In this document: one piece after another, positions 1-64,000 of the stretch | Position numbering within the stretch: position 1 is the first letter of the stretch | Layout: the number at the start of each line of letters is the position of its first letter | DNA from: Candidatus Thorarchaeota archaeon | GTDB taxonomy: Archaea > Asgardarchaeota > Thorarchaeia > Thorarchaeales > Thorarchaeaceae | Direction: 5' to 3' | DNA: 64,000 nt | NCBI GenBank assembly: GCA_963726195.1 | Contig: CAVSBO010000007.1 | Coordinates: 62,533-126,532 of the forward strand | Notes under the pieces: model-generated | Told to the model about the DNA's origin: nothing | The model's database searches: none | What the model saw: the letters and a program-made list of their open reading frames with translations, nothing else | Program-made: the position numbers and the translations under genes

Positions 1-596
1 CTCGTCCGGGAGAGATCACAGTCACTGGCCGGGGCCTGACCGAGATTGGTTCCCATCATGAGGAGAACATGGAGGTTGTTGAGCGGGTTGCCGAACTGCT
101 CAGACATGCTGGCTTCGAGGTCAAGACAAGCGATGACATAGACGGAGTCGTTTGGACAAAGACGATAGTCAACTGTGGCCTGAATCCAGTTGGTGCCTTG
201 ACGGGCCTAACAAATGGCGAGGTTTATGGAAACAAGGCTCTAAGAGGGCTTGTTCTTCGTCTGGTGAAGGAGGCAGCCCAGGTAGCTGAGGAACTGGGCG
301 TAAAGCTCACTACTGAGGACCCTGTTCGCTATACCCTAGGCACAGCGAAAGCCACTGGGGCCAACGTCAACTCAATGCTTCAGGACATCCGAGCGAGGAA
401 GAAAACAGAGATTGATTCCATCACTGGTGAAGTGATTCGCTTGGCTCATGAGATGGGCATCGAGACGCCCGCAAGTGAGGCAGTATGCGCATTGGTTAAG
501 GCTGTCGAGTTGGAATACCTCAGAGATTCTGGTTCTCGGAGTGCTGCAGAGAGCACAAGCTTGGACGAAGTCACCGAGGTCACGACTAGCTCCTGA
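1..596 (+). CDS. panE: 2-dehydropantoate 2-reductase (ketopantoate reductase), 5' truncated by the window edge
   Basis: ApbA C-terminal motifs WTKTIVNCGLNP, NSMLQDI, TEIDSITG. Confidence 0.85.
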   Translation, partial: RPGEITVTGRGLTEIGSHHEENMEVVERVAELLRHAGFEVKTSDDIDGVVWTKTIVNCGLNPVGALTGLTNGEVYGNKALRGLVLRLVKEAAQVAEELGVKLTTEDPVRYTLGTAKATGANVNSMLQDIRARKKTEIDSITGEVIRLAHEMGIETPASEAVCALVKAVELEYLRDSGSRSAAESTSLDEVTEVTTSS

Positions 597-1274
597 ACCA
601 GCCGCGTGCCATTTCGTATGATAGGCGAGCTGAGCTCTTGGCATCTTGGGTTATCGCCTGCATATGACCAGGCAGGGCAACGTCAAAATCGATCTGTGAA
701 ATCCTTCTGAGTGACTGCACTGAGCTTTGAAGAGTCTCCTGTGGGAAAATCCACTCGCCCGAAGCTGCCCTCAGCAAACATCGTGTCACCAGTAATCATC
801 AGACCGAGGTCTTGGTCGTGTAGGCAGATGCTGCCGATAGAATGGCCGGGCGTGTGATACACCTGCAGATTCACATCACCAAAGCTGAGGAATCGTCCCT
901 CTTCGAGAGGGTCATCGATCCTTATCGGAGGCAGTTCCGCTCCGAATGTGTCCGCCAACGTGAGACTCCATGTCCCCGGAGTTGATTCGGTCCGCCTCCT
1001 CTCTATGCAAATGGATTGTCGGTGACGCCGATTCGAGAATCGGGATTAGACCTCCAATATGGTCGATGTGACTGTGTGTAAGAACGACATCAGTGATTGC
1101 CTCTGTGCTTGTCCCTAGTGTCCTGAGGTCCAAGTCGAGCTTGGGTGCGTTTAGGCCGGTTCCTGTGTCAACAAGCACATGGAGGTCGCCGCCATCGATG
1201 TATATTATATTGCTGTCAAATGATGTGCTTTCAAGGAAATAGACTTGGCCCGCTATTTTCTCAAACACAATCAA
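586..1274 (-). CDS. MBL-fold metallo-hydrolase (glyoxalase II-like), split by 2 apparent frameshifts
   Basis: THSHIDHIGG, HTPGHS, TGDTMF and LPGH lie in three consecutive ORFs (912-1274, 683-958, 586-789). Confidence 0.85.
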
Positions 1275-2400
1275 TCACCTGAGGTGTTTGACTAACCTAT
1301 CGACTTCCTCGTGCGTATTGTAGAAGTGGGACGAAACACGAAGTCTGCCGTTCCGGACCGAGCAATGGATCTTTTCTTTTAGCATCGACTTCTGCAGTTC
1401 TTCCGCGTCTCGCGGAGCGCATGAGACAATTGCGGAGCTGTTCTTTGGTCCGAAGTCATAGTACTCTATTCCGATTTCCGAGAGTCTTTTTCGGAGGTAG
1501 CTTGCATTGTCGAGCGCGGCTCTCTCTCTAGTGCTGGAAGGTAGTTTCATCAGAACCTTCAATGATTCGATCAATCCAACATAGGATACTACGGCTATTG
1601 AACCGACTTCAAACTTGCTCGCGGTTGGCAGTGGTTCTCTTTCTGAATAGGTGAAGTCCTCAATGTTCTTGACTCCCCACCATCCAAGAAATCTCGGCTT
1701 TATTTCGTTGACAATGCTTTTTCTGATGTAGATGAATCCAGCCCCAACGGGACCAAGGAGCCACTTGGCCGCTTGTGCGGCAGCGAAGTCGACTTCCTCC
1801 TTTTCCAAGTCGGTGTTGATACATCCGGCTGCTTGGATTATGTCTGCGAAAAGGTAGCCGCCTGCGTCATGGACAACACGAGCTGAGGTCCTTGAGCTGC
1901 ATCCTGAATCCAGAAGCAAATTGGACCTGACTTACGGCCACGACCCTAGTTTTGTCATCGATTTTCTCCTTGAAGCTCTCTACGGATGCTGCGCCAACGC
2001 GTGATTTCACAATTCGGAGTTCGGCGCCATATAACCTAGCAGCATTCTGCCAAGGAACGTAGTTCGCGGGGAATTCTAGGTCGCATATGACGATGTTTGA
2101 ACCTCGGGGATAATCGACGCCGTGGGCGAAGATATTGATGCCCTCCGAGGTGCTTGGAACCAATGCGTACTGGGCCTCAGTTCCTCCCAATAGCTTGGGC
2201 AGAAGACTTCGGGCTGTCCTGAGAGTCTCTATGACACGCTCGAAATCATCGTTGGCGTGAGCTATGCCATCGAGGTATTCCTTCATGGCCCGTATCGTCG
2301 TAGCAGGCGGAATGCCGGTCGAAGCGTTGTTCAGATACGTCATTTCTGCAAGCGTGGGAAAGTGCATGGCTACAAAAGCAGGGTCGATACTGTCGGGCAT
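1275..2400 (-). CDS. Class V PLP-dependent aminotransferase / cysteine desulfurase-like, 1 frameshift near 1890
   Basis: YLNNASTG, STSEG, DIIQAAG, AKWLLGPVGAG (PLP lysine), RVSSHFYN. Confidence 0.85.
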
Positions 2401-2489
2401 TGAGCCGAGGTGGAGTGAGAACCTCAGATAAAGCTCACTGGAGTTGGCAATCCCCCCAAAGTTTATTGGTTGCCTGCACAGGCTAGGAA

Positions 2490-3365
2490 TTGGAGAGCGG
2501 CTTGTCGGTATTTCACAGGCTGGCGGCGCGCCTAAGGAGACACAAGACCAAAGAGCCTCCTCACGTTGCAAGCGCAGCTTCAGAGGCATTGGTTCCTGCC
2601 AAAGAGCCCGCAGTAGGTCTGCCAAGTAAGCCAATGAAGACTTCATCAACGAAGGAGTTGATGGAACCCAAGTATCCTGCCCCGGTGGGAACATTGGTGG
2701 CGTCAAGCGAGGGGTTCACGATTGATGCTGCAGCTACAAGAAGATTGGCCCGGGCCGCAGACATTCGACCCCAGATGACCGCTGAGATCGTACCGGGCAA
2801 GGTATTGAAGCGGGACGAGAAAGGTCGGATTCACCTCAAGATAGTGTTCTATGGCCCTTCTTTGTCGGGCAAGACCACAGCACTCCGCTGGCTATTCGCG
2901 AATGTCCGATCTCTCTCAAAAGGCAAGATTGTTGAAGTTGCGGACGAACTAGGACGAACAACATTCTTTGATTTTATTCCTATTTCTGCAAGCGAGAAGA
3001 TTGTGTTTGATGTGTTCACTGTTGCTGGCCAGAGGCGCCATGCCGGCAACCGAATCGCTGTACTGAGGGACGCGGATGGCCTGATTTTCATGGCCGATAG
3101 CACACCTGAACAAATGAATGAGAACTTGGCATCGATTGGAGAGTTACGGTTGGCCATGGGTACCGACAGAATGGCAACTCTCCCGATAGTTGTGGCACTC
3201 AACAAGAGAGATGTGGCGAACGCTCTGCCTGTTGACTATATGGTCACGATGATGGGCCTCGAAGGCTATCCTGTATTTGGAACCGTAGCCACAGCAGGCA
3301 CGAATCTGTTAAGGATGTTTCAGCGTGTCTTGAGAGATGCACTGGTTTTCAAGGTGGGAATCTAG
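2490..3365 (+). CDS. MglA-like small GTPase with low-complexity N-terminal extension
   Basis: KIVFYGPSLSGKTT, RTTFFDF, TVAGQ, NKRD; start codon uncertain. Confidence 0.8.
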   Translation: MESGLSVFHRLAARLRRHKTKEPPHVASAASEALVPAKEPAVGLPSKPMKTSSTKELMEPKYPAPVGTLVASSEGFTIDAAATRRLARAADIRPQMTAEIVPGKVLKRDEKGRIHLKIVFYGPSLSGKTTALRWLFANVRSLSKGKIVEVADELGRTTFFDFIPISASEKIVFDVFTVAGQRRHAGNRIAVLRDADGLIFMADSTPEQMNENLASIGELRLAMGTDRMATLPIVVALNKRDVANALPVDYMVTMMGLEGYPVFGTVATAGTNLLRMFQRVLRDALVFKVGI

Positions 3366-3382
3366 AGCTCTCAGGTTTCTGC

Positions 3383-4117
3383 CTATCCCTTCATCAAGGG
3401 GAGTTCACCTTTCTCAAGCTGAGCTATGAGTTCCAGCAGCTCTCGTGCAGCTTCCTCCATGAACCGATTCCCTTTCTCGCGCGTCGCCTTTCTCGGGTCT
3501 CCGCGAACGGCGGAAGGAAAGAGCTCTCCTCGATATCTGCCTGATACGATGGCATACTTGACTTTCACTTCAGAACTCTTGTAGGCAGAGGTGTCAACAA
3601 GGTCTGGCCGCACGCACATCATTTCTGAAGTCTCGTCCTCGGCCGCATGGCCCTCGGGCGATTCTAGGAGCTTTTGTCTGATTTCCTTCCCGAGGTCTGT
3701 CCACCAGTTCACAACTATCACGGCGCGTTCGCCCACCATTGTGGACTTCCTAGCCGCAAGCTGAAGCAGAGAGGAGTTCCCACCGTGGCCATTCAGTGCG
3801 ACGATGTATCTGAAGCCATGCTTGAAGACCGACTCCATTATGTCACTGTAGTAACTGAGCAAGGCGGAAGGGCTCACGCAAATCGTGCCCTCGAACTCTT
3901 CAAAGGTCCAACTTTCTCCAAACGGGATTGGCGGCAGTACAAGCGTTTTCGTTCTATTGGCAACAATGTCAGCAAGGTAGCTTGGAAGTATGGTGTCGGA
4001 GCCAAGAGGAAGATGATCTCCATGTGCCTCGAGCGCACCCACGACCATGAGCGCAACCTCGGTCTCGTGGCAGGCCTTCATGAACTGTTTGTGTGTGAGT
4101 TCTTGCCAGTAGGGCAT
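3383..4117 (-). CDS. Creatininase / creatinine amidohydrolase family protein
   Basis: GALEAHGDHLPLGSD, NGHGGN, GHAAEDETS, GDP. Confidence 0.9.
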   Translation of the reverse strand: MPYWQELTHKQFMKACHETEVALMVVGALEAHGDHLPLGSDTILPSYLADIVANRTKTLVLPPIPFGESWTFEEFEGTICVSPSALLSYYSDIMESVFKHGFRYIVALNGHGGNSSLLQLAARKSTMVGERAVIVVNWWTDLGKEIRQKLLESPEGHAAEDETSEMMCVRPDLVDTSAYKSSEVKVKYAIVSGRYRGELFPSAVRGDPRKATREKGNRFMEEAARELLELIAQLEKGELPLMKG

Positions 4118-4205
4118 ATGTTGTTCGGGATACTCCGGTCTCACTGAGACCTAATTAATCATCTGGAAAGCGAGAGTAGCCGTCGAGTCGAGGAACAAGT
4201 CCACG

Positions 4206-4240
4206 CTTTTCGGCGGGCAAGACCGAAAAGGTAATTAAAG
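4206..4240 (+). promoter_or_regulatory. Putative BRE/TATA for tRNA-Gln, overlapped by an 8-bp inverted repeat
   Basis: GAAAAG-GTAATTAAAG; inverted repeat CTTTTCGG-N9-CCGAAAAG at 4206-4230. Confidence 0.45.
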
Positions 4241-4298
4241 TAGGCCAACGAGCCTCCGAACTGGACCCCCTCAAAGGGGAAGTGCCCCTTTTGGAAGT

Positions 4299-4404
4299 AG
4301 CCCCGTGGTGTAGTGGTCCAGCATAGGAGCCTCTGGAGCTCTTGACCGAGGTTCGAATCGTTGTAGGATTCGTCCACAACGCGAACGTCCTCGCGGGGCT
4401 ACCA
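4299..4404 (+). tRNA. tRNA-Gln(CUG) with a 30-nt intron (4358-4387) at position 59/60
   Basis: Acceptor stem AGCCCCG/CGGGGCT plus ACCA; anticodon arm GGAGC-CTCTGGA-GCTCT (CTG at 4333-4335); T arm CGAGG-TTCGAAT-CCTCG is restored by removing a BHB-flanked insert. Confidence 0.95.
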
Positions 4405-4624
4405 TCATTTCGCTTCAGACATACTCAGGTCGTTCTTCCGTCTGATATAGCCCGACAGGAGAGCCGTCTTGAATTCCGGGAAGGTCTAAGCTTCACAGAA
4501 CCGCGATTCTTACCAATGAATACTGAGCTTTTCTAAAAAGAGAACGGTTCGATGATTCTTGCTGAAGCCGGCGCATCTTCTCTAGGAACTATACATTTAT
4601 AGGCACTTATGTGATTGAATAATC

Positions 4625-4730
4625 GGAGATTAGACCCGCAGCTGCATGGTCATCTATGCGAGCGTCCTGTTGTGATATTCTGCGTCCCTCCCGGCGGAGA
4701 TTAACAGGTGGCGGGTCCTCCACCTTTTTC
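4625..4730 (+). ncRNA. Candidate three-way-junction small RNA
   Basis: TATA-like TTTATAGG at 4596-4603; three pairable stems with G-U pairs; T-tract at 4725-4729. Confidence 0.5.
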
Positions 4731-4894
4731 TTGCCTAGCGAGTGATGCATGACTGGAAGAAGGATTAGTGCAAGCACGCAAGCATGTGCGGCCCTTCCTT
4801 TGTTGTCCTGTCAGCTCTTCGTCGACTAAAGCATCGCCAAATCAATGATAATGTTCATATCACTTCTATTTGACGCGGTCAGCTAGATGAGCAA

Positions 4895-5704
4895 GTGATG
4901 GAACAGGTTGAGCGCGGCTGGGATGACTTCTGGGCCGAGATACTGCGTGTGAAATACAGAAACACGTTGCAGGGTATTGAGCAGTATGACAAGATGGTCG
5001 CGGATTTTTGCGTCGAAGTCTTGCGCCTTCATTCTGGCAGTGAGTTATTGGACATCGCTTCAGGTGCTGGCGACCAAAGCATTGAGTTTGCGAAGCGCGG
5101 GATGATTGTCACCGGATTCGACCTTGCAAGGAGTCTTGTCAAGGTCGCGCAAGAGAGAGCAAGACAGGAAGGCGTTACAGTAAACTTCTATCAGGGCGAC
5201 ATGCGCGACATGAGCTACAATCAGCGATTCGATGCGGCGGTCATGCTAAGCCACAGTTTTGGTTTCTTCGATCACGAAGAGAACAGACGTGTCTTGCGGG
5301 AGTCGCACGAGGCACTTGTCGACGGCGGCTCTCTCCTGCTGGACCTCATGAATCCGTACAATCTGCCAGTGTTCCAGAAGACATGGACGAAGATTGAAGG
5401 CGGCTATTTGCTCAGCGAGCCTCATGTCTTCGATGCTCCCGCAGGCGTGCTGAGGGGCCGCTCGCCGACATTCATTGATGTAGATAGAGGAGTTGTGGTG
5501 CTCGCTTCTCAGGACGCATTAGCAAACAACGACATCAGAATGTACACCGCACCCGAGATACGAGTGTTGCTCGAAGAAGTGGGTTTCACGAAGACTGAGT
5601 TGTATGGCCAGAACAAACTTCCTCGAATGCCGTATACAGTCAGGTCGGAGAGACTCGTAGTCTGTTGCGACCCGGTGAAATCACAGGTCGATAGGCTTTT
5701 ATGA
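4895..5704 (+). CDS. Class I SAM-dependent methyltransferase
   Basis: LLDIASGAG motif I, GDMRDM, SFGFF. Confidence 0.9.
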   Translation: MMEQVERGWDDFWAEILRVKYRNTLQGIEQYDKMVADFCVEVLRLHSGSELLDIASGAGDQSIEFAKRGMIVTGFDLARSLVKVAQERARQEGVTVNFYQGDMRDMSYNQRFDAAVMLSHSFGFFDHEENRRVLRESHEALVDGGSLLLDLMNPYNLPVFQKTWTKIEGGYLLSEPHVFDAPAGVLRGRSPTFIDVDRGVVVLASQDALANNDIRMYTAPEIRVLLEEVGFTKTELYGQNKLPRMPYTVRSERLVVCCDPVKSQVDRLL

Positions 5705-5805
5705 CCAAGATAAAGAGGGGGCCTGAATCAGTGACGAGGTTATCGGCTACTCGGCCGAGTTCTCTTGCACCGATGTTTCATTTCGGAATGCATTGTCTTT
5801 AGAGA

Positions 5806-8027
5806 GTGAGTAGAATGGTCAAAATAAAGGACCCGGACGCAATCAGGGCACTGATAAAGTCTGACGATTATCCACACAAGAGAATCGTATCTATTAGCGC
5901 GCACGTTGATCACGGCAAGACAACAACAAGCGACTATCTGCTACGTCATGCCGGTCTGATGAGCGATGCAGCGGCAGGACAAGTGCTCATGACTGACAGT
6001 GACTGGGAAGAGCAGCAACGAGGCATCACGATTTTCACCTCGGTGGTCCTGCTCGATTGCGAAGTAGATGGAGAGGAATACCTGATTCAGCTTTCGGATA
6101 CACCGGGTCACCTTTCGTTCACCGGTGAAGTATCGCGGGCGCTTAGGGCAAGCGATGGAGTCGTGATTCTTGTCGATGCCCTGGAGGGCGTTCGCACTCA
6201 GACAGAAACCAACATCCGCCTTTCAGTAGGTGGTGAGGGCTGCAAACCGGTGCTGTTCGTAAACAAGGTTGACCGACTCATCAATGAGCTGAAGTTGCCA
6301 CCTGCCAAGGTCTACGAGCGCATCGATGCCATCATCAAGAAGGTGAACGAACTTATCGCGAAGGTCGCCCCACCAGAGTTCTTGAAAGCATGGCAGGTCA
6401 GCTTCCAAGAGGGTAGTGTCGCTATCGGAAGTGCAAAGACCGGCTGGGCATTCACCATGAAAACCCTAGACAAGAAGGGGATAAAGCCCATAGTGGTCTT
6501 CGAGAAGTATCAGCAAGGTCAGGCAGACTGGCTCAGGCAGAACCTACCCCTTGATGAAGCCCTTCTTGAGATGATTGTCCATCATCTGCCGAATCCGAGG
6601 GAGGCACAGCAATACAAGATACCCCGGATTTGGAAAGGCGACCTTGAGAGCCCACAGGGCAAGGCACTTCTGAGCTGCGACCCGAATGGCCCTGTCTTAG
6701 GCATGATAACCAAGATTTACGTAGACCCGAAGAGCAAGAGGCCAACTCTGATTGGACGTGTTTTCTCAGGCACACTCAAGGCAGGCCAGGAGATTTCTTG
6801 GTGAACAGGAGAGAAAAGGCCACTGTGAAACGTCTTGGTGTGCAAGAGATTACGGACATGCTTGACATCGATGAGGTGCCTGCTGGGAACTTGTTCTCGG
6901 TCTTCGGTTTCATTTGCCCCGCTGGCGAATCGTTTGTTGAGGCTGGCTCAGATATGAAGCCGTTCGAGGCCATCCAGTATGCGAGCGAACCAGTCGTGAG
7001 CCGGAGTATCAAGCCTGTTGATCCTCAGGACATAGCAAAGCTCGATGACGTTGTCTCTAAGTGGATTATGGCTGACCCAACAGCCAGGTTCCACCGTGAC
7101 AAGGAATCCGGAGAGTATCGGCTGGATGGAATCGACCCACTACAGATTGAGATTCTTACGGGAAGAATCAACGAGCAGGTCAAGATCAAGATATCAGACC
7201 CAGTGATAGTCTACAGGGAAAAGATATCGACTCGCGGCGGTGAGTTTCACACGAAGTCTCCCAACGGTCACAACAGACTGAGAATATACGTCGAGCCTCT
7301 TGACGAGGCGACCCTCAACCTTTTCCGAAAGAAGAGGATATTCTCAGACATGAAGGCTCAAGAGGTAGGCCCGATTCTGCGTGAAGAGGCGCACTGGGAC
7401 CCGAAGGAAGCCAAGAAGATACTTGACATCTATGAGTCTTGCCTACTTGTTGACGCCATGTCTGGTGTGCAAAGGTTCGATAGGATACTTCCATACGTGC
7501 AAACGACGTTCAGAGACTTTTGTGATTCTGGTCCTCTCGCGCATGAGCCTATAATGGGAATCAAGGCAGTCGTGACAGATGCGACTGTCCACAATGACCC
7601 TGCTCACACTGGGTTCACTGAAATCACCACGATGACAGCTGCTGCTCTCAATATGAGCTTCTTGACTGCCAACCCCTCTCTGTATGAGCCAGTCCTTAAT
7701 GTTGACATAAAAACTCCAACGGACACTCAGGGTGCAGTCATCAAGGTTCTGACAGGTCACAGGGGACAAATAGTGACCATAGAGGCAGAGGAAGACACAG
7801 TCACTGTGAAGGGTATGCTCCCGACTGCTGAGACAATCGGTATCGCGGACGAGTTCAGAGGAGCGACCTCCGGTAGGAGCTTCTTTGGCTATGAGTTCCG
7901 GGGATTTGATCCATTGCCGACAAACATGCAGCAGGAGAAAATCCTGGACATACGCAAGCGAAAGAAGATGCCTGCCGAGATGCCCAATACCGCCTCGTGG
8001 GCAAGGTTTGTCTACAAGAGAACTTAG
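5806..8027 (+). CDS. fusA: Translation elongation factor 2 (aEF-2), 1 frameshift near 6800
   Basis: AHVDHGKTT, RGITI, DTPGH, NKVD, KSPNGHN; diphthamide loop reads DPAHTG. Confidence 0.9.
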
Positions 8028-8182
8028 AACGTATGGATTGAGTGACGCTCGGAAGAGTGTCGCTCATTGCCTCTTTCTTGACTGCCACAAGAACGCCGTC
8101 TTTTCTTTCACTTGTTTGAAGTACTCGAGCAACTATTGGATAGCTTTTGACGCGCAGTCTCCTAGATGTATATGGGATTGAA

Positions 8183-9541
8183 ATGGATGCGCGACCCGAG
8201 CTCGAACGCTTGGTCTCGATGGATACGGTGAGTGACACCAAGTCTGGCAAGCGGGTGTTGCCAAGATGTCCACAGTACATCAAAGAGAAGCTTGAATCCG
8301 CGGGTTTCACTTCTGATATTTTGGAGTCAAACGGAGTATTGACCACTTTTGGCCGCAGGGGGCAGGGCTCTTTCAAGATTCTGTTCTTAGCACACTTCGA
8401 TGTAGTTCCGGTTAGCGAAGGATGGAAAACCGATCCCTTCTCCCTTACTGTAGAAGGCGATAGAGCATACGGCAGGGGATCATTAGATGATAAAGGCAAC
8501 ATCGTTTCCTTGCTTCTTCTTGCAGAAATGCTTGGCAAATCCGAGCCCCCTTGCACCGTGATGATTGCAGCAAGTGGAGACGAGGAATTGGGAGGAGAGA
8601 ACGGCGCCGGCTACCTCAGAGGATACCTGATGAAGAACGGGCTATTCCCCGACTACGTGGTTGTAGCCGACGGTAGTGGGCAGAAGGTGATACATCGTAG
8701 GCGCAACATCCTGCCAACCACTATCAAGGTCAAACAGGCGTTGGCTCGGATGAAGGGGCAGATGGAGACCATCCGGTTCACTACGGACACGTTCGGGACT
8801 GAGACACGTCATTCCGCATACTTCAGGCCAGGTGTGGACCGCCATGCAATGCTGGCCGCTTCTAAGTACCTAGATCTCAATCCGCAAGTGGTTGTCCGCG
8901 GAATTCGGGGGGCATTCCTGAAGACAAATGTGATTCCTGATTGGGTCGAGCTAGATATCGTACGACCTGCTACATCTGCCAGTGAGGTCGAGTACGACAA
9001 AGCGCTAACGGGTCTGATTAGATCCCTGCTTCCGATGTCAAACGCTCAGTTTCCCACGAAGTACTCAGACATGGGAATCTTCGTCTCCCCAAACTTGGCC
9101 TCCTTAGAGAAGAACCTATGGACAGTGTACTGTGACGTAAGAGCGATGACAAATGACAAGGAGGCCGTGAGGACCGCTTTTGAGACGTCGTTGAAGGGAA
9201 AGGTTGACGTTTACTCGCTCGAAGTGGCACCCGGCAAGGGCTTCGTTGAAGCAAACGTCGAGTCAAAGCTTATTCGTGCTGCGACCTGGGCCCTCGAAAA
9301 GGAAGGCATCAAGTACACGATTGGAGAGGGCTACGGCGCGTCAGATTCGCGTTATTTCTCAGATGTGAAGGCAGGCCTCTTCGACTTCGGTCCGCGTGGA
9401 GACAATATGCATGGAGCCAACGAGTGGGTGTCTCTCACTTCGATCGAGGAGAACGCGTCTTTCTTCCAGACTTTGCTGGAGGTGCTTTCGCGTGAGAAGC
9501 CCGTTTCTGGACGACCTGTATCGGCGTCATCCCGACCTTAA
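8183..9541 (+). CDS. M20 family metallopeptidase / deacylase (DapE/ArgE-like)
   Basis: AHFDVVP, GRGSLDDKG, DEELGG, HGANE. Confidence 0.9.
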   Translation: MDARPELERLVSMDTVSDTKSGKRVLPRCPQYIKEKLESAGFTSDILESNGVLTTFGRRGQGSFKILFLAHFDVVPVSEGWKTDPFSLTVEGDRAYGRGSLDDKGNIVSLLLLAEMLGKSEPPCTVMIAASGDEELGGENGAGYLRGYLMKNGLFPDYVVVADGSGQKVIHRRRNILPTTIKVKQALARMKGQMETIRFTTDTFGTETRHSAYFRPGVDRHAMLAASKYLDLNPQVVVRGIRGAFLKTNVIPDWVELDIVRPATSASEVEYDKALTGLIRSLLPMSNAQFPTKYSDMGIFVSPNLASLEKNLWTVYCDVRAMTNDKEAVRTAFETSLKGKVDVYSLEVAPGKGFVEANVESKLIRAATWALEKEGIKYTIGEGYGASDSRYFSDVKAGLFDFGPRGDNMHGANEWVSLTSIEENASFFQTLLEVLSREKPVSGRPVSASSRP

Positions 9542-12500
9542 TCTTGAGGTCTTCAATCTCCCATTCCTTCACGTACTTGAATGGCTTCCACGCTGCCTGT
9601 GACTCTGGGCCAACAAGCTGAGTCTTGCTCGATCTGGTCTCTGTGGCAAGTTGGTCGGAGAACATCCTTGCAAGGTCTGCTGATTCGCTATCTGAAAACT
9701 CAATCATCAGACTTACTCTCTGTTCCACATTGAGGTCCATCTCCTTTCTCATGACCTGTATTCGCCTAATCACATCTCTAACGAGCCCTTCGGCCTCGAG
9801 TTCTCTGGTTCGAGTAACGTCCACGTAGACCTTGCCTATCTTGCACTCCGCGATGCTCAGGTTATCCGGAACGCTTTCCTCAAACTCGATGTCCTCTGAT
9901 TCAAGGACGAACCTGTCGCTGCCTGCGGTGAGAGTTGCATCACCTTTCTGGAGTTCGGTCCTAAGCTTCGATGCGTCTGATTTCTCAAGGGCAGTAAGAA
10001 GCTTCTTCATTCCGTCCCTGTACTTCGGTCCCAAAGACTTGAAATTGGGTTTCGCCACAAGGCGAGTGAAGTCAGGCACGACGTCAGATTTTAGCACGAC
10101 AAATTCACGTGTATTCAAGTCATCCTCTAGAAGCGACTTCAAGTTTTCTGCCCGCCTTGCTACCTCCTGTGATGAAGGTATGAGCATCACCTTGCTTACC
10201 GGATGCCGCAGTTTCACACCCTTCTTGTTTCTAGCAAATGATGAAGCACTTCTTAGCTCCTCAAGTACTAGGAACGACTCCTCCATCTCCGAGTCGGCCA
10301 AGTTCTCGTCAGGTTCCGGCATATCACTTAGATTAACCGATTCTGGAAGTCCACCAGAGAAACGGACGAAGAAGCCAATGTGCAGCTTTTCTGCTAGGAA
10401 AGGTGTGAGGATGTTCAAACACCTCACTACGGCATAGAGGGTATAGAACATCACGTCATACGCCATGAGCTTCTTCGGGTCTTCGCTCTCTAACCAGACT
10501 CTCTTCTTTACAAGCGGAAGATACACCCTACTGAAATCCTCAGTTATGAAGTCAAGTAGCATCCTTGCGGCTTGATGATAGAAATACTGTTTCATGTTTG
10601 AATGAAATTCCGTCAATACGTACTGGAGTCGTGAAATGAGCCACCGGTCCTCTAGGTCTGATTCCTTGACCTTCTTCTCGAATCTCTTGGGGTCAAAACG
10701 ATACTTGTCCAAGTCCATGTACGTCTCGGCAAAGAGGAATATGTTCCATAGGATGTCTAGTTTCTTCCTTGTGAGTTCGATTTCACTTGGGCTGTAGTTA
10801 GTGGCGGACCACGGGGCTGACTTGCTTAGAACGTAGAGTCTGAAGGGGTCTGCTCCCGCTGCCTTCAATGCATCCTTCATCCATACAACGTTGCCTTTGG
10901 ACTTGCTCATCTTTCCGCCGTCTTCATCAAGGACATGGCCTTGACTTACACAAGCTTTGAAAGCCACGCGCCCATGCAACACGACAGATGTATAGAGCAG
11001 GCTGTAGAACCATCCCCGCGACTGGTCAACTGCCTCGGTTATGAAATCGTATGGGAAAACATGCTCAAACAACCCGGGGTCCTTGAGGTAATCTACGCTA
11101 GCGGTATGGGCCATCCCTGAGTCAAGCCAGGCGTCAACCACGAACTGCTCCCGATGCATCCTGCTGCCGCACTTCTCGCATCTCAGAACCACTTTGTCAA
11201 CCCAAGGCCTGTGCATTTCAAACTCCTCAGGAAACTCGATTGCCCGGTCTTTCAACTCCTGCCTTGATCCCACAACGGTCTCATTCTTACAGCTGTCACA
11301 GACCCAGACGGGTAATGGAGATCCCCATACCCTAGACCTTGATATGCACCAGTCATCTGCGTTGGCTACCCAATCGCCGAAACGTCCGGTGCCCGCCCAT
11401 TCTGGTGTCCACTCTACCTTCTTGTTCTCCTCCAAAAGCCTATCACGAACATCCTCCATCTTCAGGAACCATTGCGTCTTGTCAGCTAGATAGACGAGTG
11501 GCGTGTCACATCTCCAGCAATGGGGGTATTCGTGTTCCACTGTCTCTTCGTGTATGAGCAGCCCTTTCTCTCTCAGCATTACCGGGACTTTGGGATTCGT
11601 ATCAAATACGAACTGACCACTGAACATTGGAACTTCATCCGTGAAAAGACCGGACGGTGTAACAGGGCAGAACACCGGCACATCGTACTCTCTGCCAACG
11701 TTGAAGTCATCGGGTCCGAATCCGGGTGCTGTATGCACAAGGCCCGTACCCTCCTCCAAAGTGACATGAGTGCCAGTTACCACAGCGTGCATGTACTTCT
11801 CATCATGTTCTCGATGCCACTCCACCTCATCCCGGAAAGGATGCTCATATTTCCAGCCTAGCATCTCCTTCCCTAACAGAGTATCCGCGATGTCATAGGA
11901 GCTGATGCCTGCTTTCTGCATCACTGTTTCGACAAGGTTTTCGACAAGCCACCAGTATTCATCTTGTACTTGGACCTTGACATACTTCGAGTCGGGATGA
12001 ACGGAAACCATTTCGTTGGAGACCAAGGTGAACGGCGTTGTTGTCCAGATTACGAGAAACTCGTTGTCCTTTCCCAAGAGTTTGAATTTGACGTATATCG
12101 ACGGGTCAACCTTCGTTTTGTACCCCTGCGATACTTCGTGACTTGAAAGTGCGGTCACACATCGGGGACAAGTGGGGTTCACTCTGTAACCGCGTGTTAG
12201 GAGCCCCTTTTCGTTAGCGACCTTTAAGAAGTGCCAGACATGCTCTATGTAATCGTCGCGGCGGGTCTGGTATGCGGTTGGATAGTCGAGCCATAGTCCC
12301 AGCCGGACAGAGTCGTCTACCCAGCTCTTCAGGTAAGTATCGACCAGCTCCTTGCATTTCTTCACAAATAGGTCCAGACCTATTGTCGACTCGATCTGAC
12401 GCTTCTGCGCTATCCCTTCCTTCTTCTCAACTTCGAGTTCGACAGGCAGGCCTTGCATATCCCAGCCCGCGCGTCTCCAAACATCATAGCCCTTCATGGT

Positions 12501-12713
12501 CATGTACCGGATCTGGGCGTCCTTTATCGCACGTCCTCTCCCGTGGCCGACGTGCATGAACCCATTTGTAGTTGGAGGCCCTTCGAGGAAGTTCCAAGGT
12601 TTTCCTGAGTGTCGGTACTCCACAGTCTTCTCGTAGACATGTTTCTTCTTCCAGAAGTCCAAAACCTCTGATTCGACAGCCTGTGGATCATAGCGTTTGG
12701 GTAAGTAACTCAT
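9435..12713 (-). CDS. ileS: Isoleucine--tRNA ligase
   Basis: EGPP, HVGH, WTTTP, GTGLVH, WCISRSR, KMSKS. Confidence 0.95.
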   Translation of the reverse strand: MSYLPKRYDPQAVESEVLDFWKKKHVYEKTVEYRHSGKPWNFLEGPPTTNGFMHVGHGRGRAIKDAQIRYMTMKGYDVWRRAGWDMQGLPVELEVEKKEGIAQKRQIESTIGLDLFVKKCKELVDTYLKSWVDDSVRLGLWLDYPTAYQTRRDDYIEHVWHFLKVANEKGLLTRGYRVNPTCPRCVTALSSHEVSQGYKTKVDPSIYVKFKLLGKDNEFLVIWTTTPFTLVSNEMVSVHPDSKYVKVQVQDEYWWLVENLVETVMQKAGISSYDIADTLLGKEMLGWKYEHPFRDEVEWHREHDEKYMHAVVTGTHVTLEEGTGLVHTAPGFGPDDFNVGREYDVPVFCPVTPSGLFTDEVPMFSGQFVFDTNPKVPVMLREKGLLIHEETVEHEYPHCWRCDTPLVYLADKTQWFLKMEDVRDRLLEENKKVEWTPEWAGTGRFGDWVANADDWCISRSRVWGSPLPVWVCDSCKNETVVGSRQELKDRAIEFPEEFEMHRPWVDKVVLRCEKCGSRMHREQFVVDAWLDSGMAHTASVDYLKDPGLFEHVFPYDFITEAVDQSRGWFYSLLYTSVVLHGRVAFKACVSQGHVLDEDGGKMSKSKGNVVWMKDALKAAGADPFRLYVLSKSAPWSATNYSPSEIELTRKKLDILWNIFLFAETYMDLDKYRFDPKRFEKKVKESDLEDRWLISRLQYVLTEFHSNMKQYFYHQAARMLLDFITEDFSRVYLPLVKKRVWLESEDPKKLMAYDVMFYTLYAVVRCLNILTPFLAEKLHIGFFVRFSGGLPESVNLSDMPEPDENLADSEMEESFLVLEELRSASSFARNKKGVKLRHPVSKVMLIPSSQEVARRAENLKSLLEDDLNTREFVVLKSDVVPDFTRLVAKPNFKSLGPKYRDGMKKLLTALEKSDASKLRTELQKGDATLTAGSDRFVLESEDIEFEESVPDNLSIAECKIGKVYVDVTRTRELEAEGLVRDVIRRIQVMRKEMDLNVEQRVSLMIEFSDSESADLARMFSDQLATETRSSKTQLVGPESQAAWKPFKYVKEWEIEDLKIKVGMTPIQVVQKRASHAKAPPAKSGRKTRSPRSK

Positions 12714-13065
12714 TGTGGTCTCCTCTCATCTGACGTAAATCGTACGAATGATACAGAAGTCGTTTCCGCGCGATGATAGGTGAGAAAGCTTGCTACGCTT
12801 GTCCGCAGCTCGACGCCACCTTTGCTAGATGATTTGGCAATCCATCCTTTCGCTCACCTATCTGGGCTTGCTGTCGAGACAGTCTTGGCCCTTTTAAAAA
12901 GGTTAGGCTAACGCGGATTACCCAGTGCCTGTGAATCTTTCCGAGGATTCGCTTCGTCACGAGACCGCAATCAAACCTATTGACGGGACACCCGACCAAC
13001 GTTTAATTGCCGAGCATGGTTGCTCATCATCATCTAATCGCCAGACGGCTGCAAGGTGCAAGATC

Positions 13066-13569
13066 ATGAGTTCTCTCGAAAGCAAGTCGCTGGACACACT
13101 CGTTGACATGGTACTGAACGTGATGTCTCAAGACTCCTTAGGGTTATGGAGAGCTATCCGTAAGAAAATGGATACCGAGGGGCCGGTTAAGGTAAAGGCC
13201 GCTTTCGAAAAAGGCGCTTCCCGTTTCTTGTCTGGACCATTCAAGAATCACTTGGAAGTTCGCTGGGGCATGAGTCTCTGTGTCCACTGTAATGATAGCA
13301 ACATAGAGAAGAACGGCATCGCGTATGTTCAGCCCAGCGGTGACGGTCTAGAGTTCAATCAATGCTTGAACTGTCGAATCGGCATTCTCTACAACGTTGT
13401 ATCAGCAAAGGCGACGATGGACAGCTATCTGGTATCTGTTGGTAAGCCGAATCAGTTCAACAGTGTCTCCTTCTTCTGGGATGCGATTGTTCCCACCAAG
13501 CTGAGGAAGTTTCTTCCGATGTATCGAGCTCATAAAAGGAGGGCAGTGGATAGGAACCCTCTTATTTGA
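13066..13569 (+). CDS. Hypothetical protein with CxxC...CxxC putative Zn ribbon
   Basis: CVHC and CLNC; no family recognised. Confidence 0.55.
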   Translation: MSSLESKSLDTLVDMVLNVMSQDSLGLWRAIRKKMDTEGPVKVKAAFEKGASRFLSGPFKNHLEVRWGMSLCVHCNDSNIEKNGIAYVQPSGDGLEFNQCLNCRIGILYNVVSAKATMDSYLVSVGKPNQFNSVSFFWDAIVPTKLRKFLPMYRAHKRRAVDRNPLI

Positions 13570-14047
13570 CAGCACGATGAAGACCAAGTTCCGACCCTTT
13601 AGCTCGATGACCGGATCCACGCCGCGTGATGCTGACTCACCTTGGTCTGCTCAGATTCCAGTTGATGTGAAGAGTGCAGCAGATCAATTTCTCAAAGCGG
13701 CAAAGCCTCAAGTGGAAGTCGGACTAGCCGTCAAGTAAGAGAAAACGGTGACGCTTCCGTTCATGAAGAAACAGGCGGTTAGTGTTCATCCCGCTGCTCC
13801 TTCGGACATGAAACGCTCGCGCTCGAGATTGCGTAATGGACACGATATCTAGCAGATGCCCAGATTGAAAGACTGGCCTGAGACTTAGCCATAACGGGCA
13901 CCATGTGCCCCAACGGCCAGTTAGAACGATGGTTTACCAATACTCCGCTTCATACTCTGAAACATCGGACAAAGGTTATATTCATTGAATTGGCCTGACC
14001 TAATGAATTACCACTCTGTTTAGTGGTGGTATTTTAGTTTTCGGAGA

Positions 14048-15704
14048 ATGATCGCGATGGAAATTGAAGTAAAGCGTGTACCTGAAGTCATGCCCTCTCA
14101 CACCACGGGTGACAAGGACATCTCAAGGTACCACGTGGAGAAGCACGAAATCCGCCCGCTACCGTATACTACCAAGTCTATCTGCCCGGAGTGTCTTCTC
14201 ACAAATGACGAAGTTCGCGTAATCGACGCGACTGTTTACGAAGAGGACGGGAAAATAATGTACAAGAAGTCCTGCCCTGACCACGGTGAGTTTGTTGACG
14301 TTTACTGGGGCGACGCCGAGATGTTCAAGCGCGCCCAGACTTACTGGTATGAAAGCGTAGGCCTTGATAATCCAAGGACCGAAACGATTGAGGGCTGCCC
14401 GAATGATTGCGGTCAGTGCCCGCAGCATCAGTCGCATACTGCGCTGGCCTTGCTAGACGTTACTAATCGATGCAATCTGCGCTGCCCGATCTGTTTCGCA
14501 AACGCAGCTGAGTCCGGCTCAGTCTATGAGCCGACGCCCGAGGAAGTCCTCGAGATGATGAAAAACCTCAGACGCAACTTGCCTGTGCCAGCTCCTGCCC
14601 TACAGTTCGCTGGAGGCGAACCGACGGTCAGCAAGAATCTTCCGCAATACATTCGGTGGGCCAAGGAGCTTGGTTTTCGTCATGTTCAGATTGCCAGCAA
14701 TGTTATCCGGATAGGGAACAGCCTAGACTATGCAAAGGAGCTGGTCGATGCTGGACTATCTGCTATCTATATGCAGTTTGATGGTGTCACACCTGAGCCA
14801 TATCTGGCCGCTAGAGGAACGAATCTATTGCCAGTGAAGCTCCAAGCCATTGAGAATTGTCGGAAGCTTGGGCTGGACGCAGTCATCTTGGTACCGACGG
14901 TTGTTCGCGGTGTCAACGATGACCAGCTTGGCCGCATAGTTGAATTCGCCGTTGAGAACCGGGATGTAGTCCGTTGTGTCAACTTCCAGCCTGTCAGCAT
15001 TACGGGCAGAATAGATTACGAGCAGCGTCAGGCAATGCGGATAACGGTGCCCGATGTAGTTCACCGAATCGAGGAGCAGACCAATGGCAAGATTCCTATC
15101 TCGGCCTGGTACCCCGTACCTGCGATGATGCCCGTAGGAAGAGCCCTCGGTTTGATTAAGGGTGTCCCACAGCTGAGCTCAGCGCCCACTTCGCATGCGG
15201 AATGGCAACATTCCTGTACATCGACGACAAAGGCCATTACGAGCCCATAACGAATCTAATTGATGTGGACAAGTTCCTCGAGCTCTGTCCGAGATCTCCG
15301 ACCTCTACGCAGATGGCAAGACCGCAGCTAGCAAGCGCGCGAAAGCAAAGCTCTTGGGAGGAGTTCGACACATCAAGAAGAAGGGAATCATTAAGGATCT
15401 CTTGGGTGCCTTCCTGAACAGAGGAGACTACGATTCGCTTGCGAAGTTCATGCACCATATCGTCATGCTCGGCATCATGCATTTTCAAGACCCATACAAC
15501 TTCGATCTTGAACGAGTTCAGCATTGTGACGTGAACTACGCTGTCCCTGACGGAAGAATCGTCCCATTCTGCACGATGAACACCATTCATCGGTCTAGGA
15601 TAGAACAGAAATTCGGTATGCCCGTCAAGGAGTGGCGCAAGACCCGGAGTCCGAGCCAATTCGAGGAAGAGACCATAACGAAGCCGTACTCGGGTAACCA
15701 ATAG
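14048..15704 (+). CDS. tes: Radical SAM tetraether lipid synthase (Tes / GDGT-MAS, MJ0619-like), frameshifts around 15180-15360
   Basis: N-terminal CPEC...CPDHG, GCPNDCGQCPQH, CNLRCPIC; C-terminal FQDPYNFD...RIVPFC. Confidence 0.85.
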
Positions 15705-15722
15705 TACAGCGAACAACTACCG

Positions 15723-15751
15723 GGACTGCCCATAGCTCATATGAGTAGTCC
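15723..15751 (+). terminator. 3' hairpin downstream of tes
   Basis: GGACTGCCCATA / TATGAGTAGTCC pairing about 20 nt after the stop. Confidence 0.45.
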
Positions 15752-15944
15752 GGTTCTCTATTTCACATCGACACGCTATCGCGATTTCGTGAACGCTCTC
15801 TCGCCCAAGGCATGAACGACGACTGCCTTTTTGACTCCTGAATCTAGGAAATGGGTGGTCATTATGCAGTTTAATATGCTTTAACAGAATCAAGCAGATT
15901 CGTTATGGATATGTTTAAAAGTTGGGGACACCCGGTAGTGTGTA

Positions 15945-16090
15945 GATGTAGGGTAAGTGCGGGAGCGCAACCTCCAGATAAGTAGCAAAGGCGGCGTGCG
16001 GGCTAGTTTTTCGTTACATGCCCTCAATTACGAAACTCCCCCCTCCTACCACGATTACCTGCACGTCGCCACCTCCTCATACCCAATATC
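15945..16090 (+). ncRNA. Candidate structured small RNA
   Basis: TATA-like TTTAAAA at 15914-15920; 13-bp stem 15990-16002 with 16058-16070 containing two G-U pairs; inner and outer stems. Confidence 0.5.
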
Positions 16091-16187
16091 ATTCATGGCA
16101 ATCCTTGAAATGATTGATGTAGGTGCTTTCCCTAGCATGAACAATCCTTAATTGAGGACAGTCGGGTCAAGACTTGGTTCTTTAAGA

Positions 16188-17102
16188 ATGACGAGACGTC
16201 AGCGACTGACTTTGCTGCAGGTCGACGCGTTCACTGATGTGCCCTTTGGAGGAAATCCATCTGCCGTAGTGCTCAACGCGGACCATGTTAGCGATGAGAT
16301 AATCAGAGAGCTGTCAAGGGAGCTAGGTATTGGCCAGACCGTTTTTGTATCGGACTCGGGTGTTGCGGACACGCGTTTCCGGTTCATTGTTTCTGGAGGC
16401 GAGATGCCATTTTCAGGTAGCCTCACTGTGGCTGCTCTTCATGCAATGGTCGAAGAGGGCATCATTGACACTCCAAGAGATGTCTCTACCGTTAGCGTGG
16501 AAACAAAAGCTGGCGTTCTCTCGGTTGACATAGTGAAGAATGAGGAAACGAAGAGGCCCGAGATTCAGATTACTGCCAAGAAGCCAGAGTTTCTCAGGAC
16601 GTATGATCCCAGAGACTATGCAGAGGCTCTTGGTCTGAGTCTTGCCGACATTCTGTCATCAACTCCGATTCAGACGGTCAGCACAGGTACCCCACAGCTG
16701 ATGATTCCCGTAGGCACGCTGAAGGCTCTCGAAAGAATCCGCCCTGCTTGGGATCGACTCACTAGGCTGGGTAAGAACTCGGACTATGTCTCGATTCAGG
16801 TGTTCACAAGAGAGACGCTTGAACCCACGTCTGATGTTCATGTCAGGCACTTTGCTCCATCTCTGGGTATCAATGAAGACCCAGTAACAGGGTCGGCGGC
16901 TGCGAGCATGGGCGGCTACATCATAAGATATGGTTTGATGGAGCCAACATATCCGGTTACCAGCATAGTGGTCGAACAGGGCCACTCAATGGGGCGCCCT
17001 GGAAAGGTTTTCGTTGAAGTCCGAGGAGATCCGGAAGACATTGAGCAAGTCAAGGTGAGCGGTACAGCAGTTACTATCTTCAAAGGTACGCTTTATGTTT
17101 AG
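16188..17102 (+). CDS. PhzF / DAP-epimerase-fold protein
   Basis: QVDAFT...GGNP, VSTG, EDPVTGSA, EQGHSMGRPG. Confidence 0.9.
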   Translation: MTRRQRLTLLQVDAFTDVPFGGNPSAVVLNADHVSDEIIRELSRELGIGQTVFVSDSGVADTRFRFIVSGGEMPFSGSLTVAALHAMVEEGIIDTPRDVSTVSVETKAGVLSVDIVKNEETKRPEIQITAKKPEFLRTYDPRDYAEALGLSLADILSSTPIQTVSTGTPQLMIPVGTLKALERIRPAWDRLTRLGKNSDYVSIQVFTRETLEPTSDVHVRHFAPSLGINEDPVTGSAAASMGGYIIRYGLMEPTYPVTSIVVEQGHSMGRPGKVFVEVRGDPEDIEQVKVSGTAVTIFKGTLYV

Positions 17103-17189
17103 CAAAGCCAGAGTACGGATTTCCGTTCCTATAGGACAACCTTGCTGTTTGGTTAAGACTTATCATGCAGGAAGGATTCGATTGCAGTC

Positions 17190-18587
17190 ATGCAACCCCT
17201 GCCCGAAATGATGGAAAAGGCAATTGATGAGATTCGGGAGCGAGACGTGGCTTTCGCTGACATTCGTCATGAGATTCGCTCAGGTACACAGCTCAGCATG
17301 GTAAATGGAACTTTGCGAAGGTTTGAAAGAACAAACAGAGCAGGCACTGTAGCGAGAGTTTTGGTTGGAGCGTGCTGGGGCCAGGCATCAACGACTGCTT
17401 CCTTGTCCCAGAGCATGTTGAAGGAGCTACTTTCAGATGCCTTGAGTATGGCAAAGGTCACTGCTCACTATTCGCAGAAGACTGTCGACCTATCGCACGT
17501 TCCGTCTTTGAGAAGGACCGCTCATCAGAAGCTCAAGGAGATCCATCAAAGGTCAGCGACGAGGACAAGCTAGCCTTAGTCGTGGACCTAGACAAGGCTC
17601 AGAGAATTGACCAGCGGATAGTCAACAACACATCCAACTATGCGGATACTAGGCAGGATCTTGTTCTCGTCAATAGCGCTGGGTCGAGGCTTGAGTGGGA
17701 CGAAGTTCGAGTGCTCGTCATGATTCAATCAGTTGCCAGAGAATCTGATAAGATGCAGTTCAACTATGACATAAAGGACGGTCAGGCTGGGTTCGAGTTG
17801 ATGCGCACTGTGAATCCTGCAGAGTTCGGCGAGGAATGTGCCCGGGGTGCAGTAGATCTCCTTTCTGCCCGCGAAGCCTCCGTCCGGGGAAATGACAATT
17901 GTGACCGATGCCGACGTTGCCGGGCTCATTGCTCACGAGGTCTGTGGTCACGCGAGCGAGGCAGACGAAGTTGTCAAGGGCCGTTCCTTTCTAACCAACA
18001 TGGCTGGGAAGCAGGTTGGTTCAGAGCAGGTGACCCTAGTAGACGACGGAACGATTCAGGGTTTGAGAGGGACAATTCCCTTTGACTCAGAGGGCTCACT
18101 TGGTTCGCGAACACTGATTATCAATGGAGGCACATATGAGGGGTTTCTTCACACGTTGGAGACCTCCGCAACAATGAATGTGCCCCCGACGGGAAATGGC
18201 CGCGCACAAGACTACAATCATAGAATCTTCGCTAGAATGACTAACACGTATTTCGACAAGGGTAGCTGGAAGGACGAGGAGATTATCGAAGACACAAAAG
18301 ACGGCCTATACGTAAATCGTGCTCTTTCTGGTATGGAGGATGTTGTTGGCGGCGGAGTTCAGTGTTCGGCGCTGAAGGGCTACATCATCAAGAATGGTGA
18401 ATTAACGACTCTCGTCAGGTCAATGTCCTTGGCAGGAAAAGTGCTGGATTTCCTGAAGACAGTTGATGCTGTTGGCGACACACTCAGTTTTGTCGGTGGA
18501 ACCTGTGGAAAAGGTGAGGAGGACTTTGTTCCCGTTGCCACAGGCGGCCCACGAATGAGGGCGAGAATAGTTGTAGGAGGCGGCTAG
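17190..18587 (+). CDS. tldD: TldD metalloprotease, 2 frameshifts
   Basis: HEVCGHASEAD, TGNGRAQ, RMTNTY, CGKG. Confidence 0.9.
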
Positions 18588-18588
18588 A

Positions 18589-19950
18589 ATGGACAAGGAG
18601 CAAACAGCAGATAGGATATTGTCTCTGTGCCAGAAGGAGGGCGCATCGCAGGCTGAGGTTTTCGCTGCAACAACGAAGATATCGAGCATATACATCGACG
18701 ATAGTGTACCGAAGATTGCAGATGCCAAGACGGAGTTTGGAGTCGGTCTCAAGTACGTGCTTGGCAAGCGAGTCGGATTCACAAGCTCGACGCTACTTTC
18801 AGAGACACCTGAGGAAGTTGTACGGCGAGCAAGCTCAGTGGCACGAGTAAGCAACGAAGACCCGAGGTTTGTTTCTCTGCCTGAGCCCAAGACTCCCTCT
18901 GGAAGAAGTGATCGTTTCTTCGACAAGCAAACTGCCAATGCTGATTCTTCTCAGCTCCTAGACTATGCAATGCGAGTTGTGAGGTCCGCGGTGTCAGGTG
19001 ACGTGAGTGTTCCCAATGGCGTACTGCGTGCAAGTTCAATCGATTTTCTAGTGCGGAATTCGCTTGGTGTCAGGGTGAGTTCAAGGTCCACAATGGTGTT
19101 CGGCTTCTTTACTGCGAAATCGGGTAAGGGAGGACTTGTCGGAGAGGGTGTCCAAAGATGCTGGTCTCGGAAACTCTCCACGGTCGACTTCGATGTTCTA
19201 GGGGAGAAGCTTCGGTCTCAAGCGGTCAGTTCACTGAGTGCCGAAGCTTTCAAAGACCACTGGACGGACATCGTCGGAGTTCTTGCCCCCAGTGAGTGCA
19301 GCGAGATGCTTGGACAGTTGATTGGCATGGCTGCGTCTGCTGAGAATATCAACAATCATTCCAGCCCATGGACAGATAGGATAGGAGATCGCGTGGCTCA
19401 CGAGAACCTGACGATAATGGACAATGGTCTATCTGAGACCGGTATGCTGAGTTCAGTTGTTGACGATGAAGGGACTCCTACACGGAAGACGATGCTGATT
19501 GACAGGGGTGAGCTGAAGTCGTATTTCTTTGATTCTTACAATGGGGCGCTTGGAGGCTTGGCATCGACAGGGAATGGAATCAGACGAGACCCACGAGAGT
19601 GTCTTGGCCGCTTTTCTTCTCCAGCCGCGTGCGGCCTCACCACACTCGAGATACGTCCGGGAAGACAATCTGTCGAGGACATTATCGGAGAAACAAAAAG
19701 GGGTGTGTACATTGAGCATCTTGCTTGGCCTCAGGTGGATCCCACGTCTGGTGCGTTCTCGAACGAAGTTCGGAGTGCGTCTCTGATTGAGAACGGACAA
19801 ATCACACACGAAATCAAACATGCTTTACTTGTCGGCAATCTCTATGAATCCCTGAGACGTGAAATCAATCTCGGTTCTCGGGCAGAAGTTCACGACAGCT
19901 GCGTGATTCCTTGTGTGGCATTCTCCGGCTTGGAGCTTGTTGGGCAGTAG
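18589..19950 (+). CDS. pmbA: TldE / PmbA protein
   Basis: DDEGTPT, STGNG; directly follows tldD and lacks HExxxH. Confidence 0.85.
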   Translation: MDKEQTADRILSLCQKEGASQAEVFAATTKISSIYIDDSVPKIADAKTEFGVGLKYVLGKRVGFTSSTLLSETPEEVVRRASSVARVSNEDPRFVSLPEPKTPSGRSDRFFDKQTANADSSQLLDYAMRVVRSAVSGDVSVPNGVLRASSIDFLVRNSLGVRVSSRSTMVFGFFTAKSGKGGLVGEGVQRCWSRKLSTVDFDVLGEKLRSQAVSSLSAEAFKDHWTDIVGVLAPSECSEMLGQLIGMAASAENINNHSSPWTDRIGDRVAHENLTIMDNGLSETGMLSSVVDDEGTPTRKTMLIDRGELKSYFFDSYNGALGGLASTGNGIRRDPRECLGRFSSPAACGLTTLEIRPGRQSVEDIIGETKRGVYIEHLAWPQVDPTSGAFSNEVRSASLIENGQITHEIKHALLVGNLYESLRREINLGSRAEVHDSCVIPCVAFSGLELVGQ

Positions 19951-20087
19951 ATTTCAGTTGTCTTGCCATCTGGACCAATCCCGGAGGTGGTCGGTGTATA
20001 CCCGATGTCTAGTTCGTTCTTTGGTTAACTCATCTTCGACATTTTCAGAAATGCTAATTAGGTGCCGGTAGACCTGCGTTTTGAGAG

Positions 20088-21173
20088 TTGAGAAGAGTGT
20101 CTGAGTTCAACGAGATTTGGAGCGAGGAAGGTGAACTCGTCAATCGTGCCCTAGGCGATTATCTTGAGGCGAAGATTACCGAGGCCAAGAAGCTTAGCAG
20201 TTCTCTGGCACAGTATTATCAGAATCTAAGAGATTACGTAATGCGGGGCGGAAAGAGACTGCGACCCGTGCTTGTAGCGGCTGGCTACAAAGCAATACGC
20301 GAGAAACTGGAAGTGAAGGACCTCTACAGAACTGCATGTTCCGTCGAGATTCTACACAATGGCTCACTGCTGCATGATGACCTAATCGACCATGACGAGA
20401 CTCGGCGCGGGGGACCGACGTTCCATGCACTATATCGAGACTTGTACGCCAAGGCCTCCAAGAATTCTGAAAAGGCACGTGACTTTGGGAGTGCAATGGC
20501 AATTATCGGCGGTGACACACTTCTCAACATGGGTGCTGACGCGATTGGGTCTTCGAATCTGGATCCAAAGGTTGCCGTGCAGTGTCTCCGCTACTACCAA
20601 CAGGCGTACCAGACTCTCGGAGACGGTGTCTTGCTCGAAACAAATATGACGCATGAGCGCGACACGACAGCCGAAGCGTATCTGCAAATGGTTCGTATGA
20701 AGACCGCTGTGCTTTTTGAGAACTCTTTGCAGATTGGTGCTACCATTGCTCGTGGGACACAGTCTCAAATCAGCGGCCTTCGTGACTTCGGAATGAAAGT
20801 GGGTCAAGCCTTTCAAATGCAAGATGATATCCTCGGCTCCTTTGGTGATGAATCGGTGACTGGAAAAGCTGTCGATAGCGATATTCGCGAGGGAAAGAAG
20901 ACAATGCTTGTCATCGAGTCTTATCGGAGAGGGAGCGCCGAGCAGAAGAAAACACTCGATGGCTTGCTGGGAATGAAGGATATAACTCCGAAACAGGTAG
21001 AGCAGGTCAAGAGTGCGTTCCGAGACTCCGGAGCATTGAAGGCCACTCAGGAGACGATGGAAAAGCTGCTTGTAGCCGGGCAGAAAGCTCTCGACACCAA
21101 TCCGCCACTGACGCCGAAGTACAAGGCGTTCTTAATCAGTCTCTCACACTTCATCGTAGAGAGGAGTTTCTGA
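20088..21173 (+). CDS. Polyprenyl diphosphate synthase (GGPP synthase-like)
   Basis: GGKRLRP, HDDLID...RRG, FQMQDD, DIREGK. Confidence 0.9.
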   Translation: MRRVSEFNEIWSEEGELVNRALGDYLEAKITEAKKLSSSLAQYYQNLRDYVMRGGKRLRPVLVAAGYKAIREKLEVKDLYRTACSVEILHNGSLLHDDLIDHDETRRGGPTFHALYRDLYAKASKNSEKARDFGSAMAIIGGDTLLNMGADAIGSSNLDPKVAVQCLRYYQQAYQTLGDGVLLETNMTHERDTTAEAYLQMVRMKTAVLFENSLQIGATIARGTQSQISGLRDFGMKVGQAFQMQDDILGSFGDESVTGKAVDSDIREGKKTMLVIESYRRGSAEQKKTLDGLLGMKDITPKQVEQVKSAFRDSGALKATQETMEKLLVAGQKALDTNPPLTPKYKAFLISLSHFIVERSF

Positions 21174-21219
21174 AAGGGAAAATCAATGTCCGAGTGATGC
21201 GTCGCTGAGTAATGCAATC

Positions 21220-21852
21220 TCAAGAGCTCGCGTATCCACTCTCAATAAGACGAAGGCTAAGCAGCAGCAAATTCTCTCCCTTTGAGTTCAGGATCCTTTG
21301 CATGGGCTCACTCATAGACGGGGTGTTGGAGCGAACATAATCGAGGAATCCTTGTCTTGACTCCATAAGTGCCCTGCGCATCTCTGCAGCCTGTCTTGCT
21401 AGCACTTCTCGTGCTTTCGTATCGAGGGCTCGGCCTCCCAGTAGCTTGCCCCTCATGGTATTAACGAGGTCCTCAGCCATGGCTCTAGATTCACTCACAA
21501 GTCGTTCGTCAAATCTCTTGGGAAGCCTCTCTGGCTTTGTGTGAATTGCAGAATCTTCAGATGTTGTCTGAGCAGATATCCGCTGAAGTCTGTCCTCCAG
21601 TCTGTCCTCTACTACGAGCCTCTTCCAAGCCCTTCTGCCAAGGAACTCGAGCGGCGCCACGTAACCCTTCGAATGCATTCTGGACAGAATCCTTCCAAAC
21701 TGCTCCTTGGTTACGACTGAGTTCGGGCCTGACATAATGAGAAACTTCTGGAAAATGACGTCCTCGAATTCGATAATCGCGGATCCGAACGAGTGGACAA
21801 CGCTTGTTTCAATGCCGTTCTCCCTTTCTTCCGCTGCGGCATTCTCCGACAT
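21220..21852 (-). CDS. Hypothetical protein, possible N-terminal winged helix
   Basis: 210-aa ORF filling the gap between genes; no family recognised. Confidence 0.55.
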   Translation of the reverse strand: MSENAAAEERENGIETSVVHSFGSAIIEFEDVIFQKFLIMSGPNSVVTKEQFGRILSRMHSKGYVAPLEFLGRRAWKRLVVEDRLEDRLQRISAQTTSEDSAIHTKPERLPKRFDERLVSESRAMAEDLVNTMRGKLLGGRALDTKAREVLARQAAEMRRALMESRQGFLDYVRSNTPSMSEPMQRILNSKGENLLLLSLRLIESGYASS

Positions 21853-22003
21853 GATTCAACCCCAAACGCTGAAACGCCAAAACATAGGTCACCAACGCAT
21901 ATGAAGATTATCAAATCCTGCGAAGTAGTGAAAAAGAGCCACGCGGAAGTGCTCATCGCGACAGTTCTGCGTTTCATGACAGGTCAGACTGATGGGGACC
22001 CAC

Positions 22004-22044
22004 AAAAAAAAGAGTGAAGCAGACGGGTACTGCCCGTCCACTCC
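22004..22044 (-). terminator. Hairpin plus oligo-T terminator
   Basis: GACGGG/CCCGTC stem followed on the minus strand by T8, just after the 22055 stop. Confidence 0.65.
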
Positions 22045-22054
22045 ATTTGACGCC

Positions 22055-23098
22055 TTACTTCTTTCTAAGGAAGTACACTAATGCGATTATTACGACTACT
22101 GCGACAGCTCCTATGCCAAGATAGAGAATCCAGTTGACTGCACCGATAGTCGGAGCAAGCTTCATGGCCCAGTCGATAGTCTGCTTGACTAGATTGTAAC
22201 CGGTCAAGGTCACGTTCTTGTACGATGAATCGTACATCGGCTGGTAATCAGCATAGGGGTTCGCACCAGATACAGCAATGATTCCGGTCTTGTTGCCGCC
22301 TGCGTTGATCTCAACACTCATCGCCGTGAATGATCCTACCTGACCCTGATAATGAGCGACAGGTCGAATAATATCTGCATCAACAATGTGCGCAGACGCT
22401 CCGTAGTAGAGCACTGGGTACACGTTCGCGATAGTAGTGTTCTCCAGACTGACCGCGCTGCTGTTCACGTGTCCAACTGTGCTGCCATAGACGCAAGTTG
22501 GGCCGTGCATCAAGACCTTAGTCACACCTGTCACCAAGCTGGCAACGTAGGGATCTGTGCTGGTCTTGTTGGCAACTGCTCGGTATGCACTGGCGCAGTT
22601 CGACTTCGGATCCTCCACGGATGTAGGCTCCAAGTAGACGTGTGAGCCAATCGAATCGAGGATCTTGGACATGTTGCCGTTAATGTAGTTCCAGCCGGCA
22701 AAGTCGGAGTCTCCACAAATCCAGATGAACTTGTTACCTGAGTTGAACCATTTGGCGATGGCACTAAACTCAGCAGCACTGAAGCTTTTCGAGGTTCCGT
22801 ATATGGCACCGATTACTAGTCCTGTTGCATTGGTAAGAATGGTAGAGTTCAATCCGCCCTTAGCCCAAACCACCGTATATCCCATTGCGGTCAGGTTGGC
22901 CTGCAGCCGAGGATCTTCAATAGCATGAATGCCATTGTAATCCTGTCCGTGCGAGAGGTCAAAGACGATTGTTCCTCCCGCAGCGCGAGCTGGAACGGGG
23001 GCCATACCCACTACAATGAAAGATGGTAGGAACAGGGCCGCAACGACTAGGATTGTACCAATCCTGTGAATGTTGTTTCCTGCTCTCACTATAGACAT
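22055..23098 (-). CDS. Secreted, C-terminally membrane-anchored protein with GldG/IFT52 (GIFT)-like domain
   Basis: Signal peptide, IVFDLSHGQ, C-terminal hydrophobic helix plus RKK, many N-x-S/T sequons. Confidence 0.65.
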   Translation of the reverse strand: MSIVRAGNNIHRIGTILVVAALFLPSFIVVGMAPVPARAAGGTIVFDLSHGQDYNGIHAIEDPRLQANLTAMGYTVVWAKGGLNSTILTNATGLVIGAIYGTSKSFSAAEFSAIAKWFNSGNKFIWICGDSDFAGWNYINGNMSKILDSIGSHVYLEPTSVEDPKSNCASAYRAVANKTSTDPYVASLVTGVTKVLMHGPTCVYGSTVGHVNSSAVSLENTTIANVYPVLYYGASAHIVDADIIRPVAHYQGQVGSFTAMSVEINAGGNKTGIIAVSGANPYADYQPMYDSSYKNVTLTGYNLVKQTIDWAMKLAPTIGAVNWILYLGIGAVAVVVIIALVYFLRKK

Positions 23099-23390
23099 CT
23101 CCTCCTCTTCTCCTCAGAGCGAGGCATTGAGAGGATGACCTCGGGTAGTCAGGTGTACTATTTAGCCTTTTAGGGACAACACAGACACCACGAACAGCGG
23201 CCTATGGCGATAGCGTCATCCTAGCCAGTGTTTCTGTTGGCGGTGTTCAGATGTAACAGCTTTCACATACTTCAACGACATCGTCAGTGACAAACCTTTA
23301 ATATCGCCTCTCGGCCTGTTGTTGATTGAAGGACGAGCAAAAGGGATGACAGTACTCTCCTCTCTTTTGGATGAAATCTAAAGGCGGTGT

Positions 23391-24815
23391 TTGATTATGT
23401 CCTCAGGAGAATTACAGGCTGGGCGCAATGTCAAGATGATTATCATCGTTGTCGTCATCGTTGGCATTTTGGGCGTGGCGGCAGTCGTTACTGTGCTGAC
23501 TCCCCCTCAGCAGAACGCCGGGCAAACGCTGACGATTCTTACGCGACACGATACGTCAATACAATCAGTCTATGAAGAGGCGTTTCTAGCAACTGACTTT
23601 GCTAAGGCGAACAATATCAAGGATATCATGTGGAAGACACAGGACGGTGCGTTCTGGGACCAAGTCGTAAAGGCTGGAGGCGTCGACGTTCTTTGGGGAG
23701 GAGGACCCACGCTGTTTGATCAGATGCAGCGAGACGGCAACCTAGAACCCTTGAACAGTACCCACATGCTGAGTGTTCTGGCGAGAGTCCCGAATGAGAT
23801 AGCAGGAGCTGACATGAAGCGAAATAACACCGAGAACCAGACGATATGGGTGGCCGCCGCAATCTCCTCTTTCGGCTTTACCATTAACAAGGCATTTCTC
23901 AGTGCTTACGGTTTACCGACACCAAAGAACTGGACGGACTTGGCACAGCCGATTTGGGGCAGTCTCCTGCCCACTGCGACAATCGCTATGGGGGATGCCC
24001 CAAGGACCACATCGAACACAAGAATCTACGAAATAATGACTCAAGGTATGGGATGGAATGCCGGATGGGTCAATCTGGCTCGAATGGCCGGCAGTGCTAG
24101 GCTCTATACAGGCTCTGTTGAGACTCAGGCGGGAGTGGAGAATCAACAGGTCGGTGTAGGTATGTCAATCGATTACTACGGCTACAGTTCGCAAGTGAAC
24201 AACCCACAATGCCAGTACGTACTCCCGGAGAATCAGACGATTGTCAACGGGGACCCGATTGCGATTGCGAAAGGCACATCAAAGCTGGCACTAGCTGAAG
24301 GCTTCGTTGATTTCGTGCTATCGGCCGAAGGCCAAGCATATTGGTTTACTGCTGGAATCAACCGGATGCCAGTTCTCGAATCAGCGTTTCAGACGGCCAC
24401 AGGAAAACTGCACCCTGATTTGTACGCAGCGTTCAACAAGACAGTGACCAATCATGGCATTGATTTCAACGACACGCTGTCCCTTCTTACGAATGCCGCC
24501 TACATATTCTACTTCGAAGCAGTATTCAACAATGCTCACGACAAGCTTGAGGCGACTTGGAAGGCATTGGTTGACGCGTACTATAAAGGGAACATCACAC
24601 CCACGCAGCTGGACATGCTAGCCACGAAAATGGGCACGCCCGTGAACGTAACCGTTGACAGCACTGTACATCAGTTCACAATCCCATACGCAACGCAAAT
24701 CAACGACAACATTCTGAATAACGATGTCTTCCGGTACAACATGCAAACACTGTGGACCGCTGCAGCGAACGCACAATATGATGCGGTGTATGCCGAGCTG
24801 CTCTCAATGATATAG
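23391..24815 (+). CDS. ABC transporter substrate-binding protein (Fe3+/thiamine AfuA-like class)
   Basis: N-terminal membrane anchor, DVLWGGG, IDYYG, DPIAI, FVLSAEGQ. Confidence 0.85.
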   Translation: MIMSSGELQAGRNVKMIIIVVVIVGILGVAAVVTVLTPPQQNAGQTLTILTRHDTSIQSVYEEAFLATDFAKANNIKDIMWKTQDGAFWDQVVKAGGVDVLWGGGPTLFDQMQRDGNLEPLNSTHMLSVLARVPNEIAGADMKRNNTENQTIWVAAAISSFGFTINKAFLSAYGLPTPKNWTDLAQPIWGSLLPTATIAMGDAPRTTSNTRIYEIMTQGMGWNAGWVNLARMAGSARLYTGSVETQAGVENQQVGVGMSIDYYGYSSQVNNPQCQYVLPENQTIVNGDPIAIAKGTSKLALAEGFVDFVLSAEGQAYWFTAGINRMPVLESAFQTATGKLHPDLYAAFNKTVTNHGIDFNDTLSLLTNAAYIFYFEAVFNNAHDKLEATWKALVDAYYKGNITPTQLDMLATKMGTPVNVTVDSTVHQFTIPYATQINDNILNNDVFRYNMQTLWTAAANAQYDAVYAELLSMI

Positions 24816-24851
24816 ACCATAGGAGGTACTGGGCCGCCCAAGTAGCTGGAC

Positions 24852-26894
24852 GTGGACAAAGTGGCACAAGTCTCAGAAACAACAGAATCGGAACCTACCG
24901 GTACTGAGATGTTAAGACGAGAGAACCTCTTTGTTGCCATCCTCCGATTCTTGGGTGGCCTAGTCATAGGTCTGTTCAAGGGCATCGCATTACGCATCAT
25001 TGGATTCGTCAAGTGGACTTGGCGGGGTATCGAACGTTTGGCCGGCTTTCTGCACAGCCCCGCGAAGAACACAGGGATCCTTTTTCATAAGTTCAGGTCC
25101 AGTATGCACCAATTCAGGCGAGAGATGGACTCACTCTCTTGGGTTCAGCTAACGGCCATTTTAGTGGTCTTCGGACTGTTTCTGATTGCACCTCTCCTCA
25201 AGGTCGTTGTCGGGTCTTTCGCGATTCAGGATGGCCAACTCGTACTCTTTCTCGTTTTGAACAACCCAGCCTTCGTACCACAATGGTCTCCAGCCGACTT
25301 TCAGATAATCCGACCTAGCCCAAGTGGTATTGTGGAAATATGGGGAATCGACTTGGGCATAATCCTGAATTCTCTGTACGTGGCTGCTGTTGTCACCTGC
25401 GTTACCGTAGTACTTGGCACTTTCTTCGCTTACCTGATTGCCCGATATGATTTCCGCGGAAAGTCGATACTTCGAACAGTGCTTTTGTTCCCAATGTTAT
25501 CGACACCATTTGTAGGTGCCATTGGAATAAAGTGGTTCTTGGGCGGGAATGGATTTCTGAATAACCTTGCATCTGCGGCCTGTTCATGGTTCGGCTTGAC
25601 GTGGACGCGGATTGAGGTCCATGGTCTGGCCGCAATAATACTGGTGCAGAGTCTGTCCCTTTTCTCTCTCGTGTACTTGAATGCATATTCCTCCTTTGTA
25701 GCCATAGACCCATCCCTTGAAGAACAGGCGGAGAACCTTGGTGCCAAAGGCTTCACACTGTTCAGGACCGTTACGCTTCCGCTCGCAATGCCTGGCATCC
25801 AGGCCGGAGCGATACTGGTGTTTATCTTAAGCATTGAAGACTTGGGAACTCCTCTTGTCTACTCTGAAGATCTGCAGGCCCAGCATTGTCTCGCATATCA
25901 AGTATTCAACAACATCACCGCTGAATCAGGTACAGTAAGCCCTATCGGCCCCGCCATCGGAATGATTCTCCTGACATTCGCTCTCTTGGGTTTCCTAGCC
26001 ATCCGCAAATATGCTGCTCTCAGGAGCTACGCATCAACCAGTAAGGGTGGCCAATGGAATCCCCGGACAAGAAGGCTCAGCGCGAGAGCAACGCTCCTTC
26101 TCTACGCCCTTGTCGTACCCATCCTGCTCTTTGCTCTTATTCCTCAGCTGAGCGTCATTCTGCTCGCATTTGCCGAGTATCGGTCCAGTGCATTGTTTCC
26201 TCCATTGACACTTAGTAACTTCGCCATACTCGGAAATCCAGACATTCAGGGTTCAATTACGAGGACACTCAGCTATGCGGGAATCGCGTGCTTCGGCATT
26301 GTTCTATTGGGTGTCTCCGCCGCCTACATAATATCGCGACGGAAGATTCCGGGGCGCACCGCACTTGACCTGCTTGTCACTTCACCCATCGCGATTCCAG
26401 GCATTGTGATTGCCACAGGCTACTTCACGCTCTTCTACAATACTCCTTTCTTCCCTAGGGATGCACCCATGTTCCTGATTGTGATGTCTTACATGGTGAG
26501 GAAGTTTCCCTTTACGGTGAGGGCCGCATATGCGGGGTTGCAGCAGACCCCCGTGGTCATGGAAGAGGCGTCTCTCAATGTCGGGGCGGGTCGCAATACT
26601 ACTTTTGCGAAGATTGTGGTTCCTCTGATAGGCTTGAGCGTGCTCGCGGGTGCCCTTCTGTCATTCGTATACTGCGTCAGTGAGGTCAGTACAAGCCTGT
26701 TGCTCGGCGCAGCAAATTACTACCAAGCCCCTCTTACTTATTGGATAAACGACACACGAGCCGGACTTCCTCCGACACTAGGGATTGGCCCGGCAGCGGC
26801 CCTTGGTGTACTGATGATGAGCATGCAGATGGTCGTGATAACGGTGACTAACAGGATACTCAAGACCAGAGCCTCGGCGATGACCGGCATATAG
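24852..26894 (+). CDS. ABC transporter permease with duplicated transmembrane domain
   Basis: Two EAA loops (LEEQAENLGA, MEEASLNVGA). Confidence 0.9.
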   Translation: MDKVAQVSETTESEPTGTEMLRRENLFVAILRFLGGLVIGLFKGIALRIIGFVKWTWRGIERLAGFLHSPAKNTGILFHKFRSSMHQFRREMDSLSWVQLTAILVVFGLFLIAPLLKVVVGSFAIQDGQLVLFLVLNNPAFVPQWSPADFQIIRPSPSGIVEIWGIDLGIILNSLYVAAVVTCVTVVLGTFFAYLIARYDFRGKSILRTVLLFPMLSTPFVGAIGIKWFLGGNGFLNNLASAACSWFGLTWTRIEVHGLAAIILVQSLSLFSLVYLNAYSSFVAIDPSLEEQAENLGAKGFTLFRTVTLPLAMPGIQAGAILVFILSIEDLGTPLVYSEDLQAQHCLAYQVFNNITAESGTVSPIGPAIGMILLTFALLGFLAIRKYAALRSYASTSKGGQWNPRTRRLSARATLLLYALVVPILLFALIPQLSVILLAFAEYRSSALFPPLTLSNFAILGNPDIQGSITRTLSYAGIACFGIVLLGVSAAYIISRRKIPGRTALDLLVTSPIAIPGIVIATGYFTLFYNTPFFPRDAPMFLIVMSYMVRKFPFTVRAAYAGLQQTPVVMEEASLNVGAGRNTTFAKIVVPLIGLSVLAGALLSFVYCVSEVSTSLLLGAANYYQAPLTYWINDTRAGLPPTLGIGPAAALGVLMMSMQMVVITVTNRILKTRASAMTGI

Positions 26895-26895
26895 G

Positions 26896-28062
26896 GTGAC
26901 AGTCATGGTAACCATACGCCTAGTCAACTTGAGAAAGACATTCGGTGACGTTGTGGCCACTGATGACGTCAACATGGAGCTTGAGGAGGGAAAGCTAACC
27001 ACATTGCTCGGCCCCTCAGGCTGCGGCAAGACCACGCTACTCAGGCTGATTGCTGGATTCTACTTTCCAGACAGAGGACAGATCTTCTTCTCTGACAGAG
27101 ATATGACGGAAGTTCCCCCGAACAGGCGGAACACCGGCATGTGCTTTCAGAACTACGCGCTCTGGCCCCACATGACCGTTTTCGACAATATTGCCTACGG
27201 ACTCAAGATGAAGCGAATCAATGGTATGAAGTACACGCCTGCTGCGATATCTCGACGTGTGGAGAAATCACTTGAGCTCGTCCACATGGAGGGCTTGGCC
27301 AATCGTACTCCTCATCAGCTAAGTGGAGGTCAGCAGCAGAGGGTAGCGCTCGCCCGGGCTCTAGTCATAGAGCCAGATGTCTTGCTTCTCGATGAGCCAC
27401 TCTCAAACCTTGATGCCAAGCTCAGACATGAGATGCGAGAGGAAATCATGCGCATTCAGAAGGAGCTAGGTATCACGACAGTCTATGTCACTCATGATCA
27501 GAACGAGGCGCTCAGCATATCTGACATGGTAGCAGTCATGGACAAGGGATACATTCAGCAGTATGGGTCGCCAAGAGAGATTTATGCTAAGCCCCAGACT
27601 ATCTTTGTTGCTGACTTTATCGGTAAATGCACTTTTGTAGACGCAGAAATCGTCTCATTAGGGGAGTACATCAAAGCCCGTCTGCCAGACGGACAGATGG
27701 TGTCAGGAATAAGCCCTCTGGAAGGTTATCCATTTCAGATCGGAGAACATGTGAGATGTGCTGTTCGTCCTGAGGATCTACAAACCATTCGCACTGATGC
27801 GAGTGATAATGAGATTGCAGGTATCGTCGACGAGGTTGTCTATGTGGGTAGCAATCTGGAGGTTCACTTTAAGGTGGGTGACATCGATGCAGTATCCCTA
27901 CTGCCCCAAGACGCTCCGTGCTGCAAGGGCGACAGAATCCGACTGTTTGCGCCCAGAGCGAACGTGATGGTCCTGCCTCTCGGAGGTGTCGACGCGCTCA
28001 GAAAGATACCTGGTCATCCTCTCTACAACCAACCGTCGGCTGCTTCTTCGAGTGCCGCATGA
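26896..28062 (+). CDS. ABC transporter ATP-binding protein with TOBE domain
   Basis: GPSGCGKTT, LSGGQQQR, LLLDEPLSNLD, VTHDQ. Confidence 0.95.
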   Translation: MTVMVTIRLVNLRKTFGDVVATDDVNMELEEGKLTTLLGPSGCGKTTLLRLIAGFYFPDRGQIFFSDRDMTEVPPNRRNTGMCFQNYALWPHMTVFDNIAYGLKMKRINGMKYTPAAISRRVEKSLELVHMEGLANRTPHQLSGGQQQRVALARALVIEPDVLLLDEPLSNLDAKLRHEMREEIMRIQKELGITTVYVTHDQNEALSISDMVAVMDKGYIQQYGSPREIYAKPQTIFVADFIGKCTFVDAEIVSLGEYIKARLPDGQMVSGISPLEGYPFQIGEHVRCAVRPEDLQTIRTDASDNEIAGIVDEVVYVGSNLEVHFKVGDIDAVSLLPQDAPCCKGDRIRLFAPRANVMVLPLGGVDALRKIPGHPLYNQPSAASSSAA

Positions 28063-30075
28063 TGACAGCGACGCCACGCCTGAATGCCATCATTTCTTTG
28101 CCATCTAGAATGGCCCTCCCGGAACCTAGCAATTCCCCTCTGGAGTCGAGCACTAGCACTTCCTCTCCAGCCTTGAGATGCGGGTTGGCTCGTTTGACGA
28201 ACTTGGTCATCACAGATTTGCCCTCCGCTACGAACGGCGCAGCATCGTCGTCAACCACGACCCTGTAATCATCTATCAAGCCCGACTTCAATAGGAGCCT
28301 ACCGCCATCGTATGTGGGAGTCAACAGCCCGTTAGTTGGGACCAGCGTAAAGAGTACTTTGCCCCCTCGCATGATGTGTCGTATCTTGCCTGTCGATGAA
28401 GAAAGGGTGATCTCTAATTCATCGAGTCCGAGACTGTCTATGTCTTTCACATCCCACTGAAAGGCGCAGATGCCTGCTATCATTCTTCTCTGCCAAGAGG
28501 CATGCGGATGGCTCGCTGCCGGCAGGGTCTGCAACAGCTCGGAAACCCCTGACACCTTCGTTAATCTATCAGCTAGTCCGGTTGCCGATAACAGCAGATT
28601 GGTCGGTGTCTCTCGCGACACCCATATGCAGGCATTGAATTGGATGGTATTCAACAGTCTGCTCAGGCGTTCCCCAGCTGCAGTCAGACACTCAGAATCC
28701 ACAGTCGCAGGAAAAATAGTCTGCTGGGCAGGGTAGACATGCTCCAGTTCCCATGGTACCACTCCTAGAGGTGTCACATAGAAAAGAAGCATCTCAGCAG
28801 GATCGCGAATCTTCACTTCGTTCTCAATTGCCTGATTGGTCTCTGAGAACGGTTTCGTACCCATATCAGGCACTATCACAAGTACCTCGGTTCTTCTGTA
28901 TGGATAGCGCTCGAGAATCCTGTCTTGGAACGTTCTAAGTAGCGGGTGATTTGCTGTCTCAGGACCTGTATAGAACACAGACTTCGAGTCCGCACTAGGC
29001 GCCGACGATTGTATGTTTCTCATTTCATGAAGAAAGACTCTTAGGGCATCAATGAGTGCTGGGTGGCTCCGGGCGCGCAACGCAGCCAGCTCTAACAGAT
29101 TGCCATCAGTGATGGCCTGTCTTATTCTCCTGATCTCGGCAGCGCTGACATACAGGTTGTGTTTTGTAAGAATGAGTGCTTGGGCGGCCTTGTCAAGGGA
29201 CAACAGCTCCTCGATTGTCGTGTTGTTGCAAGCAGGGCATTCACATGGAAGCTCTCGAAGGTCGCTTAGATGGACAGTCCCGGTGGGAAACAGCATTCGA
29301 CCCGATTCCGCGAACTTGGCATATGATGCCGAGTCGAAGAGGTCGCAGCCCATCAATACCGCCTGTGCAAAGAACATGGGGTGGCCACATCCGAAGAGGT
29401 GGACGGGACGTTGAGGTGGAAGACGAGGCTTAGCCGCGAGGGTCGCTCTCACTATGTCAGCGTAACGGTACTGCTCCATAAGAGGCACGAGACCGCCAAT
29501 AGGATGAACGTCGAAATCTAGAGGTGCCATCTCGTCCGCTGCTCGGATTCGCAAATCTGTGTAGATGCCACCTTGGATTGTGCCGGCAAGAAGCATGTCT
29601 CCCTTCTGGCCGACCGACATCCGGGCTCTCTCTGTAGACACACTAACGTCCTGCTCAACTTTCGCCCGTGTAGCACTGGGATCCGAAAACGTGTCCAGGA
29701 TTGTCCCGACATCCGACGCCGATCTGCTGTTGGAAACTTACTATGTCTACGGGGTCAATCTCTCCCTCAGGAAGACCGTGAGTGTACATCTGGAATGTTC
29801 CAGAGTCTGTCATGATAGGCCCGTCGAAGTTGAGAAGTGAATGCACTCCATGGCCAAGAGCCACATCTCTGAAGCGGTCTGTGGACTTGATTATGTATGC
29901 GTTGGTTATAATCATCTGGAACTTGAATTCGGACATGAGCTGGCTCGGTGACACTTCTGATTTTCCGGGATGCACGACCGGCATCAATGAGTGGTGTTGT
30001 TACTGTCCCGTGCTTGGTCTCGAATCTCCCAAGCCGAGCCAGTCCGTCCTTGGCACGAATCTCAAAGTGGCTCAA
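27998..30075 (-). CDS. tgtA: Archaeosine tRNA-guanine(15) transglycosylase with PUA domain, frameshifted
   Basis: FEIRAKDGLARLG, MTDSGTFQ, HLFGCGHPM, DLFDSASY, CECPAC, C-terminal PUA. Confidence 0.9.
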
Positions 30076-30171
30076 TCAGAGTTCCTCATGTGGCATCTAT
30101 TGACTTGCGCGAGAGTTTCGCTCCAAGCATCAATCAATCGATTTAAGACCATATGCCTCAAGCTAAAGTCA

Positions 30172-31498
30172 ATGGGTTCCATAACTGCACTCCTCATCCA
30201 GCACAGATACGCGCGCGATCCGGACCTGCTGGGAGAGTTCGAGGCGTTAGCCAAGACGGCAGAATACAACGTAGTTGGAACCTTCGATGTTGTGGGGCCT
30301 TCTTCAGCGCGTTTCGGACTCAGAGGAGGCAAGGTCGAGGAAATAAAAATCTGGATTGAAGCCCAGAAGCCCGACCTTGTGTTCTACTCTCCTAGCCTCA
30401 AATCAAGCCAAATGTACAGGTTGAAGGAAGAATGGAAGACTGAAGTGAGAGATAGGACCCAGCTAATCCTAGAGATATTTGACAAGCACGCAAGAACCCC
30501 TCAGTCCAAACTGCAGATTGAACAGGCAAGGCTGAGCTATGAGCTTCCTTTCGTGCGACACCAGCTGAACGAGCATCTGGACAAAGAACGGTCTGGTCCC
30601 AGACCAGTTGGCCAAGGGATTGGCCCAGGTGAGGACCCCCTCAATCTGAGATTCATGGAGATAAGACATCGCATCGCAACCATCGAGGATAAGCTCGAGA
30701 AGATATCGGACGAGTCCGAACTGAAACGGAAGAGGCGAGTTGACTCGGGTTTTCTTGAGGTCGCTCTTGCTGGCTATACTAATGCGGGCAAGAGCACCCT
30801 TCACCGTGCTTTGACGGGGTCACAAGTGGAGGTTGCAAACGGGCTCTTCACAACGCTCTCTACGAAGTCATCTGACTTAGCGATGGATGGTCGGCAGGTT
30901 GTCCTCACAGACTCTGTGGGTTTCATAAGTGACCTTCCGAAGTCTCTGCTCCGCGCGTTCAACACTACCCTGATGGAGATTGCGGACGCAGACGTCATTC
31001 TTCTTGTTGTGGATGGGTCTGATTCCGTGAGCGAAGTCCGACGAAAGGCAAACGTCTGCCTGGACACGTTCACAAGAATCGGGATCAACGGGATTCCTAT
31101 AATCACTGCGTTGAACAAGGTTGACCTTATTGATGAGGCCGGTATCGAGCAGAGAATCTCCGCACTTGACGGCATCGGCTTGCAGGTAATCCCAGTCTCC
31201 GCAATGAACTATGACCAATCTTCCAGCGTTGATCGGGGTAATTGAGAGCCTGCTCCCGATTCTATCTGTCTATTCAATCGATCTGCCCTATGGCGATTCG
31301 ACTATGTCGCTCATCTCTTGGTTGCATCAGGTTAGTGATGTTCTCAATCAGGAGTTCAAAGAGGATCGCATCGAGATTGAAGCCAAGCTGAGTCTTGATG
31401 TCGCCCAAAAGCTGCTCAAGATGCTTCCACCCGGCGCGATTCGGAAACTGGAACCACAGTCTAACCACGTGCCTCAGCCCAGTAATAGGGACGAATAG
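30172..31498 (+). CDS. hflX: GTPase HflX, frameshift near 31220
   Basis: DRTQLILEIF, GYTNAGKST, LFTTL, DSVGFI, NKVD. Confidence 0.9.
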
Positions 31499-31564
31499 TT
31501 TGTGCACTTAGGAAACTGTTTTTAGATGCAATATCGATGTCTCAGCACAATCGAGGCTTTCATC

Positions 31565-32221
31565 ATGATTGCCATGGAACTGAAATCACCGGATGAGATT
31601 CTCCAGATGTTGGAAGGATACGAGAAGATAGTTCTCTTTGGCGATTCAGGTTGCGCTCAGATGTGTGATGTTGGCGGCATACTTCAACTCGAAGACATGG
31701 AAGATTTCCTGCGACAGCACAACAAGCAGGTACTGGGCAAGATATTCGTTGAAGGCGGAATATGTGATGTGAATGCTGTGAAACAGGAAATGGAGAACAA
31801 CAAGGAGATTCTGGATGAGGCCGACGCTTTTCTAATACAAGCCTGCGGCGTGGCCACCCAGAACGTTACCGAACTGATGCCGGAGAAGGAATCTTTTCCA
31901 GCCACTGATTCGAAGTTCCTTGGCACGATGCCACGGCGGTTCGTTCATCAAGAGCGCTGTATCATGTGCGGAGAATGCATACTGGATTTGACCGGCGGTA
32001 TTTGTCCGCTCGCCCGGTGTGCCAAGGGCATTCTAAATGGGCCATGCGGAGGCTCGATGAACGGCAAGTGCGAGAGGGACCCAGAGACCGACTGCGCCTG
32101 GCAGCTGATCTACGACCGACTGAAGAAGCTTGGAAAGCTCGACAAGCTGAAGTCAATCTGGGAGATTAAGGACTGGAGCCTGTCCCAAGGTCCTCATTCG
32201 GTAATCCATGAGGAAGCCTAG
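31565..32221 (+). CDS. metV: MetV-like Fe-S/Zn subunit of methylene-H4folate reductase
   Basis: CIMCGEC, GGICPLARCAKGILNGPCGG...CAW. Confidence 0.85.
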   Translation: MIAMELKSPDEILQMLEGYEKIVLFGDSGCAQMCDVGGILQLEDMEDFLRQHNKQVLGKIFVEGGICDVNAVKQEMENNKEILDEADAFLIQACGVATQNVTELMPEKESFPATDSKFLGTMPRRFVHQERCIMCGECILDLTGGICPLARCAKGILNGPCGGSMNGKCERDPETDCAWQLIYDRLKKLGKLDKLKSIWEIKDWSLSQGPHSVIHEEA

Positions 32222-32338
32222 AAGAATGCTCTCCAACAGTGTCATCCTTCTTGACTGCTGAAGCACCAACTGTGCTGTTCGATTGCTCAACCAAAGGAGA
32301 TATGTGTCAGTCTTCAGACCCGGTCCTTCGACACCAGA

Positions 32339-33284
32339 TTGAAGGACAGCGTACAATCACCCGAAACCAAGCTTAGACGCATGCTTCAAAGTGGCAAGTT
32401 CACTGTCACAGGAGAAGTCGGTCCTCCGCATGGTGCTGACTACAAGCTGGTGACTGAACGGACACGTCTTGTGAAGGACTACTGTGACGCAATCAACATC
32501 ACCGACAATGTTCGCGGCATTCCTACCATGAGCAGTATGGCATGTGCTCATTTCGTGATTGAGGCCGGCGCCGAGCCGGTCATGCAAATGTCTGCCAGAG
32601 ACAGAAATCGTATTCTCTTTGAAAGCGAGCTCTATGGTGCTCATGCACTCGGGATTCGCAACATCCTGTTCGTGACAGGCGATCACACTCTTCTTGGATC
32701 GCATCCTCAAGCAAAGATGGTGTACGACTTAGACTCGATTCAGGCACTCCAACTTGCGAGTCATCTGATGTCGGGAAAGGACTTGGCTGGGGAGGAGCTC
32801 GAGGGCGTGCCGCTTTTCCACCTTGGTGCAACTTTCAATCCGAATGCCGACCCACTCGAACTCCAAGTCTGGCGTGTTGAGAAAAAACGCGATGCAGGGG
32901 CCCAGTTCTTCCAGACTCAGGCCGTCTACGATACTGGCAGGCTCGAGGAGTACATGGAGCAGATTGAGCCATTGGGCGTCAAGGTACTGGCGGGCGTTAT
33001 TCCCCTGAAGGGACCAAAGATGGCTCGCTTCATGAACGAGCGAATTCCCGGCATCAGGATTCCTGAGGAGACAATCAATCGCTCTGGAGTCTGCAGGTGC
33101 CGGCATGAAAGGTGAGGAAAAGAAAGAGGCCGTGCGTGCTGAGGGTATCGGAATTACTTTAGAGATAATCAATCATGTAAAGAAGATTCGTGGAATCAAT
33201 GGTATTCACATTATGGCAATCGGATGGGAAGAGAGCATACCCGAGCTCGTGAAAGCTTCGGGGTTATACCCCCGACCGAAGTGA
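32339..33284 (+). CDS. metF: Methylenetetrahydrofolate reductase MetF, frameshift near 33080
   Basis: TGEVGPP, NITD, RDRNR, TGDH, AGAQFFQTQ; tail ...GIHIMAIGWEE...YPRPK* in the shifted frame. Confidence 0.9.
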
Positions 33285-33295
33285 GGTTGACAAGA

Positions 33296-34213
33296 ATGTT
33301 CGTTTTCAAGAAAGAGCAGCAGGCTTTCGATTTCGGTGGAGTGACAATCGGTGGCCAGCCGGGACAAAACCCTACGGTATTGATCGGCGGCTTGTTCTTT
33401 ACGACACAGCCAATCGTGAAGAGCGCGAAGGAAGGCACGTTTGACAAGGAGATGGCCAAGCAGTGGATTGACACAGCGAAGACGATGGTCGAAAAGACCG
33501 GCCACCCCCTCATCATTCAAGCCTTTGGTCGAACTCCCGAGGCGATGGAGAAACACCTGTCATGGCTCGGGGAGAACTTCGATGGTCCGTTCATGTTCGA
33601 ATCAACAAGTGGTGATGCCCGGAAGAAGGCCATAGAGTACTGCGATGAGACCGGTTTGAGCAAGAGAGCCATATACAATTCAATCAACCTCTCGATGAAG
33701 GACGATGAGAAGCAGTTGCTTCGAGATAGTTCACTGAAGATGGCGGTAGTTCTCGGTTGGTCGCCTAAAGCCACAAGCCTGCCTGACCGCATGGAAACAA
33801 TCCGTTCAATGATTGAAGAGGCCAAGGCCATCGGAATCGAGAAGATGGTTGTCGATCCTGCCACGATGCCGGTCGGAGCCGGGTACGGACTTGAGTATCG
33901 GACCATGCTGGCGATTAAGTCGGAACTCGGGCTGCCCACCTGCTTGGGACCTCACAACGCACCCTCGGCTTGGAAATTCATAAAGCAGACCGGATTGGAC
34001 GACGAGATTACCCAGACCTCAGCGATTGTGGCATCGACCGTCGCAGCCCAGCTGTTCGCCACTGATTGCATAATGTACGGGTCTATGGCGAGGACCAAAC
34101 AGGTGTTCACGGCTACAGCGCTAATCGCAAACGCAATGGCTTCAGCAATAGCAGAGGCACAGCAGGCATTAGGACTCAGTCAGCCGATCTTCGAGCCCCC
34201 ATCTTTCGAATAG
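33296..34213 (+). CDS. mtrH: MtrH-like pterin-binding methyltransferase, copy 1
   Basis: MFVFKKEQ...IGGQPGQNPTVL, RAIYNSIN, HNAPSAW. Confidence 0.85.
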   Translation: MFVFKKEQQAFDFGGVTIGGQPGQNPTVLIGGLFFTTQPIVKSAKEGTFDKEMAKQWIDTAKTMVEKTGHPLIIQAFGRTPEAMEKHLSWLGENFDGPFMFESTSGDARKKAIEYCDETGLSKRAIYNSINLSMKDDEKQLLRDSSLKMAVVLGWSPKATSLPDRMETIRSMIEEAKAIGIEKMVVDPATMPVGAGYGLEYRTMLAIKSELGLPTCLGPHNAPSAWKFIKQTGLDDEITQTSAIVASTVAAQLFATDCIMYGSMARTKQVFTATALIANAMASAIAEAQQALGLSQPIFEPPSFE

Positions 34214-34224
34214 GAGGTCCAGTC

Positions 34225-34920
34225 ATGGCCACGAGTGCGGAGAAGCGGGAATGGCCGCCAATTCCGGGCGACTTCGAAGTGAAGGATCCCAGTTCATGTG
34301 TCGCCATATGCACTCTCGGAAGGAAGATAGAAGTAAACTCGGACTATGCGATAATCGGCACGTGCAAGACAGAGAACATTGGAATAGAACGCATGATTGT
34401 TAACATTGTGTCCAATCCCTGTATCAGGTACCTCATTCTGACAGGGCCCGAGGTTCCCGGTCACAAGACCGGCTCGTCGGTGCGATCTCTTCACCAGAAG
34501 GGAGTCGACAAGGAAACCCGGAAAATAGTCGATGCCGATGGAGCCATCCCTTATGTTGAGAACGTGCCAATTGAGGCGATTGAGCGATTTAGGAGTCAGG
34601 TAGAGCTCATAGACATGATGGACATCACGATGCCCGAGGAGATTGCTCGGGTTGCTCGTGAATTAGCATCAAAGAATCCCGGCCCATATTCGGCTGAGGC
34701 ATTGTGGGTGGAATTCAAGGCAAAACGTGGAAGCGCAGCTCCTAGAGGCTTAGGATCCGCTGTTGCCCTGCTGCCTGAGTATGGTCTCTCTGTGGACCCG
34801 TTTACCTCACTTGTCTCGAAGCTCGACCTCTACGCTCTGGTAACTAGTCACCCATCTACGATAGCGATTGTTGTACGAAGGACCGATACAGGAACAATAC
34901 TTGTCGGAAAGGAGTTGTGA
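34225..34920 (+). CDS. mtrA: Soluble MtrA-like corrinoid protein without membrane anchor
   Basis: WPPIPGDF, GTCKTENIGIE, NPCIRY, GHKTG (Co-ligand His), GAIPYVEN; GGAGG RBS. Confidence 0.9.
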   Translation: MATSAEKREWPPIPGDFEVKDPSSCVAICTLGRKIEVNSDYAIIGTCKTENIGIERMIVNIVSNPCIRYLILTGPEVPGHKTGSSVRSLHQKGVDKETRKIVDADGAIPYVENVPIEAIERFRSQVELIDMMDITMPEEIARVARELASKNPGPYSAEALWVEFKAKRGSAAPRGLGSAVALLPEYGLSVDPFTSLVSKLDLYALVTSHPSTIAIVVRRTDTGTILVGKEL

Positions 34921-34923
34921 GAT

Positions 34924-35859
34924 GTGTTCGCATTTGAGAAGGAGCAGATTGTTCATACCGTTGGTGGAGTCAAGATTGGCGGCGTGCCGGGAGAGATGCC
35001 CACTGTTCTTGCTGGCACCATCTTCTACGGCGGACATGACATAGTTCAGGATGCTCGGAAGGGGCTCTTCGACAAGAGGGCCGCCACAGAGCTGATTGAA
35101 GTACAGGATCAGATGTCGGACACGACTGGCAATCCTGCTTTTGTTCAGGTGTTCTCGGAATCTGAACAGTCGATTATCAAGTACCTCGACTTCGTTGCGG
35201 AAGTCACGGATGCACCCTTCCTCATTGATTCGACCAATGCAGAGGTGCGAATCGCAGGCTTGAGACATGCCCAAGAAGTCGGTCTCTTGGACAGAGCAAT
35301 CTACAATTCGGTAAGCGTGTCCATCACAAAGGACGAACTCGAAGCCCTGAAGGATATTCACCACGATTGTGCAGTCATTCTCGCTTTCAATCCGCATGAC
35401 TCATCGATTGCCGGCCGAAGGGCTGTGCTTGAGGATGGAGTTCCCGGGCTCGACAAGGGCCTGCTAAAGATAAGCGAAGAAGTGGGAATCACGAAGCCTC
35501 TCATTGACACGGCAACAACAGCAATGGGGGCGGGTGCTGGCTCCTCAGCGTCATTCATTTTCGTGGCGAAGACCCTTTACGGCCAACCCACCGGGTCAGG
35601 GATTCATAACGCGCCAAGTTCGTGGTCATGGCTTCGAAAGTATAAGAAGACCAATCCTGAAGCTTATCACGCATGTGATGTTGCTTCTGCCTTGATAGCG
35701 CAGATGATGGGAGCCAATTTCGTTCTTTACGGGCCGATTAGCAATGCAAAGACAGTCTTTCCTGTTGTTGCAATGGCAGACATCTTCGCCGCAGAGTCTT
35801 CAAGTGTCGAGTTCGGTGTCCAGCCTTCTGAGAATCATCCGTTCCGCAAGCTTCTATGA
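34924..35859 (+). CDS. mtrH: MtrH-like pterin-binding methyltransferase, copy 2
   Basis: FEKEQ...IGGVPGEMPTVLAGTIFY, PFLIDST, HNAPSSWSWL, HPFRKLL. Confidence 0.9.
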   Translation: MFAFEKEQIVHTVGGVKIGGVPGEMPTVLAGTIFYGGHDIVQDARKGLFDKRAATELIEVQDQMSDTTGNPAFVQVFSESEQSIIKYLDFVAEVTDAPFLIDSTNAEVRIAGLRHAQEVGLLDRAIYNSVSVSITKDELEALKDIHHDCAVILAFNPHDSSIAGRRAVLEDGVPGLDKGLLKISEEVGITKPLIDTATTAMGAGAGSSASFIFVAKTLYGQPTGSGIHNAPSSWSWLRKYKKTNPEAYHACDVASALIAQMMGANFVLYGPISNAKTVFPVVAMADIFAAESSSVEFGVQPSENHPFRKLL

Positions 35860-35874
35860 TAGGGTGTTCCAACA

Positions 35875-37322
35875 ATGTCACACCGTGCTCGGGTAATCAA
35901 GCCCCGGTCGATAGGAGTAGGGTTCTCTAAGGACCGGCCCCTTCTACACGGTGGCTTCTGTGGAGCTTGGCAACACAACAACAAAGTGCATACTCGTAAG
36001 CACCAATCTCCAACACCGCTGAGATTTTCGAGATTGCGAAACAGGTCCGTTTCACGCGGGATGTCAGACCTCCCAAGCATGGCGAGCTCGTTTTCGGCAG
36101 AACGATTACGGGAGTTGAGCTAACACGAGAATCGGTGTCCGAGCTCATTTCTGACATCCTGATTTCTGTCCTTCACGATGCGCACCTCGACATCAAGAAG
36201 GACCTTCACTTTGTAGTGCGGTCGACTGGTGTAACTGCGGGTTTCGCAAGGCCTTCCGAGGTGGGCGAGATGGTGAAGGCACTCGCCAACGGTTGCATCG
36301 CCGCTGGTGTTCCGCCCCGAAAGATGGCAGCATCGATTTCTCCTGAGAATCTGCCTGAAGATATCAGAGACTTCAGTTGGCTGAAGAAGGTCTATTTTGA
36401 CGGTGCTGTCGCCAGCTCCCTTCCTCCTTCTAGCGCAGAAGTTGTGGCGAATGAGATGGAAGGAGAGCTTGTCACAGCAGGGATCAAAGGAGCAGTCAAA
36501 GGCTCAGACATCGACTTCCGGAACCCTGTGATGGCTCTTGACTTCGGGACAACTCTGGCAGGTAGAGTCACTGACGATTCTTACCCTTATGCAAAAACCA
36601 TAGGCTCGTTCGCCGGGCTCGCAGGTGCAATTCCCGATGCCCTCGCTAGAGGAGGGTCTCCGGACTTGGGGCCAACGGGGTGCCTTCTGGATCTCCGTCT
36701 ACCTGTGTCCGGGCACCGAATCGAAGTTGACTCGAGCTTGATTGAGAAAGCTCGCAGACTGATTCGAGTGGAGCCTGTTTCTTCATCGGACACTCGTTTT
36801 GGCACGGTACCAGTCAATCCTCATGCCGCTGATGAGTCGGGTGTTCTACTCATTGGTGTCGATGTCGGTACCAACGGTTCTCGAATCGCGGATCTCGAGA
36901 TTCTCGGAAGAACAATTGTCAAGGCAGGCGGTCTCGCTACACTGACAGCCGTCGTGGATCAGATACAGACAGATACCGTACAGAGAATAGTCACGCTAGC
37001 CGAACAGAATGGGCTCGTGCTTCACGACACATCGCTAGGCCTCACGGGAAGGGCAATCACCACAGGCGCCAAACCCGACCTGATTGCAGCTGGACTCACT
37101 CTGAACGACGGGTCACTGTGGAATGACTCTCATCAGATGGTCTTTGTAGAAGATGGCTTGGCCATGGGAGCCGCGGTCGCTGCTAGGTGCATGAACTCGA
37201 TGGGTACGCGCGTCAACCCGATGGGAGGAAGAAAGGGAGACAAATGCATAATGCATGAGCGGCACAAGATGCAGAAAAGAAAACGAGTTCATCAAACCGA
37301 AGATGATGACGAGCAGGCATAG
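35875..37322 (+). CDS. Methanogenesis marker protein 14-like (ASKHA fold), frameshifted near the 5' end
   Basis: VASVELGNTTTKCIL in a shifted frame, FVVRSTGVTAGF, NEMEGEL, DFGTTLAGR, ARCMNS. Confidence 0.8.
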
Positions 37323-37417
37323 GAGACGCGACTTTGGTCGGGCTGGCAATTCAGGCGGCATCCGCTTAAGGTGCCTTTATCTTCTGTTCAGTAATCGCGG
37401 CCGCAGGGTTGGTCGCG

Positions 37418-38207
37418 ATGCTCATCATGCCAATCAAGACCCGGGTCATAATTCCGAAGGACGACTACCTCAGTGTCCTGTTTGAAGGTCTTTCGCACGC
37501 GGGATATCGTATCGAAGAAAACGACATCTTGGTGGTGGCTGAGAAACCGCTGGCAACCACAGAAGGTCGGATTGTCAAGTTATCAGACGTCAAAGTCTCT
37601 GCCAAGGCTCGTAGACTGGCACAGAAGTACGACATTGTTCCCGAAGTCGCAGAGCTGGTCGTGCGTGAGTCAGATGAGATTCTTGGCGGTGTCCCTCACG
37701 TGTTGCTCACAGTCAAGAACAACACGCTCATGGCAAGTGCGGGAGTGGACAAATCGAATGTGCCTCCTGGTCATGCATGCTTGCTTCCTGCGGATTCTCG
37801 GGCGAGTGCAGTCCGGCTAAGGGATGAGGTGAAAAAACGTCTGGGCAAGACGATAGGTGTGATGGTTATTGACAGTCGTACTCAACCCTTACGACTTGGG
37901 AATGTTGGATTGGCACTTGGTGTGGCTGGGTTCAGACCTGTACAGGACGATCGGGGAAGAGCGGACCTGTTTGGCAACATACTGAGAATTAAGCGAAGAG
38001 GTATTGCTGACAATCTGGCTTCGGCATGCGAGCTGAATAATCGGTGAGGCGGATGAAGCAGTTCCTGCAGCTCTAGTGCGTGATGCCCCAGTCGAGTTTG
38101 TAGATGACTCCTTCGATTCATCTGAGATGTGGATTAGTCCTCGTGAATGCATGTACATGGCCATCTTCGAGCAGTGGCGTAGAGGAAGGAAGAAACCTGC
38201 GACCTGA
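37418..38207 (+). CDS. cofE: Coenzyme F420-0:L-glutamate ligase CofE-like, frameshift near 38035
   Basis: AGVDKSN, DSRTQPLRLG, DDRGRADLFG; GEADEAVPAALVR in the shifted frame. Confidence 0.85.
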
Positions 38208-38367
38208 GTCTCCGTCATGATTCTGGGCCGTAACACAGAATCAATTGATGATGGCAATCCCTGAGAGACACGGGGCGGGCGTGCTCACTTCATACACGAA
38301 AGTATCAAAAGCGCGGAGCTGGTCTGGTCTTCCTATAGGGCAGACCTTCGACGGGAGATTGAAGTCC

Positions 38368-39736
38368 ATGGCCGGAAACAAGGTGCTTCTTGATGTTGCA
38401 ACGGCAGGAGCATCAGGAGACATGTTTCTCTCGGCCCTCATGGACTTGCTAGGCAAAGACGATTCGCTTCTCCCTGTCGCTGCCAGCCTGCTAATATTCG
38501 ACCCAACTCTTCGCATCCGAGTCACGAATCGAATCCTCCAGAGGGCGCAACGGAAAGCGGCTTGATGTAACCCTTGACGAGAGAGTCCGGTTCACGCCCA
38601 AGTCGCTGATGGAGATTCTTGAGACGGTCTCTGAGGAACTTGAGTTATCCGAGACCGCGAAAGGTTTTGCAAAGAAGGCGTTGACCGAGGTACTGGAGGC
38701 CGAATCTAGGGCACATGACACACCCGTAGACAAGCTCCACCTGCAGGAGCTTGGTACGGTCGACACGATTCTGGATATCGTTGGCACGGCGTACTTGTTA
38801 GAGAAAGCCGAGTTGCTCGGCAAGAGCAAGTTTGTTGCAACGAAGGTAGCCGTCGGCAGCGGGACGATTGAGACGGATCACGGGAAGGTTGAGGTTCCCG
38901 TTCCCGCGGTTGCTGAGATTCTGGTTGCACATGATGTGCCATTTCATAATGGCTCCGCCAAGACTGAAGTTCTCACTCCGACCGGAGCCGCTCTTCTAGT
39001 GACGCTCGCCGATGAGTTTGTGGATTCCTCTGAGGGGTTCGTTGCGAAGAAGATAGGAGTTGGGTTCGGAACACGTGATCTTGGCGACGTTCCGAATGCT
39101 ATGAGAATCATCGTCGGGGAGGAAGTCCCCAAGGCCGAAAAGCCAACCGAAAAGCCCACCAGGAAAATGGTGGAAAAGATACCTGAGAAAGGTATCAAGA
39201 AACCTGTGGAGAGGATTGCTACGACACCCGTCAAAGTTGCCGAGGAGAAGACAGAGAGTTTAGATGCGTGGATGGATGAGGACGTTCTTGTCATAGAGGC
39301 AACAGTAGAAGATATCGATGGAGACATTGCAGGCACGCTCTTTGATGTCCTTGTCTCAGAAGGTCACGCGTACGATGTGATGATGATCCCGGCTTTCTGC
39401 AGGAAGAACAGGCCTTGCTACCTCGTAAAGGTGATTGCTGCGAAGGACGAGCTCAAGAATGTCGCTGAGGTTCTGATCCATCATCTTGGAGCGCCGGGCG
39501 TACGCTACACGACATGGCAGAGGCTAACGGCGGCGAAGGAAACAGTCGTATGCCGACTTGAGTTGGATGGGAAGGAGTTCACGGTGCATGTCAAGGTCTC
39601 GAGAGGCTTGGATGGCAGTATAATAAACATAAGACCGGAGTCCGATGATGTCATCAAAGTATCCCGGGCTACTGGCATTTCTATCAGGGAACTCAAGCCC
39701 CGCATCACACTTCAGGCATGCGAGGTAAGCGAGTGA
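38368..39736 (+). CDS. larC: LarC-like nickel-insertion protein, frameshift near 38540
   Basis: AGASGDMFLSAL, DHGKVEVPVPA, TPTGAA, GFGTRDL...PN, PESDD. Confidence 0.8.
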
Positions 39737-39778
39737 GCAAGGCTGTCCCGGTGTTTCGATTCTTAGTGGGACGCTGCA

Positions 39779-42053
39779 TTATCGGGCGGAAACTGAGATC
39801 GGCGTCACTGTTTTGTCTCGATTTTCGGATTTGAGATACTGGACAGGAATTAAACTCTCAAAGGCCCTCATGCAAAGGTTCGCATAGGCCTCAGGATCAT
39901 ATCTTGTTGAGTTATCAAACAGCTCTAGGGCACTGACCCTCCGCATTGGACTCTCTGCATCCGGTTGGACAAGAAGATACCGGACCTTCTGCCCCGCGTG
40001 CAATTCTCTACCTGCCTTGAGGAGCTGCTGTGCCACCAAAGCTGTTCTTGAGACAGCACGATAATTCTGTGGATCGGACGTAAGTCGTGACTGCAGCACA
40101 AGGTCTCTGAGATCCACATCTCCCTGCCGCAGCCTGTCGATGTAACTCTGACACACTGCATAGGCTTCTGGTATCATTTCAATGAAACCTGCCTTGTCGC
40201 GGCCGCGAGCGAAGGTCTTGATCATAGCCTCTTGGCAATCTCCCACGAATAGACAGGTGTCGCGTCTTCTCACTTCAATGCCACGTGTCTTGATTGCTCC
40301 GTTCCTGTATACTCCGTAGTAACGATTCAGTGGGGCGATGCTCGGGTGCAGTCGCGATGAGGGAATTACCATCCATCTGTATATTCCCTTCGCGGACATG
40401 TCGATGTTGACTGCATCAGTGACACGCTTGCAGAACTCGACGACATCCGAGTAGATGATGCCTCCTCTGCACCTGAGCCATACGGAGTCCACAATTCCGT
40501 GGATTAACTCAAGTCCCATCGACTCTCCTATCTCCTGCGTCTTCAACAGTACATCGCGCGCAAGTGCGGTCACTGCCGTGTGCGCCTCGACTCTGCCAAA
40601 CTTCGCATTCTTGAACCCGAGATAACCGAAGCAAGAGACCAGTACGCCCTTCAGTGTGTTCTCCATGAGCCCATACTTCTCTGCCTCGTGTCCCTTTTGC
40701 ACGAGCTTCTTGAACTCTCTACGTTTCTTGACCACCAGTTCAAGTGATTGCGCTACAATTCCCCTTCTCCGGGTGCACAGACGAAAGTTGAGCCCCGGAA
40801 CCTCGATACAGTGCTCGTGGTTGTAGGGGCATTGCTCCCGCATGCAGATTGTCTCGGGACTGATGTTTCGTGTGACCATCAGGGTCGGATACATAGAGGA
40901 AAAGTCGCATTCTGCAATGTTCTCGTAAATGTCTGGTTCCGGTTGAAGGATGAGAACCTCCCCTGTCGATAGCTGAGAGGTCCGTTACTGACTTGAGGAA
41001 TTCGGGATTTCGTTTGATTGGTGGTATCAGGATGCCCATCTTGTGCGCGTTGTAGAACTGAATGGCGGCATTGATACTGCCTATTGACATCCGGGCCGTT
41101 TTCTGAGGCTGAACAAGTGCGAGCCTGCATCCCTCGATTATCCCTGCCATGCCTGAGGGTGAATAATAGAGACTCTCCGACCTGTCGATGTGTATCCTGC
41201 CATTGAACATGACTTGGTTCCCGGCCCTGAAAACCACCTGATTGTACTGCCAGAATGAGCTGGGCTCTCTATAGATTACCCTGAGAGGTGTACCGTCGCG
41301 AGAAAGCACGAGTTCTACTCCATTCATTTTGCAGCGTGTGGTCAAGTATCTGAAAACATCATCGTCGCCGCCTTTCGTGACTATGACATCCGGGTCAATC
41401 CTGTCTATCTCTCTCTGAAGCTGCAGGATGGTCTCCCGCTCATCCTGCTCCCTGATGTTGAGTATCTCACCTCTGTTGGTGAGTTCAATATGATGTATCG
41501 GATCCTCCGGCTTGGGAAAAACGCACTTGGTGTCGATGAAGATGTCCAGACTGACTTCCTCAAGAGGTGGGGTCTCGTATTCAGTGTCTTCGCGTCGTTC
41601 AAGGCACCTGATTTCGGTGACAGAGTCTCCCTTGGCCTCGAATTCAACGCGTCCGAACGGAAAGATATCATTCGAGATGAAGAACTGCTGCACAGGGTCG
41701 ATGTCTGAATGGAACACAACCGCACCCGGCAATCCTTCGAGTTCTCTTGCAACCTCTTCCTGAGCACACAGTCCAACAAATACCTGCAGTACTCGCCTCG
41801 GCTGCTCATCGTAGACGCTGACAAACCTATTGACGATTGTGGCTTTGATTACGTTTGGATGCTCTTGTACCGACTGAATCAGAGACTCCTCAGACCAGTC
41901 AGGGTCATCAAGCAAACTGGTATCGACGAAGAGAGAAGGAAAGAAGTCTCGATATCTGTAGCCATGCGTCTTGCCCTCTACTTTGATCCAGAGGATAAGC
42001 GATTCGTCTTCGCGGTCAACACTGGCGTCGAGTAACCAGCCGTGCAATCTCAT
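39779..42053 (-). CDS. Family B DNA polymerase, archaeal PolB2 group, frameshift near 40950
   Basis: GWLLD N-terminus, DFSSMYP...NISPET, K...FGYLGF, altered motif C HGIVDS, RGIEVRRRD. Confidence 0.85.
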
Positions 42054-42328
42054 GCATGCTCTGTCTCCTTTGCCTGTTCTTCCAAGCGAGAGACCTTCTT
42101 TCTCAAATCATCCAGCTCGCCCAGTGCTTCAATCAGCGATGAAAGGAGAATGACCTCAGTGATTCGAGGAGTGGTCATCATCGTACCCGCGTCGGCGCAC
42201 ATTCTCGCTGAGTCGAAAACCCGGTCCATCAAGTCTCTCTGGGCAGGTCTGAGTGTCCGCCTGAAATCCTTCCAGCGTGATTCCTCTACGCTCACAGCAT
42301 CACGGAATGTTCTTGCGGTTCGCCCCAT
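42050..42328 (-). CDS. Small PolB2-associated protein (arCOG07300-like)
   Basis: MGRT...RWKDFRRTLR pattern; 4-bp overlap with the PolB2 start. Confidence 0.75.
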   Translation of the reverse strand: MGRTARTFRDAVSVEESRWKDFRRTLRPAQRDLMDRVFDSARMCADAGTMMTTPRITEVILLSSLIEALGELDDLRKKVSRLEEQAKETEHA

Positions 42329-42643
42329 TGTATTCGCCTCGAGCATGCAATTGACTGAGATGCGGTCTTCGGACTGGCGGTCTCTACTATCACTCATTCG
42401 TCCTGACCTTTGTTGAATGTCTGTGTCGGTTCAAGGGAACAGCGGCGAGGCGGACGGATTGCCGAAAGTAACGCGCTCAAGAATGGCGAAATCTAACTGG
42501 TCTACAACGAGACACCAGCAGCGTCGGGCAGTTTCCTGAGTTGTCACAAGGAACTTTAATAACTCGAAGTAACCTCGTTCCCAGAGTGTGTCTGCAGTCC
42601 GCCAGCTGAAATCACAGGCGGCAGACACGGCGAGTTGGTCAGC

Positions 42644-43228
42644 ATGGTAACAGCACTCTTCAAGGTCGTGCTCATGGGTGACGGCAGTGTAGGCAAAACC
42701 ACACTAAGGAAGGTCTACATGGGCGAGGGCTTTCGTGCCCAGTATATGATAACCATAGGCGCAGACTTCGCTGTGAAGAAGATGCAGCTGGCCGGGGGAC
42801 ATGACGTAAGCATCCAGATCTGGGACTTGGCAGGTCAGGAGCACTTCAAGAGCGTCCGTTCCACCTTCTACAAAGGTGCCCAAGGCGCACTTGCAGTCTA
42901 TTCGACTGTGGAAAGGGCATCGTTTGACAATCTGCCCAACTGGATGAATGAGTGTTGGACCAACGCGGGGAAGAAGATTCCAGTTGTTCTTATTGCAAAC
43001 AAGACAGACCTTAGGGAGCAGTTCAAGAACAATCCCGCCATGAAGCAGACAATTGTAACCACTGCGGAGGGCGAGAAATATGCCCAGACAATCGCTAAGA
43101 GCGGCGTACACTGCTCTTTTCTTGAGACCTCCGCCAAGACCGGAGAGAATGTTGAAGCGGCCTTCTTGGAACTCGCGATAAAGATACTAGAGGCCGGAGG
43201 CATGGTGGAGCCGGGCCGTACGAAATGA
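42644..43228 (+). CDS. Rab-like small GTPase
   Basis: GDGSVGKT, TIGADF, WDLAGQE, NKTD, ETSAK. Confidence 0.9.
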   Translation: MVTALFKVVLMGDGSVGKTTLRKVYMGEGFRAQYMITIGADFAVKKMQLAGGHDVSIQIWDLAGQEHFKSVRSTFYKGAQGALAVYSTVERASFDNLPNWMNECWTNAGKKIPVVLIANKTDLREQFKNNPAMKQTIVTTAEGEKYAQTIAKSGVHCSFLETSAKTGENVEAAFLELAIKILEAGGMVEPGRTK

Positions 43229-43306
43229 CGAGTCTGTCCAGCTGGCTGTATTAATAACACTTTTAGCAGAGCCCGGCGGCGGCTTCGACTTGCCACACAT
43301 CAGTGA

Positions 43307-44440
43307 GTGAAAAACATGGAACAGCAGGAAACGCCTCTTTTCTTGAAACCTCGGACGCTGAGGGCTCCAGCAACAGAAGGTGGTCAGTTCACCCGCAGGC
43401 TGGCGATGAACAAGGTTGGGCGGATGATTGCAGCAGCATTGCAGGACCGCACTATTCGTCTGTTCGATGCTCGTAGCTGTGAAGAGATTCAGAAAATGAC
43501 GGACAGTTTCCTCTGTACATCTATTGCATTCAGTCCTCGTGGGGATGTACTTGCCTCTGGCGGTGTCGATCACATTGTGAAGATATGGGACGTCAGAACG
43601 GGCAAGCTGCTTTCAAAGCTGGAAGGCCACACATACCCCGTGCTGACACTCGCTTTTTCACCTGACGGCAGCCGCTTGGTTTCGGGCTCGGGTGATACGA
43701 CGCTCATAGTCTGGGATCTTGAGAAGCGCTTGAAGCTTCATCAGTTGAAGGGTCATTCGCTGTACGTTGTCACCTGTGATTGGGACCCGAATGGAGACCG
43801 CATCATATCAGGTGGAGTCGACTCGACTGTGAGGGCTTGGGACTCCACGACAGGTGAGATGACAGCCAAGATGGAAGACCACAGAACTGCTGTGCACGCT
43901 GTTCGTTTCTCTCATGACGGGTCTATGCTCGCCTCTGGCTCATCGGACCAGACCATCATCCTCTGGGACGCAGCCAGAGATGGTTTGAAGCTAGAGAACG
44001 TTCTTCAGGGGCACTCCGGAGAGGTCAGGTCCCTTGCATTCAGTGCCGACAACAAGTATCTCGCATCAGGGTCGAGCGAGAAGGAGCTCCTTGTGTGGTC
44101 TATTGAGAAACGTGCGATTGAAGGACGAGGATCTGCTTTTGGTGAGATTGACGGATTAGAATGGTACCCCACTGAGACCGCGTTCCTGTCCTCTGATGGA
44201 TCGGGAGCAATCACACAATGGTCAGTCATGGACCTTGCTGCCATCATGGTGCCACTAGAGTCACTCCTCAAAGAGATTGAAGCTAACACCAAGCACAATC
44301 GCACACAGGAACTGACGCGCAGATTTGAAGAAATGAGGTCTCAATACGACGATGAGATGCTCCGGGACAAGCGGCTCTTTTATGTGGTCTGGCAATGCAA
44401 GAAGGCTCTAGGTCTGCTCAAGGGAACGACAAAGAGCTAG
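43307..44440 (+). CDS. WD40 beta-propeller protein with helical C-terminal tail
   Basis: Repeated GH...WD units, about 7 blades. Confidence 0.9.
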   Translation: MKNMEQQETPLFLKPRTLRAPATEGGQFTRRLAMNKVGRMIAAALQDRTIRLFDARSCEEIQKMTDSFLCTSIAFSPRGDVLASGGVDHIVKIWDVRTGKLLSKLEGHTYPVLTLAFSPDGSRLVSGSGDTTLIVWDLEKRLKLHQLKGHSLYVVTCDWDPNGDRIISGGVDSTVRAWDSTTGEMTAKMEDHRTAVHAVRFSHDGSMLASGSSDQTIILWDAARDGLKLENVLQGHSGEVRSLAFSADNKYLASGSSEKELLVWSIEKRAIEGRGSAFGEIDGLEWYPTETAFLSSDGSGAITQWSVMDLAAIMVPLESLLKEIEANTKHNRTQELTRRFEEMRSQYDDEMLRDKRLFYVVWQCKKALGLLKGTTKS

Positions 44441-44493
44441 CCACTCAACTGCGTCGTTTCGGAGTCTCGTCCGGATTCAGCACTCGACCATCA

Positions 44494-45021
44494 TTATGCC
44501 TTGGATGAATCAATCATCATTTCGCAGAGTGCTGAATACACCTGTTCGACGTTCTCTCCCGACAGAGCACTTGCTTCCACGTAGAGAAACTTGTTCTTGT
44601 CCGCGTATTCCTTTCCCTCTTCTGTCGACACGACTCTTTCTTGGACTAAGTCGACCTTGTTAGCCACCACCACCAGAGGAATAGGGTGGCTGGTGCCCTT
44701 GAACGCTTCCTCCTTCCATTGTTCGAGGCTGAGGAATGTTCTTCGTCGAGTCACGTCAAAGACGAGCAGTCCACCACGCGATCCCCGGTAGAATGATTGC
44801 CTCACGGTCTCAAACCGTGGTTGACCTGCGAGGTCCCAAACCTGTAGTGTGATGTTGCAGTCTCTTTCGGGGAGTTGGAGTCTCTTTATAGCGAAATCGC
44901 TGCCGATCGTTCTTTTGTAGTCACTTTCAAAATGGTTCTGAGTGTACCGGACCGTGAGGGCAGTCTTGCCTACAGCTCCGTCTCCCAGCATGACTATCTT
45001 GAATCGGTATTCGGCAGGCAT
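44494..45021 (-). CDS. Rab-like small GTPase
   Basis: GDGAVGKT, TIGSDF, WDLAGQ, NKVD, EASA. Confidence 0.9.
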   Translation of the reverse strand: MPAEYRFKIVMLGDGAVGKTALTVRYTQNHFESDYKRTIGSDFAIKRLQLPERDCNITLQVWDLAGQPRFETVRQSFYRGSRGGLLVFDVTRRRTFLSLEQWKEEAFKGTSHPIPLVVVANKVDLVQERVVSTEEGKEYADKNKFLYVEASALSGENVEQVYSALCEMMIDSSKA

Positions 45022-45176
45022 TCAATGTGCACCCGCATCAGATTCGTGTTAGTTCATCCAGCCCTCCTAAAAACCATAGCTCTCATACATATGGCAACCG
45101 AATGCGGCTGAAGGGCTCAATAGTCGCAGGCCCGTAGCGGAATGTATTCTGCGCTATGACTTAATAGGGTTGTAAT

Positions 45177-46397
45177 CTACGTAGCCGTTGATAGGCTCAT
45201 ATAGACTTGGGGCTTCATCAGTTCATCGAGATGCCTCGCGAGTTCATCGGCATCTCTCGTCTCCGCCCCCATCAAGGGCAACCCAGCCGGGAGTACCGCA
45301 GCATCGAACCACGGCACTTCCGGTGAAACTCCTCTCATCCTTAGGTAGATGTTGACGCCCGCGTTGAACTGCCGGTCGATTTTCAGTCCGCACGATGGGC
45401 ACTCGAAGACTTTCTCAGCTCTCAGGGATTTGTTGGTTGCCCCGCACCTGCTGCAGCGCTTCGATGTCCATGCCGGGTTCACCTCGATGGTCTCGGCTTT
45501 GTTCTTCACGAGCTGGTAGAGCTGACGCCAGTTCGCATGGTCAAGATTGCGGTTCCAGCGGTGGTGATGGTTCTTGAACATGCATTTCTTATCCAGATGC
45601 TCGAAGCCGTGGATTGCGGGAACCTCGGTCATCTGGTTGGCGAGGCCGCACAGGTATTCCTTCACCCGGTTCTTGCATCGTGCCCGGTACTTGGCATAGA
45701 GATTCTTGCCCGCCTTCTTGTTTCGGGCATAGACCCGGTTGATGTTCCTGAACTTGTTGTCATATGTGATGTGGATGGTGTGCAACGGTTTGGCGTCCAC
45801 TTTGACCCAACCACGGCTCTCCGAGTACCCGTCGATGGAAAGCACGTTGGAGTCCCACCCTATCACATCCTTCCCGTATACTTCACCATCCGGAAGCGTA
45901 ATCGGGATGTGCAGTCTCGTGTCTGTGAGGATCGGCTCCCCAATCCTCCCGTTCAGCGGGAAGTAGCGCTTGGAGAGGTCGATGTAGACGAACTGGTTCG
46001 GTTTGATCGAGATTCGTATCAGTTCTCCCTCAACCTTCATCAATGTCTGTTTCACCCGGACGAAGAAGCGCTTCACGACAGGCTTATTCTCCTTCCTTTG
46101 TCCCTTGCTGTAATTCCTTTTCCACGAGTCGATGATTGAAAACGCGGTCTTCAGCGCGGAGTCGATCCAGTGCGCCGAATACTCCCACCCGTCGAGGAAC
46201 TTGCCCCGCATCCGCTTCTTGAACGCATAGCTCGGGATTGACGGGAATATCCGCACTTGTTTGCTGTTCTTCTTCGGCTTCTCTGTCCAGCGAATGTTCT
46301 CCCAAATCTCGGAGATCATCTTATTGAGCGCGTCCCGGTAGGCCAAGAAGAAAGAGTCCAAGCGGAGGTCGTGCTTGAGCGTGTACGTCTTGATCAC
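45177..46397 (-). mobile_element. tnpB: TnpB (IS200/IS605/IS607 family RNA-guided nuclease), no intact tnpA
   Basis: RuvC-I GWDSN, RuvC-II FEHL, VNPAWTSKRCSRCG...CPSCG Zn finger, RuvC-III DRQFNA; element ends not defined. Confidence 0.9.
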
Positions 46398-46540
46398 TCG
46401 GCATCTTCCTCGCTCGCGATGATGTTCTTATTACATAACTTAAGTGATGATGCGCGACTATATATGCCCCTCACTCAAGAAACTATTCAAAAGGCATGTG
46501 AGTACGAGAGGACGATACAGCGTTGGCTGGAGTGAAAGCA

Positions 46541-46927
46541 ATGGAACGGCCTAACTACGGAGCACTGGCTCGCATCCTTGATGAGATGAACAGAGAGGGC
46601 AAGTACAAGGCATCCATTCTTGCTCGGGATGACGGTCTTCTCATGGCATCAGCAACCTCTCCATCGACTAACAAGGAAGTCGTGGCAGCCATGTCCGGTT
46701 ACGTTGCCTCGTCCGTGGAAAGGATGCGGAACGAGCTCGGGCTAGGCGAGCTCAAGGATGTGTCAGTGCGCTGCGCTGGGGGAAAGGCCGTTTTCAGAAA
46801 GATATCCTCGGGCAAGGACCAGCCAATCATCTTGGCTGCGATTATGGATCGCAGCGTAAGATACCACTCTAGAGCACTAGGAAAGGCAGCCACAAAGATT
46901 CGAGCACTGATGCGTCGTAGAGCTTAG
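46541..46927 (+). CDS. Roadblock/LC7 (MglB-like) protein
   Basis: ASILARDDGLLMAS...VAAMS pattern, about 128 aa. Confidence 0.85.
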   Translation: MERPNYGALARILDEMNREGKYKASILARDDGLLMASATSPSTNKEVVAAMSGYVASSVERMRNELGLGELKDVSVRCAGGKAVFRKISSGKDQPIILAAIMDRSVRYHSRALGKAATKIRALMRRRA

Positions 46928-47025
46928 AGGCGTGCTCCAATACGCAGGTTACACCTGCAAAAGCTTCAAGTGAAAGGTATTAGAAATTCCATTCTGCCAT
47001 TCCCTCGGTTTAGGAGCACATCCTC

Positions 47026-47358
47026 TTGCCAAAGAAAAGACAGATGGTCGCAAAGGTTGAAGAGGAAGAGGAACCGACAGTCATAGAGATATTCCTCTTC
47101 AAATCCGACGCGTGCATTTTCTGTCCAAGAGCCGAGGAGGTGGTGCGACAAACCGTTGAGGAGTTCGATGCCTCGATATTCAAGATCACAACAATTAACG
47201 TGACCGAGACCCCCGAGGCCGCAGAGAAGTACGGCATCTTCGCTCTCCCCACCGTGATGATTGGAGGGGCTTCAATCACAGGGATACCGGAGCCAGAGAT
47301 GCTCCTGAAGATGATTCTTGGAGCCAAGGTGTCAAAGAAGAAAGGTGCAGCAGAATGA
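47026..47358 (+). CDS. Thioredoxin-fold protein
   Basis: CIFC, AEKYGIFALPT. Confidence 0.85.
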   Translation: MPKKRQMVAKVEEEEEPTVIEIFLFKSDACIFCPRAEEVVRQTVEEFDASIFKITTINVTETPEAAEKYGIFALPTVMIGGASITGIPEPEMLLKMILGAKVSKKKGAAE

Positions 47359-48101
47359 GCGAGTTTACTATTGAGCGAACTAAGACCGGAATACCCGGCT
47401 TGGATGAACTGATAGAGGGAGGCTTTCCGAAAGGTGACACGATTCTCATCGCAGGGAAGGCTGGCACAGGGAAGAGCATCCTAGCAAACCAGTTCCTATA
47501 CAAGGGCGCGACGCTATATGACGAAACTGGCGTTCTCGTGACTCTGGAGGAACCGCCTCATCTGATCAGGCGAAACATGCTCAGGTTCGGAATGGACCTT
47601 GCCAAACTCGAGAAGTCAGGCAAACTCGCAATAGTCGACCTGTCGCCGTCGAAGGAAGTCGCACCTGTCACGATAGGAGAGTATCCAAGCTTTGACCTCT
47701 CTGGTCTTGAAGCGATTATCATGAGCCATGTGAAGAGAATCAATGCAAAGCGGGTCGTCATTGATACACTGTCAATCATGGCATACAAGTTCAGGAGTCG
47801 TGATATCCTTCGGGAGGAATTCTTCAAGCTCTGCGCTTCAATCACACGGGCTGGTTGCACTCTGCTCCTGACAAGCGAGATACCTGAGCAGGATACCGGA
47901 CTCGGTGTATTCGATATTGAGGCTTTCCTCGCATCGGGTGTCATCGTTCTCTACAATGAGAAGATTAGTGACACGTCTAGGTCACGTTCCATCGAGGTCC
48001 TAAAGCTGAGAGGTTCAAAACACAGTTCACGGTTTCACTCCATGAGAATCACTGATGAGGGAATACGGGTCTGGCCAGCTGAAATCACGCCGGGCCACTA
48101 G
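47355..48101 (+). CDS. Single-domain KaiC-like (RAD55) ATPase
   Basis: TGIPGLDELIEGG, GKAGTGKS, LEE, VVIDTLS, KLRGS. Confidence 0.9.
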   Translation: MSEFTIERTKTGIPGLDELIEGGFPKGDTILIAGKAGTGKSILANQFLYKGATLYDETGVLVTLEEPPHLIRRNMLRFGMDLAKLEKSGKLAIVDLSPSKEVAPVTIGEYPSFDLSGLEAIIMSHVKRINAKRVVIDTLSIMAYKFRSRDILREEFFKLCASITRAGCTLLLTSEIPEQDTGLGVFDIEAFLASGVIVLYNEKISDTSRSRSIEVLKLRGSKHSSRFHSMRITDEGIRVWPAEITPGH

Positions 48102-48110
48102 TATCTGCAG

Positions 48111-48897
48111 ATGGGTGCATCGGTAATGAAGAGACCAAGTCAACCTGCACGAAAGAGAGCGGACGCAGGCGAGACCGCAGAGCCCACTGGTGAGAAGACC
48201 ACTGCTGGGAGCTGCATGAGCAAGCCTGTAACGGCCCACCCTATGATTGGCGACATGGTGCACTTCGGCCAGTTGACCCAGCTGTCGTACATGCTGGTGG
48301 GTCCCCTTGGATCCGGAAAAACGACTTACGCGGAGGCATTCTTGGCAGAAGGGTTGAGTCTGGGGTTTCCTGCTGTCTTCATCACGACAGACGTGTCTCC
48401 TAGGGTAATCAGGAACGACATGAGCAGGCACGGTTGGCCAATCGAAGCGTGTGAGAAAGCAGGCCATTTCAAATTCATTGATGCCTACTCCGAGCGCATG
48501 GGCGCACCCAAGACGACAGCTGCATTCTCACTGTCAAAGATAGACGACATTTCCGATCTTGGAATAACCCTCTCCGAAGCTCTTGAAAAGCTGGTGTGTG
48601 CGAGGGTAGTGATTGACAGCCTTTCTACTCTAATCCTGCACTCGAGCCCCGAGGCTTTGCCACGCTCTATTCAGAGACTCAGCGGGCAGGGTGACTCAAA
48701 ACTCGCACAGCATCATGTTCTTGCTGGAGGAGGGCGTCCATGACGAAAAAACCTATGCAACATACTCCTACCTCACTGACTCAGTGCTCAAGTTCAAGAT
48801 GGATGACACAGGCGCTCAGCCAGCCTACTATGTCAGCTTGGAGAGAATGAGGGGAACTGAGGCCTCAAGAGCGTGGAGACCATTCGCCTTTGAATAG
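48111..48897 (+). CDS. Second, divergent KaiC-like ATPase, frameshift near 48690
   Basis: GPLGSGKT, FIDAYS, VVIDSLST, EEGVHD, ERMRGT; start uncertain. Confidence 0.8.
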
Positions 48898-48940
48898 CTG
48901 TCAAAGCTTTTAACCGAACTCTTCCCGAAGAGACTAACTA

Positions 48941-51259
48941 TTGAGCGGAGTGGCTATGGCGGGTTCTCTGGTACAAGTCACGCTGAGAGACATCCTGTGT
49001 GCATCCCTCTCTCTCGATGATGCTCTTTCAGCGATTCAGAGTGCAGGGGCGTCCGATCCTGACAACGCCGAGACCTTCTATGGTCTTGCCAGAGCAGTGG
49101 AGGAAATCATACTTAGGCGACCCGGACTTGCTAGCACGAAATTCATGGAGCTGACTGTGAGGCTCTCGTTTGGTCGAGACTCGATTATGCCCGAGCTCGT
49201 GATGCTGCTTGATACAAGATACACAAGCGGTTTCAGACGGGCTGAATCAGAGTTATTGCCCGACCTCAAGGCCCTCCCTCAGCTGCTTGATGTGCTCGGG
49301 GAACTCACAGAAGCAACGGAGACGGCTCTGAGGCTCAACCTGCGCCCTCTTGTCGCCTTTCTCACAGATGAGTTGCTCATAACGCTTGAGGCCATATTCA
49401 ACCGTTTCCATGAAGCCACGACGACTCTAGCTCTCCACGAAGTTCACCATCTGACCTACAGTCTCATGAATGCCGCACTCTTCGACTGTGCGGAAGCGCT
49501 CCTCAACCGCCTGTTGGCAATGGCGCGTCAAATGAAGCTTGAGTCTCTGGCTGATGAGATTGCATTTGATGAGGCTTGCGCTCTCACAGAGCTAGGTATG
49601 TTCGAAGAAACACGAATGATGCTTGAAGAAATCGAAAGAAAAGCGCGGTTGAATGGAGACTCCAGACGGCTCGCACAGACCGCTCTGCAGCTTAGTCTCA
49701 ATGACACCAGGGACGATGGCATCCCCTATGAGGCTGCCCGCAGCCTTGCAGAGAAGGCAGCAAGACTCTACAAGCAGGGCACCCAATCTGGAGCTTGTGT
49801 CGACTCGGACCTGGCTTTGGCGCTTCTTGACATCGGGTCCAACATCTTAGTAACCGGTTGGCGTGAGGCAGTACCCCAGGCGATTGATTGGTTACTTGAC
49901 GCCTCCAAGGCGTACGATGCACTTCATGATACGAATACAAACCAGTCGTTCTTTCATTACAAGTGCCTCGCTGCTTTGGGCATAGCACATGGTCTTCTCG
50001 GTGATCACGCCAGTGTTGAACGTGCCATCAACTATCTCCAAGAAGCCAAGTCCATTGTTGAGGGTCTCGAGAAGTCCGGCATTGACTGCGGCCCCGAAGC
50101 TTCGAGATGCGACCATGCTATCGGATGGATGTGTCTTTGCACGGACTCGAATGAACTCTGGCCCGCGGGCATAGAGGCGTTCAAGCGTGCTATCAAGGCT
50201 AGAGAAGTTCTAATGGCTAAGGCCGGAATATCTGAGTTGGAGCTGATAAGCAGTCGAGTCGGTCTCGCGCTATCACTTGTCCGGGCTTCGAATGACTCTA
50301 ACCCGGCTGCCGAGGAGTCGTTGAGAGAGGCATTGATTCAGTACGCTAGACTATTCCCAACTGATCGTCGTGCCTACACCGAGATTGCGATTGCATCATT
50401 CAATACCATCTGGCTGAATCTCCGTCATGGAACAGTGCTTCCTCCTCGGCTTATGGGCCTGCTTGATGATGTGGATAAGATGCTCTCTGATGCGGTCCCC
50501 AGCGAGGACAACATCTTCATTCAAGGAGCAAGTCTTGTCATTCCATATATCAGCTCGTCTTGGGGTCAGCTTTCGCGTCGGGCCAAGAAGATAATCGACA
50601 ACCAATCTGACCTCTCGGGTATTGCCAGCGTTATGATGGGACTTGCCACAGCCAAGCTCAACGCGCCGGCGGTCAACCCCGAGTCAGGGCTGCGAGTGCT
50701 ATCACCGATAGATGATATGGTTCGCCTCGCGGATCCGCTGCTTGCTCAGTACTGGGAAGCCCAGACAGAGTTGGCCCAAACAATAAGGGAGTTCTACGAG
50801 CACAAGAGCTTCTCCGAGCTTGCATCCGGCCTGTACGGGGCCGCGGTATCAATGAGGATGGTGGAGAGCACCGATTCACCGTTCGAGGAGGCCTCTGAGT
50901 TCATTCGTGCCACATCAGGCTCCTTCTCGGGAGTGTTGCTGAGGTTTGCGGCTGCTCTTGAGAAGCAATACGGGAACGTGATAGACCGGTCGAAATATCC
51001 GTCCGTGCCAGAGACTTCTATTGAGGGTGAGTACAGTTTCATTCTCGCTGAAGACTGGATGAACTTGGCGAAGATTACCGACTCGTATCTCCAGATGGCG
51101 GAAGACGCTGAACTCTCCAAGGCACTACCCTATCTCAATGCCATATTCTCCAACATCACTCGTACGTTTCTAATGATGGACAACGTGGCAATGGTTGACA
51201 GAAGAGTGGTTGCTTTTCTCGGAGAGGAGATGAACAGAAGGTTCTACCTCCGAACCTAG
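48941..51259 (+). CDS. Large alpha-helical (TPR-like) repeat protein
   Basis: 772 aa, Ala/Leu-rich with TPR-like segments (ALGIAHGLLG...AINYLQEA). Confidence 0.65.
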   Translation: MSGVAMAGSLVQVTLRDILCASLSLDDALSAIQSAGASDPDNAETFYGLARAVEEIILRRPGLASTKFMELTVRLSFGRDSIMPELVMLLDTRYTSGFRRAESELLPDLKALPQLLDVLGELTEATETALRLNLRPLVAFLTDELLITLEAIFNRFHEATTTLALHEVHHLTYSLMNAALFDCAEALLNRLLAMARQMKLESLADEIAFDEACALTELGMFEETRMMLEEIERKARLNGDSRRLAQTALQLSLNDTRDDGIPYEAARSLAEKAARLYKQGTQSGACVDSDLALALLDIGSNILVTGWREAVPQAIDWLLDASKAYDALHDTNTNQSFFHYKCLAALGIAHGLLGDHASVERAINYLQEAKSIVEGLEKSGIDCGPEASRCDHAIGWMCLCTDSNELWPAGIEAFKRAIKAREVLMAKAGISELELISSRVGLALSLVRASNDSNPAAEESLREALIQYARLFPTDRRAYTEIAIASFNTIWLNLRHGTVLPPRLMGLLDDVDKMLSDAVPSEDNIFIQGASLVIPYISSSWGQLSRRAKKIIDNQSDLSGIASVMMGLATAKLNAPAVNPESGLRVLSPIDDMVRLADPLLAQYWEAQTELAQTIREFYEHKSFSELASGLYGAAVSMRMVESTDSPFEEASEFIRATSGSFSGVLLRFAAALEKQYGNVIDRSKYPSVPETSIEGEYSFILAEDWMNLAKITDSYLQMAEDAELSKALPYLNAIFSNITRTFLMMDNVAMVDRRVVAFLGEEMNRRFYLRT

Positions 51260-51260
51260 T

Positions 51261-53363
51261 TTACGTGAACGTCTGCTCGTTTGCCGATGCGCCCACTCTG
51301 CGATATCCCCCGGCCCTCGCTCCCCAAGTTGCCCAGCCGGATGTTGATGTCCTTATCTCAGTGGCAAGCCCGAATGACTCTCTGACAGGAATCTCCGCAC
51401 GCACCCTGTAGAGTGTTCTCTCGGAATCTATCTCTAGGACTCTGCCTTGACGCTTCGATACTATCCCCGTGATTGTGCCTACGTGTTCTTCGGGTGTGCT
51501 TATCTCAAGGTGTATCCATGGCTCGAGAACGATGGGTTTTCCTGTCATGATGGACTTCCGAGCAGCATCAAGGAGCGGCTGAGTAACACCACGCCAAGAG
51601 GTCTCTGGTGATTCGGTGTGGAGTTCCATCTGCTCTATTATGATGGTTACCTTGCGCATGTGCTCTCCCGATACCGGACCGTTTCTGACCAGAGCGTTGA
51701 ATGCTTCGTGAATCGGCTCCGCCTCGTCTCCGAATGGATTGATTATGCCTGTTCCGTCCACGAGAAAGCATCCTGATCGTGAATCTGCGTCGAGCACCGA
51801 GCCAAGTCCACGGGTTGTTTCTTCATCCGATGTTATCACTGCCTTCACGAAGAACTGGCTGACCTTGCCTCCGCCTGCTGTGCTGGTGACCCCATCTGTG
51901 ATCATCTGTTCTCTAAGCAGGACCATAGGCTTACCGAGCACGACTTCGATGCCCTCTCTGGCCAGCTTCTCCACAGTGACTTCAACATGGAGTTCGCCCG
52001 CTCCTGACAACAGCATTTCACCTGTGTCGGGGTCAACATGGAACTCAAGTGCTGGGTCAGTGCTGACGAAATCTGCGATGAGTCCTTGGATGGTATTGAG
52101 GTCGGCGAGTCTTCTCGGTTCAAGGGTATAAGTCACAACCGGCTCGGTGGGGTACTGCAATCCCGCCATAGGCTCGATTGGTTCTGTCTTCTCACTCACG
52201 ATTGTGTCCCCGACGGCCAACTCCTTCATGCCTGTCATGAAGGCAAGGTTTCCTGCTGGTACAGATGGAAGTTGGATACGAGTCTTCGACATGAAGAGAC
52301 CGACTTGCAGACTCTTGCCGGTCTTCCCTGTTCTCAAGTTCCTGAGAGGTTTGGCCCGCTGCAGAGTTCCGGAGAAGACCCTGACGGCTGCCACAATGCC
52401 TGCGTGTTTGTCGGGCTGGGTATCTCCCACGAGCATGATACATGGTCCGTCGGTCTTGCACTCCAAGAGGGCTTTGCCTGCCACGGAGTCTTGATTCCCC
52501 TTCCAGAAGACAGGCACTCTATACCGCTGAGCATGGGCCGGGTCTGGAGTTGTCCTGACGAGCGCATCGAGCACTGCTCTGTCAACAGGATACTTGGCAG
52601 TGAGATTCTTCTCTGTGCCTTGGGCATAGGTCTCGACAACTTCATCAAGAATCGTCACGAGTGCATTCACCAGACCCGAAGGACCGCCCTCTTTCTTTGT
52701 CTTCTGTTTCAGAGCCTGAATGTCGATGCTCCATTTGTCAAGTGCAGATCCGATACAGAGCGAGCCTCTGCTGAATGACACCTGCCAAGATTCAAGAAGC
52801 TCGTCCGGAAGGTACTTGCCTAACATCGTGTTGAAGTCTCGAACTGTTTTGTTGACTTCTTCTGCTATCTTCCGTGCCTTGAGCTTCCTCTCGTTGATCA
52901 GCCTATCGACCTTGTTCACAAAAAGGACAGGCCTCACCAGCTCTCGCATTGCCTGTCTGGTCACGGTCTCCGTCTGAACCATTACTCCCTCTATAACGTC
53001 GACCACAACGACCGCGCCGTCAGTCAATCTGAGTCCCCGGCTAACATGGCTCGAGAAATCGATGTGGCCAGGAGTATCTATGAGATGAATGAGGTATTCC
53101 CTTCCCTCCATCTCATGAACGAGAGTTATTCCCGAAGCCTTGATGGTTATGCCACGCTGTTGCTCTATAGGATCATAGTCCATCAGCCGGGCAGACGCTG
53201 CCACTTCTTTCGACATTAACCCGGATGACGCTATGAGAGAATCCGTCAGAGTAGTCTTGCCGTGATCGACGTGAGCAATGACTGTGCAATTGCGGATGCG
53301 GTCAGTCTGACTTATCAGGGCCGCCGCCCGCTCGTCGACGAACTTCTTGTAGAGCTGGGACAA
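51261..53363 (-). CDS. EF-2 paralog (aEF-2p-like) lacking the diphthamide motif
   Basis: AHVDHGKTT, RGITI, DTPGH, NKVD, GAGELH; shortened domain IV reading LHTESPETSWRG. Confidence 0.85.
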   Translation of the reverse strand: MSQLYKKFVDERAAALISQTDRIRNCTVIAHVDHGKTTLTDSLIASSGLMSKEVAASARLMDYDPIEQQRGITIKASGITLVHEMEGREYLIHLIDTPGHIDFSSHVSRGLRLTDGAVVVVDVIEGVMVQTETVTRQAMRELVRPVLFVNKVDRLINERKLKARKIAEEVNKTVRDFNTMLGKYLPDELLESWQVSFSRGSLCIGSALDKWSIDIQALKQKTKKEGGPSGLVNALVTILDEVVETYAQGTEKNLTAKYPVDRAVLDALVRTTPDPAHAQRYRVPVFWKGNQDSVAGKALLECKTDGPCIMLVGDTQPDKHAGIVAAVRVFSGTLQRAKPLRNLRTGKTGKSLQVGLFMSKTRIQLPSVPAGNLAFMTGMKELAVGDTIVSEKTEPIEPMAGLQYPTEPVVTYTLEPRRLADLNTIQGLIADFVSTDPALEFHVDPDTGEMLLSGAGELHVEVTVEKLAREGIEVVLGKPMVLLREQMITDGVTSTAGGGKVSQFFVKAVITSDEETTRGLGSVLDADSRSGCFLVDGTGIINPFGDEAEPIHEAFNALVRNGPVSGEHMRKVTIIIEQMELHTESPETSWRGVTQPLLDAARKSIMTGKPIVLEPWIHLEISTPEEHVGTITGIVSKRQGRVLEIDSERTLYRVRAEIPVRESFGLATEIRTSTSGWATWGARAGGYRRVGASANEQTFT

Positions 53364-53372
53364 AGGTTCTTC

Positions 53373-53984
53373 CTACCTGACTTTCAGTTTGTAGTCAGAC
53401 AACGGGATAGTCGTGTCAGTGTGACACTTGGAGCATTTCATGACGACGGACTGCTTGTTCCTGCTGACTTCTTGTTGCAGTGGCTGCCCGCATTTGCAGA
53501 CGAACCCGATGATGCGTGCAGGATTGCCAACCACTAGAGCATGAGGCGGCACATTCTTGGTCACGACCGAACCCGCACCTACCATGCAGTACTCGCCGAG
53601 TGTAGTATCACAGACGATGACGGCGTGAGCACCAATGGAAGCTCCCTTCTTGATGAGGGTCTTGAAGACTTCCCATGTATCACTGAATGCTCGTGGGTAC
53701 ATGTCGTTAGTGAAAGTCATGTGTGGTCCACAGAAGACATCATCCTCTATTGTCACACCGTGGTAGACTGAAACCCCGTTCTGAATCTTGACTCCGTTGC
53801 CAACGATTACATCAGCGTCAACATATACGTTGTTCCCGATTATGCATCTCTCTCCAATCTTCGCTGTGCTCCTGACATGCGCGAAGTGCCAGACCTTGGT
53901 GCCCTTTCCAATCTGAGCACCCTGATCTATAACTGCAAGGGGATGAACGTAGACATCGCTCTTCTGTTCCGGTTTCTGCGACAT
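53373..53984 (-). CDS. Hexapeptide-repeat N-acyltransferase (WbpD-like) with C-terminal Zn ribbon
   Basis: KVWHFAHV, KIQNGVSVY, FTND..PR, GNPAR, CKCG...CSKC. Confidence 0.9.
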   Translation of the reverse strand: MSQKPEQKSDVYVHPLAVIDQGAQIGKGTKVWHFAHVRSTAKIGERCIIGNNVYVDADVIVGNGVKIQNGVSVYHGVTIEDDVFCGPHMTFTNDMYPRAFSDTWEVFKTLIKKGASIGAHAVIVCDTTLGEYCMVGAGSVVTKNVPPHALVVGNPARIIGFVCKCGQPLQQEVSRNKQSVVMKCSKCHTDTTIPLSDYKLKVR

Positions 53985-54046
53985 GCGCCTGTCCGAGTTC
54001 TAAGGAGAGTTAACTCTTACCATTCTCATCTAGCCCAGTCGGAGGA

Positions 54047-54679
54047 CTATACCTCGCTCGCCTTGGGCCAGTCATGGCTGTAGACGTGAGCATTCACGGA
54101 GAAGGTTGTAACAGTGCCCATGGCAATCTCCGTTCGCGTTGAAATCTCTGAGAGCAGCTCGGCCAGAGCGTAGACGTTTGCCGGCCAAGCAGCGAACATG
54201 TCGTTCGAGCGAATCGTGACTGACAGATCAAGAAAATCGTCACGAACCATGAACACAAAGTGGTTGAGGCATGGGACTTCATCACTCTTAGTGTCCTTTC
54301 TGGGATCCCATGTCGAGGCGACTGCCCTTCTGGTCGCCGGGTTCTGTTTAAGTTTGCTAACGATGTAGTCGAGCTGGTTGATTTGTTCGATGCCCCACGC
54401 ATTGAGCCGCTCACCATAAGTATACTCGAACTCTCCGCGGTCAGGAATTAGAAGCTGACTGGCGTACTTCTCGCGCAGGACGCTTTCACTGAAAGGATAC
54501 TTGGGGCTCACTCTGTCCGTGTAAGGATCTTCGATATGGATGAGGACATTGTCGCACCACCGGGTCTCGATGCCTCTCTCATCGCGCTGGAGCATTCCGT
54601 TTTCCATGATTCTGTGAATGATGCGCGTCCATCCGTCGACCGGGGTTCTTGCCTTGAGATAGAAGGGCATTGCAGTCAC
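54047..54679 (-). CDS. thyA: Archaeal-type thymidylate synthase
   Basis: YTYGERL, RRA, VPCL, RSND...AWPAN, AHVY. Confidence 0.9.
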   Translation of the reverse strand: MTAMPFYLKARTPVDGWTRIIHRIMENGMLQRDERGIETRWCDNVLIHIEDPYTDRVSPKYPFSESVLREKYASQLLIPDRGEFEYTYGERLNAWGIEQINQLDYIVSKLKQNPATRRAVASTWDPRKDTKSDEVPCLNHFVFMVRDDFLDLSVTIRSNDMFAAWPANVYALAELLSEISTRTEIAMGTVTTFSVNAHVYSHDWPKASEV

Positions 54680-55049
54680 CTAACGTCTTCTACGTTTGAT
54701 GGTCGCGAGATTTCAGCACCTATTGAACCTGATGCATTTGACGCACGTGATTTGGCGCCCATCATTCATCATGCTGTCTCTTCAATTTATGAACATCATC
54801 GAACAACAACCTACGAGACAGTGGCAAATAAGCGACTAGTACGGCCATTCTCTATTCTATCTTCGCAAAGTCTCGGAGTTTATCAACTGAGTTACGACGA
54901 CCATCACGCGTGACCGTGAATTTTGAGATGTCACTCATTGGGAAATGGCATTCGTGCCTTTCACTTGCCACGAAATCATTGAGCAACTATTATAACGGGG
55001 GTGGCGTAAACAGAATGGGACCCACGCATAGCAGCTGGGGTGTCGATTA

Positions 55050-55346
55050 ATGCCGCCGGGAGAAGACGTTACACCATTTAGATTGTACCTTGTCACTCAG
55101 CCACAGTGCCCGAGGTGCCCCGCAGCGAAAGCTGTCGTGGAAGAGGCTATTCAGGGAACTGATATACCTCTCAAGATAGTGAATCTGCAGGAGATGGACC
55201 CTGATTTTGAGTTCAGGCTTCTTGAAGAACAGGTATTCATTGCATCGACTCCGACTATTCTGATAGAGAACAGTGGCAGGCTCAGAGTGTTGACGAGAGG
55301 TGTCGTGCCCTCCATTGAGAAGATTCGCAAGGCTCTTGAGGAGTAG
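55050..55346 (+). CDS. NrdH/thioredoxin-like redoxin
   Basis: CPRC and STPT; ends 6 bp before nrdD. Confidence 0.8.
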   Translation: MPPGEDVTPFRLYLVTQPQCPRCPAAKAVVEEAIQGTDIPLKIVNLQEMDPDFEFRLLEEQVFIASTPTILIENSGRLRVLTRGVVPSIEKIRKALEE

Positions 55347-55352
55347 TGCGGT

Positions 55353-57496
55353 ATGACTGGCGTCAACAGCTCCGTCCTCAACTACGAGGATCTTGTCATG
55401 AGAGAGAGGAAGCTGCCAAAGGTCCGCACTACGAGCGGAACAATGGAGCCATTTGACGCAGAGCGAATCATAGACAGCCTCATGCTTGAGGCAAAGTTGG
55501 ACCGCGCCACCGCGGAATCAGTGGCGATAACGGTCATGGATAGGATTGTAGCATCTGGAATCAAGTTCCTTTCCGGACCACTGATTCGAGAGATGTGCGA
55601 CTGTGTTCTTACAGAAATGGGCCTAGAAAAGGAGCGCATGCGATACACTCGTGTCGGTATCCCAATGTACGATCTGGACCAGCTTATCCAGAATCCCGCC
55701 GGACATACTTCGAATGCGAACCTCATGAGAAATCCCTGAGACCATTGCCAAACTGGTTCACGATCAGGTCATGGAGCAGCACACGTACCTCACAATACCG
55801 AGCCACCTTGCTGACGCGCACTTGTCTGGTGATATCTACATCAAAGACCGAGAGTACTTCTCGACTCGAGACTACTGTGCGACATGGGATCTTCGTCAGG
55901 TTCTGCTTCTTGGGATTGCCCCTGACGGTCTCGGTGGGATGCATTCAAGTGCCGCAGGGCCTGCAAAGCATCTTGCAGTCGCAGTGAATCACTCTGCTAT
56001 CTGGTTGGCTGCAGCTCAGAGCTCGTTTGCAGGTGGACAGGGCTTCTTCTACTTCAACACGTTCCTTGCTCCCTTCATGAGGGGTAGGACTCCTGATGAA
56101 ATCAAGCAGGCTGCACAACAGCTGATCTTCACACTTACTCAGCAATACGTCGCACGCGGAGGCCAGGTGATATTCTCAAGCGTTGACCTAACGCCCGGCA
56201 TTCCGAAGATAATGAGAGACGTGCCTGCGGTGTTGCCGGGCGGAGAAACGGGTGCGCTGACTTACGGAGACTTCGAGCCCGAGGCTAAGCAGTTCTTCAA
56301 CGCATTCATGCAAGTCATGATCAAGGGCGATGCAAAGGGAAAGGGCTTCAGCTTTCCGAAGCCGAACATCGTTTTGCGCGAAGAATTCATGAAGCCTGAA
56401 TTCGATGACTCGTGGCAACTTGTCGCAGAGCTGACGGCGAAGCATGGCAGTCCCTACTTCGAGAACTACCTGAACTGGAGATCGTCGATTGAGGCAGGGT
56501 GCAGCAGCTGCTGTTCGCATCTCTGGACCGCAAGCACGAAGGAAGAGCTGGAAGAGTTCCTTACAGGGAACATGGTATTCGGTGCATCACAGATGGTTAC
56601 TCCGAACTTCGGACGCGCCGCATGGCTGGGACGATCGGACGAGGACAAGTTCTTCGCAAGAGTGGACCAGTGTCTAGACCTGTGCAAGGAAGTCATTCTT
56701 GAAAAGAAGCGGCTCATGGACAGGTTGATTGCGAGTGGGAGCGTTCCGTTCTATACACAGCCGAAGCCCAATGGGCAGCCGCTAATTGAGATGAGCAAGC
56801 GTCAGTTCCTGATTGGGACAGTTGGATTTGAAGAGGCCTCAGAAATCACGACTGGCTTCCATCTGCATGACCGAGAGGGTTCACGATTCGCCATCAAGGT
56901 GCTCAAGCACATGAGGAAGCGTGCGGATGAGTTCCAGAACGAGACCGGTCTGCACTTCGGAGTCACGCGTACGCCTGCCGAGACCGCTGCAGGCAAGCTC
57001 GCGATGAAAGATGCGAAGGCCTACCCCGGAATTAGGAAGTACCTGAAGGGAGTTGAGCCGAACCTGTACTACACGAACAGCACAACGCTGTACGTGGGCG
57101 CGGACATTCCTCTGACTGAGCGGATTAAGAAAGAGGGCATGTTCCACCCGTATCTTGATGGCGGTGCACTCACGCACGTTTTCTTGGGCGAGGCGAATCC
57201 TGATCCGGATGCGCTATGGGCGTTCAACATGAAGATTGCCAAAGACACGTTGAACGCTTACTGGAGCTTCACTAAAGATGTCGCTAATCTGTCCGCGCTG
57301 TTCTTACCAGAGCGGAATCGATTGGAGAACGACGAAGTTCAATTCCATCGAGGAACTCGACAAGATTGTGTGCCCGAAGTGCGGGTTTGTGGGTGTGGAA
57401 GTTATTTCCAGGATCACCGGGTACCAACAGTCGTTATCAAGCTGGCAGCCTTCAAAGAAGCAGGAGTTCATCGACAGGCATAGGTACTCTCTCTAG
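55353..57496 (+). CDS. nrdD: Anaerobic class III ribonucleoside-triphosphate reductase with ATP cone, 2 frameshifts
   Basis: ATP cone, AHLSGDIYIKD, TPAET, YYTNS, GGALTH, CPRC...CPKCG, SRITGY glycyl-radical motif. Confidence 0.92.
57456..57480 (+). repeat. nrdD 3'-end repeat, copy 1 (inside the intact gene)
   Basis: AGAAGCAGGAGTTCATCGACAGGCA. Confidence 0.9.
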
Positions 57497-57676
57497 GTGC
57501 AATGCTGTTCTGATATCACAGAATCAGTGGCTCAAGTTTTTTTCATAGTACTCGCGAAACCGAGCGACTCTCAGCTGCACCCTATGCAGTACACCAGTCT
57601 GCCAGCGGCTCTGGAGGCCAGAGCCATAATACCTTGTTCCTTATACAGAGACGGCCTGCTGCAGCATTGGTGGAGG

Positions 57677-58405
57677 ATGCCTTTGAGTCTGCTGCCGTCT
57701 GCAGATGAAATAGTGGCAGAAGTGGTCCGGAAGTTCAAGGACCTCGATGTGAACGGAATCCACGCAAAGACGTATGATAGCATGCTCAGGCACCGCAACA
57801 CATACTATGCTCGCAGAGTCGACGAGCTTCTAGGGAAGTTGAAGATTGATGACGCTGCGCGCCAGGTCGTCCGCAATGCTCTCCTTTCTCCGTTGACCAT
57901 TGGAGACGTTCAGTACAGCAACTTTATGGAGGAAGTGGCTCGGCGCATGAGCCAGAGCATGCAGCCGATTAGTGGGAGAGTCGCGGAAGTCTGTGCCGAG
58001 ATTGAACTGAAGCGCGCGGGCCTGAAGCGTGATGTTGACTATGGCATACGCGAGAAGCGAACTGACATCACGATCTATCACCCCCAGAAAGAGGCAGGAG
58101 CCAAAACACATCGCGTGGAAGTGAAGAACATGAAGCTCCGCGAAAGGGCCGCGCGCGGACTTGTATTCGATGGAGATTCTCTCTTTGGTTTCTTCGATGA
58201 TCCCGGAGAATTCACGAGCGGTAACCTCACGGTGATTGAAAAAACATGCATAGCCACTGGCGGGTACGTCTATATTCCTCCGCCAACTCTGGAACTAGTC
58301 CGTCAGGGGCATCTTGTTCCTGTGGACAGCAGGCTGAGACCAAATACTCGATTTGCTCATGACATGACCGAGTTTGCTCATGAGGGCAGGATTTCACCTA
58401 CTTAG
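57677..58405 (+). CDS. Putative type II restriction endonuclease (PD-(D/E)xK)
   Basis: SGRVAE, TDITI...VEVK, LRER; GGAGG RBS; converges on a DNA methyltransferase. Confidence 0.65.
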   Translation: MPLSLLPSADEIVAEVVRKFKDLDVNGIHAKTYDSMLRHRNTYYARRVDELLGKLKIDDAARQVVRNALLSPLTIGDVQYSNFMEEVARRMSQSMQPISGRVAEVCAEIELKRAGLKRDVDYGIREKRTDITIYHPQKEAGAKTHRVEVKNMKLRERAARGLVFDGDSLFGFFDDPGEFTSGNLTVIEKTCIATGGYVYIPPPTLELVRQGHLVPVDSRLRPNTRFAHDMTEFAHEGRISPT

Positions 58406-59286
58406 GCGGTCTCCAAAAGTCAAGGATGTATTCGAAGGTTGTGCCAAGAGTGATATAGTTGTTAGGCCAGCCGAAAATTCCGACCTTGTTCACAAGGTTT
58501 CTGCGGTCCCAGATTATTATGTTCCGCAGTTCATATCCTGCTTTCTCGAGAGCGTCGACTACGTAAATGTGGACCTTCACTCGATGGTTCTCCCACCAGA
58601 GGTCCGTTATATTGATTACACAGTGAGCCTTTGGTCTCATCAGCGGAAGAATCCCTGCGTAGATTTCTCCGAGAGTCTTAGAGTACGCCGCTGGGTCCAT
58701 CGTTCCAAGATCCATCGGATCGTTAGAGTACTGCTGAATTGTAAGATAATGTTCATTGTTTCTGAGGTCTCCTCGTATGCTCTTGTTCTTTCTTCTTCGA
58801 TTCAGCATGTTCGCATACGGAGGAGAGGTGACGGACAGTGAGACAGTTTCCTCCTCAAAGTATTCGGGTATGTTATGCGCTTCATCGCAGATGGCCATTT
58901 GCCTGGATCCGCCTTCCAAACGAGTCTGACCTAGTCTTGAGTTGCAGAGGTCGATGTACTCCTTCTTCAAATCAAAGCCGACAGCATTTCGATCCAAGTC
59001 TTCCGCAGCCACAAGAGTTGTGCCACTGCCCACGAATGGATCGAGAACTAGTTCTCCTTTGTGAGTGAATAGGCTGATACATCGGGCAGGCAGAGCGATT
59101 GGGAAGACGAGCTGGATGCACGTTCTTGTCTCGGAGGTCTCTCTTTTCGTAGAAGAACTCCCATATGGCGACCTGGCTCTGTATCCACTCTTTGGCGGTC
59201 ATGCAATTGATGTGGTTCTCGGGACAATTGCATGTCTTTGTGTGACCGATTTCAAGAGGCTTCGTTGTTTTCTCAGTGGACTGCAT
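58398..59286 (-). CDS. Amino DNA methyltransferase (probably N4-cytosine), frameshift near 59105
   Basis: HPA.FP, DPFVGSGTT, TSPPY, NIIIWD. Confidence 0.9.
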
Positions 59287-59399
59287 CGCTCTCGACTAAG
59301 GATAATGGTCAATCCTTTAAAGCCTATACATGGATGACGCCGAAGGATGTGACCCGGTTCTGCTGATAGGCCGGAGATGATGAGAAAGGAGGGCGGCCA

Positions 59400-60112
59400 G
59401 TGGTTGGAGCTCCGGTTTTGACGCTTGAATTGCTGGAGGAGCGGCTCGGAGAGCTGAAGGGACAGCGGTTTGAGCTGGTCCGAGGCGGCGACGGGGCCGC
59501 AGGCCATACCCTTGAGCATCTATTGGGCTTGAAAGAGAACAACCTCTCTGTACCAGACTGGGGTGATTTCGAACTCAAGACATGTCAGAGGGAGTCAAGA
59601 ACTCCGGTGACGCTCGTCTCCAAGGCGCCGAGAAGGATAGGCAATATCAGTAGACAAGAGTTCATTGCCAAGCACGGTTACAGCGATGAGATGGGACGAA
59701 CCGGGTTGAATTGCACCGTGAGTGCATCATGCGTCAACAGCAGAGGCTGGCAGCTGCGGGTTTCTCCAGACAACAAGCGCATCGACATTGAGCACATGGG
59801 CGACGGTGGTAGCGTTTCAGGATTTGCCATCATTGGCAAACACTCTTGCGAAGAAGGTCCACAACATGGTTCTGGTGATGGCGGACATTCTACCTGATGA
59901 GTCCGGTGCACATGTGACGCTACGTGGAGGCCTTCCTCCTCGCGGGCATCAATAATGACAACATCGCCTCAATGTTCAGACAGGGTCACATCACGTTCGA
60001 CTGGCGAATGTACTTGAGGTCTGACGGGTCAGTGCGCGACCATGGACCTGTATACCGCATCGCCCAATCCCACCTGCCCCAACTCTACTCCATAAGAAAG
60101 AGAGTGCTCTGA
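59400..60112 (+). CDS. MvaI/BcnI family restriction endonuclease, 2 frameshifts (error or pseudogene)
   Basis: GAAGHTLEHLLGLKENN...PDWGDFELK; C-terminal RDHG. Confidence 0.8.
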
Positions 60113-60153
60113 GTCCTGTGGGAATGCAGACCATCAGGACGTCTCATACACGA

Positions 60154-60227
60154 CAAGGCTCTTCCGACTGGGTCGCCCTGAGAAGCAGGAGTTCATCGAC
60201 AGACACCGGTACGACCTGAGTTGGTGA
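60154..60227 (+). repeat. nrdD 3'-end relic, copy 2
   Basis: 60181-60202 is identical to 57456-57477 (22 nt); encodes KQEFIDRHRYDLSW* versus nrdD KQEFIDRHRYSL*. Confidence 0.9.
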
Positions 60228-60234
60228 AGCCGAA

Positions 60235-60612
60235 TCATGCGAAGAGCCAGACTCGCTCAATCCACTCAACTGGGCTCAGATAGATACTTGCATATACAGT
60301 GCCTCTTACGATAATCACATCGCCAATACCAAGACCACAGGTATTGCAGGGCAGAGTAATATTGCCCGTTCCGTCGGTCACCGTAATATCGCCGTCACAT
60401 CCTGTCCCCCACCAGACCACGTAGCCGCCTACTATCCGTCCCTTTATTGTGACGCTCTCTCCCACCGCCACCGTTCCAGCGTTGATGTCGCCAATCGGTG
60501 TGATTCCCAAGGGATTATCATGAATGTACGTGCCTACAGACGCAGTGAGCGCAATGACGACTATGACAAGAGCCACGAGCCTTCTCCTACTCAAGGGAAT
60601 CGTCCCCCGCAT
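60235..60612 (-). CDS. Small membrane-anchored OB-fold-like protein
   Basis: N-terminal hydrophobic helix, VTIKGRI, VTDGTGNI, GDVIIVRGTV. Confidence 0.6.
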   Translation of the reverse strand: MRGTIPLSRRRLVALVIVVIALTASVGTYIHDNPLGITPIGDINAGTVAVGESVTIKGRIVGGYVVWWGTGCDGDITVTDGTGNITLPCNTCGLGIGDVIIVRGTVYASIYLSPVEWIERVWLFA

Positions 60613-60703
60613 TCGCGTCTACTCCGCTTGGCTATTCGCATTGTATGCTAAAGAGGGTTTGCAGAGTCTCCATCGGGAAACAGCCCTCAGAATCTTCCTA
60701 TGA

Positions 60704-61306
60704 CTAGTCGCCAGATCCGATCTTCAAGTCCAACCACTTCGTATGAAACTCTCTTGCTCCACGTCTACTGAGAATCCCGTACTCCTTGAGCAGGCATGCT
60801 CTGTTGTGCCTGATGATGTCCTCGACCTTTCCAGATTCGAAGGCTCTCACGCAGAGTCTGCCTTCGCCATTGAAAGGGTCATCATATGTCGGCAGTCCCA
60901 GTTCCCTCACTACTGCCTCTTTCTTTTCTGCTTTGGTCATCTGAATTTCTTTGTCGATGTCCAGTATCTCTCGACCAGAGTTCCAGTAGTAGCAGCCCTC
61001 TTCGAATGCCTTATTGAAAGCATGCAGCGGACTAGTCGCCTTGGACATGAACATGATCGCGCTTTTCTGAAATGCTGCGAGAGAATCGATCCCTTTGGCA
61101 GCGAAAACCTGTAGTTTGCCGCCCGCAAGAATCCCGACCGCCGTGATTCTCATGTCGCGATAGCGTGCCAGGTAGTCTTCCTTGTCCTGACAGTAGGGCG
61201 CTTCACCGAACTGGCCAACGGTTTCGATATCGATAATCGTGCCTTTGAAATCGCCTTCCACCGTTTCTTCATGCTGGATGTAGTGTTTAAGCACCCTGTA
61301 TGGCAA
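60704..61306 (-). CDS. RNase H-like / DnaQ-type 3'-5' exonuclease domain protein
   Basis: IIDIETVG, AFNKAFE, HNRACL. Confidence 0.65.
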   Translation of the reverse strand: MPYRVLKHYIQHEETVEGDFKGTIIDIETVGQFGEAPYCQDKEDYLARYRDMRITAVGILAGGKLQVFAAKGIDSLAAFQKSAIMFMSKATSPLHAFNKAFEEGCYYWNSGREILDIDKEIQMTKAEKKEAVVRELGLPTYDDPFNGEGRLCVRAFESGKVEDIIRHNRACLLKEYGILSRRGAREFHTKWLDLKIGSGD

Positions 61307-61352
61307 CGAGGAACCCCCAATGAAGAAAGGGTCGCTCGGCCATATCTCTTTT

Positions 61353-61427
61353 GGCCTTCAATAGGCATCAGGCTCCTGACGGCCCTCCATGCGGCAGGAG
61401 TTCATCGACAGGCACAGGAACCAGCTT
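61353..61427 (+). repeat. nrdD 3'-end relic, copy 3
   Basis: 61394-61414 is identical to 57460-57480 (21 nt); in-register GLQ*ASGS*RPSMRQEFIDRHRNQL versus GYQQSLSSWQPSKKQEFIDRHRYSL. Confidence 0.9.
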
Positions 61428-61592
61428 CGGTCAGTCCCCGGCTTCTTGGGAATCCATGAATGCATCTAGTGTTGTTTGAGGTGACCTTGGACTCCTAAGT
61501 CCATCCAGTTCCTGTTGATACGCTCTACTCTTGACATGCGATTGAGTTTTATAGAGCCTCCACTGATAGAGGCTGTTTGTGGGCAATTCACA

Positions 61593-63089
61593 GTGGTAGA
61601 ACTGAGCTTCTTTGGCGGAGTCGGCGAGATAGGTGGCAACAAGATACTCCTTCAGGATGGAAAGACTCGCGTCTTCTTGGACTTCGGACTTAGCTTCGGT
61701 CTGCAACAAACCTACTATGACGCATACCTTCAGCCTCGACCATTTGGGACAATCGATGAATACGTGGCATTTGGCCTGCTACCTAGAATAAAGGGGCTCT
61801 ATCGGGAGGACCACCTAGCGCACACTTCTCCAAAACACGAGTTACTAGATTCCAAGAAAGCCGCCGAGGCCGTGTTGATAAGCCATGCACACATGGATCA
61901 CGTTGGGTTGATTCCGTACCTGCGACCTGACATCCAACTAGTCGGTTCCGGCACTACACACAACATCCTGTCCTACCTGCAGGATACGACTAACGGTGAT
62001 GCTCAGGATTTCCGTGATTGGTACCCGTCTTTCAGGCTCATCTCGATGAAACGAGGAGGGGGCATGAAGCGGGCTACCAGCGCGGACTTGGAGGCCGAGA
62101 AGAAGACCCGCGAGTATGTCACTCTGGAGAAGGGACGACCGCATCAGCTGGGTGATATCGAGGTCGCGATGTATCCAGTGGACCACAGTCTGCCGGGCTC
62201 AGATGCGTATGTCATCACAACTAGTTCGGGCAGTATAGCGTATACGGGAGACCTAAGATTCCATGGATACAACTCAGTCACGACTAGAGAGTTCGCCAAG
62301 ACTCTTGAGGGCGCGGACATCAAGGTTCTTCTATGTGAAGGCACGCGTGCAAGCGACAAACCGGGTTTCACTGAGGAGTCACTTGAGAATGAACTCACAC
62401 GGGTCTTTGGTGAAACGAAGAAGCTCATACTAGTGAACTACTCGGCGCGTGATACAGGCCGAATTCTTACGCTCTCAAAGGCTGCGACTGCTTGCGGACG
62501 GAGATTGCTGATCAATCCCAATCAGGCCTACTACCTCAAGGTCCTGCGTGACGGAGGTGAGAAGGCTCTCCCTGCTGAGAATGACGTGGACATCCTGTTG
62601 CCGAGAAAGGGTTGGGGTGTCTGGGGCAACTCTGATTATGACGAGAAGAACCAGAAGGAGGACTACACCGGTAGCTACCCAAAGGCTGTGAGAGAATATA
62701 TGTTTCAGCAGTCAGCCTTGGTGACTCCCGAGGATGTTGCAGACGCACAGACCGACTATGTGGTCACATGCAGCTTCTACGAGCTCAACCTGCTTCATGA
62801 CTTGAAGCCTGAAGAGGGTAGTCGCTTCATCTGGTCCCAATCGGAGCCATATGACGAGGAAACTGTCATCGACTTCAATCGGGTCAAGAACTGGCTCACT
62901 CACTTTGGACTGGGAGAACCTCATCAGTTGCATTGCTCAGGTCACATGTGTGGCGAAGAGATTGAGCAGCTCATAAAGAGCACCAATCCCGAAATAGTTG
63001 TGCCAATCCACACTCTGGAGCCGGAGCTCTTCAAGAAGTGGCACAAGGATGTGAGAGTCATCCAGCGGAATGGAGTGTTGCGAATCTAG
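61593..63089 (+). CDS. MBL / beta-CASP (RNase J-like) nuclease
   Basis: GGVGEIGGN, SHAHMDH, DHS, YTGDLRFHG, HCSGH, VPIHT. Confidence 0.85.
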   Translation: MVELSFFGGVGEIGGNKILLQDGKTRVFLDFGLSFGLQQTYYDAYLQPRPFGTIDEYVAFGLLPRIKGLYREDHLAHTSPKHELLDSKKAAEAVLISHAHMDHVGLIPYLRPDIQLVGSGTTHNILSYLQDTTNGDAQDFRDWYPSFRLISMKRGGGMKRATSADLEAEKKTREYVTLEKGRPHQLGDIEVAMYPVDHSLPGSDAYVITTSSGSIAYTGDLRFHGYNSVTTREFAKTLEGADIKVLLCEGTRASDKPGFTEESLENELTRVFGETKKLILVNYSARDTGRILTLSKAATACGRRLLINPNQAYYLKVLRDGGEKALPAENDVDILLPRKGWGVWGNSDYDEKNQKEDYTGSYPKAVREYMFQQSALVTPEDVADAQTDYVVTCSFYELNLLHDLKPEEGSRFIWSQSEPYDEETVIDFNRVKNWLTHFGLGEPHQLHCSGHMCGEEIEQLIKSTNPEIVVPIHTLEPELFKKWHKDVRVIQRNGVLRI

Positions 63090-63113
63090 TGGAAATGCTG
63101 GAGGGGCTATCCA

Positions 63114-64000
63114 ATGAACAAACAGGCCTACATCACGCTAATGGGCAGAAGTGGGTGGGCGGTCCTGAACTCGTTTCATGCCTCTGTCATCGAAACCGAC
63201 TATCGACCTCAAGAGATTCATGTCCTCTGTGAGTCCCAATTCTCTGATAATGTTCGGCCAGTGATGAAGGGCATTGAGATCATTCAGAGTTCCTATTCCA
63301 CGCCTAGCGTCCACGTTGTCAAAATACCGGACTGGGATGCCCGTGCCACGGGAACGACTGCCCTAAGCCTTGTTCAGCAGCTCAGGAGAGATGGATTCGA
63401 AGTCGCACTTGACATCACAGGCGGCAGAAAGGCTCCCGTGGCAGGCTCTCTGCTGGCACTGAAGAACGAGAGCCTTAGGCATCTGTTCTACCTCGGCATA
63501 GAAACCACACAGGGAGCGGCGAAACCGTACCTTCTGATTCCGAAGAGAAAACAGAGGCTGTTTGACCTCACTACGGGAGAAGTCCAGACTGAGCAGCCGG
63601 TTTTCGACCAAGCGAACGCAGATACCGATCTGGTCCTGACAAGAGAGTGCATGATGATCCTGCTCAATCAAGCTTACGCACGGGGCGAGAGAATACTGGT
63701 AAGGGCTCCTCTGTTGGGAGTGGACATACTCGAAGTCAATCCTCTTGCTGCGAAGGTCACATTGAAGACAGATGCCGACGACTATGCGCAGAGGCGCAAG
63801 GAAAGTGAGTTCGAGGGTTCAGATCATCCCACCTATGCCGACCTGAAAAGGTGCCTGTGTTATTGTGGAATCTTGAGCTTCGAGAACGCTGACGAGCTTG
63901 TGACTCTCCTGAAGAACGATATCAGCAAGGATTACTATGAACAGCCGGGAATGCGACGAAATGCCCTAGCACTGGACTCAAACATGTTCTACAGTGGATT
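63114..64000 (+). CDS. CARF-domain protein with probable C-terminal PIN domain; runs off the window and is absent from the ORF track
   Basis: Open frame from ATG 63114 with GGAGGGG RBS: AYITLMGRS, ALDITGGRKA, LFYL, and ALDSNMFY at the edge. Confidence 0.75.
   Translation, partial: MNKQAYITLMGRSGWAVLNSFHASVIETDYRPQEIHVLCESQFSDNVRPVMKGIEIIQSSYSTPSVHVVKIPDWDARATGTTALSLVQQLRRDGFEVALDITGGRKAPVAGSLLALKNESLRHLFYLGIETTQGAAKPYLLIPKRKQRLFDLTTGEVQTEQPVFDQANADTDLVLTRECMMILLNQAYARGERILVRAPLLGVDILEVNPLAAKVTLKTDADDYAQRRKESEFEGSDHPTYADLKRCLCYCGILSFENADELVTLLKNDISKDYYEQPGMRRNALALDSNMFYSG

What the first reader, a model, noticed from the sequence alone, without database searches (positions are those of the whole stretch)
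31565..39736. Soluble metV-metF-mtrH-mtrA-mtrH-mmp14-cofE-larC cluster: possible methyl shuttle between folate and methanopterin pools
Seen: a co-oriented run in which one corrinoid protein (MtrA, His retained in GHKTG, no transmembrane tail) sits between two divergent MtrH paralogs, directly after bacterial-type MetVF and before Mmp14, CofE and LarC. No mtrC/D/E or mcr genes are in the window. Known: MtrH moves methyl groups between a pterin and the MtrA cobamide; MetVF makes methyl-H4folate; Mmp14 is uncharacterised and usually found near mtr genes in methanogens. Inference: two MtrH of different specificity sharing one MtrA could transfer methyl groups between H4F and H4MPT (or from a methylated substrate) without Na+ pumping, with ASKHA-fold Mmp14 as an ATP-dependent corrinoid activator or chaperone.
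Basis: partly seen in the sequence, partly recalled or inferred. Interest (0 to 1): 0.75.

Follow-up and report, generated by a model that had tools for sequence, protein, structure and literature searches.

The report
Soluble Mtr-derived methyl relay operon
This Asgard (Thorarchaeota) archaeon cannot make methane, yet it keeps a membrane-free piece of the methanogens' vitamin-B12 methyl-transfer machine (one cobalt carrier between two unlike methyltransferases, plus a probable ATP-driven helper) fused into one operon with its only folate-type reductase; the gene set is real, family-wide and partly published, but this genome shows almost nothing of the methanopterin side that the proposed folate-methanopterin bridge needs.

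Summary
Observation confirmed. All nine genes lie where stated in a Thorarchaeota genome with no mtrC/D/E or mcrA. MtrH1-MtrA-MtrH2 precede Mmp14 in 48/48 Thorarchaeota species loci and MetF in 46/47. metV (15/45), cofE and larC are only loosely linked.

MtrH2 is canonical. MtrH1 is a long-stemmed, lineage-restricted paralogue under the same constraint, with an invariant Asp-to-Glu change in the pterin pocket and no basic tail patch. MtrA keeps its cobalt-binding His and carries a small beta-domain in place of the membrane helix. Mmp14 is an ASKHA-fold protein about 50% identical to the methanogen protein.

Interpretation partly supported. Two different sites share one soluble carrier beside MetF. 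However, this genus lacks Mer, Mtd, acetyl-CoA synthase and RFAP synthase (Ftr was sought, and not found, only in this genome) and keeps only Mch, while the folate branch is universal in the family. A folate partner is therefore likely and methanopterin as the second carrier is doubtful.

Adam et al. 2022 published 'canonical MtrAH + m26' for Thorarchaeia. This scan met the operon at least eight times before on other genomes. The window copy has at least seven probable assembly frameshifts.

The parts
31565..32221 (+). metV (DUF5981, Cys-rich partner of MetF). It is an accessory neighbour, not part of the tight operon.
   Evidence: PF12225 118 bits. It is present next to metF in only 15/45 Thorarchaeota loci. 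Its spacer to metF ranges from -8 to 4812 nt, with transporter genes inserted in G006 and G012.
32339..33284 (+). metF, the only MTHFR-family gene of the genome and the first gene of the tight operon. The window copy has a 1-base frame break near 33083.
   Evidence: PF02219. It is single-copy, and in the 17 of 18 family relatives that have it, it lies directly upstream of mtrH1. The orthologue in G003 is 314 aa and intact. The window has an extra C after AATCG compared with G002. The stop is 11 nt before the mtrH1 start.
33296..34213 (+). mtrH1, a divergent MtrH paralogue (305 aa) with a TIM-barrel pterin-methyltransferase fold.
   Evidence: PF02007 248 bits; TIGR01114 243 bits, below its cut-off. 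The clade has 100/100 support on a stem of 1.1 substitutions per site. It forms one cluster at 50% identity, and the next relative is a canonical MtrH at 37%. Asn129, Asp196 and Asn230 are kept and Asp103 is Glu in all copies; the basic tail patch is lost.
34225..34920 (+). mtrA, a soluble corrinoid carrier (231 aa). It has a corrinoid domain (1-165), a disordered linker, and a C-terminal beta mini-domain where methanogen MtrA has its membrane helix.
   Evidence: PF04208 185 bits. His80 in GHKTG aligns on His84 of 8Q3V. A GGAGGT ribosome-binding site lies 6 nt upstream of the ATG. No hydrophobic helix was found. AF2 model: pLDDT 85.9, strands at 180-230. It is single-copy in the genome and in 18/18 family genomes.
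34924..35859 (+). mtrH2, a canonical-type MtrH (311 aa).
   Evidence: TIGR01114 415 bits, above its 271.4 cut-off. It scores 275 bits against the M. mazei MtrH of PDB 9QTP. It groups with Methanosphaera and Methanosarcina MtrH (88/83). All four pterin ligands and the Arg239/Lys242/Lys243 patch are kept.
35875..37322 (+). mmp14 (methanogenesis marker 14 = DUF2114 = m26), an ASKHA-fold putative ATPase. The window copy has two frame breaks (~35920, ~36012).
   Evidence: TIGR03285 462 bits for the window fragment and 581 bits for the intact G003 orthologue. AF2 pTM 0.80. VIA-align Z 19.0 (3cqy), 17.8 (9gai_C), 16.1 (4eht), 13.6 (2d0o). 118 positions are invariant between 58 Thorarchaeota and 18 methanogen sequences, including Cys140, Cys438 and Cys457. 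The reading frames were checked.
37418..38195 (+). cofE-like F420-0:gamma-glutamyl ligase, a conserved neighbour. The window copy has a frame break near 38036.
   Evidence: PF01996. The intact orthologue scores 188.2 bits on TIGR01916 against a cut-off of 180.65. CofD is present elsewhere in the genome, so F420 synthesis is plausible. G016 has cofE-larC inverted away from the mtr block.
38368..39736 (+). larC-like nickel-insertion protein, a conserved neighbour. The window copy has a frame break near 38532-38546.
   Evidence: PF01969, LarC1 and LarC2 models. The orthologue in G003 is a single ORF of 452 aa.

Best explanation
metF-mtrH1-mtrA-mtrH2-mmp14 encodes a membrane-free, two-site corrinoid methyl relay derived from the methanogen Mtr complex.

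Proposed mechanism:
- MtrA carries a cobamide on a flexible linker.
- One MtrH moves a methyl group between a methyl-pterin and Co(I)/methyl-Co(III) of MtrA.
- The other MtrH, whose pterin pocket and tail site are remodelled, does the second half-reaction that membrane-bound MtrE does in methanogens.
- One of the two carriers is the folate pool served by MetF, the reductase translated just upstream.
- The second carrier is another pterin-type molecule: H4MPT in those relatives that have an H4MPT methyl branch, undefined in this genus.
- If the pair is H4MPT and H4F, thermodynamics make the flow one-way, from methyl-H4MPT to H4F.
- Mmp14 is an ATP-using ASKHA protein that keeps or returns the MtrA cobamide in the active Co(I) state, as a reductive activase or chaperone.

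Shown here: the gene content, operon structure, conservation, retained catalytic residues, soluble MtrA and the ASKHA fold.
Inferred: the substrates, the direction of flow, a MtrH1/MtrH2 heterodimer, docking by the MtrA tail, and the role of Mmp14.
For: - Operon: spacers are 0-23 nt across 17 genera, apart from one 94-nt MetF>MtrH1 spacer in G017. The triad lies upstream of Mmp14 in 48/48 Thorarchaeota species loci and MetF in 46/47.
- Both MtrH are constrained alike: mean pairwise identity is 0.657 for MtrH1 and 0.663 for MtrH2 over 49 genomes.
- MtrH1 keeps three of the four pterin ligands named for M. marburgensis MtrH (PMC10998594) and has Glu for Asp103 in every copy. It also has fixed changes in the corrinoid-facing loop (F156W, N157S). 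Its tail patch has a net charge of -0.8, against +3.1 in MtrH2 and canonical MtrH (patch defined in PMC12774963).
- MtrA has the His ligand, no membrane helix and a folded beta tail.
- No MtrC/D/E or McrA were found.
- MetF is the only MTHFR gene. No other known consumer of methyl-H4F was found: MetE 0/19 and the homocysteine S-methyltransferase domain 0/19 in the family, and the genome's only PF00809 protein sits beside MptE, as a DHPS-like biosynthetic enzyme would.
- The folate branch is universal in the family: Fhs 19/19, and an Fhs-FolD-FTCD operon in this genome.
- Mmp14 co-occurs exactly with the MtrH1-MtrA-MtrH2 type of MtrA (19/19 in the family plus G027) and is absent from the other Asgard genomes, including those with fused MtrA-like genes. 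It has an ASKHA fold with invariant phosphate-binding motifs and three invariant Cys.
- The literature ties it to Mtr by synteny and distribution (PMC4153887; PMC9635834 supplement) and states that the Mtr activase is still uncharacterised (PMC12774963).
Against: - No assay exists, and pterin specificity cannot be read from sequence. H4F-specific MtgA keeps the Asp that MtrH1 changed, so Glu103 is not a folate signature.
- MtrH1 lost the basic patch that would suit either anionic tail.
- This genus shows no RFAP synthase, Mtd, Mer or ACS, and this genome shows no Ftr. A second, H4MPT-type pool is therefore unproven here.
- G016 keeps the module without any MetF.
- Asgard MetF belongs to the group in which a switch to H4MPT has been proposed (PMC9012536).
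- The nearest structural neighbours of Mmp14 are generic ASKHA proteins. RACo ranks only 23rd and 33rd by Foldseek at TM 0.3. The EutA lead scored only 0.83.
- No complex could be modelled with the tools at hand.
Confidence: 0.4

Rival explanations
1. Catabolic entry of methyl groups into the folate branch. MtrH1 acts as the substrate-side methyltransferase for a still unknown methyl donor. MtrA is the corrinoid protein. MtrH2 passes the methyl to H4F. MetF, FolD and Fhs then oxidise it to formate with one ATP. This would be an archaeal analogue of the bacterial MtgABC and O-demethylase systems, with Mmp14 in the place of RACo/RamA.
For: The folate branch is universal and catabolic in flavour: an Fhs-FolD-FTCD operon and GcvT are present. 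The module is independent of Mer, Mtd and ACS. MtrH-family enzymes can serve H4F, as MtgA does (PDB 6SJ8). MtrH2's basic patch would suit a polyglutamate tail.
Against: No substrate-side enzyme of the MtrH fold is known that uses a non-pterin donor. MtrH1 keeps pterin ligands. The genome already has a classical MtrH3-RACo-corrinoid set for such input. Methyl-H4F oxidation is energetically hard (own knowledge).
Confidence: 0.2
2. MetF is a Mer substitute that works on an H4MPT-type pterin, as proposed for ANME-1. MtrH1 and MtrH2 form a heterodimer that replaces the canonical MtrH homodimer and both load MtrA from the same methyl-pterin. The methyl then leaves MtrA to an unlinked, unidentified acceptor enzyme.
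For: Canonical MtrH is a homodimer in the Mtr complex. Asgard MetF groups with ANME-1-type MetF (PMC9012536). Bona fide Mer is missing in 9 of 19 family genomes. In other Asgard families MetF lies next to Mer.
Against: MetF co-exists with Mer in 10 genera. RFAP synthase was found in only 1/19. MtrH1 has its own fixed pocket changes and evolves as slowly as MtrH2, which a purely structural partner would not need. No acceptor candidate is linked to the operon.
Confidence: 0.17
3. Anabolic methyl supply. The module makes methyl-cob(III)amide-MtrA from the MetF product for methionine regeneration. The homocysteine-methylating step would be done by MtrH1 or by an unrecognised enzyme.
For: No MetE/core-MetE and no homocysteine S-methyltransferase domain were found in any of 19 family genomes, although the module is universal. 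Archaeal core-MetE is thought to need a methylated corrinoid protein as donor (PMC7005905; PMC9012536).
Against: Most other Asgard genomes sampled, including G019 without MtrA, also lack both families, so the absence does not discriminate. The MtrH fold is not known to bind thiols. No Zn-site motif could be tested. These organisms may simply take up methionine.
Confidence: 0.1
4. The genes are decaying remnants of methanogenesis with no present function, and the frame breaks in the window are real pseudogenisation.
For: Four of the nine genes (metF, mmp14, cofE, larC) are frame-broken in the window. The literature calls the set 'remnants'.
Against: HflX and PolB are broken in the same way, and orthologues in all relatives are intact. 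Order, spacing and sequence are conserved across 62 species-level genomes, with 118 Mmp14 positions invariant out to methanogens.
Confidence: 0.03

Closest known systems
Thorarchaeia 'canonical MtrAH' plus marker m26 (DUF2114), described as methanogenesis remnants (Adam et al. 2022, PMC9635834)
   Same: It is the same lineage and the same genes: MtrA and MtrH without the other subunits, and m26 tied to Mtr by distribution, phylogeny and synteny.
   Different: In the main-text and supplement passages I retrieved by keyword, that paper does not describe the second, divergent MtrH, the operon fusion with MetF, the loss of the MtrA membrane helix, or any mechanism. It says only that the genes 'could act as a methyltransferase'.
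Methanogen MtrABCDEFGH, the N5-methyl-H4MPT:CoM methyltransferase (PDB 8Q3V, 9QTP/9QTS; PMC10998594, PMC12774963)
   Same: MtrA has the same His ligand and corrinoid domain. MtrH2 is about 50% identical to canonical MtrH, with the same pterin ligands and tail patch. Mmp14 is a neighbour of mtr in Methanobacteriales.
   Different: MtrB-G are absent, so there is no CoM methylation site and no Na+ pumping. MtrA is soluble with a beta tail. A second MtrH stands where the second half-reaction is needed.
Three-component corrinoid methyltransferase systems with an activase (MtgABC of Desulfitobacterium, Mto of Methermicoccus, RACo/RamA)
   Same: The logic is the same: methyltransferase 1, corrinoid protein, methyltransferase 2 and an ATP-dependent ASKHA activase. 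MtgA belongs to the MtrH family.
   Different: The carrier here is MtrA-type, not the B12-binding Rossmann domain type (PF02310). Both methyltransferases are MtrH paralogues. Mmp14 matches no RACo Pfam model and has no ferredoxin domain. The genome has a separate classical set of MtrH3, RACo and a corrinoid protein.
MtrA-like, MtrH and MtrAH fusion proteins of Atabeyarchaeia and Freyarchaeia (PMC11291895)
   Same: These are also non-methanogenic Asgard archaea with soluble Mtr-derived methyltransferases of unknown role.
   Different: Those are fused or divergent MtrA-like forms. The Asgard genomes here that carry fused or long MtrA-like ORFs (G024, G030) have no Mmp14. No MetF-MtrH1-MtrA-MtrH2 operon is described there.
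ANME-1 / Syntrophoarchaeum-type MetFV, proposed as a Mer substitute (PMC9012536)
   Same: It is an archaeal MetF with MetV, reported to group with Asgard sequences, in genomes where Mer may be missing.
   Different: Here MetF co-exists with Mer in half of the genera, MetV is often absent, and MetF is translationally coupled to an MtrH. I did not build a MetF tree.

Membership tests
MtrH, canonical (TIGR01114 equivalog) - MtrH2 | Score above the curated equivalog cut-off (271.4 bits) | tested here: met
   415 bits; 275 bits against M. mazei MtrH of 9QTP.
MtrH, canonical - MtrH2 | Four pterin ligands (Asp102, Asn128, Asp195, Asn229 in M. marburgensis numbering) and the basic tail patch Arg239/Lys242/Lys243 | tested here: met
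   All are conserved in 57 MtrH2 sequences. Net charge of segment 236-250 is +3.1, the same as canonical MtrH.
MtrH, canonical - MtrH2 | Part of a membrane MtrA-H complex, docked on MtrB | tested here: not met
   MtrE was not found in 31 genomes. MtrC and MtrD were not found in this genome. MtrB was not searched.
MtrH, canonical - MtrH2 | Uses methyl-H4MPT as substrate | not testable with these tools
   This needs an enzyme assay. RFAP synthase, Mer, Mtd and Ftr were not found in this genome.
MtrH superfamily (PF02007) - MtrH1 | Pfam gathering score and TIM-barrel pterin-methyltransferase core | tested here: met
   248 bits against a cut-off of 22.8. It aligns over residues 1-281 with 9QTP MtrH.
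MtrH, canonical (TIGR01114) - MtrH1 | Equivalog cut-off, invariant Asp102 and the basic tail patch | tested here: not met
   243 bits is below 271.4. Glu replaces Asp in 100% of copies, and the patch charge is -0.8. It forms a separate clade on a stem of 1.1 substitutions per site.
MtgA (methylcorrinoid:H4F methyltransferase, NF047990) - MtrH1 | Equivalog cut-off of 550 bits | tested here: not met
   167 bits. It falls in the MtrH-proper clade, apart from the large sister clade that holds bacterial and Bathyarchaeota sequences and MtrH3. MtgA itself was not included in the tree.
MtrA (PF04208 / TIGR01111) | Corrinoid-binding domain with the His ligand (His84) | tested here: met
   PF04208 185 bits. 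His is invariant in 54 sequences and aligns with 8Q3V/5LAA.
MtrA (TIGR01111 equivalog) | Full-length match including the C-terminal membrane helix (cut-off 249 bits) | tested here: not met
   179.6 bits, with the match ending at model position 172/238. Maximum hydropathy is 1.08. The model shows a beta mini-domain instead.
Methanogenesis marker 14 (TIGR03285 / PF09887) | Score above the cut-off (274 bits) over the full length | tested here: met
   581 bits for the intact G003 orthologue and 462 bits for the window fragment. It is 48-52% identical to methanogen proteins.
ASKHA ATPase superfamily - Mmp14 | Two RNase-H-like lobes with conserved phosphate-binding motifs | tested here: met
   Z 19.0-13.6 to many ASKHA chains covering residues 21-459. 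The ELGNTTTK, DFGTTLAG and GxTGR motifs are invariant. ATP hydrolysis itself is not testable here.
RACo/RamA reductive activases - Mmp14 | RACo_C_ter (PF14574) and RACo middle domains plus an Fe-S ferredoxin domain | tested here: not met
   Mmp14 matched only PF09887 in Pfam. The true RACo-type protein of this genome matches PF14574 at 273 bits. RACo appears only at Foldseek ranks 23 and 33 with TM about 0.3. This lowers the claim 'is a RACo', not the claim 'works like one'.
MTHFR (PF02219) - MetF | Pfam gathering score; NAD(P)H-type equivalog cut-offs | tested here: inconclusive
   PF02219 is met (121 bits for the intact orthologue). TIGR00676 and TIGR00677 score far below their cut-offs, and the best model is the MTHFR half of PRK08645 at 220 bits against 453. 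The pterin and the electron donor are unknown.
CofE (TIGR01916) | Equivalog cut-off of 180.65 bits | tested here: met
   188.2 bits for the intact G003 orthologue. The frame-broken window copy scores 151 bits.

The most novel reading that the evidence does not exclude
The operon is a natural minimal Mtr: a self-contained soluble machine in which MtrA swings between two specialised MtrH sites to move methyl groups between two one-carbon carriers without a membrane. Mmp14 would then be the long-sought ATP-dependent activase or chaperone of the MtrA cobamide, and the same protein would serve the Mtr complex of all CO2-reducing methanogens. Because Thorarchaeota keep Mmp14 with only MtrA and MtrH, its partner must be the corrinoid half of Mtr and not the membrane half.
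Probability: 0.3. Interest if true: 0.7.

Novelty: new variant of a known kind. Interest (0 to 1): 0.55.

Why it matters
Mtr is the only energy-conserving step shared by the methanogenic pathways, and how its cobamide is kept reduced is still unknown (PMC12774963). A soluble four-protein version, found in an uncultured Asgard lineage and expressible in E. coli, would give a simple system for two tests: the MtrA-MtrH half-reactions, and whether marker protein 14 is the activase.

For Asgard physiology it would settle what the one MTHFR of Thorarchaeota feeds, and whether these organisms link, drain or replace a methanopterin pool. That bears on models of their one-carbon and acetogenic metabolism.

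The value is limited because part of the gene set is published, the substrates remain inferred, and this scan has met the operon repeatedly.

Tried and rejected
- First homologue search with MtrH1. All 120 listed hits were Thorarchaeota at 69% identity or more, so it gave no outgroups. The search of 50% representatives was needed.
- Paper search with 'Mmp14' returned only human matrix metalloproteinase papers.
- Liu et al. 2018 on Thorarchaeota is not held in the library.
- Sequence search of Mmp14 against PDB found nothing.
- The protein-atlas lead to EutA, a B12-enzyme reactivase, scored 0.83. That is a lead only and was not confirmed: EutJ and DdrA appear among many ASKHA hits without standing out.
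- I considered that the 438-aa ORF after the third MtrH set was a substrate methyltransferase. It is NurA-like and belongs to a HerA-NurA-Mre11-Rad50 operon.
- I considered that genes inserted between metV and metF might name MetF's redox partner. They are peptide-type solute-binding proteins.
- I looked for a correlation of MetV or MetF type with Mer. None is clean. MetV-less MetF goes with ACS in 4 of the 5 ACS-bearing genera sampled, which is too few to use.
- I considered that the MtrH1-specific His87, Glu103 and Cys225 form a zinc site for a thiol acceptor. From their positions in the barrel it looks unlikely.
- Origin of MtrH1 as a recent duplicate of MtrH2. The tree leaves its position inside the MtrH-proper clade unresolved. 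No AU test was run.
- Co-folding MtrH1-MtrA-MtrH2 with or without Mmp14 is not possible with the single-chain tool.

Full report
**What is there.**
The window lies in a 2.9-Mb, 19-contig Thorarchaeota (Asgard) genome that is 88.9% complete.
- MetV (DUF5981), 31565-32221
- MetF (MTHFR), 32339-33284
- a divergent MtrH, here called MtrH1, 33296-34213
- MtrA, 34225-34920
- a canonical MtrH, here called MtrH2, 34924-35859
- Mmp14 (DUF2114/TIGR03285), 35875-37322
- a CofE homologue, 37418-38195
- LarC, about 38368-39736

The flanks are housekeeping genes: archaeosine TGT and HflX upstream, PolB and a Ras-family GTPase downstream.

MtrA reads EVPGHKTG at the position of the cobalt-ligand His84 of the M. 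marburgensis protein. It has a GGAGGT ribosome-binding site 6 nt before its ATG and no hydrophobic helix, with a maximum 19-residue hydropathy of 1.08.

MtrE was found in none of 31 genomes, this one and 30 relatives. MtrC, MtrD and McrA were not found in this genome.

**Quality of the window copy.**
Intact orthologues in relatives are longer than the window ORFs: MetF 314 aa, Mmp14 478 aa, CofE 270 aa and LarC 452 aa in G003. tblastn and frame translations show one-base frame breaks in several window genes:
- MetF near 33083, an extra C after AATCG compared with the same-genus genome G002
- Mmp14 near 35920 and near 36012
- CofE near 38036
- LarC near 38532-38546
- the essential neighbours HflX and PolB

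Seven breaks in 12 kb that also hit housekeeping genes, with intact orthologues everywhere else, point to assembly error, not gene decay. MetV, MtrH1, MtrA and MtrH2 are intact.

**What belongs together.**
In 20-kb loci of 18 genera of the same family, the whole stretch from TGT to Ras is syntenic. Synteny alone therefore says little, but spacing does. MetF>MtrH1 is 2-12 nt in 15 of 16 genera (94 nt in G017, where MtrH1 looks frame-broken), MtrH1>MtrA 0-23 nt, MtrA>MtrH2 0-6 nt and MtrH2>Mmp14 9-17 nt. By contrast, Mmp14>CofE is mostly 24-87 nt, CofE>LarC is 72-256 nt, and MetV>MetF ranges from -8 to 4812 nt. In two genera, peptide-type solute-binding genes are inserted between metV and metF.

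One genome (G016) has rearranged the region. It keeps MtrH1-MtrA-MtrH2-Mmp14 as a block while cofE-larC are inverted and MetVF are gone from the genome.

A scan of species-representative genomes returned 62 Thorarchaeota loci. Where the contig reaches far enough, MtrH1-MtrA-MtrH2 precede Mmp14 in 48/48, MetF is present in 46/47, and MetV in only 15/45. A more distant Asgard genome (G027) also has MtrH1-MtrA-MtrH2 on a short contig and Mmp14 elsewhere.

The unit is therefore metF-mtrH1-mtrA-mtrH2-mmp14. metV, cofE and larC are neighbours.

**The two MtrH proteins.**
MtrH2 exceeds the MtrH equivalog cut-off (415 bits) and scores 275 bits against M. mazei MtrH. In a careful tree it is sister to Methanosphaera and Methanosarcina MtrH with support 88/83.

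MtrH1 falls below the equivalog cut-off. In a search of 1.8 billion 50%-identity representatives, its clade is one full-length cluster plus fragments, and the next hit is a canonical MtrH at 37% identity. In the tree it is a 100/100 clade on a stem of 1.1 substitutions per site. It lies inside the well-supported MtrH-proper clade (100/98), but its exact position there is unresolved.

MtrH1 is not decaying. Among 49 genomes the mean pairwise identity is 0.657 for MtrH1 and 0.663 for MtrH2.

Four pterin ligands were proposed for M. marburgensis MtrH: Asp102, Asn128, Asp195 and Asn229 (PMC10998594). MtrH2 keeps all four. MtrH1 keeps the two Asn and Asp195 but has Glu for Asp102 in every sequence. 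Further changes are fixed in MtrH1. They include F156W and N157S, in the loop that contacts MtrA and its corrinoid in the published model. They also include Y35F, Y87H, G225C, P275S and H310P.

The basic patch Arg239/Lys242/Lys243 has been suggested to hold the anionic tail of H4MPT (PMC12774963). MtrH2 keeps it, with a net charge of +3.1 over residues 236-250, the same as methanogen MtrH. MtrH1 has lost it, at -0.8.

MtrH1 therefore looks like an active pterin-type methyltransferase with a remodelled site, which argues against a dead partner. What it binds cannot be told. H4F-specific MtgA keeps the Asp, so the Glu is not a folate mark.

**MtrA.**
MtrA is single-copy here and in all 18 family relatives. 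An AlphaFold2 model built on 54 orthologues (pLDDT 85.9) shows three parts: the corrinoid domain (1-165), a disordered linker (166-174), and a five- to six-stranded beta mini-domain (177-231) where methanogen MtrA has its membrane helix.

In the Mtr complex, MtrH is a homodimer joined through its C-terminal helices and held by N-terminal beta strands of MtrB. A MtrH1/MtrH2 heterodimer with the MtrA tail in MtrB's place is an attractive reading, and earlier reports of this scan also proposed self-tethering. I could not model complexes, so this remains inference.

**Mmp14.**
The literature already links this marker (m26 = DUF2114 = arCOG04866) to Mtr by distribution and synteny, explicitly including Thorarchaeia (PMC4153887; PMC9635834 supplement). 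Among 31 Asgard genomes it occurs exactly where the MtrH1-MtrA-MtrH2 type of MtrA occurs: 19/19 in the family plus G027. It is absent from genomes with fused MtrA-like genes. In Methanobacteriales it lies 2.6-3.5 kb downstream of mtrH.

Thorarchaeota and methanogen proteins are 48-52% identical and share 118 invariant positions. These include the ASKHA phosphate-binding motifs (ELGNTTTK, DFGTTLAG, GxTGR) and Cys140, Cys438 and Cys457.

The AlphaFold2 model (pTM 0.80) is a clear ASKHA fold:
- Z 19.0 to 3cqy
- Z 17.8 to the ATPase subunit of a benzoyl-CoA reductase
- Z 16.1 to a dehydratase activator
- Z 13.6 to the diol-dehydratase reactivase DdrA

RACo appears lower in the Foldseek list. Mmp14 matches no RACo Pfam model and has no ferredoxin domain, so it is not a RACo. 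It could still work like one or like the electron-activating ATPases, and the three invariant cysteines are candidates for a metal cluster.

The M. mazei Mtr paper states that the reductive activase of Mtr is still uncharacterised. Thorarchaeota retain Mmp14 with only MtrA and MtrH, which narrows its partner to the corrinoid half of Mtr.

**Which one-carbon pools exist.**
The folate side is solid:
- Fhs is present in 19/19 family genomes.
- This genome has an Fhs-FolD-FTCD operon and GcvT.
- There is one MTHFR per genome in 18/19, always beside MtrH1.

No other known user of methyl-H4F was found. MetE is 0/19 and the homocysteine S-methyltransferase domain is 0/19. The only PF00809 protein sits next to MptE, as a DHPS-like biosynthetic enzyme would. 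This makes an MtrH the likely user or maker of methyl-H4F.

The methanopterin side is thin:
- Mch is in every genome.
- Bona fide Mer is in 10/19 and in none of the four genomes of this genus.
- Mtd is in 10/19 and in none of this genus.
- Ftr was not found here.
- Acetyl-CoA synthase (CdhC) is in 5/19 and in none of this genus; CdhD was not found here.
- RFAP synthase, the committed step of methanopterin synthesis, is in 1/19, although most other Asgard families sampled have it.

Only one family genome (G008) combines Mtd, Mer and ACS. Because Mer and Mtd occur without RFAP synthase, that absence may hide an unknown route. Even so, the module's constant companion is the folate branch, not an H4MPT methyl branch. 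F420 synthesis is plausible (CofD present), so CofE is probably an ordinary F420 ligase.

**Reading.**
The best-supported mechanism is a soluble two-site corrinoid methyl relay:
1. One MtrH exchanges a methyl group between methyl-H4F, the MetF product or substrate, and the MtrA cobamide.
2. The other MtrH performs the second half-reaction with another pterin-type carrier.
3. Mmp14 maintains Co(I).

Standard free energies are also relevant (my own knowledge of Thauer's and Maden's compilations, not a tool result). The methylene/methyl couple is about -200 mV on H4F against -390 mV on H4MPT, and acetyl-CoA synthesis is about 40 kJ/mol more exergonic from methyl-H4MPT. Together these put methyl-H4MPT about 40 kJ/mol above methyl-H4F. 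That gap is larger than the -30 kJ/mol of the Mtr reaction itself. A soluble link would therefore be a one-way drain into folate, not a reversible shuttle.

The rivals are:
- a catabolic entry route for an unknown methyl donor into the ATP-yielding folate branch
- an ANME-1-like MetF acting on an H4MPT-type pterin, with a MtrH1/MtrH2 heterodimer loading MtrA for an unlinked acceptor
- methyl supply for methionine regeneration in a family without a recognisable methionine synthase
- non-functional remnants, which the conservation data reject

**Comparison and novelty.**
Adam et al. 2022 reported 'canonical MtrAH' and m26 in Thorarchaeia as methanogenesis remnants. Valentin-Alvarado et al. 2024 reported other soluble MtrA-like, MtrH and MtrAH forms in other Asgard classes.

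I did not find the following in the papers searched:
- the second, re-tooled MtrH
- its fixed pocket changes
- the translational coupling to the only MetF
- the beta-domain tail of MtrA
- the ASKHA model of Mmp14 with cysteines invariant out to methanogens

This is a new variant of a known kind. This scan has already met and followed up the same operon at least eight times on other Thorarchaeota genomes with similar verdicts. One of those notes prompted my RFAP-synthase test.

**Limits.**
- All functional statements are inferences from sequence, models and gene distribution in incomplete MAGs.
- I built no MetF tree.

Noticed in passing
window 31203-31217, ~33083, ~35920, ~36012, ~38036, 38532-38546, 40740-40894: At least seven one-base frame breaks relative to intact orthologues, in HflX, MetF, Mmp14 (two), CofE, LarC and PolB. 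All lie beside AATC-containing words, none in long homopolymers. This looks like a systematic assembly or base-calling error, perhaps at a methylated motif. The genome also contains runs of T(1531) and A(135).
   Followed up: partly
G000 contig C13:77986-81400 (locus L040:9969-13358): A third MtrH (the MtrH-family subfamily model NF002142 scores 289 bits, just above its cut-off; nearest relative is from Bathyarchaeota) lies with an AcsV/RACo-type activase carrying a 2Fe-2S domain and an MtgC/MtbC-like corrinoid protein. This is a classical methyltransferase set with no substrate-side enzyme beside it. The next genes are NurA-HerA-Mre11-Rad50.
   Followed up: partly
G000 contig C5:145966-150160 (locus L122:2970-7163): An Fhs-FolD-formiminotransferase/cyclodeaminase operon lies next to a RuBisCO-like gene. 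This points to folate-dependent histidine and one-carbon catabolism with ATP gain at Fhs.
   Followed up: no
19 genomes of the family (G000-G018): No MetE/core-MetE and no homocysteine S-methyltransferase domain were found in any of them. Either these archaea need external methionine or they use an unrecognised methionine synthase.
   Followed up: partly
19 genomes of the family (G000-G018): RFAP synthase, the committed step of methanopterin synthesis, was found only in G010, although Mch is in all and Mer and Mtd are each in 10. Either there is an unknown route to the cofactor or these enzymes use another pterin.
   Followed up: no
G024 C1:293682-298560; G025 C1:19800-21918; G030 C1:901602-906315: In three other Asgard families, MetF lies within 1-4 kb of a bona fide Mer, a different pairing from the MetF-MtrH1 coupling of Thorarchaeota.
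   Followed up: no
family genomes G005, G008, G010, G017 versus the rest: Two MetF types occur in the family: one with MetV (63-94% identical to the G003 orthologue of the window's MetF) and one without MetV nearby (48-57%). Four of the five genomes with acetyl-CoA synthase carry the MetV-less type.
   Followed up: partly
window 42635-44440: A Ras-family small GTPase is followed by a WD40 beta-propeller protein. Both are eukaryote-like signature proteins typical of Asgard archaea, and the Ras gene is syntenic across the family.
   Followed up: no

Follow-up and report, generated by a model that had tools for sequence, protein, structure and literature searches.

The nrdD locus and the copies of its tail

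The window, which is the whole 64,000-nt stretch of DNA analysed here, comes from a 2.9-Mb metagenome-assembled genome of a member of the Thorarchaeota (an Asgard archaeon). Toward its right end lies nrdD, encoding a class III ribonucleotide reductase, followed by blocks of genes that are divided by partial copies of the nrdD 3' end (Table 1). The genes 5' of nrdD encode a thioredoxin, ThyA, a hexapeptide transferase, and an EF-2-like protein.

All of the expected motifs are present in nrdD (the ATP-cone, the C-terminal zinc ribbon, CPxC...CPKC, and RITGY), and it is 90% identical over residues 1-504 to the intact 713-aa gene of a genome of the same genus, G003. It is not kept in one frame, however; because of +1 insertions near 55737 and 57285, the gene is spread over three frames. 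The sequence-only reading had the end of the frame right and overlooked both insertions. Related peat and wetland contigs have no extra base at either 55737 or 57285/57287, and the frame breaks could represent either sequencing error or a pseudogene. That reading had also called nrdD essential, which is doubtful here, given the two frameshifts and that the gene was not found in two genomes of the same genus (85 and 93% complete).

Exact copies of an 18-nt core, GCAGGAGTTCATCGACAG, lie at 57460, 60185, and 61394, all three on the plus strand. The exact match of copy 1, at the end of the gene, extends to 22 nt with copy 2 (57456-57477 = 60181-60202) and to 21 nt with copy 3 (57460-57480 = 61394-61414), so that the exact search confirms the positions, direct orientation, and match lengths first noted from the sequence alone. 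The core did not occur in any of 100 shuffled sequences, and a search of the entire genome allowing up to two mismatches found no fourth copy. Likewise, a profile built from 93 Thorarchaeota tails has only three sites in the genome, and these are the window copies (E 1e-17, 4e-8, and 1e-6). The contig terminates at window position 64000, leaving no sequence past 64 kb to search.

Copy 1 is the functional end of nrdD, where the frame closes with ...SRITGYQQSLSSWQPSKKQEFIDRHRYSL and a stop at 57494-57496. Copies 2 and 3 are, as had been proposed, both intergenic and situated at the boundaries of gene blocks. Copy 2 translates as EKQEFIDRHRYDLSW followed by a stop; its left part has decayed, and its right part reads QEFIDRHRYDLSW up to that stop. 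It was suggested that both relics retain the NrdD peptide past the core with other codons. This holds for copy 2, in which RHRY is encoded by AGA CAC CGG TAC, versus AGG CAT AGG TAC in nrdD, but not for copy 3, which has RHRN at this motif. Copy 3 translates as GLQ-stop-ASGS-stop-RPSMRQEFIDRHRNQL, and its right part (GGCACAG) resembles the nrdD tail of G003. The stop belonging to copy 2, and the register and two stops of copy 3, are as originally described.

Table 1. Features of the nrdD locus and the downstream array, in window coordinates.
Feature	Position	Strand	Remarks
nrdD, class III ribonucleotide reductase, ATP-cone to glycyl-radical tail	55353..57496	+	From translations; ATP-cone 55353-55739
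Tail copy 1, functional nrdD end, glycyl-radical Gly codon to stop	57419..57496	+	Core 57460-57477; whole-tail profile match E 1e-17
Cassette 1, restriction-modification unit	57478..60184		Three genes
EcoRII-C-like endonuclease candidate (cassette 1)	~57677-58405	+	True gene limits
Type II DNA methyltransferase (cassette 1)	58398-59286	-	Interrupted by a single extra base near 59109
Truncated MvaI/BcnI-type endonuclease (cassette 1)	59400-59897	+	
Relic tail copy 2	60147..60227	+	Core 60185-60202; own TGA 60225-60227
Cassette 2	60203..61393		Two genes
125-aa protein, unknown family (cassette 2)	60235-60612	-	
RNase H-fold exonuclease candidate, 200 aa (cassette 2)	60704-61306	-	
Relic tail copy 3	61353..61427	+	Core 61394-61411; register kept back to Gly codon; two stops
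Beta-CASP metallo-beta-lactamase nuclease, first gene of outermost block	61515..63089	+	Pfam Lactamase_B_2, RMMBL; RNase J / beta-CASP models
CARF-PIN effector gene, cut by contig end	63114..64000	+	PADLOC CARF, CARF_PIN models

Gene cassettes in the window

The first open reading frame of cassette 1, which appears to abut the nrdD stop and had been read as 302 aa, truly begins approximately 180 nt further on and is approximately 240 aa in length. The extra base at 59109 that breaks the methyltransferase gene is absent in related contigs. A counterpart of cassette 1 (90% at the amino acid level) is found in a JGI contig, L107, where it is preceded by a different cassette and the joint coincides with the core's left boundary (AG, then AAGCAGGAG). 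In contigs from two studies, the nrdD tail is joined to the cassette 2 region without cassette 1, the intervening letters being not known, and wetland metagenome contigs of other studies hold near-identical pieces of cassette 2.

No tail copy was found between the CARF-PIN gene of the outermost block and the contig end at 64000. A paralogue of this gene (49% identical) is located at the end of contig C3. The initial description of the region as a defence island fits the window, with its restriction-modification genes, beta-CASP nuclease, and CARF-PIN effector, but does not apply in general, as the cargo of other arrays includes membrane, metabolic, and TPR proteins.

Tail-bounded cassettes across the family

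Of 48 complete loci, 21 have relic tails 3' of nrdD; these tails are all co-oriented and number up to 7 per array. A family-wide scan for the tail pattern was positive in 47 of 86 genomes, with up to 8 matches per contig and none in the controls. Comparison of the regions downstream of nrdD, a check that the sequence-only reading had called for, reveals variable cassettes with tail boundaries across the family, as well as empty sites (no cassette) among relatives. Whole cassettes, boundary to boundary, are common to different genomes at differing positions in the array; one 963-bp unit is of equal length in three genera, and the cargo is 82-90% identical in the same genome pairs in which nrdD is 76-80% identical. 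The 54 cassette proteins form 38 cargo clusters, with open reading frames on both strands in roughly equal numbers. Small zinc-ribbon proteins that recur at the first cassette position are membrane proteins, and the first-position cassette of G059 encodes a ParA-like partition ATPase.

The conservation of the tail spans the Tyr codon to the stop and is codon-periodic. Most relics have a common left end at this Tyr codon, just past the most conserved codons (between RITG and Y); left ends are also spread over -45 to -56, -64 to -80, and -131, and some relics begin exactly at the KK codons. The relic in L107 directly adjoins a stop codon, at the joint between AG and AAGCAGG. A short inverted repeat, TCCTGC-N6-GCAGGA, lies across the core in the consensus tail. 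In L066, the body of nrdD is 94% like that of its sister L068, yet its last 90 nt are 96% L057-like, as are the 20 nt preceding the tail, and the outermost relic is a whole L068-type tail.

The best explanation for these observations is a tail-anchored gene-cassette array behind nrdD. The last 72-78 nt of the gene, from the glycyl-radical Gly/Tyr codons to the stop, are the recombination site, and the downstream genes are discrete cassettes of 0.5-4.7 kb, with a tail copy between each, that are gained, lost, reordered, and exchanged across genera. The original proposal of serial insertion at the nrdD 3' end with displaced tails is supported by the recurrence of relics, the shifting positions of cassettes, the empty sites, L066/L068, and L107. 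Displacement of the whole tail is evident in one sister pair (L066/L068), in which the ancestral tail is outermost, but it is not the sole mode; exchange takes place inside the core as well, because cassette families move as a unit consisting of the tail 3' part with its stop, the cargo, and the tail 5' part. Insertion of such a unit adjacent to nrdD therefore restores the final codons (..RHRYxL and the stop), and the older tail is left further out.

A second gene of the genome that contains the window, a member of the AP-endonuclease-2 family on contig C13, also has a duplicated tail, of which 100 nt recur 3.8 kb downstream. The DNA between these tail copies is cargo without an integrase.

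Search for recombinases, hairpins, and endonucleases

No recombinase was found among the approximately 60 cassette proteins scanned. The sole PF00589 match in this genome (G000) is on contig C17, and the window contig, C7, has no match; the remark that no recombinase is visible in the window is thus borne out, and none was found in any array. Across the family, PF00589 matches are present in 29 of 86 genomes, never on an array contig, and three genomes with 3-8 tails each (G062, G061, and G008; 93-95% complete) have no match to either PF00589 or PF00239. When ten tail strands were folded as DNA, no attC-like hairpin was shared among them (z-scores -1.8 to +1.0). The approximately 60 cassette proteins gave no match to the LAGLIDADG, HNH, and GIY-YIG Pfam families, a search by family models that a divergent nuclease could escape, and the only nucleases among them are one NERD protein and the restriction enzymes of the window. 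No full-size element was found at nrdD in 57 loci fetched from public genomes, and the sole match to the tail motif in the viral contigs scanned is a virus's own nrdD.

Comparison with known systems

Integrons, including CALINs (clusters of attC sites without intI), have been reported in the Archaea and are enriched in Asgard members (Ghaly et al. 2022, PMC9668308). The nrdD arrays resemble them in having discrete, compact, mostly single-gene, diverse, and exchangeable cassettes bounded by a repeated site, a fixed anchor, shuffling and cross-lineage exchange, and, in many arrays, no integrase nearby. Unlike in integrons, the site copies the last 25 codons of a protein gene, not an attC hairpin, and the end of the gene, which must remain coding, itself serves as the anchor. 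In addition, no IntI was found beside the insertion site, several near-complete genomes are without any Pfam match to a tyrosine recombinase, and the cassettes are in both orientations rather than co-oriented on a common promoter.

In staphylococci, SCC elements stack at the 3' end of rlmH. ICEs, IMEs, and CIMEs accumulate in tandem at gene 3' ends, as they do in streptococci at fda or tRNA-Lys (PMC7563491; Bellanger et al. 2011, cited therein), and such arrays include integrase-less members that are moved by others. The nrdD arrays share with all of these the integration at a 3' end, the restoration of the target gene, the tandem stacking, and the direct repeats of the gene end that mark each joint and flank the units. 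However, ICE/IME/CIME/SCC arrays trace to the tyrosine or serine integrase of a member, and their units are decayed elements of several kb, whereas the nrdD units are single genes of 0.5-2 kb; approximately 58 cassettes yielded neither an integrase nor a fragment of one, and no cognate integrase was found in a related full-length element.

Tycheposons and the tRNA-relic islands of Prochlorococcus target tRNA genes and have their own recombinases. Like these islands (bioRxiv 10.1101/2020.12.28.424599), the nrdD arrays grow by repeated insertion at one gene end, with partial gene copies between the blocks of cargo, but their target is the tail of a protein gene, and a search for recombinases found none. 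A duplicated host-gene C-terminus is carried by the mobile endonuclease ORFs (mORFs) of fungal mitochondria and by homing endonuclease genes of the free-standing type; similarly, the DNA entering an nrdD array brings a new end for the gene and leaves the native one behind on its downstream side (window copies 1-3; L066/L068). In contrast to mORFs, which are defined by their endonuclease and are usually a single insertion, the nrdD units contain no endonuclease open reading frame detected by the Pfam families for homing endonucleases and carry ordinary accessory cargo, stacked up to 7 units deep and reshuffled.

How the arrays may grow

The evidence leans toward homology-driven exchange over an integrase. 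We consider the chances about even that the tail copies serve as portable homology arms through which recombination imports, shuffles, and removes cassettes. Tail-flanked DNA from another array, either linear or as a looped-out circle, would enter via host homologous recombination or break repair, with one crossover in nrdD or a tail and the second in a tail; recombination between tails would delete or circularise a cassette, and a dedicated integrase would not be required. The window would then record three events, in which copy 3, with its G003-like right part, is the oldest tail, and cassette 2 was followed by the restriction-modification cassette 1, each added on the nrdD side.

Several observations argue for homology arms: the imported tract in L066 passes the site into the nrdD body, relic left ends vary, the tails are without an attC-like hairpin, recombinases are absent from the cassette proteins scanned and, by PF00589 and PF00239, from G062, G061, and G008, and a second gene (that on C13) has a displaced tail. 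However, the left end that most relics share, together with 38 unrelated tail-bounded cargo families, is the prediction for a defined att site, and homology alone leaves the entry of new cargo between tails unexplained. The tails (approximately 75 nt, 75-95% identity) are also short for efficient homologous recombination, Pfam could miss a divergent archaeal recombinase, and the genomes are incomplete. The argument from variable crossovers depends mainly on one well-resolved genome trio, and the alignment-inferred joints are always at identical core edges, compatible with a fixed crossover inside the core.

The chief rival is an unrecognised site-specific enzyme. This would be an integron- or CIME-like recombinase, of an unrecognised family or supplied in trans from a virus or plasmid, acting on circular cassettes with a 75-nt site and a fixed crossover in the AAGAAGCAGGAGTT core. 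We regard this as possible, though doubtful. It would account for the uniform limits of the site and its conservation from the Tyr codon to the stop, the compact, mostly single-gene cassettes with highly diverse cargo, the bounding of cassette families within the core, the relics that start exactly at KK, the L107 joint, and the inverted repeat over the core. Against it are the lack of such an enzyme in or adjoining any array, the confinement of PF00589 to a minority of genomes and to contigs other than those with arrays, and the three array-rich genomes without either Pfam family. The missing stable tail hairpin, the two cassette orientations, the extension of the L066 import into nrdD, and the similar tail displacement at another gene of the same genome are likewise difficult to reconcile with it.

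Inteins and homing endonucleases are well known to target ribonucleotide reductase genes, and the NrdD frames of G004 and G005, at 1246-1247 aa, suggest inteins. It is conceivable, although improbable, that an mORF-type homing endonuclease cuts the glycyl-radical coding sequence or the tail, that repair copies in an element with a new tail, leaving the former tail stranded, and that other cassettes hitch-hike. The whole old tail at the outermost position in L066/L068 and the gathering of relic left ends just past RITG would be consistent with this, and repair of a break in the tail from any tail-flanked template would yield the observed units. Nevertheless, none of the three endonuclease families was matched, the recurrent first-position zinc-ribbon proteins are membrane proteins, and the first open reading frame of the window, set back from the nrdD stop, resembles an EcoRII-type restriction enzyme with a methyltransferase partner.

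A more distant alternative, which we consider very improbable, is that tandem insertions of viruses or plasmids, made by an nrdD-specific integrase of their own, decayed by deletion until cargo and att sites were left (micro-CIMEs). Streptococci provide well-documented cases of tandem 3'-end accretion that leaves remnants lacking an integrase (PMC7563491), the ParA-like ATPase of G059 hints at an episome, and genes of cassette 1 in the window are broken or truncated. The approximately 58 cassettes showed no trace of an integrase, however, and neither the 57 public nrdD loci nor the viral contigs scanned yielded a candidate element; intact single genes and a length conserved across three genera (the 963-bp unit) are unlike the remnants of random deletion. 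Finally, an assembly artefact, in which the copies are chimera joints from a mixed population, is exceedingly improbable: the array is at a contig end, the genome has strain-variant contigs (C9 versus C10, C2 versus C4), and there are three single-base insertions inside 3.4 kb, but like architecture is present in dozens of independent assemblies from different groups, the relics carry many substitutions relative to the gene, and parts of cassettes 1 and 2, as well as the joint at relic 2, recur in near-identical form in contigs from other studies.

Implications for gene exchange in Asgard archaea

Asgard archaea are the closest known relatives of eukaryotes, and, to our knowledge, little is known of gene exchange among them. 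We found no published description of nrdD-tail cassette arrays in the literature. We tentatively propose, with less than even confidence, that the arrays are an Asgard gene-capture platform without a dedicated integrase, an analogue of the integron of independent origin, in which copies of the ends of conserved genes (nrdD and the AP-endonuclease-family gene) serve either as homology arms or as the sites of an undescribed enzyme. If this is true, single genes would be stacked, shuffled, and passed across genera in a lineage, the Thorarchaeia, in which 57 of the 86 genomes searched have no Pfam-detectable tyrosine recombinase. With approximately half of the family carrying such a store, dozens of unrelated accessory genes, exchange across genera, and no visible integrase, the nrdD-tail arrays would be a main route for accessory genes in this lineage and would offer a new answer as to how integron-like arrays function. 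There is also a practical aspect, in that annotation pipelines will overlook the relic tails, and the tail repeats break assemblies at nrdD, many contigs ending in or just past the gene.

Relic copies of the nrdD end

The 18-nt core GCAGGAGTTCATCGACAG is found on the + strand at 57460, 60185 and 61394, with exact identity between copies stretching to 22 nt and 21 nt. Shuffles of the window gave no match to it, and the 2.9-Mb source genome (a MAG of 19 contigs, 88.9% complete) contains no further site at up to two mismatches; a genome search with a profile of 93 Thorarchaeota tails also returned the window's three sites only. The first copy is the end of the NrdD frame itself, SRITGYQQSLSSWQPSKKQEFIDRHRYSL followed by the stop; the second reads EKQEFIDRHRYDLSW and has a stop of its own, and the third holds its register back to the glycyl-radical Gly and has two stops. 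The exact search, the translations and the profile bear out the sequence-only reading that there are three direct core copies retaining NrdD peptide. Its further statement that the downstream copies encode RHRY is correct for copy 2, which does so in codons unlike those of the gene, but not for copy 3, which has RHRN. The window is the final 64 kb of its contig, C7, which stops at window position 64000.

Features of the nrdD array in the window
Feature	Coordinates	Strand	Content
nrdD	55353..57496	+	class III ribonucleotide reductase
Tail copy 1	57419..57496	+	working nrdD end
Cassette 1	57478..60184		EcoRII-C-like endonuclease candidate, ~240 aa; type II methyltransferase; truncated MvaI/BcnI endonuclease
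Relic tail copy 2	60147..60227	+	
Cassette 2	60203..61393		125-aa protein, family not assigned; 200-aa RNase H-fold exonuclease candidate
Relic tail copy 3	61353..61427	+	
Outer block	61515..63089	+	beta-CASP nuclease
Outer block	63114..64000	+	CARF-PIN protein

Upstream of nrdD are a thymidylate synthase and a thioredoxin-like gene. The nrdD of the window is spread over three frames. Aligned with its intact 713-aa counterpart in G003, a genome of the same genus, it has one extra base near 55737 and one near 57285, and a third, at 59109, disrupts the methyltransferase of cassette 1. Both a consensus error confined to this heterogeneous contig end and true decay of nrdD and the methyltransferase are possible, because all three extra bases are absent from related peat/wetland metagenome populations and ORFs elsewhere in the genome are long and intact (those of at least 250 aa make up 64% of it), while two of the other three genomes of the genus (85 and 93% complete) yielded no nrdD. 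Among public sequencing runs, none contained more than 12% of the words sampled; four runs were aligned to the window, and comparisons with them extend to the parts of it that they cover. In two other genomes of the family (G004, contig C20, and G005, contig C63) the nrdD open frames are 1246-1247 aa long and the match breaks at residue 87, suggesting that the N-terminal part of NrdD there holds an intein.

Relic tails in the family

Variable cassettes with relic boundaries are likewise present behind nrdD in relatives: relic NrdD tails occur in 21 of the 48 fetched loci with a complete gene end, always co-oriented and at a spacing of 0.4-4.7 kb. A degenerate tail pattern has matches in 47 of the family's 86 genomes (eight at most on one contig), and its reversed control matches none of the 86. 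The largest array, in genome G059, has seven tail copies behind nrdD within 9.7 kb. Contigs often break within nrdD or just past it, as expected of a repeat-rich and variable locus. Across 44 relics, conservation sets in some 75 nt ahead of the stop, at the Tyr codon that follows the radical Gly, is maximal over AATCCTGCCAAGAAGCAGGAGTTCCTTGA.AGACACAGGTAC and ends at the stop codon.

Discrete, mobile cassettes

Complete cassettes are shared, boundary to boundary, at differing array positions. A 963-bp unit, 87-89% identical among three loci, is at position 2 in L043, 1 in L063 and 2 in L064, and a luciferase-like unit is at position 1, 2 or 3 across six genomes. For the same genome pairs, cargo is 82-90% identical as against 76-80% for nrdD, which points to transfer between lineages. 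Empty sites were found in two loci, where a conserved HhH-GPD glycosylase gene lies 46 nt (L071) and 179 nt (L088) past nrdD; in L072 the glycosylase gene is 83 nt past the last relic, after 6.9 kb of cassettes.

The units of the window are also found in other settings. JGI metagenome contig L107 holds the endonuclease and methyltransferase unit of cassette 1 (90% aa) after another cargo ORF and a relic starting exactly at AG/AAGCAGGAGTTCATCGACAGGCAC, with homology to the window setting in at the core's left edge. In contigs of two other studies the nrdD tail (57486/57487) is joined to 60295 or 60728 and cassette 1 is skipped, the intervening letters not being known, and near-identical pieces of cassette 2 are found in contigs of further studies.

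Cargo is very diverse, with 54 proteins falling into 38 clusters, and therefore the system is not a defence island as such. That description, given in the sequence-only reading, suits the nuclease, restriction-modification and CARF-PIN cargo of the window but not the family, where arrays carry a luciferase-like oxidoreductase, TPR proteins, a NERD nuclease, MoxR with vWA, NosD-like beta-helix proteins, an ABC transporter, a PLP enzyme, GNAT, a ParA-like ATPase, zinc-ribbon membrane proteins and many unknowns. The first cassette of G059 (L097:16327-17717) couples a ParA/MinD-like ATPase gene with a small uncharacterised one; its resemblance to a plasmid partition pair hints that some cassettes are derived from episomes.

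Joints and crossover positions

When cassette families are aligned across contexts, two tail segments move with the cassette: from the upstream tail its right part, which runs from around GAY AGG CAT through to the stop, and from the downstream tail its left part, as far as AATCCTGC.AAGAA. The flanking halves stay. The unit is therefore tail 3' part, cargo and tail 5' part, swapped within AAGAARCAGGAGTTYNTNGAY. In most relics the left end lies at -64 to -80; in others it lies at -45 to -56, and in one at -131. Long relics occur at L082:1903-2037 and L033 (reverse strand, 1489-1692 re-oriented): one comprises 45 codons and takes in the second CPKC zinc-ribbon motif, and the copy in genome G015 extends over 68 codons (68 aa, 44% identical). 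Relics reaching so far beyond 25 codons imply that the duplicated segment has no absolute limit on its left side.

Of the loci compared, L066 has the clearest history. Its nrdD body is 94% identical to that of the sister locus L068, but over its last 90 nt the gene matches L057 at 96% identity and L068 at just 73%, and the 20 nt ahead of the tail are also L057-like. Its outermost relic, a complete tail of L068 type (31/36 and 19/21 nt), is preceded by two cassettes, one of which has a complete L062-type tail (35/36 nt) ahead of it. In this pair, as the sequence-only reading had proposed, the earlier tail has been displaced outward. Judged from these alignments, the pattern appears to fit homologous replacement, with the left crossover inside nrdD and the right crossover in a tail, and would not be expected from a fixed site-specific crossover.

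How cassettes may be captured

These comparisons establish that the nrdD array is real, that its units are discrete and move within and between genomes, and that the nrdD tail is a recombination site. As to mechanism, the reading we favor, on which our confidence stands evenly balanced, is that the tail copies serve as portable homology arms: host homologous recombination or break repair would take in, reorder and remove tail-flanked DNA.

A site-specific recombinase, unrecognised or exogenous, is the chief alternative; the uniform limits of the site and the neat single-gene cassettes speak for it, and we consider it possible but rather doubtful. In agreement with the sequence-only reading, which saw no recombinase in the window, none was found there, on the rest of C7 or in any fetched array. 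Pfam searches of about 60 cassette proteins detected neither a recombinase nor a homing endonuclease, and PF00589 is absent from the array contigs of the 86 genomes. Anywhere in the genome, PF00589 matches in 29 of the 86 Thorarchaeia genomes, several that are 93-97% complete having none; G062, G061 and G008 (93-95% complete, with 8, 5 and 3 tail copies) have neither PF00589 nor PF00239. The source genome does encode one tyrosine recombinase (contig C17) and one resolvase (contig C3), but both are distant from nrdD, and phmmer searches with the two against all ORFs of 58 loci returned only a methyltransferase paralogue. The tails, folded in search of attC-like structure, gave no stable or shared hairpin.

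Invasion by a homing endonuclease is improbable, the nuclease not having been found. Decay of classical elements is more improbable still, given that integrase remnants are absent and unit lengths conserved. An assembly artefact has next to no likelihood, as dozens of independent assemblies exclude it in practice.

Several candidate enzymes and sites were rejected. A tail-like site 25 nt past the C17 recombinase (nhmmer E 4.3) proved on inspection to be a chance match, and the zinc-ribbon proteins that recur in first position, considered as mobilising enzymes, are membrane proteins. The single tail-motif match of a viral-contig scan, considered as an attP, is the end of the virus's own NrdD. 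This 1553-aa NrdD-like ORF (85-kb IMG/VR contig IMGVR_UViG_3300028907_000003; L105:2782-7443) has a tail, SRITGYLEPISQWNAAKKQEFFDRHRYGEKDVRG followed by the stop, much like that of Thorarchaeota, and its size suggests that it holds inteins.

The nrdD array works like an integron and like an accretion array, but it shows the defining features of neither, with no IntI, no attC and no cognate integrase. With mORFs it shares the logic of a replacement tail, but it lacks the mORF endonuclease. In the searchable literature on Asgard integrase/nrdD and Thorarchaeota integron/cassette we found no description of such a system, and neither nrdD nor cassettes come up in the paper on Atabeyarchaeia mobile elements.

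A second displaced tail

Each long ORF of the source genome was checked for a further copy of its final 93 nt downstream of it. Besides nrdD there were seven further matches, of which three are full-length paralogues and one, on contig C13 (about 118.3-122.2 kb; L106:7088-7187 and L106:3256-3355), is a genuine displaced tail. Here the last 93 nt of an AP-endonuclease-2/xylose-isomerase-like gene, and 7 nt more, recur 3.8 kb downstream in a copy that is 90% identical. Five ORFs lie between the repeats, none of them an integrase: a helix-turn-helix protein, a secreted 431-aa protein, a TnpB fragment and two unknowns. The 431-aa protein was considered as a mobilising enzyme and rejected as a secreted, anchored protein. 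That the nrdD array represents an integrase-free gene capture system general to Asgard archaea is a tentative proposal, which we hold with less than even confidence.

Outer end of the array

In some members of the family, arrays are bordered by the HhH-GPD glycosylase and an adenosine deaminase; the source genome has no close homologue of either. The end of contig C3 (L004:19012-20000) matches window 63034-63244 over 212 nt at 90% DNA identity, a stretch that takes in the last part of the beta-CASP nuclease gene and codons 1-23 of the CARF-PIN gene; beyond the match is a CARF paralogue, 49% identical (compared with window 63034-63998). The tail profile detects no relic at the C3 end. This end is either a second copy of the beta-CASP/CARF module or another haplotype of the same locus, and the shared stretch is probably why both C3 and C7 end here. 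A DndB-like gene and an HD-domain gene are found near the C3 end. Elsewhere on C3 (854263-855675), a 252-aa methyltransferase, close kin of that of cassette 1 (phmmer E 8.5e-69), adjoins the genome's only resolvase-family gene; the two may form a small mobile methyltransferase unit.

Contig C9, a strain variant 98-99.8% identical to C10:38799-45002, carries 60 nt from its end an exact 18-nt tail piece, TCGACAGGCATAGGTACT (L005:4801-4818), directly upstream of a cupin gene, and departs from C10 just ahead of it. Scored with the tail profile, the piece falls short of significance (E 1.3); either chance or a distal array joint present in a sub-population may account for it.
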